A DNA stretch of 64,000 nt from Amoeboaphelidium protococcarum X5 (GCA_023515725.1 JALDTO010000057.1:325575-389574); one strand, 5' to 3'. Positions 1-64,000 are shown, counted from the stretch's first letter. The notes: a model not told the origin generated them from the letters alone. Program-made: numbers and translations.

Positions 1-681
1 GGCCCCAAATACTAAAAGAGCAGCCAGATAAGTTAAAGACACCAAAGACCTTCCCTTCAATGCTGAATTTAAACTTAATAACATCATGGTAACATTAAAA
101 GCATACATTCCACCACGTCCAAACTCAATAATATTCATTGGGTTAAGTAAGTACAATGCACAAACGACAATATGAATATTTTTCGATTAGAAAACTTATT
201 GAATTGTCATCTCTGGCGTCAATATCCTGCGTAAAGTCTTTATCTCGTCCACCATCTTGGAATCTAGAGGAAGATAATTTTTAACCTTAACATCTGGCGA
301 TTGCGGTTGCTTATCATCAAATGTATATTCTTTATCTTTCTCACCGGCACACAGTGCAGTATCATAAGCTATCAAATAATTGAAATCTATCCTATAAATC
401 CACAGGTACTACTTGGCAATAGCGAATAGCAGATAAGCATTGAGAATATGGCTAATCATAAGAAGAATCATAATGATGTAGTGTAATTAAGCAGACTCAC
501 CAAGAGACAACAGCATACCAAGAGATCTAATAACCATAGAACTGTACTGACATCCCTCATGTGTGACAAAACACTCTAGAAACATTTTCATCTCCAATGA
601 CTGATTCTAATTATGCAAATAAGCAATACATCTCAATGCAATACCAAGACAGAATATTGAAAGTAGCTTCAATTACGCCAT
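1..681 (-). CDS. GPI transamidase subunit PIG-U/Gab1-like membrane protein (5' part; runs off window start)
   Basis: ATG at 681, open to position 1 with TAR=Gln; hydrophobic segments and motif ALYLLNPMNII...FNVTMMLLSLNSALKG resembling PIG-U. Confidence 0.6.
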
Positions 682-1274
682 TGCTGTATAAAACTTGAAG
701 AGATCGCGTACTCTTCTACAATCGTTAAGAAGAAGAAGCGCAAAGATTCAGTTGAAACTATGAGGAATTACACCAAAAAGTGTTGTTTCAAACGCGCCAA
801 GAAACGTTTTATTATACAGTATTGAGTTTTGTAATTGGCGTGAACTTATTTAGAGTTTGTGTAAAAAAATTTATACCAGTACCTTGTCAATGGTTATAAT
901 GCACTTGAGAGAGATCAGGGACAATACTGGAATCAGTTCTATACTATGAAGCAAAATACTGTATCACTATATAAACAAAGAACAGTCTTGTAAACAAAGA
1001 CATTTTACAGAGACAGAGAGAGAGAAACTCTAAAGAAAGCTTACTGTACGCGCTTCAACGCCATCCTGTAAGCAAATGAGATCAATCTCTTGCTCCAAAC
1101 GACTTAGAGAGTGAGTGAGAAAGCGAATGAGCGAGCGAACAACCATTACAATAGAATAAAGGGCGGCAAGCGAGAAACGTCGTTGTCGCCTTGATTTCCC
1201 TTTCTTTCCGGTGCGAATTCAAACGGACAGAAAATGGCAAATTATATGGTTATACGCCTAGTCGGGAAAAAATT

Positions 1275-1307
1275 ATATCGCTGCCGACCGCAGGTCGGTT
1301 GCGATAT
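1275..1307. repeat. Hairpin ATATCGC-tg-CCGACC-GCA-GGTCGG-tt-GCGATAT
   Basis: Two perfect stems (7 and 6 bp) around a 3-nt loop, ~85 bp past the transposase stop. Confidence 0.85.
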
Positions 1308-1390
1308 TTTATACGGATTTCAAGGGATGAGTAAGAAGAAACCGAAGATCTGCGATCATATCCACTCAATTACTCAATCAGTTCATAAAA

Positions 1391-4300
1391 TCACGTCTAT
1401 TTCAACTTTCTCTCTCTTTCTACACGCTTTCTGAACTTTTTATAGAGACTTGTACGCATTTACAACAAAGAATCGTCTAACTAACTTGATGCATCGCATC
1501 TTTTGGAAGAATGGCCTTCAGTACATTAATTGGAATCAGCCATCAATCTTGGCTTCCAGCAGATTTTGCAGACTTGTTTCACTGATTCGCTTCTCAAATT
1601 ACTGTCCAACTCTTCTTCATTGACAAATCCGTTTTCAGGTGTCAACACGTCGTCGCCGAATCTCTAACGCAGCAGTTCAGTCAAATTGACAGCCTCAGTC
1701 ATTGTGACAGGCCCAGTATCAGCTTAAATGATATCGACGGTATGATAAGTTAATTAGTTAAAGGTCGGCTGTTCGTTGATGTCTACATTCTCTCCAAAAT
1801 TGTCAACTCTAGGAATATCATCACCATCAGGCAGACCCAAAACTGGATTGAACAAAGTGCCCATATCCAGATTGGTGAAGTAAGCATCGTCTATACTATC
1901 AACTAATCTCTAAATATCCTAATCTGCAGTAGCAAGCAAATCATTGACACTCTAAACAGACTGAGTAGCAGGACAGATGCAGCTCAAATTGTTCAATGAA
2001 GTCTGTGTTTCTACAGATACATGTTCAACTACTTAGACAGTTTACTCAGTAGACACCTAATGCAACTACGGAATTTCGAACGGAATATGCAATGCTGTTG
2101 GGTCAGTCAAATGATTTTATAGCTGTCTGAACTGGGCCTTAAATGGATCAATCGCGTATTTGCATGCCAACTTACGTTCCACAATATCTTCAAAACTCTT
2201 CAAATGGCTTGGTGCTTTAAAAGAGTATTCTGATAACAAATCATCAACTTCAGACTAATTTGAGCAGGCGGCAATCTTGTTATAAACCAGAAAATTCCAT
2301 CGATCAGCCATTTACTCATAATCTACTTACTTATCATCACCGTTTTTCTTGGTGCAATATTGTTCAAACAGTGACATGAATAAGATGAGCTCTTTTTGGG
2401 AGGAGACGGGACGTGATATGACATTGAATGCAAACTTAGAGATCATATCATCAGAGTTCAGCTTGATGGGCTCAGTAGATATATCACTCTAATCCATATC
2501 AATAACAGTCAAATCAACTTCAACTGGATCGGCCAGTGCATCAATCAGTTCTTCATCAAAGCCACCTTCGCATTCCATCATCAGCTACTAGTCAGAAATG
2601 TTCTTTAGATCAAGAGATTTGCCCAAATACTTACTACAGCCAAATTTAACAGATTTTGAGAATTCAGATACCTGTGGAATGGTCAGATTCTCAAAAACAG
2701 GACACTTGAAGTATTTCGCATTGTCGACATACAACTGCTTAATTTAGCTCAGCACTAGTGGGTTGTAAATATGAAAATCCGGAGTCAGCCCACAGGTCAG
2801 TGCCGCATCTTGATTTCTTCTGTAGACAAAGTCCATGAGCATAACATTATATAGCTCAGGAGAGATAGACTTTGCTTAAAACGCATTGTACAACATCATG
2901 TGATATCCTTCTTATTGGCTGGTACCTCTAAAACACTTGAACTACTTAAAAGATCCATCATCTCCAGGCTTTAATTGCAAGTACATGTCAACACCAGGAG
3001 GATCTGATAAACAGCCATCTTTGGCGTGCTTCAGATTACGCTCGTGATGTTTCATTACTTGATCATCAATGAACTCACTGTTAACCGCTCTGAACATTTA
3101 GACCACCTGATCAATTCTATTCGACAAAATATCCGCAGGTGGAACAAATCTTCTCACTTTACCATTACGCAATAGATAGCTTCTCTTGATCTGATCCATT
3201 TACTTATCTGATACTCCACGCTGCTGTAATACTGACTTCACATCTTGCATGTCTTCTTCAGAACAGATGAATATCGCGTCGCGGAGGTTGGAGGCAAAGA
3301 GAGAGTATAGAGGATGTTTCTTCTTAACAGGATACCGCTCCATGAAATGAAATATATCCAAGAGTACTCGCTATCCTTATCCAGTAGCTGACAGAGATTC
3401 AAACATATCAGAGAGAAATGCTCTTTCAGTGCAGCAGAGATCTGTGAAGAAAGCCTGAGGACCCTCTTCATCTTTGGCCGCATAGCGCTGCTTCAAGACT
3501 TCAAATTCACCAGTCAACTCTTTCAGACTTTTGTTTGGCACAAGCCAGAATCCAGCTACTTGGCCATACTCATTCACCAAGGAGTATAATCCCTCAAATA
3601 TCTACTGAGACTTAGACACAGGCACCTTGGCTGCTTTGAAAGTGTGATCACCGCTCAAAACTTTGCCAGTAACTTGCGCGACAGCGGCGTTCTTCAGATC
3701 ATACACATCCATTTGGCTCTTATAATAGAATTTCTTTAAAACAGTAGTGGATGGAATGGATACGTTATACTAATCTTTGTCGCTGAATTCTGGAAATGGG
3801 TCAATCAGTGCAGGCAAAGCTTAAAACATTAAAGTCTTCTATGGGTTCCTTCTAACAAATGTTGATGCGGACAGATAGGCAAGATGTCTTGATTAATGCT
3901 AGTTGTTGAACAGCTCATCCAACATCTTTACAAACTCATTAAAAGAGACTCCTCGCATGATCATCCTATCCATTAATTAAATCAATTAGTTGTCCAGGAT
4001 CGTGTTGTCAATCACCGTACACGGCAACTATTGCTAAACATGAGGAGGAAGATGCTGCAAAGTATCTGGATCTATTCCACGAAACTCCTTACCAGTCCTG
4101 CCACCAGTACCACAGTGACACAGATTGCATTTGTACCTCTTGAACATGATGTAATACGACTGACCAATGCCTATTACTTTTCGAGGCCCTACTGCTGACC
4201 AGCCTGCTACCTTAACGTGACCATCCACAACGCCATGAACTGGACAAGGCATGTGGCGAACACCAAGATGATGGAAAAACACTTCTGGCGTCCAGAATAT

Positions 4301-4954
4301 AACTTTCTCCTTCACAAAATCCTAGCTCTCCATATAATCTGAGACTAATAAAGGATTAGGCGGATAAATCCAGATATCACGCCAGGACAGAGGATTCAGC
4401 GGCTTGCAATCGCAGACACCATGACACCTTGACGACGTTGCATTGCATTGATAGCCGCGCGAACCTGTTCCTTTAATGGCGTAGTCAATCTCATCAGTGT
4501 ACTTGACTATAAATGCGGTGGAGGGATGACTTCTCCAATTCTAATCTTTCTACTCAATCACTAACGTGGCATTAACTTGATCATCATTTTCGACTGAGGA
4601 GGTAGTATCATGATGAGCATTAATATCATTTGTTTCAGGCGTCTGATCAGACGCGGATTGATGAACTGGTACATTAGCGAAAGAGTCCACTGATTGTAAG
4701 GATGCTCCAGTCAGCCAACTTGACAAAGTATTCGCGGAACCTGCGATACTGTTGTTCTTCTTTAACTATTCCAAACAAAATTTAGTGTGCGGCTTCTTAT
4801 TAGATGGGAAATGAAGATTTTTACATATCGGGCACTTCCAAGTCTTACCAGGATGGATCGGTGCATTTTCTGCGTCTTCTCTCTGCCTCTTGATCTTCCT
4901 TGCACCAGGAGGAGGGACATAATTGCTGATGGACATTCCATTGGTAGTGTTCAT
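1391..4954 (-). CDS. DUF6729-like / Mutator-type (C/DxxH) RNase H-fold transposase, ~1187 aa, with N-terminal CCHC zinc finger
   Basis: Track fragments 4766-4960, 4034-4315 and 3377-3580 share one frame and join through TAR codons; motifs PRKVIGIGQSYYIMFKRYKC, LSGDHTFK, FFTDLCC, LLDIFHFMER, RGTSQQEGYH; TGA at 1391-1393. Confidence 0.75.
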
Positions 4955-5176
4955 TCTCAAAATCTCTCTTAACAGTGAAGTTCGCTCTACAAAAGTAATG
5001 AAATAAGTATTGAGATTGGAAATTAAATCATACTATATTTTGACTACGACTTTCTTTTAGGCTTCTCACGGCACTTTTTATTTTGAATGCTGATATCAGA
5101 GTCAGATATAGGCAACTGTATATCTGATACTGAAGCTGATATTTCTGAAACAGTGTTGGTCGCACGCGCAGTTTAT

Positions 5177-5249
5177 GTAGCGACATTGTCAACAACATTG
5201 TCAGCGACATTCGTTTGATCGTGTTAGCGACAATTTTGTAGCGACATTT
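5177..5249 (+). repeat. Direct-repeat array (AGCGACA x4 plus one degenerate unit) upstream of the transposase
   Basis: gtAGCGACAttg, tcAaCaACAttg, tcAGCGACAttc, ttAGCGACAatt, gtAGCGACAttt. Confidence 0.8.
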
Positions 5250-5521
5250 GGCTTAAGAGTAGTAAGGTACCCGAAAATTTGGTGAATGCGCATTCAGTTA
5301 TTGCCCAACGTTGCATTATCTGATTTCTAATTAGCATTACTCTTACTATTTGTGCTATTCTTTATTGCATCTCGAAGAACTCTGCTGATAATTTACTCAA
5401 TTCTGTTTATTGTCTACTTTGGATTTTGGTATTTGTGAACACTTTTACTTATAATAAATTCTAATTAGAACCTACTGTATTCAGACAAGCTCAGAGATCA
5501 ACTCCTAATTAGTGATCAATT

Positions 5522-6085
5522 ATGCCTGCGTATCATTCATAATTTGTTGAAGATTAATAGTTCAAGATGGTGGGAAATATGTGCATTCTACCATTTAGAA
5601 CCAAGGTTCGTGGTCCTGCGCCTCCATTCAGCAGTAATGATCCTAATGATGAAGACATTGTTGAGGAGGGATTGAACTTGTACAGAGCCAACTGCTTTTA
5701 TAAGAATTTTGAAGTCAAGAATGGAAGTGACAGACTGTTGATCTATGTGCTGCTGTACATTGGTGAGTGTCTGACCAAGATTGCTTCCCTATCCACCAAG
5801 GGTGATCAGTGGCCGTCTGTAAATGAGGCGCAGAAGCACTTGACCACTCTGTCCACCAACGCTAATCTGGTGTCTATGCTGCCATCTGATGCATCTTTCC
5901 CTCTTTCTGGAATGTACGAGAAGCCTACCAACAAGAATGACATTGACTTTCTGCGTTCCTACCTGACTCAGCTTCGTGGTGAAATCGGCACCAGATTGAT
6001 TGAGAGAATCTATGTGAACGGCAAGCCTAGCAAGTGGTGGATGTGTTTCCAGAAGAGAAAGTTTATGGGCAAAAGCTTGAGCTGA
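5522..6085 (+). CDS. ARPC3: Arp2/3 complex subunit 3 (p21-Arc / Arc18)
   Basis: MPAYHS(Q)F...ILPFRTKVRGPAP, LYRANCFYKNFEVK, KPSKWWMCFQKRKFMGKSL; the conserved N-terminus needs TAA/TAG read as sense. Confidence 0.97.
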
Positions 6086-6302
6086 TTAAAAAGACTTGAA
6101 AGTCATGTGTCTTTTTCAGTAATAAGATTTTATTCTTTAATGTATTTTGAGTTGAGAATGGTTTACTTTCTTATTTCTATTATCTTTGATACCACGGTGC
6201 GTGAGACTTTGAGCTTTAACTCTTTCACCGCGACGAGAATTCCTCCGCGTTGTTTCATCCATCCCAAAAGATCTCCTTTTAATTGGAATAAATAGCACCA
6301 TC

Positions 6303-8255
6303 ATGTCATTTAAAACTAAAGCGATATTCGTCGCACTATTATGCTTGGTTAGTATTTACTTATCGCTGGTTTCTATCCGTCTCAAGATTGGACATTTCAA
6401 TATTTTAAATGGTGGAAGACTGTACGGGTAACATAGTTCTGACAGCGATATTAGAGCATTGGAGTTAAACCACGTTAGCGATGTTGAAACGTTGTTTACG
6501 GAACTGAGTAACGAAATATAGTAAAAGATGAGTGGTTATAGATAGAGAGTTTAACGATTAATTTCAAGCCTGTAATCCAGAGAGGATCAGTTAAATATTA
6601 CATTGAAGAAACCGCCTGTGATAGTATTTGGCACTGCTGGTAGTGGTACGCGCATTGCAAATAAAGTCATTCGCGCAATGAACGTTGCCGTCTTCACAGA
6701 GATCGTGAATAGATAAGATGATTCGCTCGTTGTCATTCAGCTGGTGAAAGAGACAGCGATGTTTTGCTGCGGAAACTCTTCGCTGTTTCATCACTTTGCG
6801 GAGAGGACTAACAGTAATGGTACATTCGTATACGAAGTGGAGGACGTGGATCCTATTCTGCGCGATTAGATTACAAAGGCTCTACGGTTGGCATTTCGCA
6901 TTATACAACATGAAGCTTATTTAAAATCTGGGCGTTCTCTGGATGTTAGTTGGGGTATCAAAGAGCCTCAATTGATCTATCTCATTCCATTTATTCTTGA
7001 TCTCCACCCTGATGCTATTCTTGTTCATACAATCCGGGATGGACGAGATGCTGTCCTCAGTAAGTAGCAGAAGATGAGATATCAGCAGATGTACCTGGAT
7101 AAAATTTACCGATCTGGAGATCTAATGGCGACCGCGTAGTTATGGTAGCGAATAAATCTTGATGCTCGGTCCATGGCTCTTAGACATCAATTGCGCACAA
7201 ATTACTTATTGGTCCGGTTGGAGGATCTATGCTATGATCATCGGAGGTAGATGACATTGTCTAATATCGAGAGGCTATTATAATAATTTGGAATATTGAG
7301 AACGTATAATACTAAAGCTTCGGATTCTCAAGATATTGATTAATCGAGATGCAATATGGGCAAGTGGCTCAACTCTTCGCTCCAACTGAGTTCTAATGTA
7401 TATAAATCTATTTGGAAGACTTTGCTTGAATTTGGATATTAAGTATTATAAACTGATACATCTTCTGAATAAATCTTGTCAAAAGCTGGACTCCCATATT
7501 GGCCTCAGAACTCTACTGTGATTATAACGGCTGTATCCCACGATTATCTTGATCTATGCAACACCTTTATGGATAAAATTGAATATCATTCCAATTAATA
7601 AAGGCTTTAGATGCTGGTACTTAATTTGGATCATGAATCTGCGGAAGTGAATAAAATATCCTTAAGATCGCGGCACCATATCCAACATGTAAGTATTGAT
7701 AGTATGAAGTAGAAGAAGGATATCTGGAAATGGAGACTTGAAATGGCATCGACGTTAATAGATTAAGGGAATGATGTTGTGCTCAATGACTTGGACGCTA
7801 TATGGAATGTGAATATCGTCCAGTATTTTGAGTAGGATAAGTTTGGTGGGTACGACCTCATTGCTGGGCAAGGAAGATTTCCGTATGAGTTGAAGTCGTT
7901 GTGGGGATTTACTGCTTGCATGGGTATGGTGTATATAAGATCATCTACGCAGTCATCTACTCTGCTTCATCTGACTCTTCGGTATTTAAAGATGTTCCCA
8001 GATGATTAAAAAGCTTTCAATCGGGCTCTCTGGTAAATGTCTGATGGTTGGATCGAAACGAAGGCTGGATATCAGTCAGTATCTGACAGCAGTACAGGAA
8101 TTAAAGCTTTAGTGTTGCACCACGATTCTCTTCCTCGATTCTGTCCCTCATCTAAAGTCATTGAGTAATACCCCAAAGCTATTGCATTTCATTGTTATAC
8201 TCCCAAGAATGGTTCTAAAAAGATGGCCATACTAAGATAGATGGATATCATATGA
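6303..8255 (+). CDS. Type II membrane protein: sulfotransferase domain fused to nucleotide-diphospho-sugar transferase (GT77-like) domain
   Basis: N-terminal TM; PVIVFGTAGSGTR, WGIKEP, VHTIRDGRD (PAPS-binding motifs); C-terminal DVVLNDLDAIW, GRFP, ACMGMVY, DDQKAFN; absent from the ORF track because of TAR codons. Confidence 0.75.
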
Positions 8256-8286
8256 TTGATTGAATAAACACTAGTACCATAATTTA

Positions 8287-9453
8287 TCATTTGGATTCAA
8301 TTATGACACCACCGACACCTAAAACAACTTCAAAAACCTCAAATCCTTCACTTGTTAATTTGTCTTTGAGCTGAGACACTAGCTATGTATCTTCCACGAT
8401 GTCAGGTAGTAAAGTCAATACACAACCGCCTCCACCGGCGCCTGTCAATTTCGATGCCAAACCAAACTAATGAGCAACATCACAAACTTTGGCTATATTA
8501 GTATGACTGACATTGAAGCATTCCAAGAGTTTTTAATTTATAGTTATGAGGGTCTTCATTCTGTCATAATCGACATTTTCAGCGTGTATCATAGACTCGA
8601 ATTCTGAGGATATGCAATCAATAGTCTCCAAAATCGACTTGGCCACTAGACTGTAGCTATCAATGACTTGTTTAAATTTTTACAGTTACACTTTAGTTTG
8701 ACGTGGCGTCTTGGTGTTGGTTAGAAGAAACTTATGTTGGAACTTATCTATGACTTTGGTCTCTGCTTTTCCAGTGGTGATGGCTTTTTGATATGCAATG
8801 ACGCCACCAAAGACGCAGACTGTGTTATCGATTCCGGAGGGATTACCATGAATGACACACTCGGCAATAAACGCATACTTATTTATGAGATTAAGTGAAT
8901 CAGCACTCCGCAAATCTGATTCTTTATCCAAGTGTTTGTAGTGCAATAATAACGACGCGGCAATACAGGCAGAGTAAGAGGCGGATGATCCAAGACCGGC
9001 GCCAACTGGGATTTGACTTGAGACTACAATGCGGCATCCACGTTTAGTGAGGAATCTAGAATGCTTATCTGTAAACTTGAGAACAACATTCAGATACTCA
9101 AAGGCGGCAATAGCAGCAGATTAGTCAGCAGAGTATTGAGGACGTCGCGCTCTCTATTAAACATGTTCAAGTAATCGCGCATCTATACCATTCAAGTTTA
9201 TTTCATCTGGGCAGCATTCATTGAGAATAGAGGCCGTTTCTCTCATTTCAAACACTTACTTCACTTGCAAATCAGGCAGCTCAAGCTCTACGGCATCTCT
9301 CTCAGGCAGCAGCTGGTATGAAGACGTCGTGTATAGATTTATAGATGACGCACAAGCTTTGGTGCCGTGAACAACCGCATGTTCGCCAAACAGAATGGCT
9401 TTGCCCGGCGCTTTGACAGTAAATTCCACTTGTTCCAGAGCTTAAGCCATCAT
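8287..9453 (-). CDS. ERG12: Mevalonate kinase
   Basis: APGKAILFGEHAVVHG, IPVGAGLGSSAS, IHGNPSGIDNT, SKLTGAGGGGC. Confidence 0.95.
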
Positions 9454-9622
9454 AATTATCTTCGAGTAAAGCGGCTGAAATTCCGACTCAAGTCCTAACA
9501 AGTTACAAATAAAGGGTGAGGAAGCTCGTGTGAAAACCTCTAGCGTCAATCCTCCTTGTCTTGATCTACGTCTCTATTGTTTCGTCTTTCTCTCATCCTT
9601 CCGTAAATTTATAACTTTGTTA

Positions 9623-9628
9623 ACGCGT
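9623..9628. promoter_or_regulatory. MCB-like element ACGCGT just upstream of the shugoshin ATG
   Basis: Exact MluI box; similar boxes at 17470 and 29100; CGCG is common in this window's intergenic DNA, so specificity is uncertain. Confidence 0.35.
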
Positions 9629-9634
9629 AATACA

Positions 9635-10791
9635 ATGGCATGGAGATAGCCAAAATAGCTCAGGGATTCCCCAATTCAAAAATCCTATCAATGTATGATA
9701 AATATACTTTGTTAAAGATATTATTCAAAGACTTGTACCGTGTGTAGTGTAAGATCTGAAAGCATCGAATCAACTGTTGGCTGAGAACCATGCAATTAAC
9801 GCGTAAAACTTGAAGGCTCAACGAAATTAACTGACTGATCTGTTGGATTCGAATTTATCTCTAATGGAATAAATAGCTTAGCAGAGAGCATTTCTGGATG
9901 AATACAAATAAGTGGTGTAGTAAAAGTATGAGATGATACAAAGCCTTGATATGCATATGTAGAAAACGTTGCAAAGTTTTGAATCAATGGTGAAACAATC
10001 TCGATCCATCCGAATCTTTCGAGAGAGCGGTCCGTTGAAGAGCACAGATGTTGCCCCAACGCCCAACGATGAAAACGCTGTCAATGAAGTATCTTCACCG
10101 AATATTATTAGGACAAGTCAAGTTTTTGGTCAGGGTCAACCTATGAAAGAGTTTGACACTCACTGTGTTTCCAACCTAGATGATAAGGCGAAACTCGTAG
10201 ATAACTTCCAGGTTGCTTTGAATACTCCTTCTGTCAGTGATAGTTCTCCTACAGAAAGCAGTTCACCCACAGCAAGAGTCCAGTGTAAGAATCTCACTGC
10301 AGAGTAATATTCTTCATCCCCTTTATTGCTACAGCACAGAGAAGTCGAATAACTGCAAGATGTACGAAAGTCGCGCCGGATGAGCATATGGAAGCCGAAT
10401 ATGACTCCTCAAGGATTAAGCCGTAAACTCGACGCGCTTATCACTGGCACTCGACAGGACAGTGACATTATCGATGATACAATTTTTGAAGAGACTGAAT
10501 ATGAAGATTCACATTCAAGACAGAAGTATATTGAAGAAATGGAGAATTAGGATCCAATGACACGTAAGAAGTCTGCACGGGAAAGTGCTGGGATTGTCTC
10601 AACATTAGATGGAACACCAAAGAGACCAAGACGCGAATCATCACGCAGAATATAAAACTTTGCTGAACCAAGCCTTCGCAAGTAAGATTTATATTTACTC
10701 TTAAAGAGTTTATAGTCTAAAAGTTTGACTTATATCTGTGTTTAGAAAGTTGAGACAAGGTGATGCGCACACATTTAAATTAGCAAATTGA
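9635..10791 (+). CDS. SGO1: Shugoshin-like protein (introns 9693-9747 and 10682-10745)
   Basis: N-terminal coiled coil (LKASNQLLAENH); C-terminal SGO motif INFAEPSLRKKLRQGD formed across intron 2. Confidence 0.7.
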
Positions 10792-10827
10792 ACAAGCTGG
10801 AAATTAACATTATATAAAATTCTAATT

Positions 10828-11762
10828 TCACTTTAAAGGAGAGAATGGCATTGGCTTCAGGATTCTGGTCCGCATATCTTTAACCAACGGAACAGTGTTG
10901 TAGACTGTCTGTGCCCAGCCATCCTCTTGCCACGCCTCCTCACGCTATCTCTTGCGATCATCCAAACTAGGATATACCCACATGTGATGCACCAAAGATA
11001 GAGCTCCCAGCTGTGTAAACCAGGCTCCTACCGGTTAACAGTACTTCTTTCTAATCTCCAGGCCTCGCTTCCACTACTATTCCCACTCCAGGAGATTTCC
11101 AGCCTTTAGCATATACGATCTCAACTCATATATGTCTGTTGTATCTTTAGCAGGTTATGGGGGACTGGTCAACCAAAATGCAAATTCTAGACACATTTAA
11201 TTTTGACGCCTTCTGATCAGTTTCGGTAACTGCTTGGAGTACTCTTAATACTGAGGATCGTGTTGTAACAGGGACATGGTCTTATCGTAACCAGTGTATC
11301 CTTTATACTCCCACATGTGCACAACTTGATCCAAATCCGCACCAACACTAGTATTCCAACTACCAACTAGATTAACCTGATTATCCTTATTCTGTGCAAT
11401 TCGCGGGTAATGATCAGCTACCAACTGCTTGTACTCATCCATCCTATCAGGCTTCACATCATGAACTACACACTTAGTATAATGGAACAATCAGCGATAA
11501 GTAATCACAAAAATTAGATATTACACACAAGTTCGTGAACGTATTTCCCACGAGCCAATTTCTTTGAGAAGGTGGTGTCTCGATCATCATCTTCTTCATC
11601 GTCGTCTTCATCATCCCTATTACCGAGCTATCCTTTGCCGACCTATCTCTACTTTTGACCTTTAGTTCCATACAACACCGATTCTATAATTCCCTTTCCA
11701 CCATCGCGTATTCTTGAAGTAGTTTGCAGTGGCCTCTTTAAAAGCGGTAGGATCGAATTCAT
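10828..11762 (-). CDS. NIPSNAP family protein (intron 11466-11524)
   Basis: SKKLARGKYVHELV|FHDVKPD, LVGSWNT, VHMWEYKGY, IYELRSYMLKAGNLLEWE, PFSPLK-TGA. Confidence 0.92.
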
Positions 11763-11872
11763 TGCTAGCTCTATGTTAACTATCAACTAGACCGTGCGAC
11801 AATCTAAGCTGGCTGGAAAGGGGAACGCGGGCGCGTTGTCACAAAGTTTGTAACCTTATACAACAAGAGAGA

Positions 11873-12841
11873 ATGTTAATGGACAGTTCACGCTAAGAAG
11901 CTACTTCAATCAATGGTTGTGAGAGTGTCACATCGCTGTTGAATATTGGTGAATAATTGGATGATCATATAGTACAGGCTATCATTGAATGCCTCAAGTA
12001 AAAGCTAAGGAAATTCAGTCATCAGGTGGCAGGACACGATGACTTGCTCAGATTGTCACTACCATCTCAACTCTTTAATCAAGTCGCTCACCTTCGAGAT
12101 GGTCAAATACATCTTCTTATGAAACCTACTGTCAACAAGGAAATACAATTCTACGCCAACGCAAAGAGTTGCAAGAATATTGCTCCTGTATTACCTAAAT
12201 TTTATGGCTGGATGGATGCGGACGCGTTAATTGATCACGGCTTGAATCTGACTTTGCGTGATAAATGTACTCATTTCATTCTAATTGAAGATTTATTGGC
12301 AGATATCAACGCTGAATAGTGCAGGATAGCTGACATAAAGATTGGGCGGTAGATGTATGCAGCTTGTGATGACTCGGTTGATGATTATAAACGCGAGAGG
12401 ATGATAGTGAAAAACTCTACTACAACTTCGATTAATTTGGGTCTTCGAATAACTGGGCTTCGGTACGAACAAAGTTCCGGTAAATTCTTCTCTAAATAAG
12501 ATGGTAAATTGCTCAAATCTTTTCAAGACTTTCAGGATGTTATGCAAGACTTTACTACTATCGGTCGTGATTTAAATGTTGATCGGCAAGTTAGAGAGCG
12601 ATTGGCAGTTGATCTCACCAATATGGTGCGTAATTTGCCTCAAGAAGTTCAACTTCACTCCTCTAGTGTCCTCATCATCATCGACACTGTGACTCTGAAT
12701 GTCAAAATTAAGCTCATAGACTTTGCGCACTCCTTCATTACTCAAGATCCTGAATATTTAGCATCGAGTAGCATGCACCAGGAGATTTAAACTTGCCTCC
12801 TGACCTTGAGAAAATCATTCGGTGTTGATGACGACCGCTGA
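11873..12841 (+). CDS. Inositol polyphosphate (multi)kinase, IPK family
   Basis: FSHQVAGH, LIEDL, ADIKIG, SSSVLII, KLIDFAHS. Confidence 0.85.
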
Positions 12842-12983
12842 TTGGCTGGATGTCGCAGCGAATAAATTGCAATTATTCACACATTACCTTCCTCTTTCGA
12901 TTTACCGGTAAATCCGTCTGAATATATACTTTTTTAACTCGATAAACTTTAACTTTACTCAATTATACTTGAACTACTTCGTC

Positions 12984-14717
12984 ATGCCTAAGGAAGTTGA
13001 ATATATGACCAGGGAGGAGTTTGATAATGATTTTGATCAGTTTTTGGCTCAAACAAGTAAGAAAACCAAGCGCCCTGCACCGATAGTGATGAACCACGCC
13101 ATTGACTTGTGGCTAATGTATCAATCGGTGATGAAGAGAGGTGGACATTAAGCTGTAAGTTTCTTTTTGTTAACATTACAATTTAATCAATACTGATATA
13201 TCATTCATTGTAGGTTACTAATGTTAACAGTTGGCGCCAAGTGTTTCTGGACTGCACTGAAGCGACGACTTACTCTTCAAACACGGGATATTACACTCGA
13301 TTGAGTTATGAAAAGTAAGTTGCCTCTTTTGATGAATATTTACATGCTATTCTATGATATTCTATGTAGAACACTATGGGATTATGAGCGATAGGCGAAT
13401 AAAAGTGATCCACAAAGGAAATATAAGTTCAAACACGTCCCTGCTGATTATGATGAGAAGGCTCTCACTAGTGCTGATGTTATTCGCATGCACAAAGAAT
13501 TGTTGCGGTCAAAGTCTGGTGGACAGTTGAATGAATAATCAAACGCGAGCTCTAGCAGGCCAAATACACCACGGTCAATGTCGCCAAAGTATTCATCGTC
13601 AGACTCAAAGCGAAAGCAATAGTCAAGGAGCAGACGCGGTCCATCAGTGCTCGGGCGATTCTCATCCTCTGCTTATGATCAATCAACCACTGATGAAGAT
13701 AATGAGCTGTTTTTCTCTGATGATGATGAAGCACATCGAGTGTTACAATAGCACCCAGCTAAATTTTCATAATCATTGGCCGAGTTGGAGTCTATAATGG
13801 ACAAGATGCCAGATTGCGAAGTGTTCATCCAGACTTTGGAAGCCGATTAGCCCCCGATACCTAAATTCCTGCAGCAGTTGTTAGCGACTGATGAGACTGA
13901 CACCAAAAGCCAGAAGAAGAGTAAATTACCTGTTGACGCGTGCTGCGTGTATCTTAATCAAGTCCAAACTTAATTGGTGAAATTGTCAAAGAGATATGCA
14001 GAGTGCGATGAATTAGCCTATCATTTCGATCGACGACTGGGAGCGATGGAAATGTATACAGGTAGTGGCACTTCTACTCGAAAGAGAAAGAGTCAAGAAG
14101 ATTAAGAGGAGCCTGTGAGCCTTGATCCGTTGTAGTATTAGTAATAGTAATCATCTGCCGAAAAAGATGAGGAGGGGTCCTAAATCAACAACGATGTTGC
14201 ATAGCAGGAGTAAGAAGTTGATGAAGGGTCTCTCGCGTCCGATGAATAGGAAGAGGATTTTAAAGAGTAGGATAGGGAGGACTTTGATTTAGACGGAAGC
14301 AAGCCTTAGATGATATCTCCTCTTGCTTTATTGATGAGTCAAAGTTAGCGATAAGTGTCAGTTTCCTAAAGCGTCGACAGTTAAGATAATCAACAAGATT
14401 AGGCATAGAGTTGGGATGGCGATCAAGATAACGCTGACAATAACATCGTCAATGACGGTGATTCCTAACTATCTGTCGATACTGCGCGAGAGATTGCTGA
14501 GGCTGCATTATCTGTCCAGTCAATGAAGTCTTCGCCTGTCAGTCCAATGTCAAGTAATCCGTTCAATGATAAGAGGCGAAGATCGTCAGGAAGAAGTCGC
14601 GCCAGAGAGCAATTGCTTGCCAGCTATTCCACCTCCAGTGCGGATGACGATGAAGCTTTGAGCAGAAGATCCAGTGGTGGTGGTGCAAGGCGTAAAAGTA
14701 GGAGAAGATTGTACTGA
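12984..14717 (+). CDS. ARID/BRIGHT DNA-binding domain protein with low-complexity C-terminus (introns 13155-13213 and 13315-13369)
   Basis: IDLWLMYQSVMKRGGH(Q)A|VTNVNSWRQVF...YEK|TLWDYE ARID pattern; frame joins the 14523-14717 fragment. Confidence 0.75.
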
Positions 14718-14932
14718 AGGGCTTTGGTCACGAAATACTGTTCTGCCAGTTGATTAAGGATCGACTGTTTGGTATTTAATGAGTGACTAAGAAAGAAGCA
14801 TTGAAATTCAATATAAAAGGCATAGTGTTAAATGCAATCAGAGAATGTGTGATAGAATTCAAGCTTTATTAATAGGCACACGAAGTCAATCAACTCATAA
14901 CATGACCACACAATAATACAGCCATGAGGAAA

Positions 14933-15742
14933 TCAATCTGTGGCCATAGATTCAGACTTTTACACAGGGTAGTATTAATAATGCAATTCATTGACATCAT
15001 AATTTCCAATAAACTCCCAACCTTCAGCCTTGACATGATACAAATTAATCGTACCACCACTGTAAGCATCTCTGAAGGTGGCGTGGTAAATCGATCTGCG
15101 ACCAAGTTCAATAGCATCTTCAACCGATAAATCATAACGATAACCAGCATCAAGTACACCATACGCAAAAGTGGATCCACTACCAACACTAAATAGATCA
15201 CCCTTCAATCTGGTACCATCATTATCCACATAGAATAAGTTTGGGCCAGTCTTATCCCACCCGGTCACCATCGTGCCCATGGATAAGCCCATTCCCTTGT
15301 AAGAGTACACCATGTTGGCAAGTAACTTGCTAGCAGCAGCGACACTAATTCTCTCACCATTGCGAAGTTCATACAGTCTGCAGCGTCTTCCCAATTCACG
15401 CTCCCAGTAAGAGCAATCTGCAGCACCACCAGCCATCGTTCCCAACAGGTACGGATTGATCTCAATAACCTTCTTCACGGACTGAGACGCAATGTACGGA
15501 CCAGCAGTTGCTCTGGAATCCACAGCGACAATGACTCCGTGCTAGAACTTGAATGCTAAAGTTGTGGTACCTTGTCTCATTGGCAGACAAGTCTTTACAT
15601 AGTTGTTCAACGTTGCAGCAGGACTCTTGGTACCCATAATGGCGAAAGATTCATTCAGTCCATTCTAATCGTTGAAGCGAGCAGTACCGCTGGCGACATT
15701 ATCATCCTGGCGCAAACTTTCTGCCAAAAGTATATCATTCAT
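14933..15742 (-). CDS. PRE2: 20S proteasome subunit beta 5
   Basis: GTTTLAFKF(Q)[48 protein letters not shown]. Confidence 0.97.
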
Positions 15743-16090
15743 TTTAGATAACTTAATATAATTCTATAGGGAGAAGTAGAGATGAATGACTATTTGAAGT
15801 TCAGGTGAGAGTTTCAGTCGGAATTTTCGCGGAACAAAACGAAAGCGACGTTTCGATCAAAAATCGTGCCTTTATGTTCGACAGTACAGTTATTGTGCTT
15901 GCGTCTATCAATGGGAATAAACGCGATATACTGTATGTAATAATATACTAACCATTTACTGCAATTTGGCGAGAATCTAGATTTATACTTAATGTGATTG
16001 AGTGTTGGCTTTCAAATTAAATGCCGAGGATCTCAATTCGAGCAGATCATGGATGCATTGAACATCAAGTATGATCACTTCCAAAAAGTG

Positions 16091-16161
16091 TGCATCCTGC
16101 GGGAATCGAACCCACGGCAATGTCTTGGAAGGACACTATGTTACCTCTACACTAAGGATGC
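16091..16161 (-). tRNA. tRNA-Gly (anticodon TCC)
   Basis: Minus strand GCATCCT...AGGATGC-A acceptor stem, anticodon arm GTGTC-CTTCCAA-GACAT, T-loop GGTTCGATTCC. Confidence 0.95.
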
Positions 16162-16477
16162 GTGTATGAAGAGAGATGTGGTTCTTACAGCTCATATATC
16201 CGTTCTCACCTGGCTTCTAAAGTTTTGAAACGCGCGCTTGTCCTTCTCAGTTTCTCAGTGTCTCTGCACCTCTTCAGTCTTACCTTCGTTTCGCCTATTG
16301 TGCGCGAGTTCTTCTTTATAACTGCAAGAGATTGAAAGACTGCAAACCTATTGACTATTAGTTATTTTTTCTATACTTTAGTTGCTTAAAGGAACTCGGA
16401 AACACTAGCAATCGAACGTCAGAATTAAAATTTTAAAGAATTTAAACTCAAGAAGTAAAACTTTAGAAGAATTAAAA

Positions 16478-17215
16478 ATGTTGTAAACTTTAGGAAGTTA
16501 GTTGCCGGCAGATGCTGCTATTGGTCATCAGTTTTCGCCATACTCTGACAATGGTGGAACTACTTTGTCTATTGCCGGAAAGGATTACTGTTTAGTTGCT
16601 TCTGACACTCGTCAGTCTGAGGGTTATGAGATTCATAGCAGATATTAGCCTCACTCGTTTGTGTTGAACAAGACTTGCATCTTCAGTGGTTGTGGTATGT
16701 ACGCAGACACTGTGGAACTGTACAAAACTTTAATGGGTAGACTGGAGTGGTACAGACATCAACATGACAAGGAGATGAGCTGTCCAGCAGTTGCCCAAAT
16801 GTTGGCCACCATTCTGTATGGTAAGCGCTTCTTTCCGTACTATGTATTCTCCATCTTGTCCGGCTTGGATGAAGAGGGTAATGGTGTGGTGTATTCTTTC
16901 GATCCGGTTGGGTCTTACGAGAGACACATCACACGTGCTGGGGGTTCAAGTGCTTCTCTGATTTAACCATTCTTGGACAACATTGTGGAGCACAAGACTA
17001 TTTCCACATTCTCCGAGTCTCTTCCGCGTGATGCTCCTAACAAGGGCGGTAAGAAGTAGATTCCTCTGTTGAGTAGAGAAGAGGCTACCAAGATTGCCAG
17101 AGATGCCTTTACCGGAGCAACGGAGAGAGATATTCACACTGGTGACTATTTGGAGATTTTTATTTGCGATAAGGATGGAGTTAATGTGCAAAAGTTTGAT
17201 CTCAAGAAGGATTGA
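16478..17215 (+). CDS. PRE7: 20S proteasome subunit beta 6 (PSMB1)
   Basis: [50 protein letters not shown]. Confidence 0.96.
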
Positions 17216-17476
17216 GATGTTATTTTTTATGACAATTGTGGACTATAATATTTAGTTACATCACTCTTTAATTTTTATTTCTTCCGTACTATCACAGGAA
17301 CTTCTTATACTGTAAATATATTTCTGTCAGTTAAGATACAAATCCAATTAGGGAAAGTTCAATCTCATTACGCCTTTAGTGCATAAAACGACCTCAAATT
17401 GATCGGCCGAACGATCTCCATAAGGTTTCGCTCAGTTTTCACAGCTATATCACATAGTTGACTATTTTTACGCGTA

Positions 17477-18898
17477 ATGGTTAGATTGAACGTGAGGCAT
17501 CCGCTTGGGATAAAGCCGGAGGGAAATTAGCTGATTGACAGTGGTAATGCTGGGTTTAGAGCTAATGTAAGATAGAGTGGTCTTGGCTCGCTGTCTGCAT
17601 TGGATGATCAATTGATATACTATGTCCTTTCCATGCTTGATGCGCGATCTCTCGCTAGAATAGCCTCAGTTAGTAAGGCTGCTTATTGTTGGTCCTATTA
17701 TGATGAATTCTGGAAGCCTTTGGTTTTATCCGATTATAAATCTGAGTTTGTATGGGCCGGATAATCATGGCGTTAGACCTACGCGTATAATGCCCGATTA
17801 CTCTAAACTTCTTCAGATTCTGACAATAAATAGCCATTTTTGAACAACATTGCTCCGGTGCAAGTAAATTATTTCTATTCAGATTTCTTATTCCAAGCTT
17901 ATGTAAGTCTAGCTGCTGAAATTGATAGAGAATGGCTAAAAGTTGATAATATAGATCGAAGGAGCAAATTAAGTGTGGAGGATATCAAGCGCGAATACGA
18001 GATTCCCAACAAGCCTGTTGTAATTAGTGACTGCGTCCAACAATGGCCATGCTACTCCAAGTGGACTAGGGAATATTTGAGCGCAAATTATGGCAATGTC
18101 GAGTTCAGAGCTGAGGCTATGCAAACATCACTGTTAAATTATCTGAAATACTCGGACTAATCATTGGAAGAAGCCCCATTATACTTGTTTGACTCTCAAT
18201 TTGTATATAAATGTCCAGAAATGGGACGCGACTTTTAAGTGCCTGATTACTTTTCAGAGGATCTATTTAAACTTTTGGGCTAGGATAAACGGCCTGATTA
18301 CCGATGGCTCATTCTAGGGCCCGCCAAGTCTGGCAGTACTTTCCACAAAGACCCCAATGCCACGTCTGCATGGAACGCTACTATATATGGCAGTAAGAAG
18401 TGGGTCATGTTTCCGCCTGAAGTCATCCCCCCGGGTATACATCCTAATCATGATGGATCTGAAGTTACCACCCCGATCTCTGTTGTAGAATGGTTTATCA
18501 ACTACTACAAGGAGGCGAGACTGTTAAATCCAATCGAATGTGTTACTAAAGCCGGGGATCTTATATTTGTACCGTCTGGTTGGTGGCATTGTGTTATTAA
18601 TTTGGAAGAGACTCTGGCAATCACGCAGAACTTTGTCTCATCTGCCAATTTGACTGAGGTTTTACATTTGCTAAAGTACAAAAAGTCCCATATCAGTGGC
18701 GTACCATGCAGCTATGTCGACAGCATTGGCAAAGATTTTGAAAAGGTCCTCTTAGATCACGGGTATGTTTTGATAGATACAGTGCATTAGAAACGAAAGC
18801 TGGAATGTGAATTGAATTCAGAGTCTCAGGATGAGAATAAGAAAAAATAACCGTCTTGGTGGGCTGACAGCTGCCAAAGTGAATTTACACTGTTTTGA
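17477..18898 (+). CDS. F-box plus JmjC domain protein (JMJD6-like dioxygenase)
   Basis: HPLGIKPEGN, F-box-like segment, RPDYRWLILGPAKSGSTFHKDPNATSAWN, FVPSGWWHCVINL. Confidence 0.92.
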
Positions 18899-18926
18899 AT
18901 AAACGGTTCATCTAACAATGTATTCA

Positions 18927-19838
18927 TCATAGTTTATCATCTTGAGTACTAAAAGTAATACTAGAACCTTGGTGTGCCTTTGATGCAGTAAGACCAGTAA
19001 AATGTCCACTCTATGCAATCTTCGACGCGTCAACGTAAGAAGATTGTGCAGATTGTGTCTATAGAGGAGTTTTACCGACTTCAACCAGGCGACTCTTCAT
19101 CAATACCATCTGAACCACGGCAGTAGTTAGTAAACTGCTTATGATTGCCAGACAAATCGCATAACCAAGGTCAAAGCTAAACATGACCGATACCATGCCG
19201 GGAAGAGTAGCCGCAAGGGAAATACTGCAAATTCGAACCCCATACCGCGCAATAATGTCATAGGAATAACTGTTTGAGCTTGACACAATCTTGTTCAAAG
19301 CTGAAGTATATCGGTACAAACTACGCAATGAGTATAAATCGCAGGCAATTAAGAGAGCCGATGCAAATGCCAAAGTGATTATATATGAATACTCCACCAG
19401 CGCTTGTATCTGTTACACCTTGAACGATCGAATTACGCTTAGAGACCCGTTGAACATGAAAATTACTGTAGAGCTCATAACACTCAATCGATAAAAGTTA
19501 AAATACTTGGTGTCTTCCAGTATTGGCTTTCCACGAATGTAAACGTATTGAACGTAAGCTGCAATGCCAGTAGTGAAGAAGAAGGCTGATATTGCATGGT
19601 AAATGTCACGCATTGCCCAATTCTATTCAATATCAGCCAGTGCCACCACCAACGCTTCAAAGATTCCATGTATTACAGCAGAGATATGAATTGCAAGTAT
19701 GATAAAATCGAGTTTATTCTATAGGTACGATTTGCGGTGGCGCCTCTAAATAAGCATATACCAGCCAAGCGACGCCATTAGCACTGTCGATATCAGGCTC
19801 TCGACAATTAAAATCCACCAGTTGTTAGAAAATATCAT
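18927..19838 (-). CDS. Orphan multi-pass (~7 TM) membrane protein, paralogue A
   Basis: MIFSNNWW start; fragments 19413-19613 and 19059-19397 join in frame via TAR; similar to the neighbouring gene along its length. Confidence 0.7.
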
Positions 19839-20222
19839 TATCTTGCACTTAGTGTATGTAACTCTCAATTCAAAAGCCTTCCAATTATCAGCTTAAATAA
19901 GCCGATATCATCAATAAATAGCAAAGGCATAATCAACAGTCTATGATTGAGCTATTAATAACTCTCAAGTGTAAAAGATTGAGTGAACACTTTTAACTAC
20001 CTTTTTCAAGTCAGTCACCATATAAGAATTTTTGAGATAAAGTATTATCTGTCTAAATCAAACTTTTGAGGTGTATTAGAACATAGCGTATGTTGCATTA
20101 AGTGGTAAACGAGATGTTACAGATCGACTCGATATATAAAGCACGCAAAGATCGAATTCAAATTTAACCAATCATCATATTAACTTTATTCATTCATTCA
20201 TTCAATTAGATCAACTCCCAAC

Positions 20223-21116
20223 TCAAACAGAATTAACGGCCGAGTCATTCTGACTTTGAGCAGCACTGCGCATCAGAGGAGTGGCATTACTAGACGGCAA
20301 CTTGGCCTTATCGACGTATGAAGCTTCGGATTGGGTGGATGGATCTGGCGAATTACCCAATGCAACCAACTTGATCTTCATCCTCACCAAAAAGCATGGG
20401 GATGCAGCAAAAAGAATGTACAGTAAGGCGATAAAGAGGTTATGTAAAGCACCATTAGGGAAAAAGATTCCCATAAATCCGCACAAAGTTGCAGCAATAG
20501 ACAGACTACATACAATGACACCGTAGTGAGCAATCACGGCATACGATGAGCTATTGCTACTCTTCACAATAGAGCTCAAATTTCTCGTGTACTGATACAG
20601 ACTTCTCAGAGAGTAAACATCGCAGAAGAGAAGTCCGACCGAGGCCAGTAGCAACGTGATGATGTATGAGTACTCAATCAAACCAGTAGCATCCACTTTC
20701 TGATATCTCAGCACACTCAGAAAGCCATTGATGAAGAAGAATGAATTGCAAGCGTACACAGTGGCGCGATAAATGAAGAAGAAGCGCTAATCTTCCAACA
20801 GAGGCCTGCTTCTCAGGTAAACATAGGCGACATAAGCAATGGCACCAATAGTGAAGAATACAGCAGATACAGTATGGCAATCATCACGGAGCACATAGTT
20901 CGCAGGCGTATCAGCGAGAGCAAAGCTGACAGACTCAAACACGACGTAGAAAATTGTGGCCCAGTGATTCAGAAAGATAATATAATCCAGCTTAGTCTTG
21001 AAGTAGCGTTCATTGAACAATGTCTGAGCGCGTAGATAGATTAACCATGACACGAGCAAAGCGATAGACACGCCACTTGAAACAAACAGCAGCCACCAAC
21101 TGTCGGAAAATTCCAT
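20223..21116 (-). CDS. Orphan multi-pass (~7 TM) membrane protein, paralogue B
   Basis: MEFSDSWW start; shares KLD[YF]II, AYV.YVY.R..P.LED, EYSYIITL, D.YSLRSLY.YT and SYVD with paralogue A. Confidence 0.72.
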
Positions 21117-21792
21117 AGTCTGGCGATAATAAGACGACAAGTAATTGTAAGAAGCAGCTAAGTGTGAGAAGAAAAGGTTAAAGTAATGTCGGAGATGTTA
21201 AATTGACATTAATTGCGAGTCGGTTAATAATAGCAACCAATCGAGCGGCATAATCGGAGATGGTGACAGTTGATTGAAAATAGACATCCTTACCAAGGCA
21301 ACTTACAGAATTTATTAGTTATTATAAGCTTCCATTTCTAAATATGGCAGTAGGGGCAAGAACACTTCAGAAAGAGATGCTATTGCAGTAATCACAAAGG
21401 TAGTAGAAACTTCTCAATAGATAAATAATTAACATGACAGGTATGCGCGTTCTCCTCATAAACGCGCTTGAGTTAACGAGCAGAGGGGTAGCGCGCATCT
21501 TTCCTCTCATCCGCGCTCGTCGTTCATTCTCTCGTTCGGTTGACGAAGAGGAGACAGTGAGTACAGTACTGATAGCGCACAAAGCACGCCGATGAGAGAG
21601 AGAAAACTATTTATTCGAGCTCGGGTTGTCATCAAGACTCGGTCGTCCGCCATTTCTTTCTCACTTCTGTCAGTTGATAGTTAAAAAACGCCATCACAAA
21701 CATATTACCGGCAGATTCTGCTCATTTTTACAGTATCCATCAGAGGCATTCTCTAGGAATCACGTAACTTGTAGAAATATTAATATAAATAT

Positions 21793-24348
21793 ATGATGGT
21801 TGCAAGAGGAACTAGTCGTCCATCGTCATCACTGGGGAAGCACGGTAACGTGAAGAGCGGTGATGCGAATGAATCGAATACAGCGTCAACTAGTTAAGGA
21901 GGTAAATAATAGGGAAGCTCTGCATTTTAGTAATAATCATCATCTGCTGCTGCTAGCAAGAACCTTTCGCCATAGGAATAGGAAATGGTAAATCTCAAGA
22001 ACAAGTACAAATCATAGCTGCACACTCTGAGGTAGCTCTTTTCAGAGACTTGGAAGGATGATGATCTTATTGCCGTTCTCTAGGAAGTTAATGGAGATTT
22101 GGATACTGCCATTGGGAGGATTAGTGAAGGACATGCTGAATAATGGTCGGCGCCGCAGTCAAGGAAGCAGAGACGCGAGAAGAAGCTTGATTAGACGCAG
22201 TAGTCCTCCTCATAGCCCTAGTAGTCACATTCTGGTTATGGTTATGGGCAGTAGAGCGATTATGGTTAGGATAGTAATCATCCGCACTCTGCTAACAGAA
22301 GAGTTGTTGGAAGTGGTACGCGTGGTCGAGGTAGAGGTCGCGCGCGTGGTGGTCGTTCTATGGGTGCCACCACGAGATAGGATTACAGTCGAGGTAACAC
22401 TTCCACCACTAATGGCTCGTATGACGGTCAATCTTCTCGTCGCTATAATGATAAAGGCGCTGAAGATTCTAATGACAACAGTTGGTCGTCTGCAGCGTAC
22501 AATAGCGGTAAGTCTTCTGGTGGCAATGCTAACAGTTGGTCTAATGAGCCAGTGTCCCACACTGCAGCTGCAGGTACTTCTTGGGATGACGCGTCCAGTA
22601 CTGCTGCAACAGCTGGATCAGTTATCTCTAGTCATGATTTGAAGCAGTAATAGCAATAGAACGCGGCTGAAAATTTCGCTAGTTAATCGTCTGATACGGC
22701 GGCATCTGGGAAGGCAGGTTGGGGAACTCCTTCCAAGAAGCAATAGTCTTCGCCATAGCAGGGATAGAGTCAAGGTGGTTGGTCTGGCTCAAAAGCCACT
22801 TAAGATTAGTTGGCATCAACAACGGCAGCTTTGTCAGGTGATGAAGGCAGTGTTGGAATAAAATCCGGCTGGGGAACTGTATCTTCTTAGTCTGCAGGTG
22901 CCATTAAAACAGCGCGTCCATCTGCTGCTAGTGGCTAATAGTCTTCTAAGTCTGGTGCTGGCAAGTCAACTTGGGCTCAGATCGCCAGACCAGAGCAGGT
23001 TATGCAGAAAATTGTTGAGAACGTACCACTTGCTGATTAAGGCTCACACTCTTAAAGAGTTGAAGAAGTCGCGCCTCCATAAGCTAGTTCAGGTTGGGGA
23101 TCTTCCGGCAGGCCAAGGAGCAAGAGTCCTGCCAAAGTTAAAAGTCCTGTTGGTTAGCAGGTGGAGCAATAGGAAGCCGGATCCACAACCGGATGGAATG
23201 TGCCAGTAAGTTAATCTGCTTCTGTATCTCCAAAGATTTAGCAATCCCATTAATAACATAGTCCATCATCTGCAAAGACGTATAATAATGTTATTGGTAG
23301 CGGACGTTCTCTTAGTGGTTCAGAGAGTGGTGTATTGCCTGCAGGTGATAGATCGGTCAGTAATGCTGCTGTGGGAAGTGTTGGTGTCAGATTTGGCACT
23401 CTTGGACTGAACGATGATTCCGATTCTGTGCCAGTTGCATAGAAACCTCTAAGTAGTCCTCTAGGTGTTAATCCTGTCGGTGGTGTCAATGCTAGTAGAA
23501 CTCCTGGTGCTCAGTAATAGCAATAACCAAGTTATCTGATGGGAATCAGTCCTGAGATTAAACCTGCATAGGTTCAGTAAGCTTCATCATCTGATGCTGG
23601 TAGTAAGTCTGTTGCAGGTTTGAGTCATTTGTAATAGCAGGCAGCACCTCTTGGTGTCGGATCTTCTGTTTAATCTGGTGGTAACAGCTATGCTCAGTAT
23701 TAGACTCAGCCTGCTGCAGGTCAATCTGATTACAGCTCTATCTACAGTCATCTGTCTACTGCATCTAATGCTAATCCACTAGGACAGTTCCCACATTAGG
23801 CTGGATATCAACAGTAGCAGTAGTTTCCTGGTTAGCAATCGTAGCAATAGCCTCACAACATGGCTGGCTATGGTTTGAATCCTGCTAATTTGGCGAATAT
23901 GTATGCTGCGTACTTCCCTTACTATGCCAGCTAATTTGGTGTTGGGTAAACTTCTGGTATTGGAGCAGGGGCATTTGGCGCTAATCCAGCTTATGGTGGT
24001 CATTAGTCTCCGTTTATGAACAAGTTCCCAATGTACAACACTGGAGTTGGAAATAACGGTACTGGACAATCTAATCCAAATTAGCCTTAGTAGCAGTAAC
24101 AGCAACAGTAGTAGTCTCAATAGAGCAGAAATAGTCCATATGGTGGTGGCTATTATCCTGGTGCGCAACCTTAGCAGCAGTAGTAGCATCATTAGAATGG
24201 AGGTTTTGCTGGCACCAACTACTCGTCTCAATTGCAGTAGTAGACGCAGTAGCAGTAATAGCAGCGCCAGTAATAGGCTCAACAAGGTTAGCAGAATCAG
24301 CGTCAAGGTGGTGGCAAGAATCCCCAATCTGGCCAATCCTCTTGGTGA
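21793..24348 (+). CDS. Def1/UBAP2-like CUE/UBA-domain protein with RGG and Q-rich low-complexity regions
   Basis: LRQLFSETWKDDDLIAVLQEVNGDLDTAIGRISEGHAEQW; RGRGRGRARGGR; poly-Q tracts written with mixed CAR/TAR codons. Confidence 0.8.
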
Positions 24349-24540
24349 TTTGACGATGCTCTCCTTATGGACAGTTTATTGACTGAGCCATTAAGTATAA
24401 GTAGTATTATGGTATGAAAACGTAATATCTTTGCAAATATAATGCAAATATCTATCAAAAGTTTAAAAGTTAATTTACAATCTCTTTTTATTACTTTGGG
24501 CATCATCTCTAGTCTAAACGATTACGAGAGTAGGCGTCAA

Positions 24541-27500
24541 TCAGTTGAAAAAGTACTCCGAATTCAACACCTGATTTATGTCAAAATCTCCTTTAGGCGG
24601 TAACGGAGGCAGCTCAATATTCTTATAAATGTATCCCCTCCGCTTCTTAACACCCTGGGAAGTGTTTTCACTAGCTTGAGGCGAAGACACTTCATCACCC
24701 GAAGTTGAGCTATATTGCAGTTATCCATTGCCAGAGGTGGGATCTAAAGTATCAACTACATCATCTACAGGCTCAATTTTTTCATTGCTGCGTATCTTTC
24801 TATGCCCATATCTCTACATTAGCTCCTACTAGAGATTCTCCATGATAGGCTAGGAGTGCATTTTCACAAACTACTCTTTCAGAATGATACGAAGTCGATC
24901 CACATCACAAGCATGAGTCCAATACGAGTCGTGCACAGAAGCAAAAGTCATGCCTTAGCTGTAGCACTCCAGCGCAGTCATTAACATGTGTGTAGCATCC
25001 AAGGAATGGATAAAATTTGGTGGAAATCCTTACACTTATTTACTGACATCCACATTGGACTTCTTCCTATGGTCCTTGAGAGTGAAGCTTTACATGGCTG
25101 TACTAATCGTGACGTGTTTAATGTCTTTGTACGGCTGGGCAACTACCATTCCCAAAGGGGTAGTCCACACAACAACGCTTGAGCTACTCTAAAGACTTTT
25201 CACCTGCTTACGAATAGAATCCTTACTTGACTGATCCAACTGTTATAACTTACGCTATGACTTTAACTAATCGAGAAGCCTAAGACTTCGCTCAATCTGC
25301 TCCGGTGGTAGACTCTTTGACAATATCTTTGCACTCTACGCGAGCCAATTCTAGATCTTTCGCGCCTCTTTAAAAGTGTCATCAAGAGCACTGAACACCT
25401 TAGGAGCCACGTATCGAGACAGCTGGAATATTTATTCCTCTGAGAATGTGTGCGGATAATACTTTTCTTTCAGTCTGTTCGCAATCTAATCCCTAGCGCC
25501 GATAGCAGTCACACCATAAACTGAGGTCATCACTGTCTGTTTGACAACTTTTCGGTCAATGCGCTCAGGGCCAATAAGTTCTGCCAGGATTTTCTACACG
25601 CCAGGCTTTATAAAGTCAATCTGCTTGATTGGCTTGGAAAAGTCCAACCGCTCGCTAGAAGACTGAATACTCTCCATGTCCTCCTGCACCATTTTCCGTA
25701 CTTTAGAGGCAACTGCGCTGTACACATCCTGAGGTCTGTCAAATCCGGACGCCAAATTCACCTAGCAAGCGCCTTCATAATCACCACCCAGCGCGGCATA
25801 ATGCTGCAAACCATTACATGATCCATCCTAATGCACCGGCAATCTACTCAAATATTCTTCAGGCCTACCCGACTTGATAGCATTGGAGATTTCCATCGCC
25901 GTGCTCAAAGTCAGCCACGGTTTATCAGCATTAATCCAAAATCTAGCATTATCATCATCTTTGGCAAAAGGATTCTCAGCTGCAGCATGAATCTTATTCA
26001 AGATAGAATCGGCAAACTGCTCTCTTTCATCAAACGTGGCTTTATCAAACCCATAACAATTGGCCAGATGTATTTTTAACCATCGAAGCCCAGTTGAACC
26101 TAAAGGTTTTGGATTATCAAAAATCAGCAGAGATCGAGATAGATCATTGCCCATGTGATTAAACAACTACGCGATAGGATATGCACGACCTCTGAAATCC
26201 ATGTTATGGGGAAAGTACAAAGTTCTTCCAGCCAGTGAGCGCGCAATTTCAATCTTATAATTCTCAGAGATCTTGATAGACTTGGCATCATAATAAGACT
26301 ACGTTTACTCCTCTACAGCTCTATGCCATTAGGCACGAGATGCAGCGTTGCTCTCAAAATCATCCGGCTTTGGAATCGGCGCAGGTCGCTGCAGTTATTC
26401 TACCGGCAACTTGGAAACTTTCTCCCCATTGTTCCAGGCGTAGATAATGTGCTTCAGCAAGTCCTCATTAACGCGCCACTTTGTCCGTCCCAGAGCGTCA
26501 AGTCCGCCGAAAACTCTATCCATGGAACCGGTCAGATTAGCATGCTTAAGGTAAGCCTCCAATTCTCGCGTGATACCTCTCACAGCGGCAGTTCTAATAG
26601 TGAGATACCCACCAGACTCATGATCTGTCCAAGGTTTAGGCGGAACAAGCATAGGTAGCAATTTGGGTATAAAAGTGTGAGATGATTTTATGGCATCCTT
26701 AGGTAAGTTGCTAGCTTGTTCGGCGGAACCCAGAATGTCCAGTACGGCTTCATGAACGCGAACAATCCCATGCTGTTTGCCATTCTCAAACACTATACCA
26801 TGACTAAAAGCATCAACCAGCTCAACATCATAATTTAAAGCGCGCTCCGGCATAACCTGAAGCCTATCAAATGCAATTTCACCATCACGCAAAGCAATTT
26901 AAGCAGAGTCAAGCATCATACTACACAATAGAGAACCGACATTCGCGTTCACAGGCCTACTCCAATGCGTCAATACATCCATCTCCTCTTTGCCTAATTA
27001 AGCTGCAGCTTTACGATACTATCTCTGAAATAACTGATTACTCTGTACCAATTTCTACACAGTCACATATTCATTCACCATCTTTTACCGCAATTTCTTA
27101 TCAGACAGCAACATCATTCTGTGCTCCTACTCAGCACTCTATCCTATATCCAGAACTAGATTAGCCGCTTTAATTGAGTCACGTCCATTACTAAACGCCT
27201 TTATAAATTGACTTATGGTGGCCAGTGCAACCTTCTCCGGCTGCTTTTCGAACAGCATCAGAAACGGTAAAAACTCACCCAGTTGACTTTCATTCATAGC
27301 GGCACCGTTCTCTTTATAGTGTAAAATTTCACCACTAATTCTAGTAGTCAGACGTTTAAGCCATATCATTGAAAGCTTCTTCAATTCAGGACTGACGCGT
27401 CCAATACCGGTCACATCCTTAACTTTTTGATCAGATAACATCAACTACTCTTGACTAATTCTAAATGATTCCTATTCCACATGAATTTATAAATCCACTA

Positions 27501-28260
27501 GATTCTCAAAATCTGCGTCCAATGCTTTCAAGTTTTATTACACAAAGGCCATGTTAGGGGTATTGACGGCACTGATTTGCGGTAGTTTACTCTCATTCTG
27601 GACATAAGTAACACTACTATCAGCTTATTACTATTGTGACTTTTAGAAGAGATACTCATTCAGTATCTTGACTTCACTCTCTGTGAATTCATAATGTTTG
27701 AGCAAACTTGTCAAATCTTTATCACCATCACCAACACTATCACGTTATGACATCGTATTCTTCTTGTAGTCAGATAGTATAATCTTGACAAAATCAGTCG
27801 ATTTACTTCCATTCTAAGTGGAGCAGTTCTTAAAATTGATCGCAGCTTTTAATAGCAGAGCATAAGTGGTCACATTTGGCTATAGTTGAAGTGATTTTAG
27901 CCGCTGATACCACACTAAACTCTACTTCATCCCATCAGCCGCAAGTGACGCGTTACGCGATGTATCAGATACCAAGCCAGCAGATGAAGTACGGATGAAG
28001 AGATTCAGCAGACTTGTATTAACCAAACCTTCTTAGATGGCATTCTTATTCTACTGTATCACAGCATTGAAGAGAATCTGCGCCCTTTCCATCTGGTTAG
28101 TACGAAGACAGGCCTCGATCAGCGATAATTTCCTCTATACCTATGCAATTCTATCTTCTTTTAGACCATCAAGCGTATTTTAATCCAGCCTATTAATAAT
28201 CCTTTAAGACTATGACGTGAATCTCTTTATTACCAATTTTGGTGATATTCTTTTCAACAT
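24541..28260 (-). CDS. RPO41: Mitochondrial single-subunit (T7-like) RNA polymerase
   Basis: [26 protein letters not shown](Q)[63 protein letters not shown]; basic N-terminal presequence. Confidence 0.97.
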
Positions 28261-28347
28261 TTTTCACTCCTCCTGTCCTACGTCAATCACCAGAAAAAGA
28301 GGTAAGATAGAGCCACGTTTTATTTTACATCGTGAACCGTTGCAATC

Positions 28348-28972
28348 ATGGTATGTTGTTTATAATTTTGTGCTTAAAGAATGAAATCTAGTGTAGAATG
28401 TGCTAAATCTATTTAATGATTATAAAGCAGAGTAAGTGCGAACATTTTTGAATGTTACTTATTAAAGAGTGGACGTTTGATTGACTTAACCGTGTAGCAT
28501 TGAGGGGTGCGAAGAGATTAGACTTACAGACATGGAAGGAGTTTTGATTGCGTCGACAAAATAATCTGAAACGGTCGGAAGGGCGGTCTAATCTACTAGA
28601 AATACTAATGATGAAGATAATTGCAGCGTTGAAGAGCAGTCGGAAGAATCATACGATGATAACGAGGATATTGTGGACGAATTCACACGCGCGCTTGCCG
28701 GATTGAACGATAATGCGGAAAGGCTTTCACTTGGCACTGTTCGCATGGTGGCCAGTTCTGGTGACGATCGCGGGCAGTCTGCTGTCGTTCAATTTTGCGA
28801 TAATGACTGCTTCGTTTTAAGGATCGATACAAAAGGATCCTTAGGTATACTTTACATGATTTAGTTAAGTGTACTCAAATCTCATTGTCTAGTTGTAGGT
28901 GCTGCCGTTGCTGCTGGCAAAGATATACTCACAGATCTTGAACCACTAAAAGACGTGTTGATATCTTCTTGA
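28348..28972 (+). CDS. Ragulator subunit LAMTOR3/MP1-like roadblock protein (introns 28351-28396, 28432-28497, 28845-28898)
   Basis: Spliced IEGCEEIRLTDMEGVLI ... NAERLSLG ... VVQF pattern resembles LAMTOR3. Confidence 0.55.
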
Positions 28973-29158
28973 ATAAAATGTACAATTCAACATGTTGTTG
29001 TCCAACTTATCTTTTTTATTGCTAGTATACTCCCTCGTTTTAGTATAAACGCGCCTTGTCAACAGTCTCTATAAAAACTCAGTTTCACTCCTAGAGCCCA
29101 CGCGTTTTCTTCCATCATTTTGGCATATTTATCCTCATAAACGTTCACTCTGTATAAT

Positions 29159-30316
29159 ATGACTTAGACTTAGTATCAGGATTTAATTTAAGATTGTCTC
29201 GCTAAAAATGGCATTGTGACTGCCAAGTATTTGGAATAGAAAGCTAGTCTGAATAACTAGCAGGGTGGTCAGTTTCTGGCCGATTTTGCCCAATTTCAGA
29301 GTGCATATCCATCTTTGGGAACACTGGTATTGCGAAAGGAGCAGAATCTTGATGCAGATGGTATCTCACATTGCAAGTTTAGTCTATCTCTTTTGAACAG
29401 TCTTGATAACTCTGAATTAGGTTCATAATGCTCAGTTTATGCATTAGTCAATGATCTGACTCAAGATTATAAAGTTCTACTATCCAACTTGAATTCATTG
29501 GCACACCAGGAAATTAGAGCTGTAGAAGTATCAAACAACACGCCCAAGGTTCGCCATTCCGCCTCTTTTGAAAAGAATAATTAAGTTAAACAAGGTGGTG
29601 CTAATGCTTCAATTAAGAAGGCTAATAATCAGAATGCTGCTCCTGTAAAGAAATCACCAACAGAGAAGAAGTCAGTACCTGATGCCACTTTGAAGAAAAA
29701 GAAGTCAAAAATGGTGTTGTCAGATGATGATAATGATGAAGTCGACTCAAAGCAACAGAATTATGCCTTGATGTAGTCAGCTGCTTCATTTAGTTCGGAA
29801 GAATTGGATAATATCTTTGATTTTGACGCGAAAAGCTCTGCAAACAGTCAGTAATTCGTATCATCATCAGTACCTGTAAAGAATTAAGACAAAGATGGTG
29901 AGTTAACCGTCAGTAACCTGGAATTGGACGAGAATGCAGAAGATCATCAAGATAGAAAGCCTAGCGCGGTGTAGCCTAATCTAGATACTGTAGTAGTCAT
30001 CAATGCCAAAAGAAAGAAGGCCATCACGAAGAAGAACACTTTTGTCAATGATCAAGGTAAAATCGTTACTGAAACGACCACTGAGTTCATCACTGACGAC
30101 GACAACGACCGCGATGGCGTTGACGAGAGAAGAGATGGAAACTCTGGCGCGTCGAATAGAGTGACGAAGAAGGCCAAAACAGAGTCGGTGGCGGCTGAGA
30201 AGAATTCTGGAGTGAAACGGACTGGTGCCGCGTCAAAACCAGCGCCAAAGTCGAGCGGTGCGAAACAGAGCAAACTGTCTTTCTTTGCCGCGAAACCACG
30301 CAAGAACTAGAGTTGA
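29159..30316 (+). CDS. DNA polymerase delta subunit 3 (Cdc27/Pol32/POLD3-like)
   Basis: N-terminal IVTAKYL, C-terminal KKNTFVNDQGKIVT and PIP-box-like KQSKLSFF. Confidence 0.72.
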
Positions 30317-30529
30317 TTCGAATTGAATCTCTTCTTGTAATAATCTACTGTCGCAACATCTAATTAAGGAGGAGTCAGTATTTCCATCTCAGAATGAATC
30401 TCTTGTAAGAATTACAGTATGTAAGTCGTATGATAAGGAATCTGAGTTGCCATTTCTCTTCCGAATTTTATCGAGCAGTATAATGTCAGTAGTTGATCGC
30501 GGTGTTGGATAAAGCGATATGATCATTGT
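30137..30529 (+). repeat. Direct duplication copy 1 (intact POLD3 3' end plus decayed GCP3 5' fragment at ~30394-30529)
   Basis: Blocks shared with 31977-32328: ggaaactctggcgcg, aaggccaaaacagagtcg, ttctggagtgaaacggactggtgccgc, gagttgccatttct, tagttgatc, atcattgt. Confidence 0.9.
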
Positions 30530-30660
30530 ACAATTTTTAAGCGTAATTGTTAAAACTGAGACGATGACTGCGTTATTCTGACTCAGTCGCGTTCAAATTT
30601 TAGTCGCTTATCGCGTTCTCTTTCAAACGCGCTTGCTAATCAAAATTAACCGGCAGAAAC

Positions 30661-31376
30661 ATGACAGATAGTAATATTCCCATTTAGTTCCGTGACTTTG
30701 GTGTCTCTGCTTCCATTGATCGGGATGCGTTGAAGAATATCATGTTACTGACTCAAGATGAAGTCCGACATACCGCTGCAAGAGCATTGTTGTCGTGCGT
30801 GGCAAAAATCGATGTTACATATGCAGATAAGAACAGGAGTCCACAATCTGGCAGCGCTTTTCTGTACAGTGATCAGACATATTTGCTGGCATCCGCACAT
30901 GTTGTTTACGGTTGCAATTCTATCCGCATATCTTTTGATAATGGCCGGTTTGTTTTTAATGGCAGTGTGGCATATTTGCCACCTCAACATGAGATTAGAT
31001 AAATCGATTTGGCAATTGTGAAGATAGAGAGGCTCCACATGGATATCAACATGGCCGCCACTACATTGGATCCGTAAAAATGCCATAAATCGGTGATTCT
31101 GTTTCTTGCGCTGGATATTCATTCAATGGCAGTTTCTAATTTACTACTGGATTTATATTTAATCTTCCAAATTTGTCAACCATTATAGTAGCAAATGTGA
31201 CAGATAGTGGTATTTCAGGAGGACCTTGTGTTGATTTTTATGCATCCTGTCTGATTGGAGTGGTACAGGGCCACTATGACCATCACCACAATTAAACTCG
31301 TGTTCTGTCGCTATCTCCGGTTAAAGACTTTTTTAAAGATGTTCTAGAGGGAGTTCTTAAATTGGCGTTTTTGTGA
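30661..31376 (+). pseudogene. Trypsin-like serine peptidase (Trypsin_2, HtrA-type without PDZ) with a -1 frameshift between ~31030 and 31080
   Basis: GSAFLY..YLLASAHVV (His) and IDLAIVKI (Asp) in frame 1; PQIGDSVSCAGY...DSGISGGPCVD...LIGVV (Ser) in the adjacent frame. Confidence 0.75.
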
Positions 31377-31524
31377 TTTGTCGAAAAAGCAAGAAGTTGC
31401 AAACACTGATCATCATAAATAGAAATAAATGCCAAAGTTAGGTTGTTGCTAAGCAACAATTACGTTTCGATGTCTAATGCAACAGCTGTTGTTTCAACTT
31501 TCATCATCAAAAGTCGAATCAACA

Positions 31525-31927
31525 AGCACTTTTCACGGCGCAAACGGTCTTGTCTAGGTCCTGGATCATGAAATAACTTAGAACTCGGTCCGTAATGTAC
31601 AATCACGGATTTGTCTAAGTCGACCAGTCGATCTCCGAGCAGCTCCGATATGCTGACTGACGCTCGGGTATCGATCGGTCTTAAAATGCAGTTAGATAAA
31701 TTATCAATTTAAATATCAACCTTATATAGGGATTTATTATCATTTTTAATAAGTTATTTCATTAATACATTAGCGTGGTTAAAACTCAGCATCAACTCGC
31801 CTGGACCGGTCTGTTTGCCATCCAGGACCGTACATAGATTGAACTGATGGTCTTGGACCGAAAACGGCAAATGCTGGAACGGTCTCAGACCAATGAATGC
31901 GTTCGGAATTGGACCGTGGAGAGTGCT
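31525..31927. mobile_element. MITE-like non-autonomous element (~400 bp)
   Basis: Imperfect TIRs AGCACTtttcACGG / CCGTggagAGTGCT; GGTC(C/T) motifs in the left half, GGACCG x4 in the right half; AT-rich core. Confidence 0.6.
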
Positions 31928-31976
31928 AATCACAAAGGACAAAGCTGACTACAAAGACTGGAGACTGAGGATACGG

Positions 31977-32328
31977 GGAAACTCTGGCGCGACTAACAAA
32001 AGGGGCCAATAAGGCCAAAACAGAGTCGACGACGGTTGAGAGTTCTGGAGTGAAACGGACTGGTGCCGCTTCGAAACAAGCGCCTTTCTTTTCCACAAAG
32101 ACAAGAACAAGAATTGAATTGATTCGTTGTTAGAAGTGTATTGCTAAAATTTAGTCTATTAAACAAGGTTTTATATATTTATCTCCATCTCAAAATGAAT
32201 AGCTTGTTGTAAGAATTATGCAAGTTGTATGAAATGGAGTCAGAGTTGCCATTTCTGTCTCGAATTCTATCCAGTAGTATGATGCCTATAGTTGATCTCG
32301 GCATTGGTTAAGGTGATAAAATCATTGT
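31977..32328 (+). repeat. Direct duplication copy 2 (decayed POLD3 3' fragment plus intact GCP3 5' end)
   Basis: Colinear similarity to 30137-30529, with a deletion in the POLD3-like part. Confidence 0.9.
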
Positions 32329-34411
32329 TTAATATGCCAAGAGTAAGTGCTAAAATAGACAAGATGGGGAAGCTTTGGATTAGGCATACCTAAAGTTGAA
32401 GGCATGCAAAGAGGTACTGAACCCGTAGAATATCCTATATTTTCTTGCGTCAGTCTCTCAGGATAATCGGATGGGATCTAATTCATACAAGTCCCCTTTG
32501 AGGAGTAGTCGCGGATTTATGGGGCCTTCAATGTCATCTTCAGACTTATTTAACTCTTCTCCACCCAGGCCTCGCAGTGGTAAGGCTTAGTAGAAGTTTG
32601 GAAGTTAGAGTACTCTTATTCTATAAGGTAATAGTGATTCTGCTATTGGCAATAGTTTATTGACCCAGTAAAGGAGCGGTTATGGCACTACAATGTTCAA
32701 AGTTCCCAGTTCTAGTAATAGTTTTGCTTAATTTGTATCTAATGCTGATGTCTTGGATGATTTGTTCAAGATATTAATGGGCCTAGATGGTAAAAATATT
32801 ACTATAAATGTAAAGTTGAAGAGTTTAATGATTGATCGTGATGTAAATAAGAGTATTCAATTATTGATCAACTTGATTGCTGATGAACTCCTGTGGGCAT
32901 ATTTAAAGTTGAAATCTGCCGCTGTGGTATCTGGTTCTAAAATTGGAGTGTTTCGCCAGTCTTTTAATTCCATTGTGAAGTAGTAGTTGGACCTTTATGA
33001 GAATTTTGTGATTGAATTATAAATGCAAAGGAGTATTAATATTTAACTGATCTATGTACAACTAAGGCCTTGGATGAGATTACTCTAAGAGTTAAACCAT
33101 ATTAGTATGTAGTGCAAAGATATGGAAGGAGTATAGTTGTTGAACCGGGTTCACGCATTGCATCAACTTTAGTACGGAGTCTCATTGAAAGATGAGTTGT
33201 TCACCAGTCTTCAGAATGCGATGAACTCTCTCCTGCTTAGTATGATTAGTGATTGGATAAGTAATGGTACTGTGGTTGATGTACACGGAGAGTTTTTTAT
33301 TCAGAATAATGTGATTATAGAGGATTGGGTATCTAGACATTTACTGGATCGATACACGGTACAAAGAATACTCAGTATAGGCAAGACTTTGTAATTTCTT
33401 CAAGAGAAGTGTAAAAATTTCAAATATGCATAAAATAGACATAATCTCAAGTTGGAATAACTAGCTAATGTTAGTCAGTACATTTAACAAGAGTTTGATC
33501 GATTGCAATCTCATGCTCTGGATATTGTTTTGAATCAAGTTCACCTCGTGGACACATTAAGTGCTATGAAATATCTTCTGTTAGGAGAGGCTGGTGACTT
33601 CATGCGCAGCGTTATTGGTCATTTTGACCGGGTGTTGTGTTAGTCTGCAGATTCCATAGAGAGGCATCGTTTAATATCCAATATGGAGGATGCGATTATG
33701 AATAGCGTCGCCGTGTAAATGATTGACTTTCATCCTAGATTAGATGTGAAGTTGCTCGCCTTACCTGGTGCTGCCTCTGGTTGGGATATATTCACGTTGA
33801 CTTATCTGGTTGATGGACCGCTAAGTGTTGTGATTGATGAATAATGCCTGGCTATTTATCATAAATTGTTTTAGTTCATACTGAAATTCTAGAGATTACT
33901 TACGGATTTGGAATAGGCCTTTGATCATGTAAGATTTGCTAGTAAATAATAAGCAAGTGATATGGACACTGTTATGCTAGAAATTGGTCACATTAGAAGT
34001 GTGGTGTAGAGTTTGTGTAATTATATATTTGTTGAAGGCGTTGAGCGTTACTGGCTTGATATAAATGACAAGATTAAAAGTTGCCGGGATTTGGATTCTC
34101 TGATAACTTTACACAAGTCTGAGTTGATCGTCATGCAGAAGACCGTATTATTTAGCGCTGGTAAAGACATTGATGGCATCTCGGCCGTTTTGAATATAAT
34201 GTCTCTGGCTGATTAATATTGCTAAGCATTAAAAAATAACGATGTTACAACAGCTGACATAACGCGGTAATAAAATTTGGCGTCTGTCTATCTGTAATTC
34301 GATTAGCAAAGGCAAAAGTTATCTCGCTGGCTTCTCAAAGACTAACATGACATTGCAAAGGTGCTGCTGTCATATGAAATAAATCCACACAGCATTAATA
34401 CCTAATCTTGA
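32195..34411 (+). CDS. Gamma-tubulin complex component (GCP3/Spc98-like)
   Basis: ILSIGKTL.FL, HLVDTLSAMKYLLLGEAGDFM, RLDVKLL...GWDIFTLTYLVDGPLSVVI, CNYIFVEGVE. Confidence 0.82.
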
Positions 34412-34507
34412 TTCTAAGAAAAGTGACCGATTGTATTATGAATAAACAAATGTACTATCACCCACTCACTCATACTTCTTGCGGACATAACTAGAGAGTA
34501 TCCATCA

Positions 34508-34967
34508 TCAGAATCCGTAATCTTCATCTTCACTTTCACTGTCCAGATCTCTGCGTCTTTAAATGACCACAGAGGATTGACGCGTCTCCGCCTGCTCTCC
34601 CTCCTGCTAAATTTGCTCCAACAGTTATCTCACCGTCTACTCGCTCACTTTTCCATCCTGACCAAATGGAATCTATTTGGTACGAGCCAATCTCAGTATC
34701 AAATCTTGCACAGCTCTAGCTTTCTATGGTTTTACCAGAGACAGAGTATTCAGACGCTCTTTGGCCTCTCTTGACAATATAGAATTAAGAATGGTATGTC
34801 TCTGCTCCTCCTATTCAACCATCTTTTATTATTATTGCTATTACTACTGCTGTTGCATCTATTCATTTCCAGAATTGATCTACATCACGACGCATTGATA
34901 ATAATAATATTTGTAAAATTCAAAGTATGAATAAACTTACTGATTATGAGGCTGGATTAACAGTCAT
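34508..34967 (-). CDS. PDCD5: Programmed cell death protein 5 / dsDNA-binding protein (intron 34880-34940)
   Basis: ILNSILSREAKERLNTLSLVKP(Q)KARAVQDLILRLA, acidic tail RRRDLDSESEDED. Confidence 0.88.
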
Positions 34968-35209
34968 GGCTAAATGCTTTTTGATTTCTTTAACAATTCA
35001 GTAGATCAGGGAGAAACGAAGAATTGCTCTTTAACGTTGAAGAAACTGTTGGACTCTTTCGCGCTGCGGTGATCGTTCAATCGCGGACTTTTCCTCTCTC
35101 CTTGCCCGTCTTTAGACTCTGCTGGTAGCGAAAACATTGCGAACAGTGCAGGATTGATTTAATCTCAATTAGAACTATCAAGTAGGTAAATATACAGTCA
35201 GAAGTAGTG

Positions 35210-35569
35210 ATGGTCAATTTCTGTCCAGATTGCAATAATATGCTCTATCCTAAAGAGAATAGGCAGGAGAAGCGGCTGCTATATGCATGCAGAAATTGTA
35301 ATCATTACGAGATAGCAGAATCCAACTGCATATATAAGCATTAAGTGATGCATCATGCCGGCGATTAAATGCAGTAACTGATCTCAGATGTGGCCAAAGA
35401 TCCTACTCTCGCGCGGACAAGAGACGTACAGTGTCCAAAATGTGAATAAAAAGAAGTGGTGTATTTCCAGACTAGAGCTAGACGAGCCGATGCCACAATG
35501 ACACTGTATTACGTCTGCTGTAATTAAGAATGTGGACATAAATGGGCCGACACTTCTGCGCAAGCATGA
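35210..35569 (+). CDS. RPB9: RNA polymerase II subunit RPB9
   Basis: [49 protein letters not shown]. Confidence 0.95.
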
Positions 35570-35693
35570 ATTATTTTTATTTTATATAAAGGCATAACAT
35601 TTGAATTTATGAATAATAGCTATAGAATTTGGAAATGAGACTTTCATCTTGATTAGAAATCTTACAGGGACTATATATTAAACTTGATGATGA

Positions 35694-36501
35694 TCAATCA
35701 AAGAATCTTCTAGATGGTGAAGCGCCGTAGAGAGCCATGCGAAGGTATGGAAGCATCTTCTCTGCGGCAAGGTCCAGTCTAGCTTCGAGAGTATTTTAAC
35801 ACACAATCTTGCCACCAGCAGTTACAAGAACCACACCGCCAGACGTGCTATCCGGCAAATTTCTATTCTTATCCACTTGGATGAACAGAGACTTGCCTTG
35901 ATCTAATTAAATAATCTTCAAGTACTCGGACACTGCCTGTTTAGATGCTTCCTCCACCATGGAGACATCGGATTTCTTACACACAATCATCACCGGGTCG
36001 CTGGTGACTTCATCGGCACTAGGCAGCAACTGCAAGAGTCCTTGTAGGATTATCTGCACTGTCAACTGGCTCTAATTGCCGTTCTTTTAAACAGCCGGGC
36101 CTAGACGCTTCCTGCATTCATTCAACAAGTCGTTCAGTGCCGCTTCTCTCGCCTCCAGCACCTTCAATCTGATCTTGTTGGCGGCGGCACTTGCCTAGAT
36201 CTTTCGCTACAGCACCGCAGTCTTCTTCTTCTTTTCATAAGATGCCTCAATGTTCAGAGTCTCTGCCCTGACCAACTTGGCCTTCTCGATGTTGTGCTCC
36301 TCATCCGCCTTCACCTGAATCTCTCTAGCCTTCTCCATTGCCTCCTGGCGAATGAATTCTGTCATTTTCTGCATTCAAAATATTTACCGTACACATATCG
36401 AGCATAGATAAAAAGTTATGGGACTATGAGGCTAAATGCTAAATATTTACCTTCATTTCTGATGCAACTTCATCGTCATTCAATGCTCCTCTAGTAGCCA
36501 T
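35694..36501 (-). CDS. VMA4: V-type H+-ATPase subunit E (intron 36369-36450)
   Basis: [12 protein letters not shown]|[55 protein letters not shown]. Confidence 0.95.
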
Positions 36502-36691
36502 TTTAAGGTGTATCTTTAATGTCAGCGTTATAAATCTGTCCGAAATGGAACCAAGTCAAGAAAGAAAGAAACGGCGCGGCGAGTCTTTGCAGGAACAAAC
36601 GATGTTCTACCTACATCGAACAGCGCATATCGATGCCGCAGGTAATCAGCACTCAAACAGAATATACACGCGTCTATTTAAATCGAAATTA

Positions 36692-37432
36692 TCATTATTT
36701 AGTCGGCGAAGAATACTCTTTTACAATATCTTCTGAGCATTAAAACTCTTGGCAGTTCCATTAAGAGAAATCATATTCAAACTTGTCACCTTGTGATGAT
36801 GTCACAGATTAGGAGATTGTATGCACAACTTACGTCACTATGCCAGATTTTAAGAATGAATACAGTACCTTCAGCCCTCCCTCTACCATGAGTGAATTCA
36901 TTTTGTATTTTTTAGATAGAACTTGACACACCTCCTTAACGGCCAAGCCGCCAAATGGATCACGAGAGATGGTTTCGATTCGAACATCTGGTCGTATTAC
37001 GCGTATACGTTCAACATTCTTCTATAAATTAACACCATTTGACGCGAATATAATCGGTGGATGAGGATGTTTTAATAGTCTTGCATCAAGAGGTATTCCA
37101 AGACTAGAGTCCAAGATGACTGGAACAGGCGAATCTACTTCACAATCAGAGTTCCGTGAACATGATACAGAAAGTGCTTAACTTAATGCCTAATTCCGCT
37201 TTTTAAACGCGTCCATATCACTTTAATCAATCCTTGCTGTAAGTTGTGGATTGTCGCAGAGCACCGTGTTCTTTCCCACTAATATGCCATCAGACCGCGA
37301 CCGCAATACGTGGACCATTTTATACGTTTCCGCACAGGAGATGCTCAGTGAGAGCTTCTTACTTGAATCTTAGGGATCTGCTTGGTTCAACTAGCCATTC
37401 TATGTTGTGGCAAAACTTAGTATTACCTTCAT
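36692..37432 (-). CDS. RibD C-terminal-domain reductase (Rib7-like, riboflavin biosynthesis)
   Basis: [43 protein letters not shown]. Confidence 0.85.
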
Positions 37433-37591
37433 ACAGTAAAGAAGATTTCACAATTTTTATGAGCTGGTCCCTATTGATCACCGAACTGTACAAGATGACT
37501 GAAAATGAAATCAATAAAAAGCGGTGAACCTCTTATTCAAAGTCAAGCATGGCGGATTATCTTTTACAAAAGATCAAACAGGAATATTCTT

Positions 37592-38311
37592 TCAATCTTT
37601 CAGGAACTTCAAGGCACCAACAGCGATGGCTGCAATGACAGCCGTAACGCCAGCCATCTTCAGCACTTGGTCATTTTTCTGCACAAAAGTTAGCCCCAGA
37701 CCATGACGTTCAGGATCCTTCACGTAGTATTTGGCAAAGAAATCGTTCTGTATCCACAACAACTTGTTAAAAGCCAGTACAGTGCGCTATTCAACATCCT
37801 TGGGCAGATTCGCGTTCATCAGAGCTTGGACAATGAACGATGAAACATATGTAAACAAAGCGGAGCAGTGGATATACTCAACCTGGATTTTAGACGCCTT
37901 GCCAGAGTAGTCAGTGTGGATCTTGCCAACATAGTCCAGGTATCTGACAAAATTGTCATCATACTTGCCAGTCACCAGCTTCTTCAGGTACTTGCCCAGA
38001 AAGTCTTTGCGAAATTTGATCTAATCATTATCCAGATGCAGATCCTTCAAGTTATGAGCCACTTACCCCTTGAAAGAGGAGTTTCTTTGCGTGAACACAG
38101 CCTTTGTCAAATCGAAAGAGAACAATTTAACGTACACCGCGTCAACAATAGCTGGTACCAGAGGTTCAACCAAAGGTGCAGAGTCGTGGATAGCCTTGAT
38201 ATCATCTTCACCAAATTCTGCAAACTTTGCCAGATACTGAAAACGGTAGACAACGTCAGTGTACAAGCGCTTAGCATCAATAGATTCGCAAGTTGGATCT
38301 GCAACGGTCAT
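37592..38311 (-). CDS. Protoglobin/sensor-type single-domain globin with C-terminal hydrophobic tail
   Basis: LYTDVVYRFQYLAKF..F..DD, VDAVYVKLF.FD.T...F..RN, YLDYVGKIHT, VEYIH, AFNKLLWIQND. Confidence 0.85.
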
Positions 38312-38926
38312 AACTATAAAGTGAAATATATAATGTCTTACTTAGAGTCAATAGGCTGAATAAAAAAGAGATTTTAAATGAGAGTTCAATGCCGACCGTG
38401 TGAATCAATATAATCGCGAGATCAACAAAATTTGTTTATGACAGCATCGGACTTTCCAACCGAGCCGAGACCCAAAGCCTCGGCCGACTTCGGTTATTTG
38501 AATGGATAATCTGAAAAAGCAGCGTCAGCTTCCGATGTATGATTATCTTCTGGGACTGATATTTATTTCGGAACCGACATTTTTAGCTTATGGCTTGAAG
38601 TGATTTCTCAGTCATCGTTATGCAAAACTTAAACACACAACGATAGAAATGACAGTTATTTGGGGTGGTTTCGGCTTATTGATGGGAATATAATCTTTCT
38701 TAAAAGAGCTTTACACATCTAGCGCGTGACTTACTGTAATGGAGCAATCAGCATAGAGTGGCTTAAAAGTTTTAGCGCCGCGAGTCTCCCGTTTCGGCAA
38801 AAACGGCACAAACTTGAAACGGGTCGCTAGCTGACTTGTTTAAATCACGAAAGCTCCTTTTCGCTGAAACAAGTCACCTGCTTGTTTCCGTAAATATAAA
38901 ATTTTGTTTCAGCCCATTTATCAATT

Positions 38927-40741
<1,815 letters not shown>

Positions 40742-40985
40742 TGATAAAGCTGGTTTAAAACAGATAAACTATGTGGTGTTTTGAGTTTAATGATGCTGTA
40801 ATGTATTGATAATTTTCATATGGCATTATTGTATCTAATGTGCAATTAAAAACTTATCATCTTTCTTATGCATGCCAGATATTTTAAACTTTAAGCCCGG
40901 AGATCAATCGACGATCTTCAGTGTAGTCAGGGATGAATAATGAATGATCTGAAACGAATGAATCAGCAGCCAATCAGACAAATTA

Positions 40986-42530
40986 ATGGTGATTAAAGAA
41001 TTTTGTTCTTTATCAATTGTTGAAAATTCACCCTCTGCTCATAGGATGGCTCATTCGAGTATCAAGACCAAATTATGGCACTTCATCTTACCGCTTTGGA
41101 CCGTTATTATCATGGCATGTGTTGCAATTAAGGTATTCTGTATGTGTTCGTTTGACTGGCTTCGTACCTTGAAATCGCATGAACAAGATCGATCCATGCC
41201 ATCAGGACATTGTTCAGAGACGTATATACATCATAAACGGCATCCTCAATGGTCTTTTGGCTAATTTGTCACTATAAATATTTTGGAGCATGTGATGAGA
41301 CAGGATTTGGACGTTATCAGATGTGGTACTAAACTCAGTCATTATCTGGCACGATTTGTGCATATTCTGCCTTTCATGCGCATCGGACTTGCGCGTATCA
41401 CTGTCTAATCTAATGGCGATGAAGGTGATGCCGCTTGGTCTGGCATATAAATGTACTGGAAGAAGAATGGCCGTGATTTTGGTCCTCTTTAGCGATCTAA
41501 TGTTAGTAGCGACTCTGTACTTCCGATGCATAATCGCTAGGTCGATGAGCCAGAAGCTGTGATATTGTTCTGTCATGGCGGTGGATTCTGTGCAGGGACA
41601 GCTTTATAATCTTTTTGGGCCCTGCGCAATATTTTGATACAGATGAAGAAGCGATACAAGTACACTAATGTACGAATTGTGTGCGTGGAGTATGATTTGG
41701 CTCCCGAGCACACTTACCCGAATGCTCTGCTGTAGGCTTACTCGGCTTTCAATTACTTTCATCGTGCTGGTCATAAAGTTATCATTATGGGCGACTCTGC
41801 AGGCGGCCATTTGGCTTATAGCGTCTTGATACATGATGGAATACTGCGTGATGATCATCAGATGAAGTCTACTGATTTCGCAGTCTCCGATAATGCTCTG
41901 CCAGTTGCACCAGATTCCATCAGTAGAGCTGCTGGAATTCTCACTATAAGTCCCTCTGTGCATCCATTCTCTTTCCCCCGTTTACTGCGCTATTATTCTA
42001 CCAACATTAATTATGATTTCCTTCATCCCATCCATTTGAAAGCCTTCTCTGCCGCGTTCATAAGTGGCAAATGGATCCATCCCTTTAGTCATGGTTATTA
42101 TTCTAAAGCAGTTTATGGAATTTTTGAGACTTTTCAGTCAACTGAGGGTGAAGATGCCACGCGTGCTGACATGGAATCCTCGCGTGAATAGGTGGAAGTT
42201 GAGATTATGCTGCGGGATGTTCCAAGTCCACTTAAGTAGAATATTAATCAAGTTGCCCCTGCGATGGTTGATCCATAGTTGATGAAGCGATATCTGCCAC
42301 CCAGATCAATGATTATCTGTGGCAATGGTGAGCTATTGTACCCAGACATTAAGAGATTTCATGAAAGAATTAATGAACTAAGCAGTCCTGGGGATGAGTC
42401 AATTCAAGTGGTATCTATAGCTGCTGGAGTACACGATTATGCAATGTTAGTTCCCGGCAAAGATTCTAAATTGGCAATGGATCAGGGAATTGAGTACATT
42501 GCCAAGTGTCTTAATTTATCCTCTAATTGA
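40986..42530 (+). CDS. Alpha/beta hydrolase (Abhydrolase_3, HSL-like esterase) with N-terminal hydrophobic segment; start could be 41046
   Basis: ILFCHGGGF, EYDLAPEHTYP, MGDSAGGHLA, GVHDY. Confidence 0.88.
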
Positions 42531-42610
42531 AAGAATACCGAGTGATTTAGATGTAAACTTAACATATTAAAGTTGACTATTATTAAATTTGATAAGCATG
42601 ATTATCATTA

Positions 42611-44000
42611 TCAATGTTTCGGTGCAATCTTGCCATAAATCAAAGCACTGGACGTCATCAGGACGGCAAGCGGCAATGCAGTCAAAAATGCCAACACTGA
42701 GTAATACAAATTGGAAGTGGGACTCATCTTGAACTTCCCCTACAATACCACACAATTTACCCACTTTCCAAATCTATAAAACGCGTAATAGAAAGCAAAC
42801 AGGAGATAGTACAACATTGGCTGATTGGTCACCTGCCAGATCCAACTCAAATGTGAAATCGGATTGGTGTATAGAAGCACAACAATTATAGTCAATGGAA
42901 CAAAGACAGCAACGAGCAGACGACGATACTTGACATTCTACTTATCACCCTCCAGATACTTTTACACGACGGGTAAACTCCACATTGGACCAAGGCAGAC
43001 CAGTAACAAGAAACTGCTAAAGAACATTTTAAACAAGATGCCATCAAACAGATTCTGGCAATATGCCACCGTAGCTCCATGGACCCAGATCATAATCTCT
43101 AGAAAGAATGTCCAATACTTTTAAGAATGACCGCGCTGGTATAACAAAGAGCTCTGATAGTATAATAGAAAGGTGTGAAAGAACCCGGTGGCATGACTGA
43201 GCGTGACTTCCATTGGATGATGCCAGAAATTCACAGTAATACCAAATATGGAGATGTAGCCATGATACTCCTTCAGAAAAAGTCCAAATTCCTCAATCTC
43301 CGATTTGAAAGACTATGGAGTCCAATTGAGGATAAAGCCTCTGGTTCTGCATCTGAATATGTAAACAACTGCCAGCGAGGTGACACCAGAAAACAGGGCA
43401 CTGATCGACGGGAACACTGCAGATAGACCGTCATAATACATGTGAGTCTAGAAGAAGTGAACAATTGTAAAGAACACGTTCCAGCGCAGCATCTCTCGTG
43501 CATAAGGATTCCACTCAGGACCATCAGACCAATCAATCTCGCCACGCAGTTTGGCTGCCCGTGCCTGATAGATCAAATACCATTGACCACTCAGATGTGT
43601 GATAAAACACGCCCAAGGTATCATGATGCTAAGTACGGAAGGGTTGATCTATCTAAATGGGTACATGAACGGGAACGTATATCCGACACTACACACACAT
43701 ATCATATATTACACAGATATGAATGACGTGTTAAATGAACAATATTTAGATAATACTACAAGCTTACATGTCAAATATACCCAATCCCAATTGACCGGGT
43801 TTAGGAGATCCATTAAATAGATCATCTAACCAAGACTGTCCTTCGCGGCGTGATAACGCAGTAGTGCTTACGATAAGAGTCATGACAAGAGCACTGATCA
43901 GATAGAACGCGTGAAATTGCACATTGATACCCAGAAATTTGACAGGCAATGATGGAGCATGGGGATCCAATTGAGATACTTGCTTCTTAGTACCAGCCAT
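42611..44000 (-). CDS. Uncharacterised polytopic membrane protein with multiple histidine motifs (intron 43689-43767)
   Basis: HFF(Q)THMYYDGL, FLKEYHGY, FWHHPME..HATGFF, RGHS(Q)KYWTFFLE, WVHGATVA; many TM segments. Confidence 0.7.
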
Positions 44001-44444
44001 ATTAAATCTGTGACTCGTTCTGAATTTCTCGATAACAATCAGACAGAAATTTAGAGATTTGCGCTAATGCTAAGGTGGATGAGTGGGGATCTATAATTCA
44101 TTCAGAGACCTTTTGATATTTTACTCCAGTCAGGGGTAAATATGACATATCGCAAAACGCTTATGTTACGCCATGTGCTTTTCTAAACGACCAGCTTCCT
44201 AAGTTCCAAGCACTATCAATGTATAAAACTTACTACCTAGATGACCTTCCATTAAGTTGGTGTTACTATTCTGGTACATCCCACTTGATTGATTGATATA
44301 TTAGATAGCTGTCAGTGTCCAATCAGGCACTTGAGCTTTTGATCTAATCGATTTCCCATTAAAGCTATTCACCTCAATTCTGGCTTTTTACTCTGATTAT
44401 CTCTCTGTAATAAACTCTTTACTCACGTGCACATTTATTAAATT

Positions 44445-46502
44445 ATGTCAATGATGGTGCCTTTGAGCAAGTAAAAGTTGCTGGTAAGAGTAGTCCTTGT
44501 AGCGTTAATATTATTTGGTCTCCATCAAGTGATACATTACTCGTTCATGGTTCAACGGCCCATGGACACGAAATCATCGTCATCGTAAAGTTCATTGAAT
44601 GGCTTTAGTTCACTCATTCTTTCAAAAGATACTCAATCTGTGGCATCTGACTCTGATAGTAATAAGGAAGAAGATGAGCATGAGAGATTATCAACTAATC
44701 GCGAAAGTATTACTGAATATTAGTAACAGGTTGCATTGTCCAATAACGGAAAAGAAGGCGATAATTTGCCGCTGGTAAGATCATGGGGAGAAGTTGGCAG
44801 AGACTGTTCAGATGGACAATGTTTAAAGGATTCGTCTGGTTAGGATAGTGTTGATATTGTGAAAGGCGATACTATCAATTATGAATAGGTGAACAACATA
44901 AGGAAGCCTTGTGGAGTCCACTTGGAGAGAAATTCCCATTTCGTTAATCGAGAGCTGTGGTAATCTCTGAGCGCGTCTGATTTGGCCAAGAAATCTGATG
45001 AACTTGAGCGATATATTAAAGATGAGCTTCCTCGATTTAATTATGATAATTACGGTTATAGCGGATACGGTATTGTGTTTGCAGCCAGTGGTGGCTCTCT
45101 GAATCGATGTCTTGTCAGTGTGAATTTGTTGAAGCAGCACCACCGCACCTCTCTGCCTATTGAAGTGTGGTACATTAGTGGCGAACTGGACAGAGAGCAG
45201 CTGGATCTCTTAGTTAAGGCTGGAGCTGAGCCTAGAGATGTGGTGGTAGAGTCGGCTAAATTCCCTGAACTGAATTTTTAAATATCTCATTCATACGGCT
45301 CGAGTAGGAATTACTAGATAAAGAGTATGGTTCTACTGCTTACTAAGTTTTAACACGTCATCTACATGGACTCGGACAATAATGCTCTCCGCGATCCGGC
45401 CATTTTATTCCAACACGAGGCTTACAAGGCCACGGGTGCTATTTTCTGGAAAGATTTTTGGAAATTCCCCACCGATAATCCAATCTGGAAGATAATCGGC
45501 TAGGAGTGTCATGATGAGTTTGAACAAGAGTCTGGCCAGTTGGTCATTGATAAGCGAAGATCTTGGTAGTCGCTGCTACTTGCAACGTACTTGTAGATGG
45601 AGCACAAGTTCTACTTCACCATACTTCTCGGTGATAAAGATACTTTCCGTCTGGCATGGAAAGTTTTAAATCAACCGTATCATTACATTGAGAATCCACC
45701 CGCTATGGCTGGTAGAGTCAGATAAGGCAGATTTTGTGGTCATTCTATGGTTCAATTTGGCCCTGATGGTGAGTTGATGTTTGTGCACGCCAATGCTATG
45801 AAGTCTGCTAATGCGATCAAGTGCGGTAACACTTGGGAAAGTATAAAGTATTTACAACCACAAGAGCCTACTCAGATTATGTCTGTAAATGGAACTGATC
45901 AACTTCGCATCATCTCCGGCTATCCTGTCACTAATGAGTACCAAGGAGGACCTGAGCGTCCACTCGAGGAAGGAGGTATGGGGTAGGAGGTTTTAAATAA
46001 TCCGTGCTTTGATTACTCCATTCAGACTGTTGCTATTGACACCTCATATTCAGTTGTCGATACTCTAGGTGCTTAATAAGCTGTGGATTCTTACCGCTCC
46101 ATACTTGAGCCATGGGTCAGTTATGCAAATGGTAGTTTTGCATGGTTCGAAGATAAGTACTATGATCTTGGTGGACCTGGCTCAGGTAATGCTCAGTATT
46201 GTGGGCAAGGTAGTATTGGAAATGGTGAGTGTCGCGATTCATCACTGTGTTGTTCATCTTCTGGATGGTGTGATAATTCTATCGATCACTGTGGTATTGG
46301 ATGTCAGGGTGGTTTCTGTTTTCAATCACGTACATTGCCTGTGCGTCTAGGACCGGAGTTTGAGTATTGCGGCAATGGTAAAGTTGGTTACGGTGTATGT
46401 CAAGATCCTAGCGCTTGTTGTTCCAGATTTGGTTACTGTGGCTCATCAGTATCTCACTGTTCACGTGAGGTTTGCATAAATGGTCCATGTCTAACTCACT
46501 GA
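44445..46502 (+). CDS. GT71 (Mnn2-like) alpha-mannosyltransferase with two C-terminal hevein/CBM18 chitin-binding domains
   Basis: N-terminal TM; GIVFAA, LPIEVW, YMDSDN, GAIFWKDFWK, EQESGQLVIDK, GDKDTFRLAW; C-terminal CCSSSGWC and CCSRFGYCG. Confidence 0.88.
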
Positions 46503-46650
46503 GTGTTTCCATAAACCATATGGCATTTTTTGTGATATAAATAGATCAATACAGTATAAAAAGAGATTCAACTCATAAAATTAAACCACAACTTTCCACA
46601 ACTGTTCATTCAACAACAAAATACAGGCGCAAACTCGATCATAGGTCCTT

Positions 46651-48564
46651 TCAATGGTCCATACTGAGCAACCTTTGCAGCATGAGATCACTGTCTTGAC
46701 TCTCCAATCCAGGCATGTTATCAACAACTTGCATCAGAGATTGTTATTCACCACCGTTCACTTGACCCTTATTCTGTTATTGTTAATCAGTTTATGCCTC
46801 AGACAATAATGACAGCTAATCTGGAGTAATAGCAATATCGTGAGCTTTAAGAATAGCAGCCATCTGCATACAGCGCGTTTCCCAAATCTACTCTTGAGTC
46901 ATACTACTATTCTATACATTTCCAGAATCTTATTGCGCCAATAGCTGTAACAAATTCTAATCTTTCACGTGTTCAGACAGCTTCTAAGACAGGAGACTGA
47001 TAATCTTTCGGCTCTGCGCCAACTCTTGACCCAACGAATGCACCTGACTAACAGCATCAAAATACAACTTCTCCTTCTCACCCAGATCATGTTCCAGAGT
47101 AGACATGACACCTTCAAATTATTACGATAACTGTCGAGACTTCATCTAATTATTATTACTATTATTGTTATTACCGTCTATGCCACTACCATGAGACACC
47201 AAAGTCTGTTGGCTTGCATTGTTACTACTACTATGTGGCAATATACTAGAGAATGCAGACGCGGTAGATGGAAGTCTAGGTAATTAGGAAGATGAATCAC
47301 CAGACTATAACTGCTCAAGGCGTCTCTCAAACACTGGCTTGAGCATAACATCGTCCATACCGAAATCCACCGGTCTTAGTCCACATCTATTCGGCAGGGA
47401 GATGTCAGCATTACAAGCCTCAATCAGCATCTCCACCAGGTTGCGATTACTCAAGCGGGATGCAATATTCAACGCAGTGTCACCATTCTTATCCTAAATG
47501 TCAATAAGAGACTCGATATACACAAAGTCTGGAGATACGGCAGCTGATGCCTGAGAAGAATCATCAGGCAGAGTTGGTGCTAATATGGCAGATGGTTCAC
47601 GCATAAATTACAAAAGAGTGTCCAGGTAGTACTTTGCCGCCTGGGCTCTTCCTTTGATACCGGCAGTCAGGACGATGTGATGCAGCACAGTACGTCCCTT
47701 CTTATCTCTGAGGCCAATAACTCGCGGACCAAGCGTTGCCAGCAGATCACCAAAGCAGTCAGATTCAAAGCAATTGGTCACCAGCACAGCTCTGACAAGC
47801 GCAGATTCGCCATTAAAATTCTAGCGAGTCACGTCAGCACCAAGATTACCGATAAGCATTCTCAACACCGTGATCCGAGCCAATGCACTCGCCCAATGAA
47901 TAGCAGTATGGCCTTGGTCATCGATGATCATATCTGCATCCATGTCGGCAGGTGGACTGGGATTAGTCAATAGCGGAGGCACTTTATGGGATTCATGGTT
48001 GAGGAAAACAGACATCAAAATGGCGCGGTACTTTTCAGCATTAGACGGGGGAGCGGAATTTCCATAAAAGCCACCATTGTTGTTGGTACTGTTATTAGAC
48101 TGCACATGTGAATTCTAGCTGTTGGACACGGTGGATTGAGAATTGCCTGGACGGTCAGCCGCAGTCTGACTGGCATTGGACAGCTTTCGCTTCTTGCTGG
48201 GCGTCACTTCAAACATGGCGCGATCTTCCTCTCCTTCGGGCGGCACAAACTCGAGCAGATCAGCCAGAATTCCATCCACGCCATACTGACGGGCCACGCC
48301 GACACCGCGCTCAAACGGCACCCATGTACCTTAATACTTACCGTATCCACCCTGCACTTTCTCAAAGACTGCATTGGGCACTTAAATCTCACGCTCCAGG
48401 ATTTTAGTGCGGCGACCCTTTTCAATTTGAGCCACTTTCAGAATCTGCGTCGCATTCAGAAAATTATCGCAGCGTCTTCTCATGACCGCAATGCCGCGGC
48501 ATATAAATTCATACACATGCACGCCAGAGTATACTGCACCATACACATTAGGACTGTTGGTCAT
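46651..48564 (-). CDS. MBF/SBF G1/S transcription factor (Mbp1/Swi4/Res-type; APSES/KilA-N plus ankyrin repeats)
   Basis: AVYSGVHVYE, VMRRRCDNFLNATQILKVA, EKVQGGYGKY(Q)GTWVP, IDDQGHTAIHWASALAR, D(Q)NGDTALNIASR-type ankyrin motif. Confidence 0.95.
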
Positions 48565-49022
48565 TTTAGAGTGGTGTTGTTGTTTCAGCAAGCAGGTGTC
48601 AATGTTTGACGACTTTTCTTGTTGTTGCTGCTGCTGTTGTTGTTCTTTCCGTTCACAGAGCAAAGAGAGAGAAAGCGCGGCAAGGAGGCGGCTTTAGTGT
48701 TTTGAAGACGGAAAAAAATTGCGCACGCGAGAAAATGGAAAAACGGAGACGTAGAGGCCGCGCGAGCGAGAGAGCAGCTCATTAAGCCGAGACCAAAAAG
48801 TAAAACGCGATCAAGGAGGCGCTTTGTGGGAAGAGGTTTTCAGCTAGTGCTGAGTGATAGACAACAGCCTAGGAGCACTCGCGCTGGCTGAGCATTCAGT
48901 AAGTGAGTGAGTGGCTTTCCCACATTGATCGCCCTCTCGTTTAAACCTTTTTCAGCGAACACGAGCTTTAGACTTTTGTTTCTTTAACTTCCTATCCGTT
49001 ATAATATTTTAACTCTGCTGTT

Positions 49023-50819
49023 ATGAGCGATATTGCCAGATTTCAAGTTGTATCAGAGTTGTCTGATATCTATCCGCGAGATAGCGTTGAAGCTTAAAAG
49101 TAATATTGATCTAAGTACTTAGTGGAATTATAAATTGTCTAATAATATATGTGTAGATTGCGGTTTTAAAATCTGAAATAAGAGTTTGTTAAGCGCTATG
49201 ATGGACAGGTTCCCATGTTCATTGCAAGAAGTCCTGGTCGTGTTAATTTAATTGGTGAACACATTGATTACAGTGATTATTCTGTGCTTCCAATGGCTCT
49301 GGCTGACAAGGATATTCTCATTGCTGTTGGCGTGAATTCTAACACTACGAATACCGGTGATAATGGTAAATGCATTCGAGTCTCAAACTTGAACTATGAA
49401 AAATTCCCGTCAAGACAGTTCACCATTGAGTCTAGTAGTCAAGATTACTTGGCTATTGACGCGTCCAAGCATGAGTGGAGCAATTACTTCCTGGCTGGCT
49501 TGAAGGGTATTTTGATGCATCTCAAGGTTGGCGACGGCGATGTTATTGGATTCAATTGTCTTGTTGATGGCACAGTGCCAGATGGAGCTGGTGTATCTTC
49601 GTCATCTGCTTTTGTGTGCTGTTCGGCGCTTGCTTGTTATCAACTGTATAAATCTTGTTCCGGCAGTACTTTACTTCAGGATGGTATCCAATAGATTGAT
49701 TAACTAAAATTGACGGAGATTGCTATACGTAGCGAAAGATTTGTGGGTGTTAATTCTGGTGGGATGGATTAGTCGTGCTCAATATTTGGCGTTAAGAATC
49801 ATGCCCTGCTCATTGACTTCTATCCGCATCTCAGACCGTCCACTGTTCAGTTTCCGTCTGATGCTACCGAATACGCCTTTGTTATTGCTCACTCTCTAGT
49901 AACAGCTAACAAACACGTCTCTGCGCCATACTGTTATAATCTTCGTGTGGCCGAGTGTAGACTTGCGGCGGCTGTCCTTGCCAAGAAGTTGGGACTGATG
50001 CAGCCATCTGTTCATAGAGAAAAGAATGTCTTGACACTTGGAGTTACAACGTTGAGAAGTGTCCAGGAACTTTTCAACGGTCGAATGTTGGCTAGAGATG
50101 GTGGTGTCTCGTTATAAGATGAGAAGATGATTGGTTTTGTTGACACTGCTTAGATGAAGTCTGAACTGCAGGTTATGCTTAAAATTACGGCAGAGATATT
50201 CGGCGCTCTGATGAAATCTTAAAATGACGGACTGTCTTTGTAGCAGATTGCTGATATTTTGGAAATGTCCGTGGCTGAGGTGGAGGAAACTTTTCTGGAT
50301 AACAAGAAATTTCCTATTGATGTTGACCATGCTTATGGACCGGGTAAGGGAAGGTTCTAGTTGTGGAAGCGCTCAGAGCATGTATTCAGTGAAGCATTGC
50401 GTGTCTATCTAATGCGCGAATGTTGTGACACTTAGAATAAGAGCGGTGGTGACAATACTGAATATAATGTTTGGCGTTAGATGGGGCAACTAATGAATTA
50501 GAGTTAAGAGTCCTGCCAGAATTTATTCAATTGCAGTCATCCCAATTTGGATTATCTGATCTCTGTATGCAGAAAGAACGGTGCTCTTGGTAGCAGATTG
50601 ACTGGTGCTGGGTGGGGCGGATGCTGCGTGTCCTTGGTAGAAAAGACGGATCTTTAGTCTTTCATCACTGGCGTTAAAAAAGAGTATTATTTTGCTCAAA
50701 CACTTCCGTCTGGTGTAAGTGACATTTCCGCTGCGGTTTAGCAGTAACGAAATTAAATGGATAAGGTGATATTTTGGACCACAGCTGGCACCGGTGCTAT
50801 CGTATTCCAGCCAAAATGA
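49023..50819 (+). CDS. GAL1: Galactokinase (Gal1/GALK2-type; intron 49100-49156)
   Basis: [40 protein letters not shown](Q), [12 protein letters not shown]. Confidence 0.93.
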
Positions 50820-50878
50820 GAAAGTGTACTATGAGAAAAATATACTAATACTAAAATTTTTATTTTACTTCACTACCT

Positions 50879-52510
50879 TCAATAATTAAATCTTGAATCA
50901 GTTTCATCACCCAAAATGGCAGGTGTCGGCATTGGGAAAACCGAATCTATTGGAGAGTTCAAAGGGGAGTCAGACGAGACTCGGGATAGCATGCTTGGCG
51001 TTTTATAGACAGCAACGCGTGGGAAAGAGGCACCATCTAGATGACTACTATTCTATCTGAGCAGTTGCTTAGGACGCGATGTGCCGCGGCCACCACCTCG
51101 AGTGAGAGTTCTCACTAATGTAGCACCATCGCGTCTGAAAGTCTCAGGATCATTCCATTTCTATCCTTGCTTCACATTCCTTGCCACATAGATGGCCATT
51201 GCTGCGACAACGGCAGCGACTATGATACAAGGAACCACAATACCACTAACTGTAGATGGATTTTTGAGGTCAATAGAGTTGGTCTAAAACTAGACGGTAG
51301 AGGCGGCGTTACCAACCTTGTCATTAGGAGAAGGAGCAGAGTAGTATTGTTCTGGAAACTGATTGGTGAAGTTGGTTGGTGGACGAGGGAACGAGGAGTT
51401 GGATTGAGGAGGAGCTTTGTTCTAAGATGGAGCACCCGGAGCATTGAGAACCTGCTCAGCCTTGTTATCGGATGGAGGACGAGGAGCCTGGGGTTGCCCG
51501 GATGGAGCATCTAATACGACTGGCTTGCTGTCACCACCGCCATTCTATTGAGTTGACGGGGTGGAAGGAGTGGACGTCTTTGGTGCACCGCCAGCAGCAG
51601 GAGGAGAGTTTGGAGCATTAACTTGATTTCCAGTGGCACCGGCATTAGCAGGACAACTTCCAACTGCAGCGGTCTAAAGAGAGCCGCTCTAAGGATAGGT
51701 GCCAATGACTTGACCGCTACCATCATAAGCTTGGAATTGATAATCAGTACAGCCAGAAGACACGGAAGACTTGGCGGAGTAAACACCTTTCTGGGAGTGA
51801 CCAACCACAGTCTACATCTAAATTCTTTGATTGCCGACGATGACATCAACTCTGGACACTGCACCACTGTCAACGGCGACAATGAACTCTGCATCGTTGC
51901 CTCCAGTGGCCAGGTGACTTCCACAAGCGATGGCATTACTAGGACGCGTGCCCTCATAGCCAAAAGTCTGAGTCATGAAAGTGTTACCTGTTCTTACGGA
52001 GGAATAGCCATGGCGATCATAAGAGCCAACCATATTGACGCAGTGACCGGCAGACATGGCCCAGGCGTTCACCACCTCGATAGGATTGAATTGAGAGTAA
52101 CCATTGGCGACATTCTCAGCAACGACACTGCTAGCCTTGTAATAAGCACCGATTCGGGCCGCAAAGTCTACTCTACCGCCATAACTCGAAATCAAATTCG
52201 GGTCCAGCGTGTCGTGAGTCATCTGATTAAAATTCGCCTGATCTACAGAGTGCACCTGGCTCGCAGAGGTCAATCCATCGCTGGGATACAATGAATTGAG
52301 CGATCCAGTGGAGGAGCATCCAAACTGAAACTAACCATTACCTCTATTGGAAAAGTAGCTCTGATAGCCACCCATGTCATAACGAATCGCGTTAGTCAGC
52401 ACACAGACGGCGCTATTAGGATACTCGTTAAATAATTGCGCATCAATCAGCAAAGCTGCATAATTCAAAATCAGTAATGAACATATTTCAATTGCGCGAT
52501 TAAATTTCAT
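50879..52510 (-). CDS. Type I membrane protein: signal peptide, CAP (SCP/PR-1) domain, beta-rich accessory domain, S/P/T/Q-rich stalk, TM, cytoplasmic tail
   Basis: ASQVHSVDQA, AENVANG, VVNAWAMSAGHCVNM, FMTQTFG; TM VSGIVVPCIIVAAVVAAMAIYVA. Confidence 0.78.
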
Positions 52511-53010
52511 TTTCGTACAGTCTATCTTGTTTATCTAGCCTTAAAGGATTAATACTTAGGAAGATGAAGACAGCGAAAGGATTATTTTAAACTACTACGT
52601 TAATTGCTACTACAGCAGACGAACTAAAATGTGAATGAAATATAACGTGATCTATGCCCAGTAATTGGTTCAAACAATCCCCGTAACACGCGTGCGAACT
52701 TTGATTGGTCAAGCCGTGATCACGAGAAATTGTATTACTTCAAATGTAACGTTGAAAAGGTCACAGTGGATCCTTAGATTAAAAGCTTGATTTGCTGAGA
52801 GTGTTACACCAAAATTTTAAGAGATTGATGAGCTAAATATAATATGAATGAAACTAAAGAACAAATTGACACTGATTGAGCATTCGTTCACGTTCAGTCG
52901 ATTATCACAGGAGAAATTTCCAAAGTAAACGAGCGTTCTACTTTTCCATCAAGGCGACCAACTCTCAATATTTTTTTCCTCCCAAAGTCTATCAGAATTA
53001 CTAAGCCAAA

Positions 53011-53336
53011 ATGAACAACCAAGCTCGCACTATAGTTTCCCGTGCATTAAGAATGCCTATGGCACGTCGTACTTATACTGATGATGGAGCAATCTCCGCA
53101 TCCAATACATCGTAAGACTTAACAACTATTTACTTTGTTCTTAAATGCTCTCACAAATGAATAAGTATCATTACTGTAGTTTTGGTAAGAGAGGTCGCGC
53201 ATAGGAAGAAGCGTACAGTCATTAGAGAGACCTGGAGAAACTGCAGCAGTTGAGAGAAAAGCTGAAGAAGGCCTAGAAGGAGTTGGATGATCATACTGAG
53301 GAGGTTATTAAGAATGCCACCAAGAATAAAAAGTGA
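53011..53336 (+). CDS. Mitochondrial F1F0-ATPase inhibitor IF1-like (intron 53112-53179)
   Basis: Presequence, DGAI...SFGKRGRA(Q)EEAY...(Q)RDLEKLQQLREKL. Confidence 0.8.
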
Positions 53337-53440
53337 ACTACTCGCTCGCTGATTGCAGTAAAGCGCGAATGACTATTATATGAATTTTATCATCATTAAT
53401 GCTAAATTCTACAGGTTCTCTGTCATTCTTATTGTCATAT

Positions 53441-54178
53441 TCAGTCTAGTTGGTAAACTAAAAAGTCTTGATCAAAAGATTCTGCTAGTTTTTAACCAAG
53501 AGCTGTAGGTTGACTGAATGCCACATCTTTCATCGTTAGGACTTGAGCAAAAGCGAACGTTATCTTGACAACACTCAATAACTATGAAGCTATACCTTTA
53601 CGCCTATGTCCAGCAGAAGTCCATATCCGCGATATTCCACACGCTGCTTTAGTTACGGTACGCGTTTGTGTCGCGTAATCTTTAAATTTGTAAGCTTCCA
53701 CTATAGGTTCCACTACACAACATCCTATGATTCTACGACTACTCTTAGCATCATCACTTTTGCATTCTTAAACATATAAATACACCTTGGCACGGCGGAG
53801 TTCTTCATCAGAAAGCTCAACGGCGCCTAAATCCCGCTGAATCAAATCAAGCAAATGTTTCAGCTTAGCCTTGAACTTGAGCACATCATGTAGAATGATA
53901 ATCATACTATCCCTTCTACTATTTGACAATTCCACTATGCGAAAACTATCACTATTGCGTTAAATAAAATCTAACCTCCATAACGGGACACCATCAAAGA
54001 ACATTTGGTGATATTTCTAGTGATTAGACTTGTCCACACTGCCCACCTCACTGTATAACATTCCGCACTCCTTACATTCAGTTAGACTGTGTAATTTCTT
54101 ATTCAGCTTCGCACCTTTGGTAGACACAGTATTGAATGAAAGACACAGCTACTACTCGCTCCTTTTCCTCTTTGTCAT
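53441..54178 (-). CDS. ECO1: Cohesin acetyltransferase Eco1/ESCO
   Basis: CKECGMLY...HQKYH zinc finger, GISRIWTSAGHRRKGIAS, VAFSQPT..G. Confidence 0.9.
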
Positions 54179-54333
54179 TTTATTTAAGCCACTTACTTAC
54201 AGTTAGTTACTCTTACACCGCTTGATCCACAGGAATTAACAAAGCATTATTGAGGCGAGACGAATCTCAGTTTCCATTCTTTTAAAGCCGCGTTTTTTCT
54301 AGTGGAAATAGAGCACTTTTTCTCTGACAACAA

Positions 54334-55017
54334 ATGTTCAAGGCTAGAAAGTCTAAAGGGAATATTAGGAAGAAGACTGCTGGTGGCGATTCGCTGTAAC
54401 CTCCCATTGGAGCAGATGATATTGATTCCACCTAGTCCTAATAGCCAGATTAACAAGTCATCGCAAGCATCAAATTGAAGTCCTTGTATGTTGAAAAGAG
54501 GTACGGTTTGACATTCAACAGTCACAATGCTAATATAAATGATGTAATAATTAATGATGATGATAATTCTGAGTAACAAAGATAAGTAGATATATCTGAA
54601 TCGAGTAATAAAATACTGACTTTGGATTAACTTGACGAAATGGATTTAGAAGATAATGATGCATTAAATGATTAATAAAGCGGAATAGATGAGTCTGATA
54701 GAGATAGTGAATTATAAGAGTGGGAAAATGAGTAAATTAGAAAAGGCACACTGTTCAACAATAATGATTATAATCTCCCTGCTAGTGGAATACCTGGACC
54801 GTCTCAGAGATCTATAAAAACTTTGCACAAGGTACGCGTCATGCCGACCAAGTTACGTCCATTTGGAGAGATTATGGATAAGCTCAATCTCTTAGCTTAA
54901 GTTTATGAGTAGTCAGAAGTCATTTAAAGTCTTTAGTAGAAACTGGCGTCCATAGATTATTAGATTGAATCGCGTCAAGAGGAGGTTAAACATTTGAATA
55001 GTCTTCTGCAACAATGA
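54334..55017 (+). CDS. Ntr2/PAXBP1-like spliceosome-associated protein (short form)
   Basis: MFKARKSKGNIRKK start, EL(Q)EWENE(Q)IRKG motif, C-terminal coiled coil. Confidence 0.5.
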
Positions 55018-55067
55018 CTTGTAAGTATAATTTTATAGTATTAATTTATGCAGATACTTTTTCATCA

Positions 55068-55700
55068 TCATTTCCTTTAACTTTATGTGTACGCTTGTCT
55101 GTGTCGTTTAGACTTCTTGTCATGATCGGTATAATCATCGTCTTCGTCAACTTTCCATATGCTCTAAGTCGACCGCCGCCTCTTCTAAAGGGAACTGTAC
55201 CGCAATCTGTCATGAATTGACGGAGTATTACCATCCATTTTTACTATAGGTGAATCTAACCAGCGTCGCTCTTGTATTATAGAGTCATCCACAATAATAC
55301 TGGAGGCTGTGACAAGTTTAGGCGATCTTGTTCTCCCTCGCCGCCGTTGACTAATGTCTGCTTATTGACTCTGACTATTAAAATATCCTCCATCTTACTA
55401 TTACTGATCGCGCTCTTTAGCAAATGCATAAGTTACATCAAGTTTAATTCCATCCAACTAGGCGCCATTCATACTTTTAATAGCTTTGGCTACATCTTGA
55501 GCCAGTTTATATTCCACGAATGCGAATGGTTTGAATAGACCATTATTAGTGGGCGACGATTGATGTTTCGGATAATACGCAGGATGATAGATATCTTTCA
55601 GCGGGCCATAATATCCAAAAATCTCTTCCAAATGTCGCCTAGTAACATTTCCACTTATATTTCTAACAAATAATCTAGTTTGACTATGCATCGAAGTCAT
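55068..55700 (-). CDS. RRM protein, RNPS1-like
   Basis: LFVRNISGNVTRRHLEEIFGYYG, FAFVEY, AIKSMNGA(Q)LDG; basic RS-like tail. Confidence 0.78.
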
Positions 55701-55872
55701 TATCTAGATGGCTGTACTGTATGCAGTTGTCTTTCTCTCTTCCTCAGATTAATGAATGGCGGAAATGCTTCTTCGATTGCTAAAAATTGCGCGAGCTTTG
55801 TCGCGTCCTTTTTCTGCTTACCACAGTTAGAGTATTGTTCAGTTAGTTCATAAGAAGAAGTATTCTGTAAAG

Positions 55873-56700
55873 ATGGAGGTATAGCCAGTTAGATGTTGGG
55901 TTGATAATTACGCGTACGTTGTGTATCATTCGAATAAGCCAGTTGCTCTCGTCGATCCTATAGATCCTGATGCTGTGTGCCAGTCTATCGCTAAAAAGTT
56001 GAACATTTCCGATATCACCGCCGTGCATTAAACACTCAAAAATCATAATACCGTGATATTGACTACGCATCACCACGATGATCATTCCAGTGGTAATGAA
56101 CCATTCAAGTCTCTGCTAGGCGATGCGCTCAAGGTTTACGGTTTCCACAAAGAAGGTGGTAGAATACCGGCGCTGAATTGCCCGTTGAAAGATGGCGAAG
56201 AAGTGCAACTGTCCAACTGTCCATTAAAGTTTAAAGCTCTGCATACTCCTCCGCACACATCCGGTCATATTTGCTACTATTTTGATGATGGCGAAGGCGC
56301 TGTGTTCACCGGAGACTGTCTATTTGTGGCAGGCAGTGGCTATATTAACGAGGGAACTCCCGCGGAGATGTATGAGTCATTGATGAAGAAGCTGTACGCG
56401 CTTCCTGACACTACCAAGGTGTATGTCGGTCATGAGTATACCGCGAGTAATTTAAAGTTTGCCACCCACATTGAACCATCCAATGAGAATATGAAGAGAA
56501 AGTTGGAGCTATTGCGCGGGAAGACTGGCGACTACTTCAGCGTGCCTAGTACCATCGGAGAGGAGAAGCTGACTAATCCATTCATGCGCGTCGATCATGC
56601 GGTGATCCAAACGGCTGTTGGCGGATCATCAGACGATTTGATCACGGTCATGGGTAAACTTAGAGAGGCTAAGAACAACTTTAAGCCACCAAAGAACTGA
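55873..56700 (+). CDS. GLO2: Hydroxyacylglutathione hydrolase (glyoxalase II)
   Basis: DNYAY, ILTTHHHDDHSSGN, TPPHTSGHICY, FTGDCLFVAG, GHEYT, PSTIGEEKLTNPFMR. Confidence 0.94.
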
Positions 56701-56742
56701 AATTAATATAAAATATATATATCTAGTAACTAGCGTCTTTAT

Positions 56743-57894
56743 TCAAACTACTCCTCTTTTCAATCTAAATTTACCCACTCTACGCCTGCTCTTATGTCTA
56801 CGATCGTGCAGAGGGCGCATGTCAATGACATTAGAGTCATCTCCCAGTGACTACTTACTAGAGTCCACAAGTCTACCGGCATCAGAGTCATAGTGCGCGA
56901 AATCCTTCTTCACTAGAACCTTTGGCTATCTTCTGAAGAACTTCTTGGTGACAATCTCAAAAGCGGCATCTCTAATTTCAGCAGTTTTGATCTACACTGC
57001 AATCTCCTTACCTCGCTGTGGCAGAAATCTTCCTCTCTTTGCAATCTAGAACAATAGTTTCTTGTCGCGCTCAGCCTAATCAAATTTCTTGATGTTCTTC
57101 TAACTCTCCGCGTCAAAGTCTTTCAATGACAAATGCTCGCCCTTGGCTCCAAATGCAGCGAAATTTACCTCTTCATCATAATCGTCCTCTGGTGTCTTTT
57201 GTTCTAGCAATTCGGGGTTGACGTTAATTTGCAATCCTTGATAGTACTTTGCGAAATGTAATTTCAGCGCCTTAAGATATGCATCCTATCTTTCGAAAAT
57301 GGCAATCTTCACATTTCTCATTGAAGTTTTCACTTTGCGGAATCTAATGCCAAAGTCGCCTCCAATCACGCCTTTACGACCAACTCCATAAACTGCACCT
57401 TCGTCGCGTCCAGTTCCATGGGCTTTAAATAGGAATCTCTAGTGATTATCAGTGTATTCGAGCATAGCTTTATTCTCAACTGAATTTATGCCGCCATACG
57501 GTGACCAGGTTGCAGACCATGGCTCCACTTCGTATTTCTTGCCCTCGACTTGTCGCGTCAGCAAACGATTACGCTCTAGCAGCAGAGTGAAATATATCTC
57601 CTGCAAATCTTCCCAAGATTTCTTGCGCAACGTCTACAAATCCCAAGATCTGCCGGTCAGAGGAGGTGTTCCTTCGTTGGGGACAATCTAAGCGGGATCC
57701 TCGAATATCGTATTCAATCTGTGTGGCTGATCTGGATTCCATCTGATTAACGCGTCTTCTGGTCTCTTCTACCGACTAGGCATTACATCTTGTGGTCTTG
57801 CAAATACTCTAACCTCCTTCCTCACTGTCGCTGCAGCAACTAGCGCAGAACTAGGCCTGCTGTGCAATATCAATCTTAGATTCATCCCCAGCAT
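56743..57894 (-). CDS. Mitochondrial ribosomal protein uL29m (MRP-L47/Mrpl4) with C-terminal extension
   Basis: TGRSWDL(Q)TLRKKSWEDLQEIYFTLLLERNRLLT; presequence-like N-terminus. Confidence 0.85.
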
Positions 57895-58035
57895 GATAGC
57901 TATGATGATAAAAAGTAACGATGGAAATCAGATGAAATAAAAAGAGACGCGCGTGTAGCTGGAGAAAATATCATAGTACAGTAAAATATAAACAGCGCTC
58001 TAAATTAGATTATTTTCCTTTTAAAACAAATCAAT

Positions 58036-61000
58036 TCAACTTGGCTGACCAACTTGTCTGATAGGATTCTTCAAAACCAGGGAAGCGCCAGTGCCAGGCA
58101 CGTTGGTTTTCATACTATCATAGGCCAAGCTACTGCCAGCAATAACTTCAGTTGGAGCCTGGGACTATGTCGACCATTAACGATATACATTAGGCGCCTG
58201 GACAAAAGTCTTCAATTCGACAATGAGATCTTGTGGAATCTTGAATATTTCCTCGTAATTATCAATGAGTAATTTCACAATATTTACAACAGCGGATGAA
58301 TCGTTAATCTCGCGCTGATCATCACTCATCGAATCTCCGGCCTCTGTACCTGGAGGTAGAACACCGCTCTTACCCGACTAAATCTTGGATGCAGGCAATT
58401 AAGGTGAATATCCACCGCCTTGGCCAGGTTATCCCATTTCAGATCCTTTATTACCGCCAGAACTCACAGTGACATCTCTGAGAATATTAGGTCCGAGACA
58501 TACCGCAAGATTCATTGAAGTCATCAAGTTACCTTTAATGACTTCCGGTTCTGATTATCCCTCATGTTCCACAGTCTGATCTTCGCTATGCAGAGAAACT
58601 TCATGCAGAAAGGACAACAATTTCTCCAACAAATGCCTGTGAGAAGGTGGCAATATCATGACAAAGTAACCGAGAAGCTCAACTTTAATCTTGGAATCTT
58701 TGATTTTATCCAGCTGCAAAAAGGCGCGGTACATCTTGCTATGAAGAAGAGGCTCAGGCAAATCTCTGAGAAACCATTTCAGCACACCAGCAACATCATG
58801 GACGTTGTACTGACTAAAATCAACTTCAAGATCATTAATGGTGGATTTCTAAGAAGCAGTCGCGGTTGCATTCTACGAAACTTGAAAATGAGGATTAGCA
58901 GCTTTCTGACTATACACCAAATCAACTCTCTCGAAGGCCTTTTTCAAAGCATCCATTCTCTTCACACTGCCTGCAATTCTGAAGATACCATTAACATGAA
59001 GCCCTTTCTCCAAGATATAATCAATACTGCGAATGATAACATGAGGAATGGCGGGAATGCCCAAACAAGACGTGTCATAACGCTCAGATAAATCTTCCAG
59101 ATTGGTACCAAATAGAGAGCCAGAAATAAGAGTTTATCCTGTGCTACCACTGCCAATACCTTACATGTTACTTGAAATGGACATATTAGCGGATATCTTC
59201 TCCTTCTCTTTGCCAGCCTCATTAAGTTTAAACAACTTCTTGAATGCGGATACCACGTTATTACCAGAATCGCCATCATTAGAGTTGGATTAATAATTCT
59301 CATGACCACGATCCAAGATGCGGACAGAATCATAAACAGGACCCAGACTTAGTGCCACATCAGTGAGATTGTTCAAGCCTACTGCTCGCTTAATCCTAGC
59401 TTAAATAAGATCGCGAAAATTATTGAGCATCTTCTGATTAGTCGCCGTTGCCCAAGAAGATAATTCAGAAGACAACTGCTCCTCACTAACACTATTCATG
59501 TCAAATGGTGGAAGATCAATGTCATTAACGCGCTGCGTCTCCTCCAGACGAACCATCAACTTCTGCAAAGGACTGAGATCTGCAAAAGCCTGATCATAAG
59601 ACACATTACTAGCAACAGAGCTCTACCGCGCATCCTACTTCAGCAAATGAATCTAACGACTGGTAATCTAATCCTCCGCGTGTGACCGCTTAATCGACTG
59701 GATCTCGTTAATCATCCGCTGACGCTCCGTTTCAGAATTCAGGCTGAAATAAATATTTTTCGTTCTTGTCGCGATTTTCACACAGAAGCCCAGACGCGGA
59801 GAGCCGTTCTGGCTGATTGACAACTTATTGAATGGCTCAATGCTGACAATTTTCAACACCAGAATAGTATTCGACGCCTTGTTATTAGCCCACCTGGCCT
59901 GAGTTTCATTCTTAAAACATTTCATTACGTATTGCTTGCTCACATTCTCAGTCTTCCTCTCAACGGACATCGTGACATACTTCTTCTGCCAGTAGCTGAA
60001 ATCCACCTCCACCGATGGAGAATCATTGAGGAATGTGTCAGGATAATTCGAGTCCAATTTAAACGCATAGCACGGTGTAAAATACGATGGCTCTTCATTG
60101 ACTCCAGCACCAGCACCGCCTTCTACCTATTGATTGTTAGCTGCTGATGATGATGACAACATTTTCTTGAAGGTAAAGATCGGTTTCCAGAAAGGAGGCG
60201 CAGCACGCATAATTTCGCTAAACTTCATGTCCTGCTGAAATGGCTTCCGCTGGTAAGCAAACTCCACTTCATCATTTTCCACCAGCAGAAATTGCCATCC
60301 CTAAGATTTGATGTATTTTTTGCCAGCCTGCGACATTATCAACCGTGTTCCCTTTGACACAATGTCCAACTGCATCGGATCAATGATTCGCCATTTTTTC
60401 AAAATCTGCGCCAGAACCTCATAGATTGTAGAGTCTGGGTGGATGAAGAATGTTTTATACTCATGCTGGGTAACGTCCGTGGAGTCATTGTTATCAGAAT
60501 CATACACCTTAACATTCCATCCGGGAGCATTTTAAGGCATTTTCAACTCTTTTGCTATAGAAGCTAAATGCTCATTGCTATCAGTCAAAGTTCCATCTTC
60601 TGTCCGATGAGTTTATAAATCTACTGACGGATCTAGTGCCTAGTCTAATTTTCTCAACTCCATATCGAAAGTCTTCATCAACTTTCCTATAGGTCGCTCT
60701 TGCATTGATACAACTTGGCGCCGCATGTTCTATGTGATCTCTGTCGTTGGCGCAGTGTTCTGCCTCTAGTGTTTAGCTGAGGCTTGTAAAGACTGCTGAT
60801 CCAACTGATTCTGAGATCCCACCACCATTCTCCCTTATCCTTCCCTATTTGACAAGAGAAAATTAAGCCAATTAGCATCTGATTATGCAGATTAAGCTCT
60901 TGAGCGGTCACTGTCACTTTATTAATCCTGATTAGTAGTATCCTTGATTGTCGTATCAACCGTGGGAGGCATCGTCATTCTCTTTGATTGGAGATCAGTA

Positions 61001-61044
61001 TTCGGTCCTCCTGAATTGTAACCTTTTCCCGGTGTGGACATCAT
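58036..61044 (-). CDS. RhoGAP protein with N-terminal RA-like and PH-like regions
   Basis: IPHVIIRSIDYILEKGLHVNGIFRIAGS, HDVAGVLKWFLRDLPEPLL, GNLMTSMNLAVCLGPNIL; track fragments share one frame. Confidence 0.88.
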
Positions 61045-61604
61045 ATGTATATTTATTTCTATAGTGTTTCTTTATTGATATCAGAATTCTTTGGAAATAG
61101 GTTGAAAGGTCAATGGACAGTTACGATGAGTTATGTTTGCTGCTGTTGCAATGAGTTCTGTATGCCACATCAATCTGTACAGCGTTGCTATGCTGATCGG
61201 GCAATGTAAAACAATTCAAATTTTCATCTCTTTATTGGAACATCATAGTCCGTGTTGAGCTACGTCTGGCAGTTCATCCTGTGCCTCACTTCATATGATC
61301 GAAACTGAATCGTTAAAATTGGACCAGCCAAGTTGTTACATAGGACTAGCCATAGATTCAAGCTGTTGAAGCTGATCTGAATTGTGCTGAACAAAGATTT
61401 CAGTCGGACTGTTGCGGTGTCTCGCACTATTTATACTATTTTAATCGGCATTTATCCAGAAAAAGCGCAAGTAATTTGCTAACCAATAAGGTAAGTCTAT
61501 AGTTCTTAAAATGTTTGGCGGAAATATAAACAAAAATGGTTTCGCCCATTCAATTCTATTACTTTTATCATCTTTCATTCCAAAACTGTAGTAGCACACG
61601 CTGA

Positions 61605-62180
61605 TCAAAATCTCATGTACGCGCCGCGTTATGGTGCCTTCTTTGGTTTATACTTTTCCGCAATTGTGTCATGAACATCGCGATAACTGTTGTGTTGGAG
61701 CTGGGCACCAATAAACTCACTGATAGGCAATTGATGCACTTTAAACAAACGCGTCTTAGCAATCAGCTTAATCTACGGATCCTTTAAATCTGGATTCTCA
61801 ACAGACACGATGCGATAGTCTCCAGTCTCCACATTAGGAAGTGACATGGACATGAACTTGCAATTGCTCCTGCCAATCTTTTCATTAACATACTACTTGA
61901 CTTTTTAAAATTTGGATGGAGAATACGGCTCGCCACCACTTCTGTAATGGTACTAAACGACGGGAATTAAAGGCATGCCAGAGCCATCTGATACAATGGA
62001 ATTCTTATCATTAAGTAAACCAAAGACAATATTTCCATCTTTACCAAACGCTTGATTGCTGCAGTACTTGAAGAAGAAATCCTTACCAGATACACCCTCA
62101 GATTAGATCATAGTAAAAGAATCGCCCAGGATAGCTGAAGCCAATAAAGCAATACTAATAATAAATAATACGGGATTCAT
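61605..62180 (-). CDS. Small secreted orphan protein (191 aa)
   Basis: Signal peptide MNPVLFIISIALLASAILG; open only with TAR=Gln; no recognised domain. Confidence 0.65.
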
Positions 62181-62813
62181 ATTATATTTATTCTATATAA
62201 GGTACCTTATATTTACGGGATGTCGTATAAGGACTAAGAATGACTTGATAAAATTGTCGACGTGGTGATTTCAACTCCGATCACACCGTTTTAACCATGT
62301 GGATCGTGATCGCGAGTTTTTCAAAGTGGACAGCAGTTGCGTTATTGAGTTGGTTCTCGGTACTGTACATGAAATAATCTGAAAAATACTATATTAAAGC
62401 CCTTTAACACGCTATTTTATGTTTCAGCCTTGCGGTGGAATAAAAGACAAAAACCATTAACACGTTGATCGAGAGAATTGAAAGCTATCATACCATCCCT
62501 AGTGGGTGAAGTATACAGGCTTAGTCATATCGTTGGACGTCCCAAAAAATTTCACGAATTAGAAACACTTTTAAATCTGCTTGAACTTCATTATTTGTAT
62601 AGATTATTGAGTATTTATTTTGTAGACAACCCATGGTGGTTATGCCGTTATTTACAAAACTCCTCTAAGACAACGAAACCGTGTGCAACTACGTCATCAA
62701 TTATTCTGGGATTTTCGGCTTGCCAAGCGCTCGGCCCCTTCATCGACTTTTCTACTCTGTATCAATCAAACGAATTAACAATACAGTCAAACTAACATTG
62801 AATCTTGATTAAA

Positions 62814-63806
62814 ATGGCTTCCTTTGATGATAGACCGTTGTACGTAACGGCCATAATCACTGTGTGCTATCAGCTGACATACTTTTTCATTGCATACTTT
62901 GCCCAGATTGATAAGGTGACTGATTTCGCCGGTGCCTCGAATTTCTTGATCAATGCTGTTGTATCGCTGGGATTTGCCGCATCGAATGCTCAAAATTTGG
63001 GCACCTTCGTCGGATCGAAGAAGATTGTGGCATCGCTATGCGTTGTAGTCTGGGCTGTGAGATTAGGCTTATTTCTACTGACAAGAGTCCTTAAGGCTGG
63101 TGATGACAAGCGATTTGATGAGATGAGAGAGAAATTCTTCTCCTTTCTAGGATTCTGGGTGTTCCAAATGCTATGGGTGTACATTGTCGGATTGAGTGTA
63201 GTGTTGATGAACAGTCTTGATGAGCAGCCATAGTTTGGCAGTGGTACTGATATTGCTGGCCTTGTGATTTTCATCATTGGTTTTATAATTGAAGCAGTTG
63301 CTGATCAGCACAAATTCTACCATCGCTTCAATTACACCACCAAGTACAAGCAAGAACACGATGGATAGGCTCCTCCTATCATCTAGACTGGCATGTGGAG
63401 ATTCAGTCGCCAGCCTAATTATTTTGGGGAGATCTTTTTGTGGTGGGGCATTTTCGTCATGTGTCTGAGCTAAACGTATCCTTCCACCAGCTACATTGCT
63501 ATAATCTCGCCAATTTTCATCACCCTCCTGCTGCTCTTCCTCAGTGGTATCCCGCTTGCTGAGAAAGGCTCACAGAAGAGATATTTTGGCTCGGATAATG
63601 TGGATCTTTAGAAGAATTATTACGATTACAGACAGCGTACATCTCCACTGATCTTGATGCCACCGTTCATCTATAAGCGTCTGCCACTGCTGATCAAGAG
63701 AATATTCTTTTTCGAATGGACAATCTATGAGAGTGAGTATCTGAGCTAAGCGTATGCCAAGTTTGGCTCTGGATCATCTTCAAATGATAATTTGCGCAAT
63801 GAGTGA
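62814..63806 (+). CDS. DUF1295 / steroid 5-alpha-reductase-like membrane protein
   Basis: DKVTDFAG, WAVRLGLFLLTRVLKAGDDKRFDEMR, EAVADQHKF, SRQPNYFGEIFLWWG, SGIPLAE. Confidence 0.9.
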
Positions 63807-63914
63807 TTAATGAAAGGATACAAAGTACTTAATTTACACATGGGATTTCCTCTATTGAATTATTGATCGCAGCGTTTAGTGATACAATCGAAAGGAGTAT
63901 GATCGCGTCATTCA

Positions 63915-64000
63915 GCAGGGTTAGGGCAGGGTTAGGGTTAGGGCAGGGTTAGCAGGGTTAGGCAGGGTTAGGGCAGGGTTAGGGCAGGGTTGGGCAGGGT
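63915..64000 (+). repeat. Telomeric array, unit TTAGGGCAGGG with variants
   Basis: G-rich tandem repeats running to the end of the window in the 5'->3' orientation expected of a right telomere. Confidence 0.88.

Follow-up and report, generated by a model that had tools for sequence, protein, structure and literature searches.

A probable Dada superfamily transposon, apparently autonomous and very recently active, in the genome of Amoeboaphelidium protococcarum

Introduction

A stretch of 64,000 nucleotides from Amoeboaphelidium protococcarum X5 (GCA_023515725.1 JALDTO010000057.1:325575-389574; hereafter the window) contains a long gene for a DDE-type enzyme, followed on the coding strand by a GC-rich hairpin and the tetranucleotide CTAG. 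At the 3' end of Helitrons a hairpin precedes a terminal CTRR; these elements insert at A^T targets without target-site duplication (TSD) and encode Rep/helicase. The locus raises the question of what kind of element would combine a DDE gene with an end of this appearance. An earlier note on the same DNA suggested either a poorly described, hairpin-defined class of transposon or a DDE gene captured by a Helitron. The analyses described below indicate that positions 1236-5272 of the window are very probably one of many copies of a Dada superfamily DNA transposon that is autonomous and was active very recently. This assignment is based on the order and spacing of motifs and on the architecture, as taken from a published supplement, and on relatives resembling Dada-1_LB.

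Results

Boundaries, copies and polymorphism of the element

The genome was searched for copies of the element. Fifteen matches of ~100% identity were obtained, all starting at 1235-1236; 13 of them reach 5272-5280 and the remaining two end early, at 5259 and 5216. Diverged copies, with 93% and 91% identity, are also present. In every copy compared, the flanks diverge exactly at bases 1236 and 5272. The alignment of copies, which the earlier note had proposed as a way to define termini and TSDs, thus gave base-exact ends and TSDs that are mostly 8 bp long, and it moved the termini outwards from 1258 and 5250, where that note had placed them. The element and the duplication flanking it are:

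1236-5272, - strand: whole element, 4037 bp, ends set by copy alignment
1230-1235, no strand: left flanking duplication GAAAAT of the window copy; the hexamer recurs at 5273-5278
5273-5278, no strand: right flanking duplication GAAAAT of the window copy, matching 1230-1235

The gene is located on the - strand, and hence the 5' end of the element is 5272 and its 3' end is 1236; in + strand letters the element reads GGCAAATT...GGTACCC. At least 13 full copies of 4037 bp were found, eight of which are identical, the others showing 1-7 base differences, and the frame of 1187 codons is intact in all 13. Judged roughly from sequencing depth in the source run, the element is covered ~15-25 times as deeply as its flank.

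An empty homeologous site for the window insertion was found on C249. In run X7, which derives from another sample, a contig joins both flanks across the insertion point, the right flank being 97.6% alike. An empty site in a related strain, suggested earlier as a check, therefore exists: the insertion is polymorphic, and one strain does not carry the window copy.

Target-site duplications and insertion sites

A perfect 8-bp TSD was found in nine of the 13 full copies and in the diverged copy L016, ten copies in total. Comparison of the junctions of copies L002, L008 and L017 found no TSD, and the window copy is atypical, its duplication being of 6 bp only. When the 8-bp TSDs were compared by eye no clear target consensus was seen, only position 2 being A-rich.

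The GAAAAT hexamer seems to accompany the right end in copies L001 and L002. All copy flanks were also compared with the element by blastn, and no nested or tandem remnants were found; for this reason, a right-end-like sequence located to the left of L002 is not regarded as significant.

The insertion sites varied among copies. One of ~15 insertions reaches into a tRNA-Asp, of which it overlaps the initial 5 nt, and a search of the junctions of these ~15 insertions for small-RNA targeting found no further tRNA and no Rfam family (snRNA, snoRNA, rRNA) at any of them. At least five insertions break open frames of 361-677 codons.

The transposase gene and its product

Translation of the - strand with table 6 yielded an open frame of 1224 codons which, from the first ATG (4954 down to 1391), encodes 1187 aa. 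With tables 1 and 11 the longest frame at the element is at most 95 aa. The frame contains 19 TAA and 24 TAG codons and terminates with TGA. The host uses code 6, in which TAA and TAG are read as glutamine. The ~1187-aa frame described earlier is thus intact, under code 6 only. The gene and the parts of its product are located as follows:

1391-4954, - strand: transposase gene, 1187 codons in code 6 plus TGA stop; an intron is not required
3809-4375, - strand: DUF6729 domain, aa 194-382 (PF20499, 40.3 bits, E 2.5e-9, above cut-off)
4118-4246, - strand: N-terminal zinc-finger motif C237/H240/C276/C279, within the DUF6729 domain
2909-3649, - strand: RNase H-like catalytic core, from conserved columns across relatives and the fold of homolog P0009
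3647-3649, - strand: catalytic residue D436, conserved column
3440-3442, - strand: catalytic residue D505, conserved column
3347-3358, - strand: D533xxH536 motif, conserved column
2909-2911, - strand: catalytic residue E682, conserved column
1496-1570, - strand: C-terminal CCHC-type zinc-finger motif C1129, C1132, H1148, C1153, kept in paralog L028

The motifs D(HTFK), D(LCC), DxFH and E(GYH), previously read from the sequence, were recovered as SGDHTFK (D436), FFTDLCC (D505), LLDIFHF (D533/H536) and QQEGYH (E682). The catalytic residues fall in columns conserved among 21 relatives, and in alignment A2, which has 37 rows, neither of the two Asp columns varies. The PF20499 match was obtained in a six-frame profile search reading through stops; a Pfam scan of ten stop-free pieces gave DUF6729 at a sub-threshold level only (E 0.09). 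The match above cut-off, together with the DDE/DxxH motifs, agrees with the earlier description of an apparently intact DDE-type (DUF6729-like) element, which is also apparently autonomous.

Across 37 homologs the four Cys columns of the N-terminal finger show little or no variation; in this protein the second ligand is His. Paralog L032 is 99.5% identical to the Amoeboaphelidium protococcarum protein KAI3630079.1. The transposase was absent among 1.8 billion library representatives, and a literature search on DUF6729 found nothing.

Structure of the ends

No conventional terminal inverted repeat (TIR) was found at the element ends. With one end inverted and the two set in register, the terminal 60 nt agree at 26 positions (p ~0.002 by shuffling), and both ends have GG tips and TNTCGCT at nt 41-47. 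The earlier picture of TIR-less, asymmetric ends is therefore correct as far as a conventional TIR is concerned and too strong as to asymmetry, the ends being partly alike. The following features were located close to the ends:

1274-1308, no strand: 3' sub-terminal palindrome, an inverted pair of GCGAYAWW around a CCGACC/GGTCGG inner stem
1258-1261, - strand: CTAG, internal, 22 nt from the real 3' terminus
5179-5248, + strand: 5' sub-terminal array, four direct AGCGACAWT copies, by exact motif search
5096-5133, no strand: second palindrome, within the 5' untranslated part, with arms of 15 nt that are 87% complementary

The two GCGAYAWW copies of the 3' palindrome occupy 1274-1281 (- strand) and 1301-1308 (+ strand), and the outward-pointing copy has its end 38 nt from the terminus. 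The hairpin of the earlier note, 1275-1307, is present 84 nt after the stop codon, with arms of 15 nt that are 87% complementary and a loop of 3 nt; folded as single-stranded DNA it has an energy of -14.7 kcal/mol (z = -3.3), a value matched by none of 200 shuffles. It is kept in the copies of 91-93% identity, the sole change being one arm substitution in L017. CTAG was likewise found where it had been reported, 13 nt past the palindrome on the coding strand and with G as the next base. The folding energy of the second palindrome, at 5096-5133, was no better than that of shuffles (z -0.7).

At the opposite end, the AGCGACAWT copy at 5226-5234 has its end 38 nt from the 5' terminus, as a mirror of the left-end copy. 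Four of the five exact AGCGACAWT matches in the 64-kb window fall in the 5' array; GCGAYAWW has eight matches in the element, six of them at most 95 nt from an end, and a rate of ~0.5 per kb in the window. The hairpin is thus an inverted pair of GCGAYAWW, a motif of which the opposite end carries four repeats.

Comparison with the Dada superfamily

The Dada superfamily (Kojima & Jurka 2013, PMC3706591; Kojima 2022, PMC8869645) was defined as a distant relative of MuDR/IS256 (PMC3706591); hAT and P are also related. TIR-less ends with sub-terminal inverted motifs are its published hallmark, the motifs lying at equal distance from the ends in Dada-U6/U1; all Dada transposases have a CCHC finger at the C-terminus, and in Dada-1/2_LB and Dada-1_ES a DEDDy exonuclease (PF01612) is inserted between the second D and DxxH (PMC3706591).

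The element shares this organization. Its D/D/E spacing is 69/177, versus 68/176 in Dada-U6_DR (D567/D635/E811; PMC3706591); DxxH follows the second D, and zinc fingers are present in both the N-terminal and the C-terminal part of the protein, the latter of the CCHC type. TIRs are missing, as Dada elements do not have them, and outward AGCGAYAWW motifs are found 38 nt from both ends. The TSD is short, and some copies lack it on one side, as has also been reported for Dada-tL and Dada-tA (PMC3706591; PMC8869645). By reading, the blocks DHTFK, LDIFH, LRDA, VPP, CLSDPPGV and RC.RGT..E are collinear with the published Dada alignment (Dataset S1), where the last two take the forms CLSDPHGV/SDPPGI and RC.RGTN.TE, and homolog P0146 closely resembles Dada-1_LB in the motif blocks of that dataset. 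PF01612 was found between the second D and DxxH in six of eight long homologs scanned, and at least nine DUF6729 loci in the genome have an exonuclease match ~1 kb downstream. The exonuclease is absent from the transposase of the window, which has 10 residues at that point.

Several differences were also observed. The published Dada TSD is 6-7 bp long, although 8 bp could not be excluded for Dada-U1 and Dada-tIA_PMar (PMC3706591), whereas it is 8 bp here and 6 bp in the window copy only. Many Dada families insert in multicopy small RNA genes, which is not stated to be universal (PMC3706591). Insertion of this element is not restricted to tRNA, snRNA and 5S genes, and several copies break long open frames. 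To our knowledge, the Dada families with defined ends to date are all locked onto such genes. The first zinc finger has CHCC ligands instead of CCCC, and the gene, unlike those of described Dada elements, is intron-less, uses code 6 and resides in an aphelid-like host; no paper was found on transposons of Amoeboaphelidium, and no Dada has been described from such a host.

The TIR-less ends with sub-terminal motifs and the transposase therefore match a known superfamily, and the suggestion of a poorly described class is not supported. The proposed hairpin-defined class is very probably Dada, and what differs from described Dada elements is the 8-bp TSD, the lack of small-RNA targeting and the code-6 host.

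Fold of a homologous transposase

Structure and family tools were applied to stop-free pieces and to homologs, and the fold is known from a relative only, homolog P0009, which is 31% identical to this transposase (pLDDT of the model, 86.8). The P0009 model was closest to the transposase of ISCth4, a member of the IS256 family (Foldseek E 2.7e-5). VIA-align gave a Z of 14.7 over 272 residues for ISCth4, and of ~10 for integrase cores and Hermes (9.8).

Structures of ISCth4 are available (PDB 6XGX/6XG8), and its end-to-end junctions have spacers of 6-8 bp (PMC7780238). This best structural match extends over the region before the RNase H core, and 8-bp TSDs are found in both elements. A head-to-tail junction of the present element, with a spacer of ~6 nt, occurs in run X7; a pattern search found none in this assembly. 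ISCth4 differs in being bacterial, with ~400 aa and clear TIRs, and its sequence identity to the P0009 model is only 7-8%. The match to ISCth4 is equally compatible with Dada, since Dada is defined as a MuDR/IS256 relative.

Likeness to hAT elements such as Hermes consists of 8-bp TSDs, the C/DxxH motif and short sub-terminal repeats (binding sites). The Hermes fold match is, however, the weaker one, hAT elements have short TIRs, and no hAT dimerisation domain was found in Pfam scans of the long homologs.

Discussion

Alternative readings of the locus

The reading that first suggests itself at the 3' end, where CTAG follows a GC-rich palindrome at a distance of 13 nt, is a rolling-circle Helitron-like element ending at hairpin plus CTAG, or a non-autonomous Helitron with a captured DDE gene. 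The likeness is confined to that palindrome and the missing TIRs. All copies run 22 nt past CTAG, to 1236, and the tetranucleotide is thus not terminal; 8-bp TSDs at varied sites were found instead of TSD-less A^T insertions; the enzyme is of the DDE type, and Pfam searches of stop-free pieces and homologs matched only DUF6729 and 3'-5' exonuclease, with no Rep/helicase. The palindrome itself is built from a motif repeated at the opposite end. The probability that the element is a Helitron of either kind is consequently close to nil. Equally improbable is an immobile host gene that arose by domestication of a transposase, of which dDada in carps is an example. The frame is intact and adapted to the host code, as would be expected of such a gene, but the catalytic residues are intact as well, and the insertion is polymorphic between samples. 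The single-copy gene considered in the earlier note is not what was found: there are at least 13 near-identical copies at unrelated loci with TSDs of their own, which effectively exclude both the captured Helitron and the domesticated gene.

More weight is due to other superfamilies of DDE transposons. KDZ elements (Kyakuja/Dileera/Zisupton) are Cys-rich, fungal-type DDE transposons, and Zisupton has a TSD of 8 bp; Cys-rich N-terminal motifs and 8-bp TSDs are found here too. Membership in KDZ is nevertheless very unlikely: PF18758 matches 14 other places in the genome (up to 140 bits) and no copy of the element, in Pfam the long homologs match only DUF6729, with or without exonuclease, and both the site of exonuclease insertion and the distances between D, D and E fit Dada. 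A non-TIR Mutator-like element (MULE) of the IS256 lineage is a somewhat less remote label, though still an improbable improvement on Dada. Non-TIR MULEs with 8-10 bp TSDs exist, some MULE lineages are without long TIRs, and the element resembles MULE/MuDR in its DDE and C/DxxH class and long TSDs, the closest solved fold being that of ISCth4. The domain layout of the transposase, however, with DUF6729 first and a CCHC finger at the C-terminal end, is not that of a MULE, and the Pfam MULE model, PF10551, has no match in it: this model hits five other loci in the genome but no copy of the element and no long homolog. The zinc fingers, the motif blocks and the relatives with an exonuclease are characteristic of Dada, which remains the preferred assignment.

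A possible mechanism of transposition

The enzyme presumably does not read TIRs and probably binds short sub-terminal GCGAYAWW sites. Candidate sites are the four direct copies at the 5' end and the inverted pair at the 3' end, with one outward copy per end, 38 nt from the tip. Cleavage would probably occur at the GG tips, and the 3'-OH ends may then be joined to the target with an 8-bp stagger through the D436/D505/E682 site.

It is conceivable, although we regard it as rather doubtful, that this Dada lineage, and perhaps all Dada, uses, instead of cut-and-paste, an IS256-like copy-out/paste-in pathway via an end-to-end junction (circle or tandem dimer), with a spacer of ~6 nt and an 8-bp stagger. 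Such a pathway would account for the asymmetric ends and for a burst to ~15-25 identical copies, with excision footprints not seen. It would also account for the head-to-tail junction of run X7, for GAAAAT travelling with the right end (L001, L002), and for the published cases of Dada tandems 6 bp apart and of a "flank carried along". If this were true, a eukaryotic DDE transposon would follow a replicative route that has until now been documented in bacterial insertion sequences.

Significance for the Dada superfamily and its host

Dada is among the least studied eukaryotic transposon superfamilies, and we know of no Dada element that has been experimentally shown to move. With its exact termini, at least 13 intact copies, polymorphism, and the absence of introns and of target restriction, the element is well suited in practice to attempts at reconstituting Dada transposition. 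With it one could study how two ends that differ are recognised by a DDE enzyme, and test whether the kinship with IS256 extends to the transposition pathway. A transposase so rich in TAA and TAG codons escapes standard annotation, and its copies document gene-disrupting transposon activity in an aphelid-like genome.

Reading frame, termini and copies of the element

No long frame was found in the window with the bacterial or the standard code. With TAA and TAG read as Gln (code 6), an open frame of 1224 codons is present on the minus strand; it was read without any spliced model, and the 1187-residue transposase counted from its first ATG contains 43 in-frame TAA/TAG codons. About 20 other long code-6 frames occur across the window, indicating that code 6 is the host's code. 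The main features, in window coordinates, are:

4954 to 1391, minus strand: transposase gene, 1187 aa from the first ATG, TGA stop, code 6
3809-4375, minus strand: PF20499 (DUF6729) match, 40.3 bits, over its cut-off
1274-1281 (minus) and 1301-1308 (plus): arms of a palindrome, a pair of GCGAYAWW motifs
5179-5248, plus strand: four direct copies of AGCGACAWT, 4 of the 5 exact matches in 64 kb
1230-1235 and 5273-5278: duplication flanking the window copy, GAAAAT, 6 bp only

What the earlier note had observed in this region was confirmed: the ORF of ~1187 aa is the code-6 frame, its DDE motifs are all found in the transposase (D436, D505, D533xxH536 and E682), the palindrome lies at 1275-1307 with a fold better than that of 200 of 200 shuffles, CTAG is located at 1258-1261, and no conventional TIRs are present in the element.

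Positions 1-7000 of the window were compared with its own 23.6-Mb assembly. Fifteen matches of ~100% identity were obtained, every one starting at 1235-1236; the right ends fell at 5272-5280 in 13 of them and at 5259 and 5216 in the other two. Two diverged copies, 93% and 91% identical, and fragments at contig ends were also found. The flanks of the copies part ways precisely before GGCAAATT (1236) and after GGTACCC (5272), which gives an element length of 4037 bp. Eight of the 13 full copies are identical over this length, the remainder differ at 1-7 positions, and the 1187-codon frame is kept in all 13.

Perfect 8-bp direct duplications, each of different sequence, flank 9 of the 13 full copies; the 93% copy also has one, a further copy has a duplication matching at 7 of 8 positions, and three copies are without any TSD. 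The genome-wide alignment of copies, a check that the earlier note had asked for, thus placed the termini at 1236 and 5272, with 8-bp TSDs. Halves of TSDs (AAGAAGTC and AAGAAGTT) are swapped between three copies on one contig (L013, L021 and L022 on G000:C205, ~175.7-182.8 kb and 266 kb), and the left flank of copy L015 matches the right flank of copy L008, with 4 extra nt. This could be due to recombination between identical 4-kb copies, to homeologous insertions or to assembly joins across repeats.

Structure of the ends

The two ends of the element are dissimilar, yet not wholly unrelated. Six of the eight GCGAYAWW matches in the element are no more than 95 nt from an end, and the outward-pointing copies of the motif (1274-1282, minus; 5226-5234, plus) each stop exactly 38 nt short of the terminus. 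When the terminal 60 nt are compared in inverted register, 26 positions agree (p ~0.002), among them those of the GG tips and of the motif TNTCGCT (nt 41-47), and the terminal ~100 nt are nearly unchanged in the 91-93% copies. [quoted passage not shown] The palindrome itself stands, and its proposed role as a Helitron-type end is not supported, since CTAG sits 22 nt inside the element: the copies run on past it to termini with 8-bp TSDs.

Relationship to the Dada superfamily

[quoted passage not shown] Published residues, supplementary alignment blocks and described traits were used for the comparison. The D/D/E spacing is 69 and 177 in the window's transposase and 68 and 176 in Dada-U6_DR (D567, D635, E811; PMC3706591), and the published Dada alignment and the window's transposase show, in the same order, the blocks DHTFK; LDIFH; ..H..F..LRDA.F; ..VPP; CLSDPHGV / SDPPGI; and RC.RGTN.TE. 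The element differs from the Dada elements described so far in its 8-bp TSD, its varied targets and its code-6 host. The spacing, the block order and the TIR-less ends with sub-terminal inverted motifs speak against the undescribed class suggested earlier; the element is very probably a Dada-superfamily transposon, unusual for its 8-bp TSD, its lack of RNA-gene targeting and its code-6 host. Fungal Dada is known just as a sparse family (PMC5751038), and a literature search found no paper on transposons of Amoeboaphelidium.

The KDZ (PF18758) and MULE (PF10551) models matched other loci of the genome and none of the copies of the element. Of the transposase loci in the genome, 14 are KDZ-type and 5 are MULE-type; these and the DUF6729/Dada-like lineages all contain in-frame TAA/TAG.

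The protein was analyzed through stop-free pieces, six-frame family searches and homologs. A profile (A1) of stop-free DUF6729-region pieces from the element and its paralogs matched 1273 proteins in a 1.84-billion library; local phmmer and blastp comparisons of the code-6 protein with these gave a top score of 452 bits and identities of 31-39% across ~600-900 residues. The named matches came from Amoeboaphelidium protococcarum, Mucoromycota, Basidiomycota, Plasmodiophora and a marine protist transcriptome. Several more DUF6729 lineages are present in the genome; one paralog (L032) is 99.5% identical to the A. protococcarum protein KAI3630079.1, which suggests that the genome belongs to this species or one close to it. 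A 3'-5' exonuclease domain (PF01612), placed between the second D and DxxH, was present in 6 of 8 long homologs scanned; its insertion point in the window's transposase holds 10 residues only, and at least nine DUF6729 loci of the genome have an exonuclease match ~1 kb downstream. Other DUF6729/Dada-like lineages are found on many contigs of the assembly, most with a DEDDy exonuclease ~1 kb downstream. In a related exonuclease-less family (L035 and L036, on G000:C206 and C162) the first ~70 transposase residues lie in another frame, which a frameshift or else a short intron would explain.

Residues 1-640 of P0009, an exonuclease-less homolog 31-39% identical to the window's family, were modelled from a 37-row alignment (pLDDT 86.8, pTM 0.84). 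The Foldseek matches at E <= 0.001 were solely to chains of ISCth4, a transposase of the IS256 family (E 2.7e-5 to 4e-4). VIA-align gave Z 14.7 with ISCth4 (272 residues, rmsd 3.5, model 67-516), ~10 with retroviral integrase cores and 9.8 with Hermes. The predicted fold is in keeping with the literature, which puts Dada close to IS256, MuDR, hAT and P; the IS256-like fold is modelled in this relative, not in the window's own protein.

Empty sites and mode of transposition

Contig C249 has a locus, homeologous or paralogous, at which both flanks are joined and the element is absent, the flanks being 84-92% identical (two diverged genome copies). Other sequencing runs were compared as assembled contigs. 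A contig of X7, a different sample that bears the same organism label, joins 1203 to 5274 over the insertion point, with a right flank 97.6% alike; the empty site in a related strain that the earlier note had proposed to look for is thus found, and the insertion is polymorphic. The k-mer depth of the element relative to its flanks, a rough figure for depth and not copy number, was ~15-25x in the source sample and ~3-4x in X7. Its sequence was further detected in runs labelled as two other organisms, and in metagenomes from biofilm and sediment. In X8, a sample with another organism label, a variant has ~20 substitutions and a 47-bp deletion at 4987-5033, in the 5' untranslated part. The transposon is real and probably active; it integrates in DDE fashion with an 8-bp stagger, has amplified recently and is polymorphic between strains.

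Another X7 contig joins the right end (5272) to the left end (1235/1236) head to tail, with TTGAT (plus T) between them, a spacer of ~6 nt. This contig has a depth of 39, the single-copy empty-site contig one of 67, and a search of the window's own assembly for such a junction found none. The junction may derive from a tandem dimer or from a circle. ISCth4 follows a copy-out/paste-in route in which end-to-end junctions are formed; its integration is best when the spacer is 6 bp, and its TSDs are 8 bp long (PMC7780238); the 8-bp TSD of the element and the spacer in X7 resemble these values. These hints fit an IS256-like copy-out/paste-in pathway, in which an end-to-end junction with a ~6-nt spacer would form and then integrate with an 8-bp stagger, and equally well a fixed tandem dimer or chance; the pathway is considered unlikely; Dada-U1 tandems 6 bp apart have been published (PMC3706591). 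Directly after the right end of the TSD-less copy L002 (G000:C264:1546612-1550654) stands GAAAAT, the duplication of the window copy. This may be a flank carried along in transposition, as published for Dada-tA, or a match by chance (probability ~2-3%).

Insertion targets

Among ~15 insertions a single one touches a small-RNA gene, that of tRNA-Asp(GTC): the 8-bp TSD GAATCTTC overlaps its first 5 nt and the gene adjoins the element's 5' end (L003 1-72 / L027 1428-1500). An Rfam search of the other junctions gave no match. A U3 snoRNA gene (RF00012, 51.7 bits; L012 835-1024) lies 476 bp from one copy and is not an insertion site.

For at least five copies (L005, L010, L011, L012 and L013) the empty site, when reconstructed, falls within a code-6 open frame of 361-677 codons, which indicates that protein-coding genes have recently been interrupted by this family. 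The two diverged genome copies may buffer the loss of genes through such insertions.
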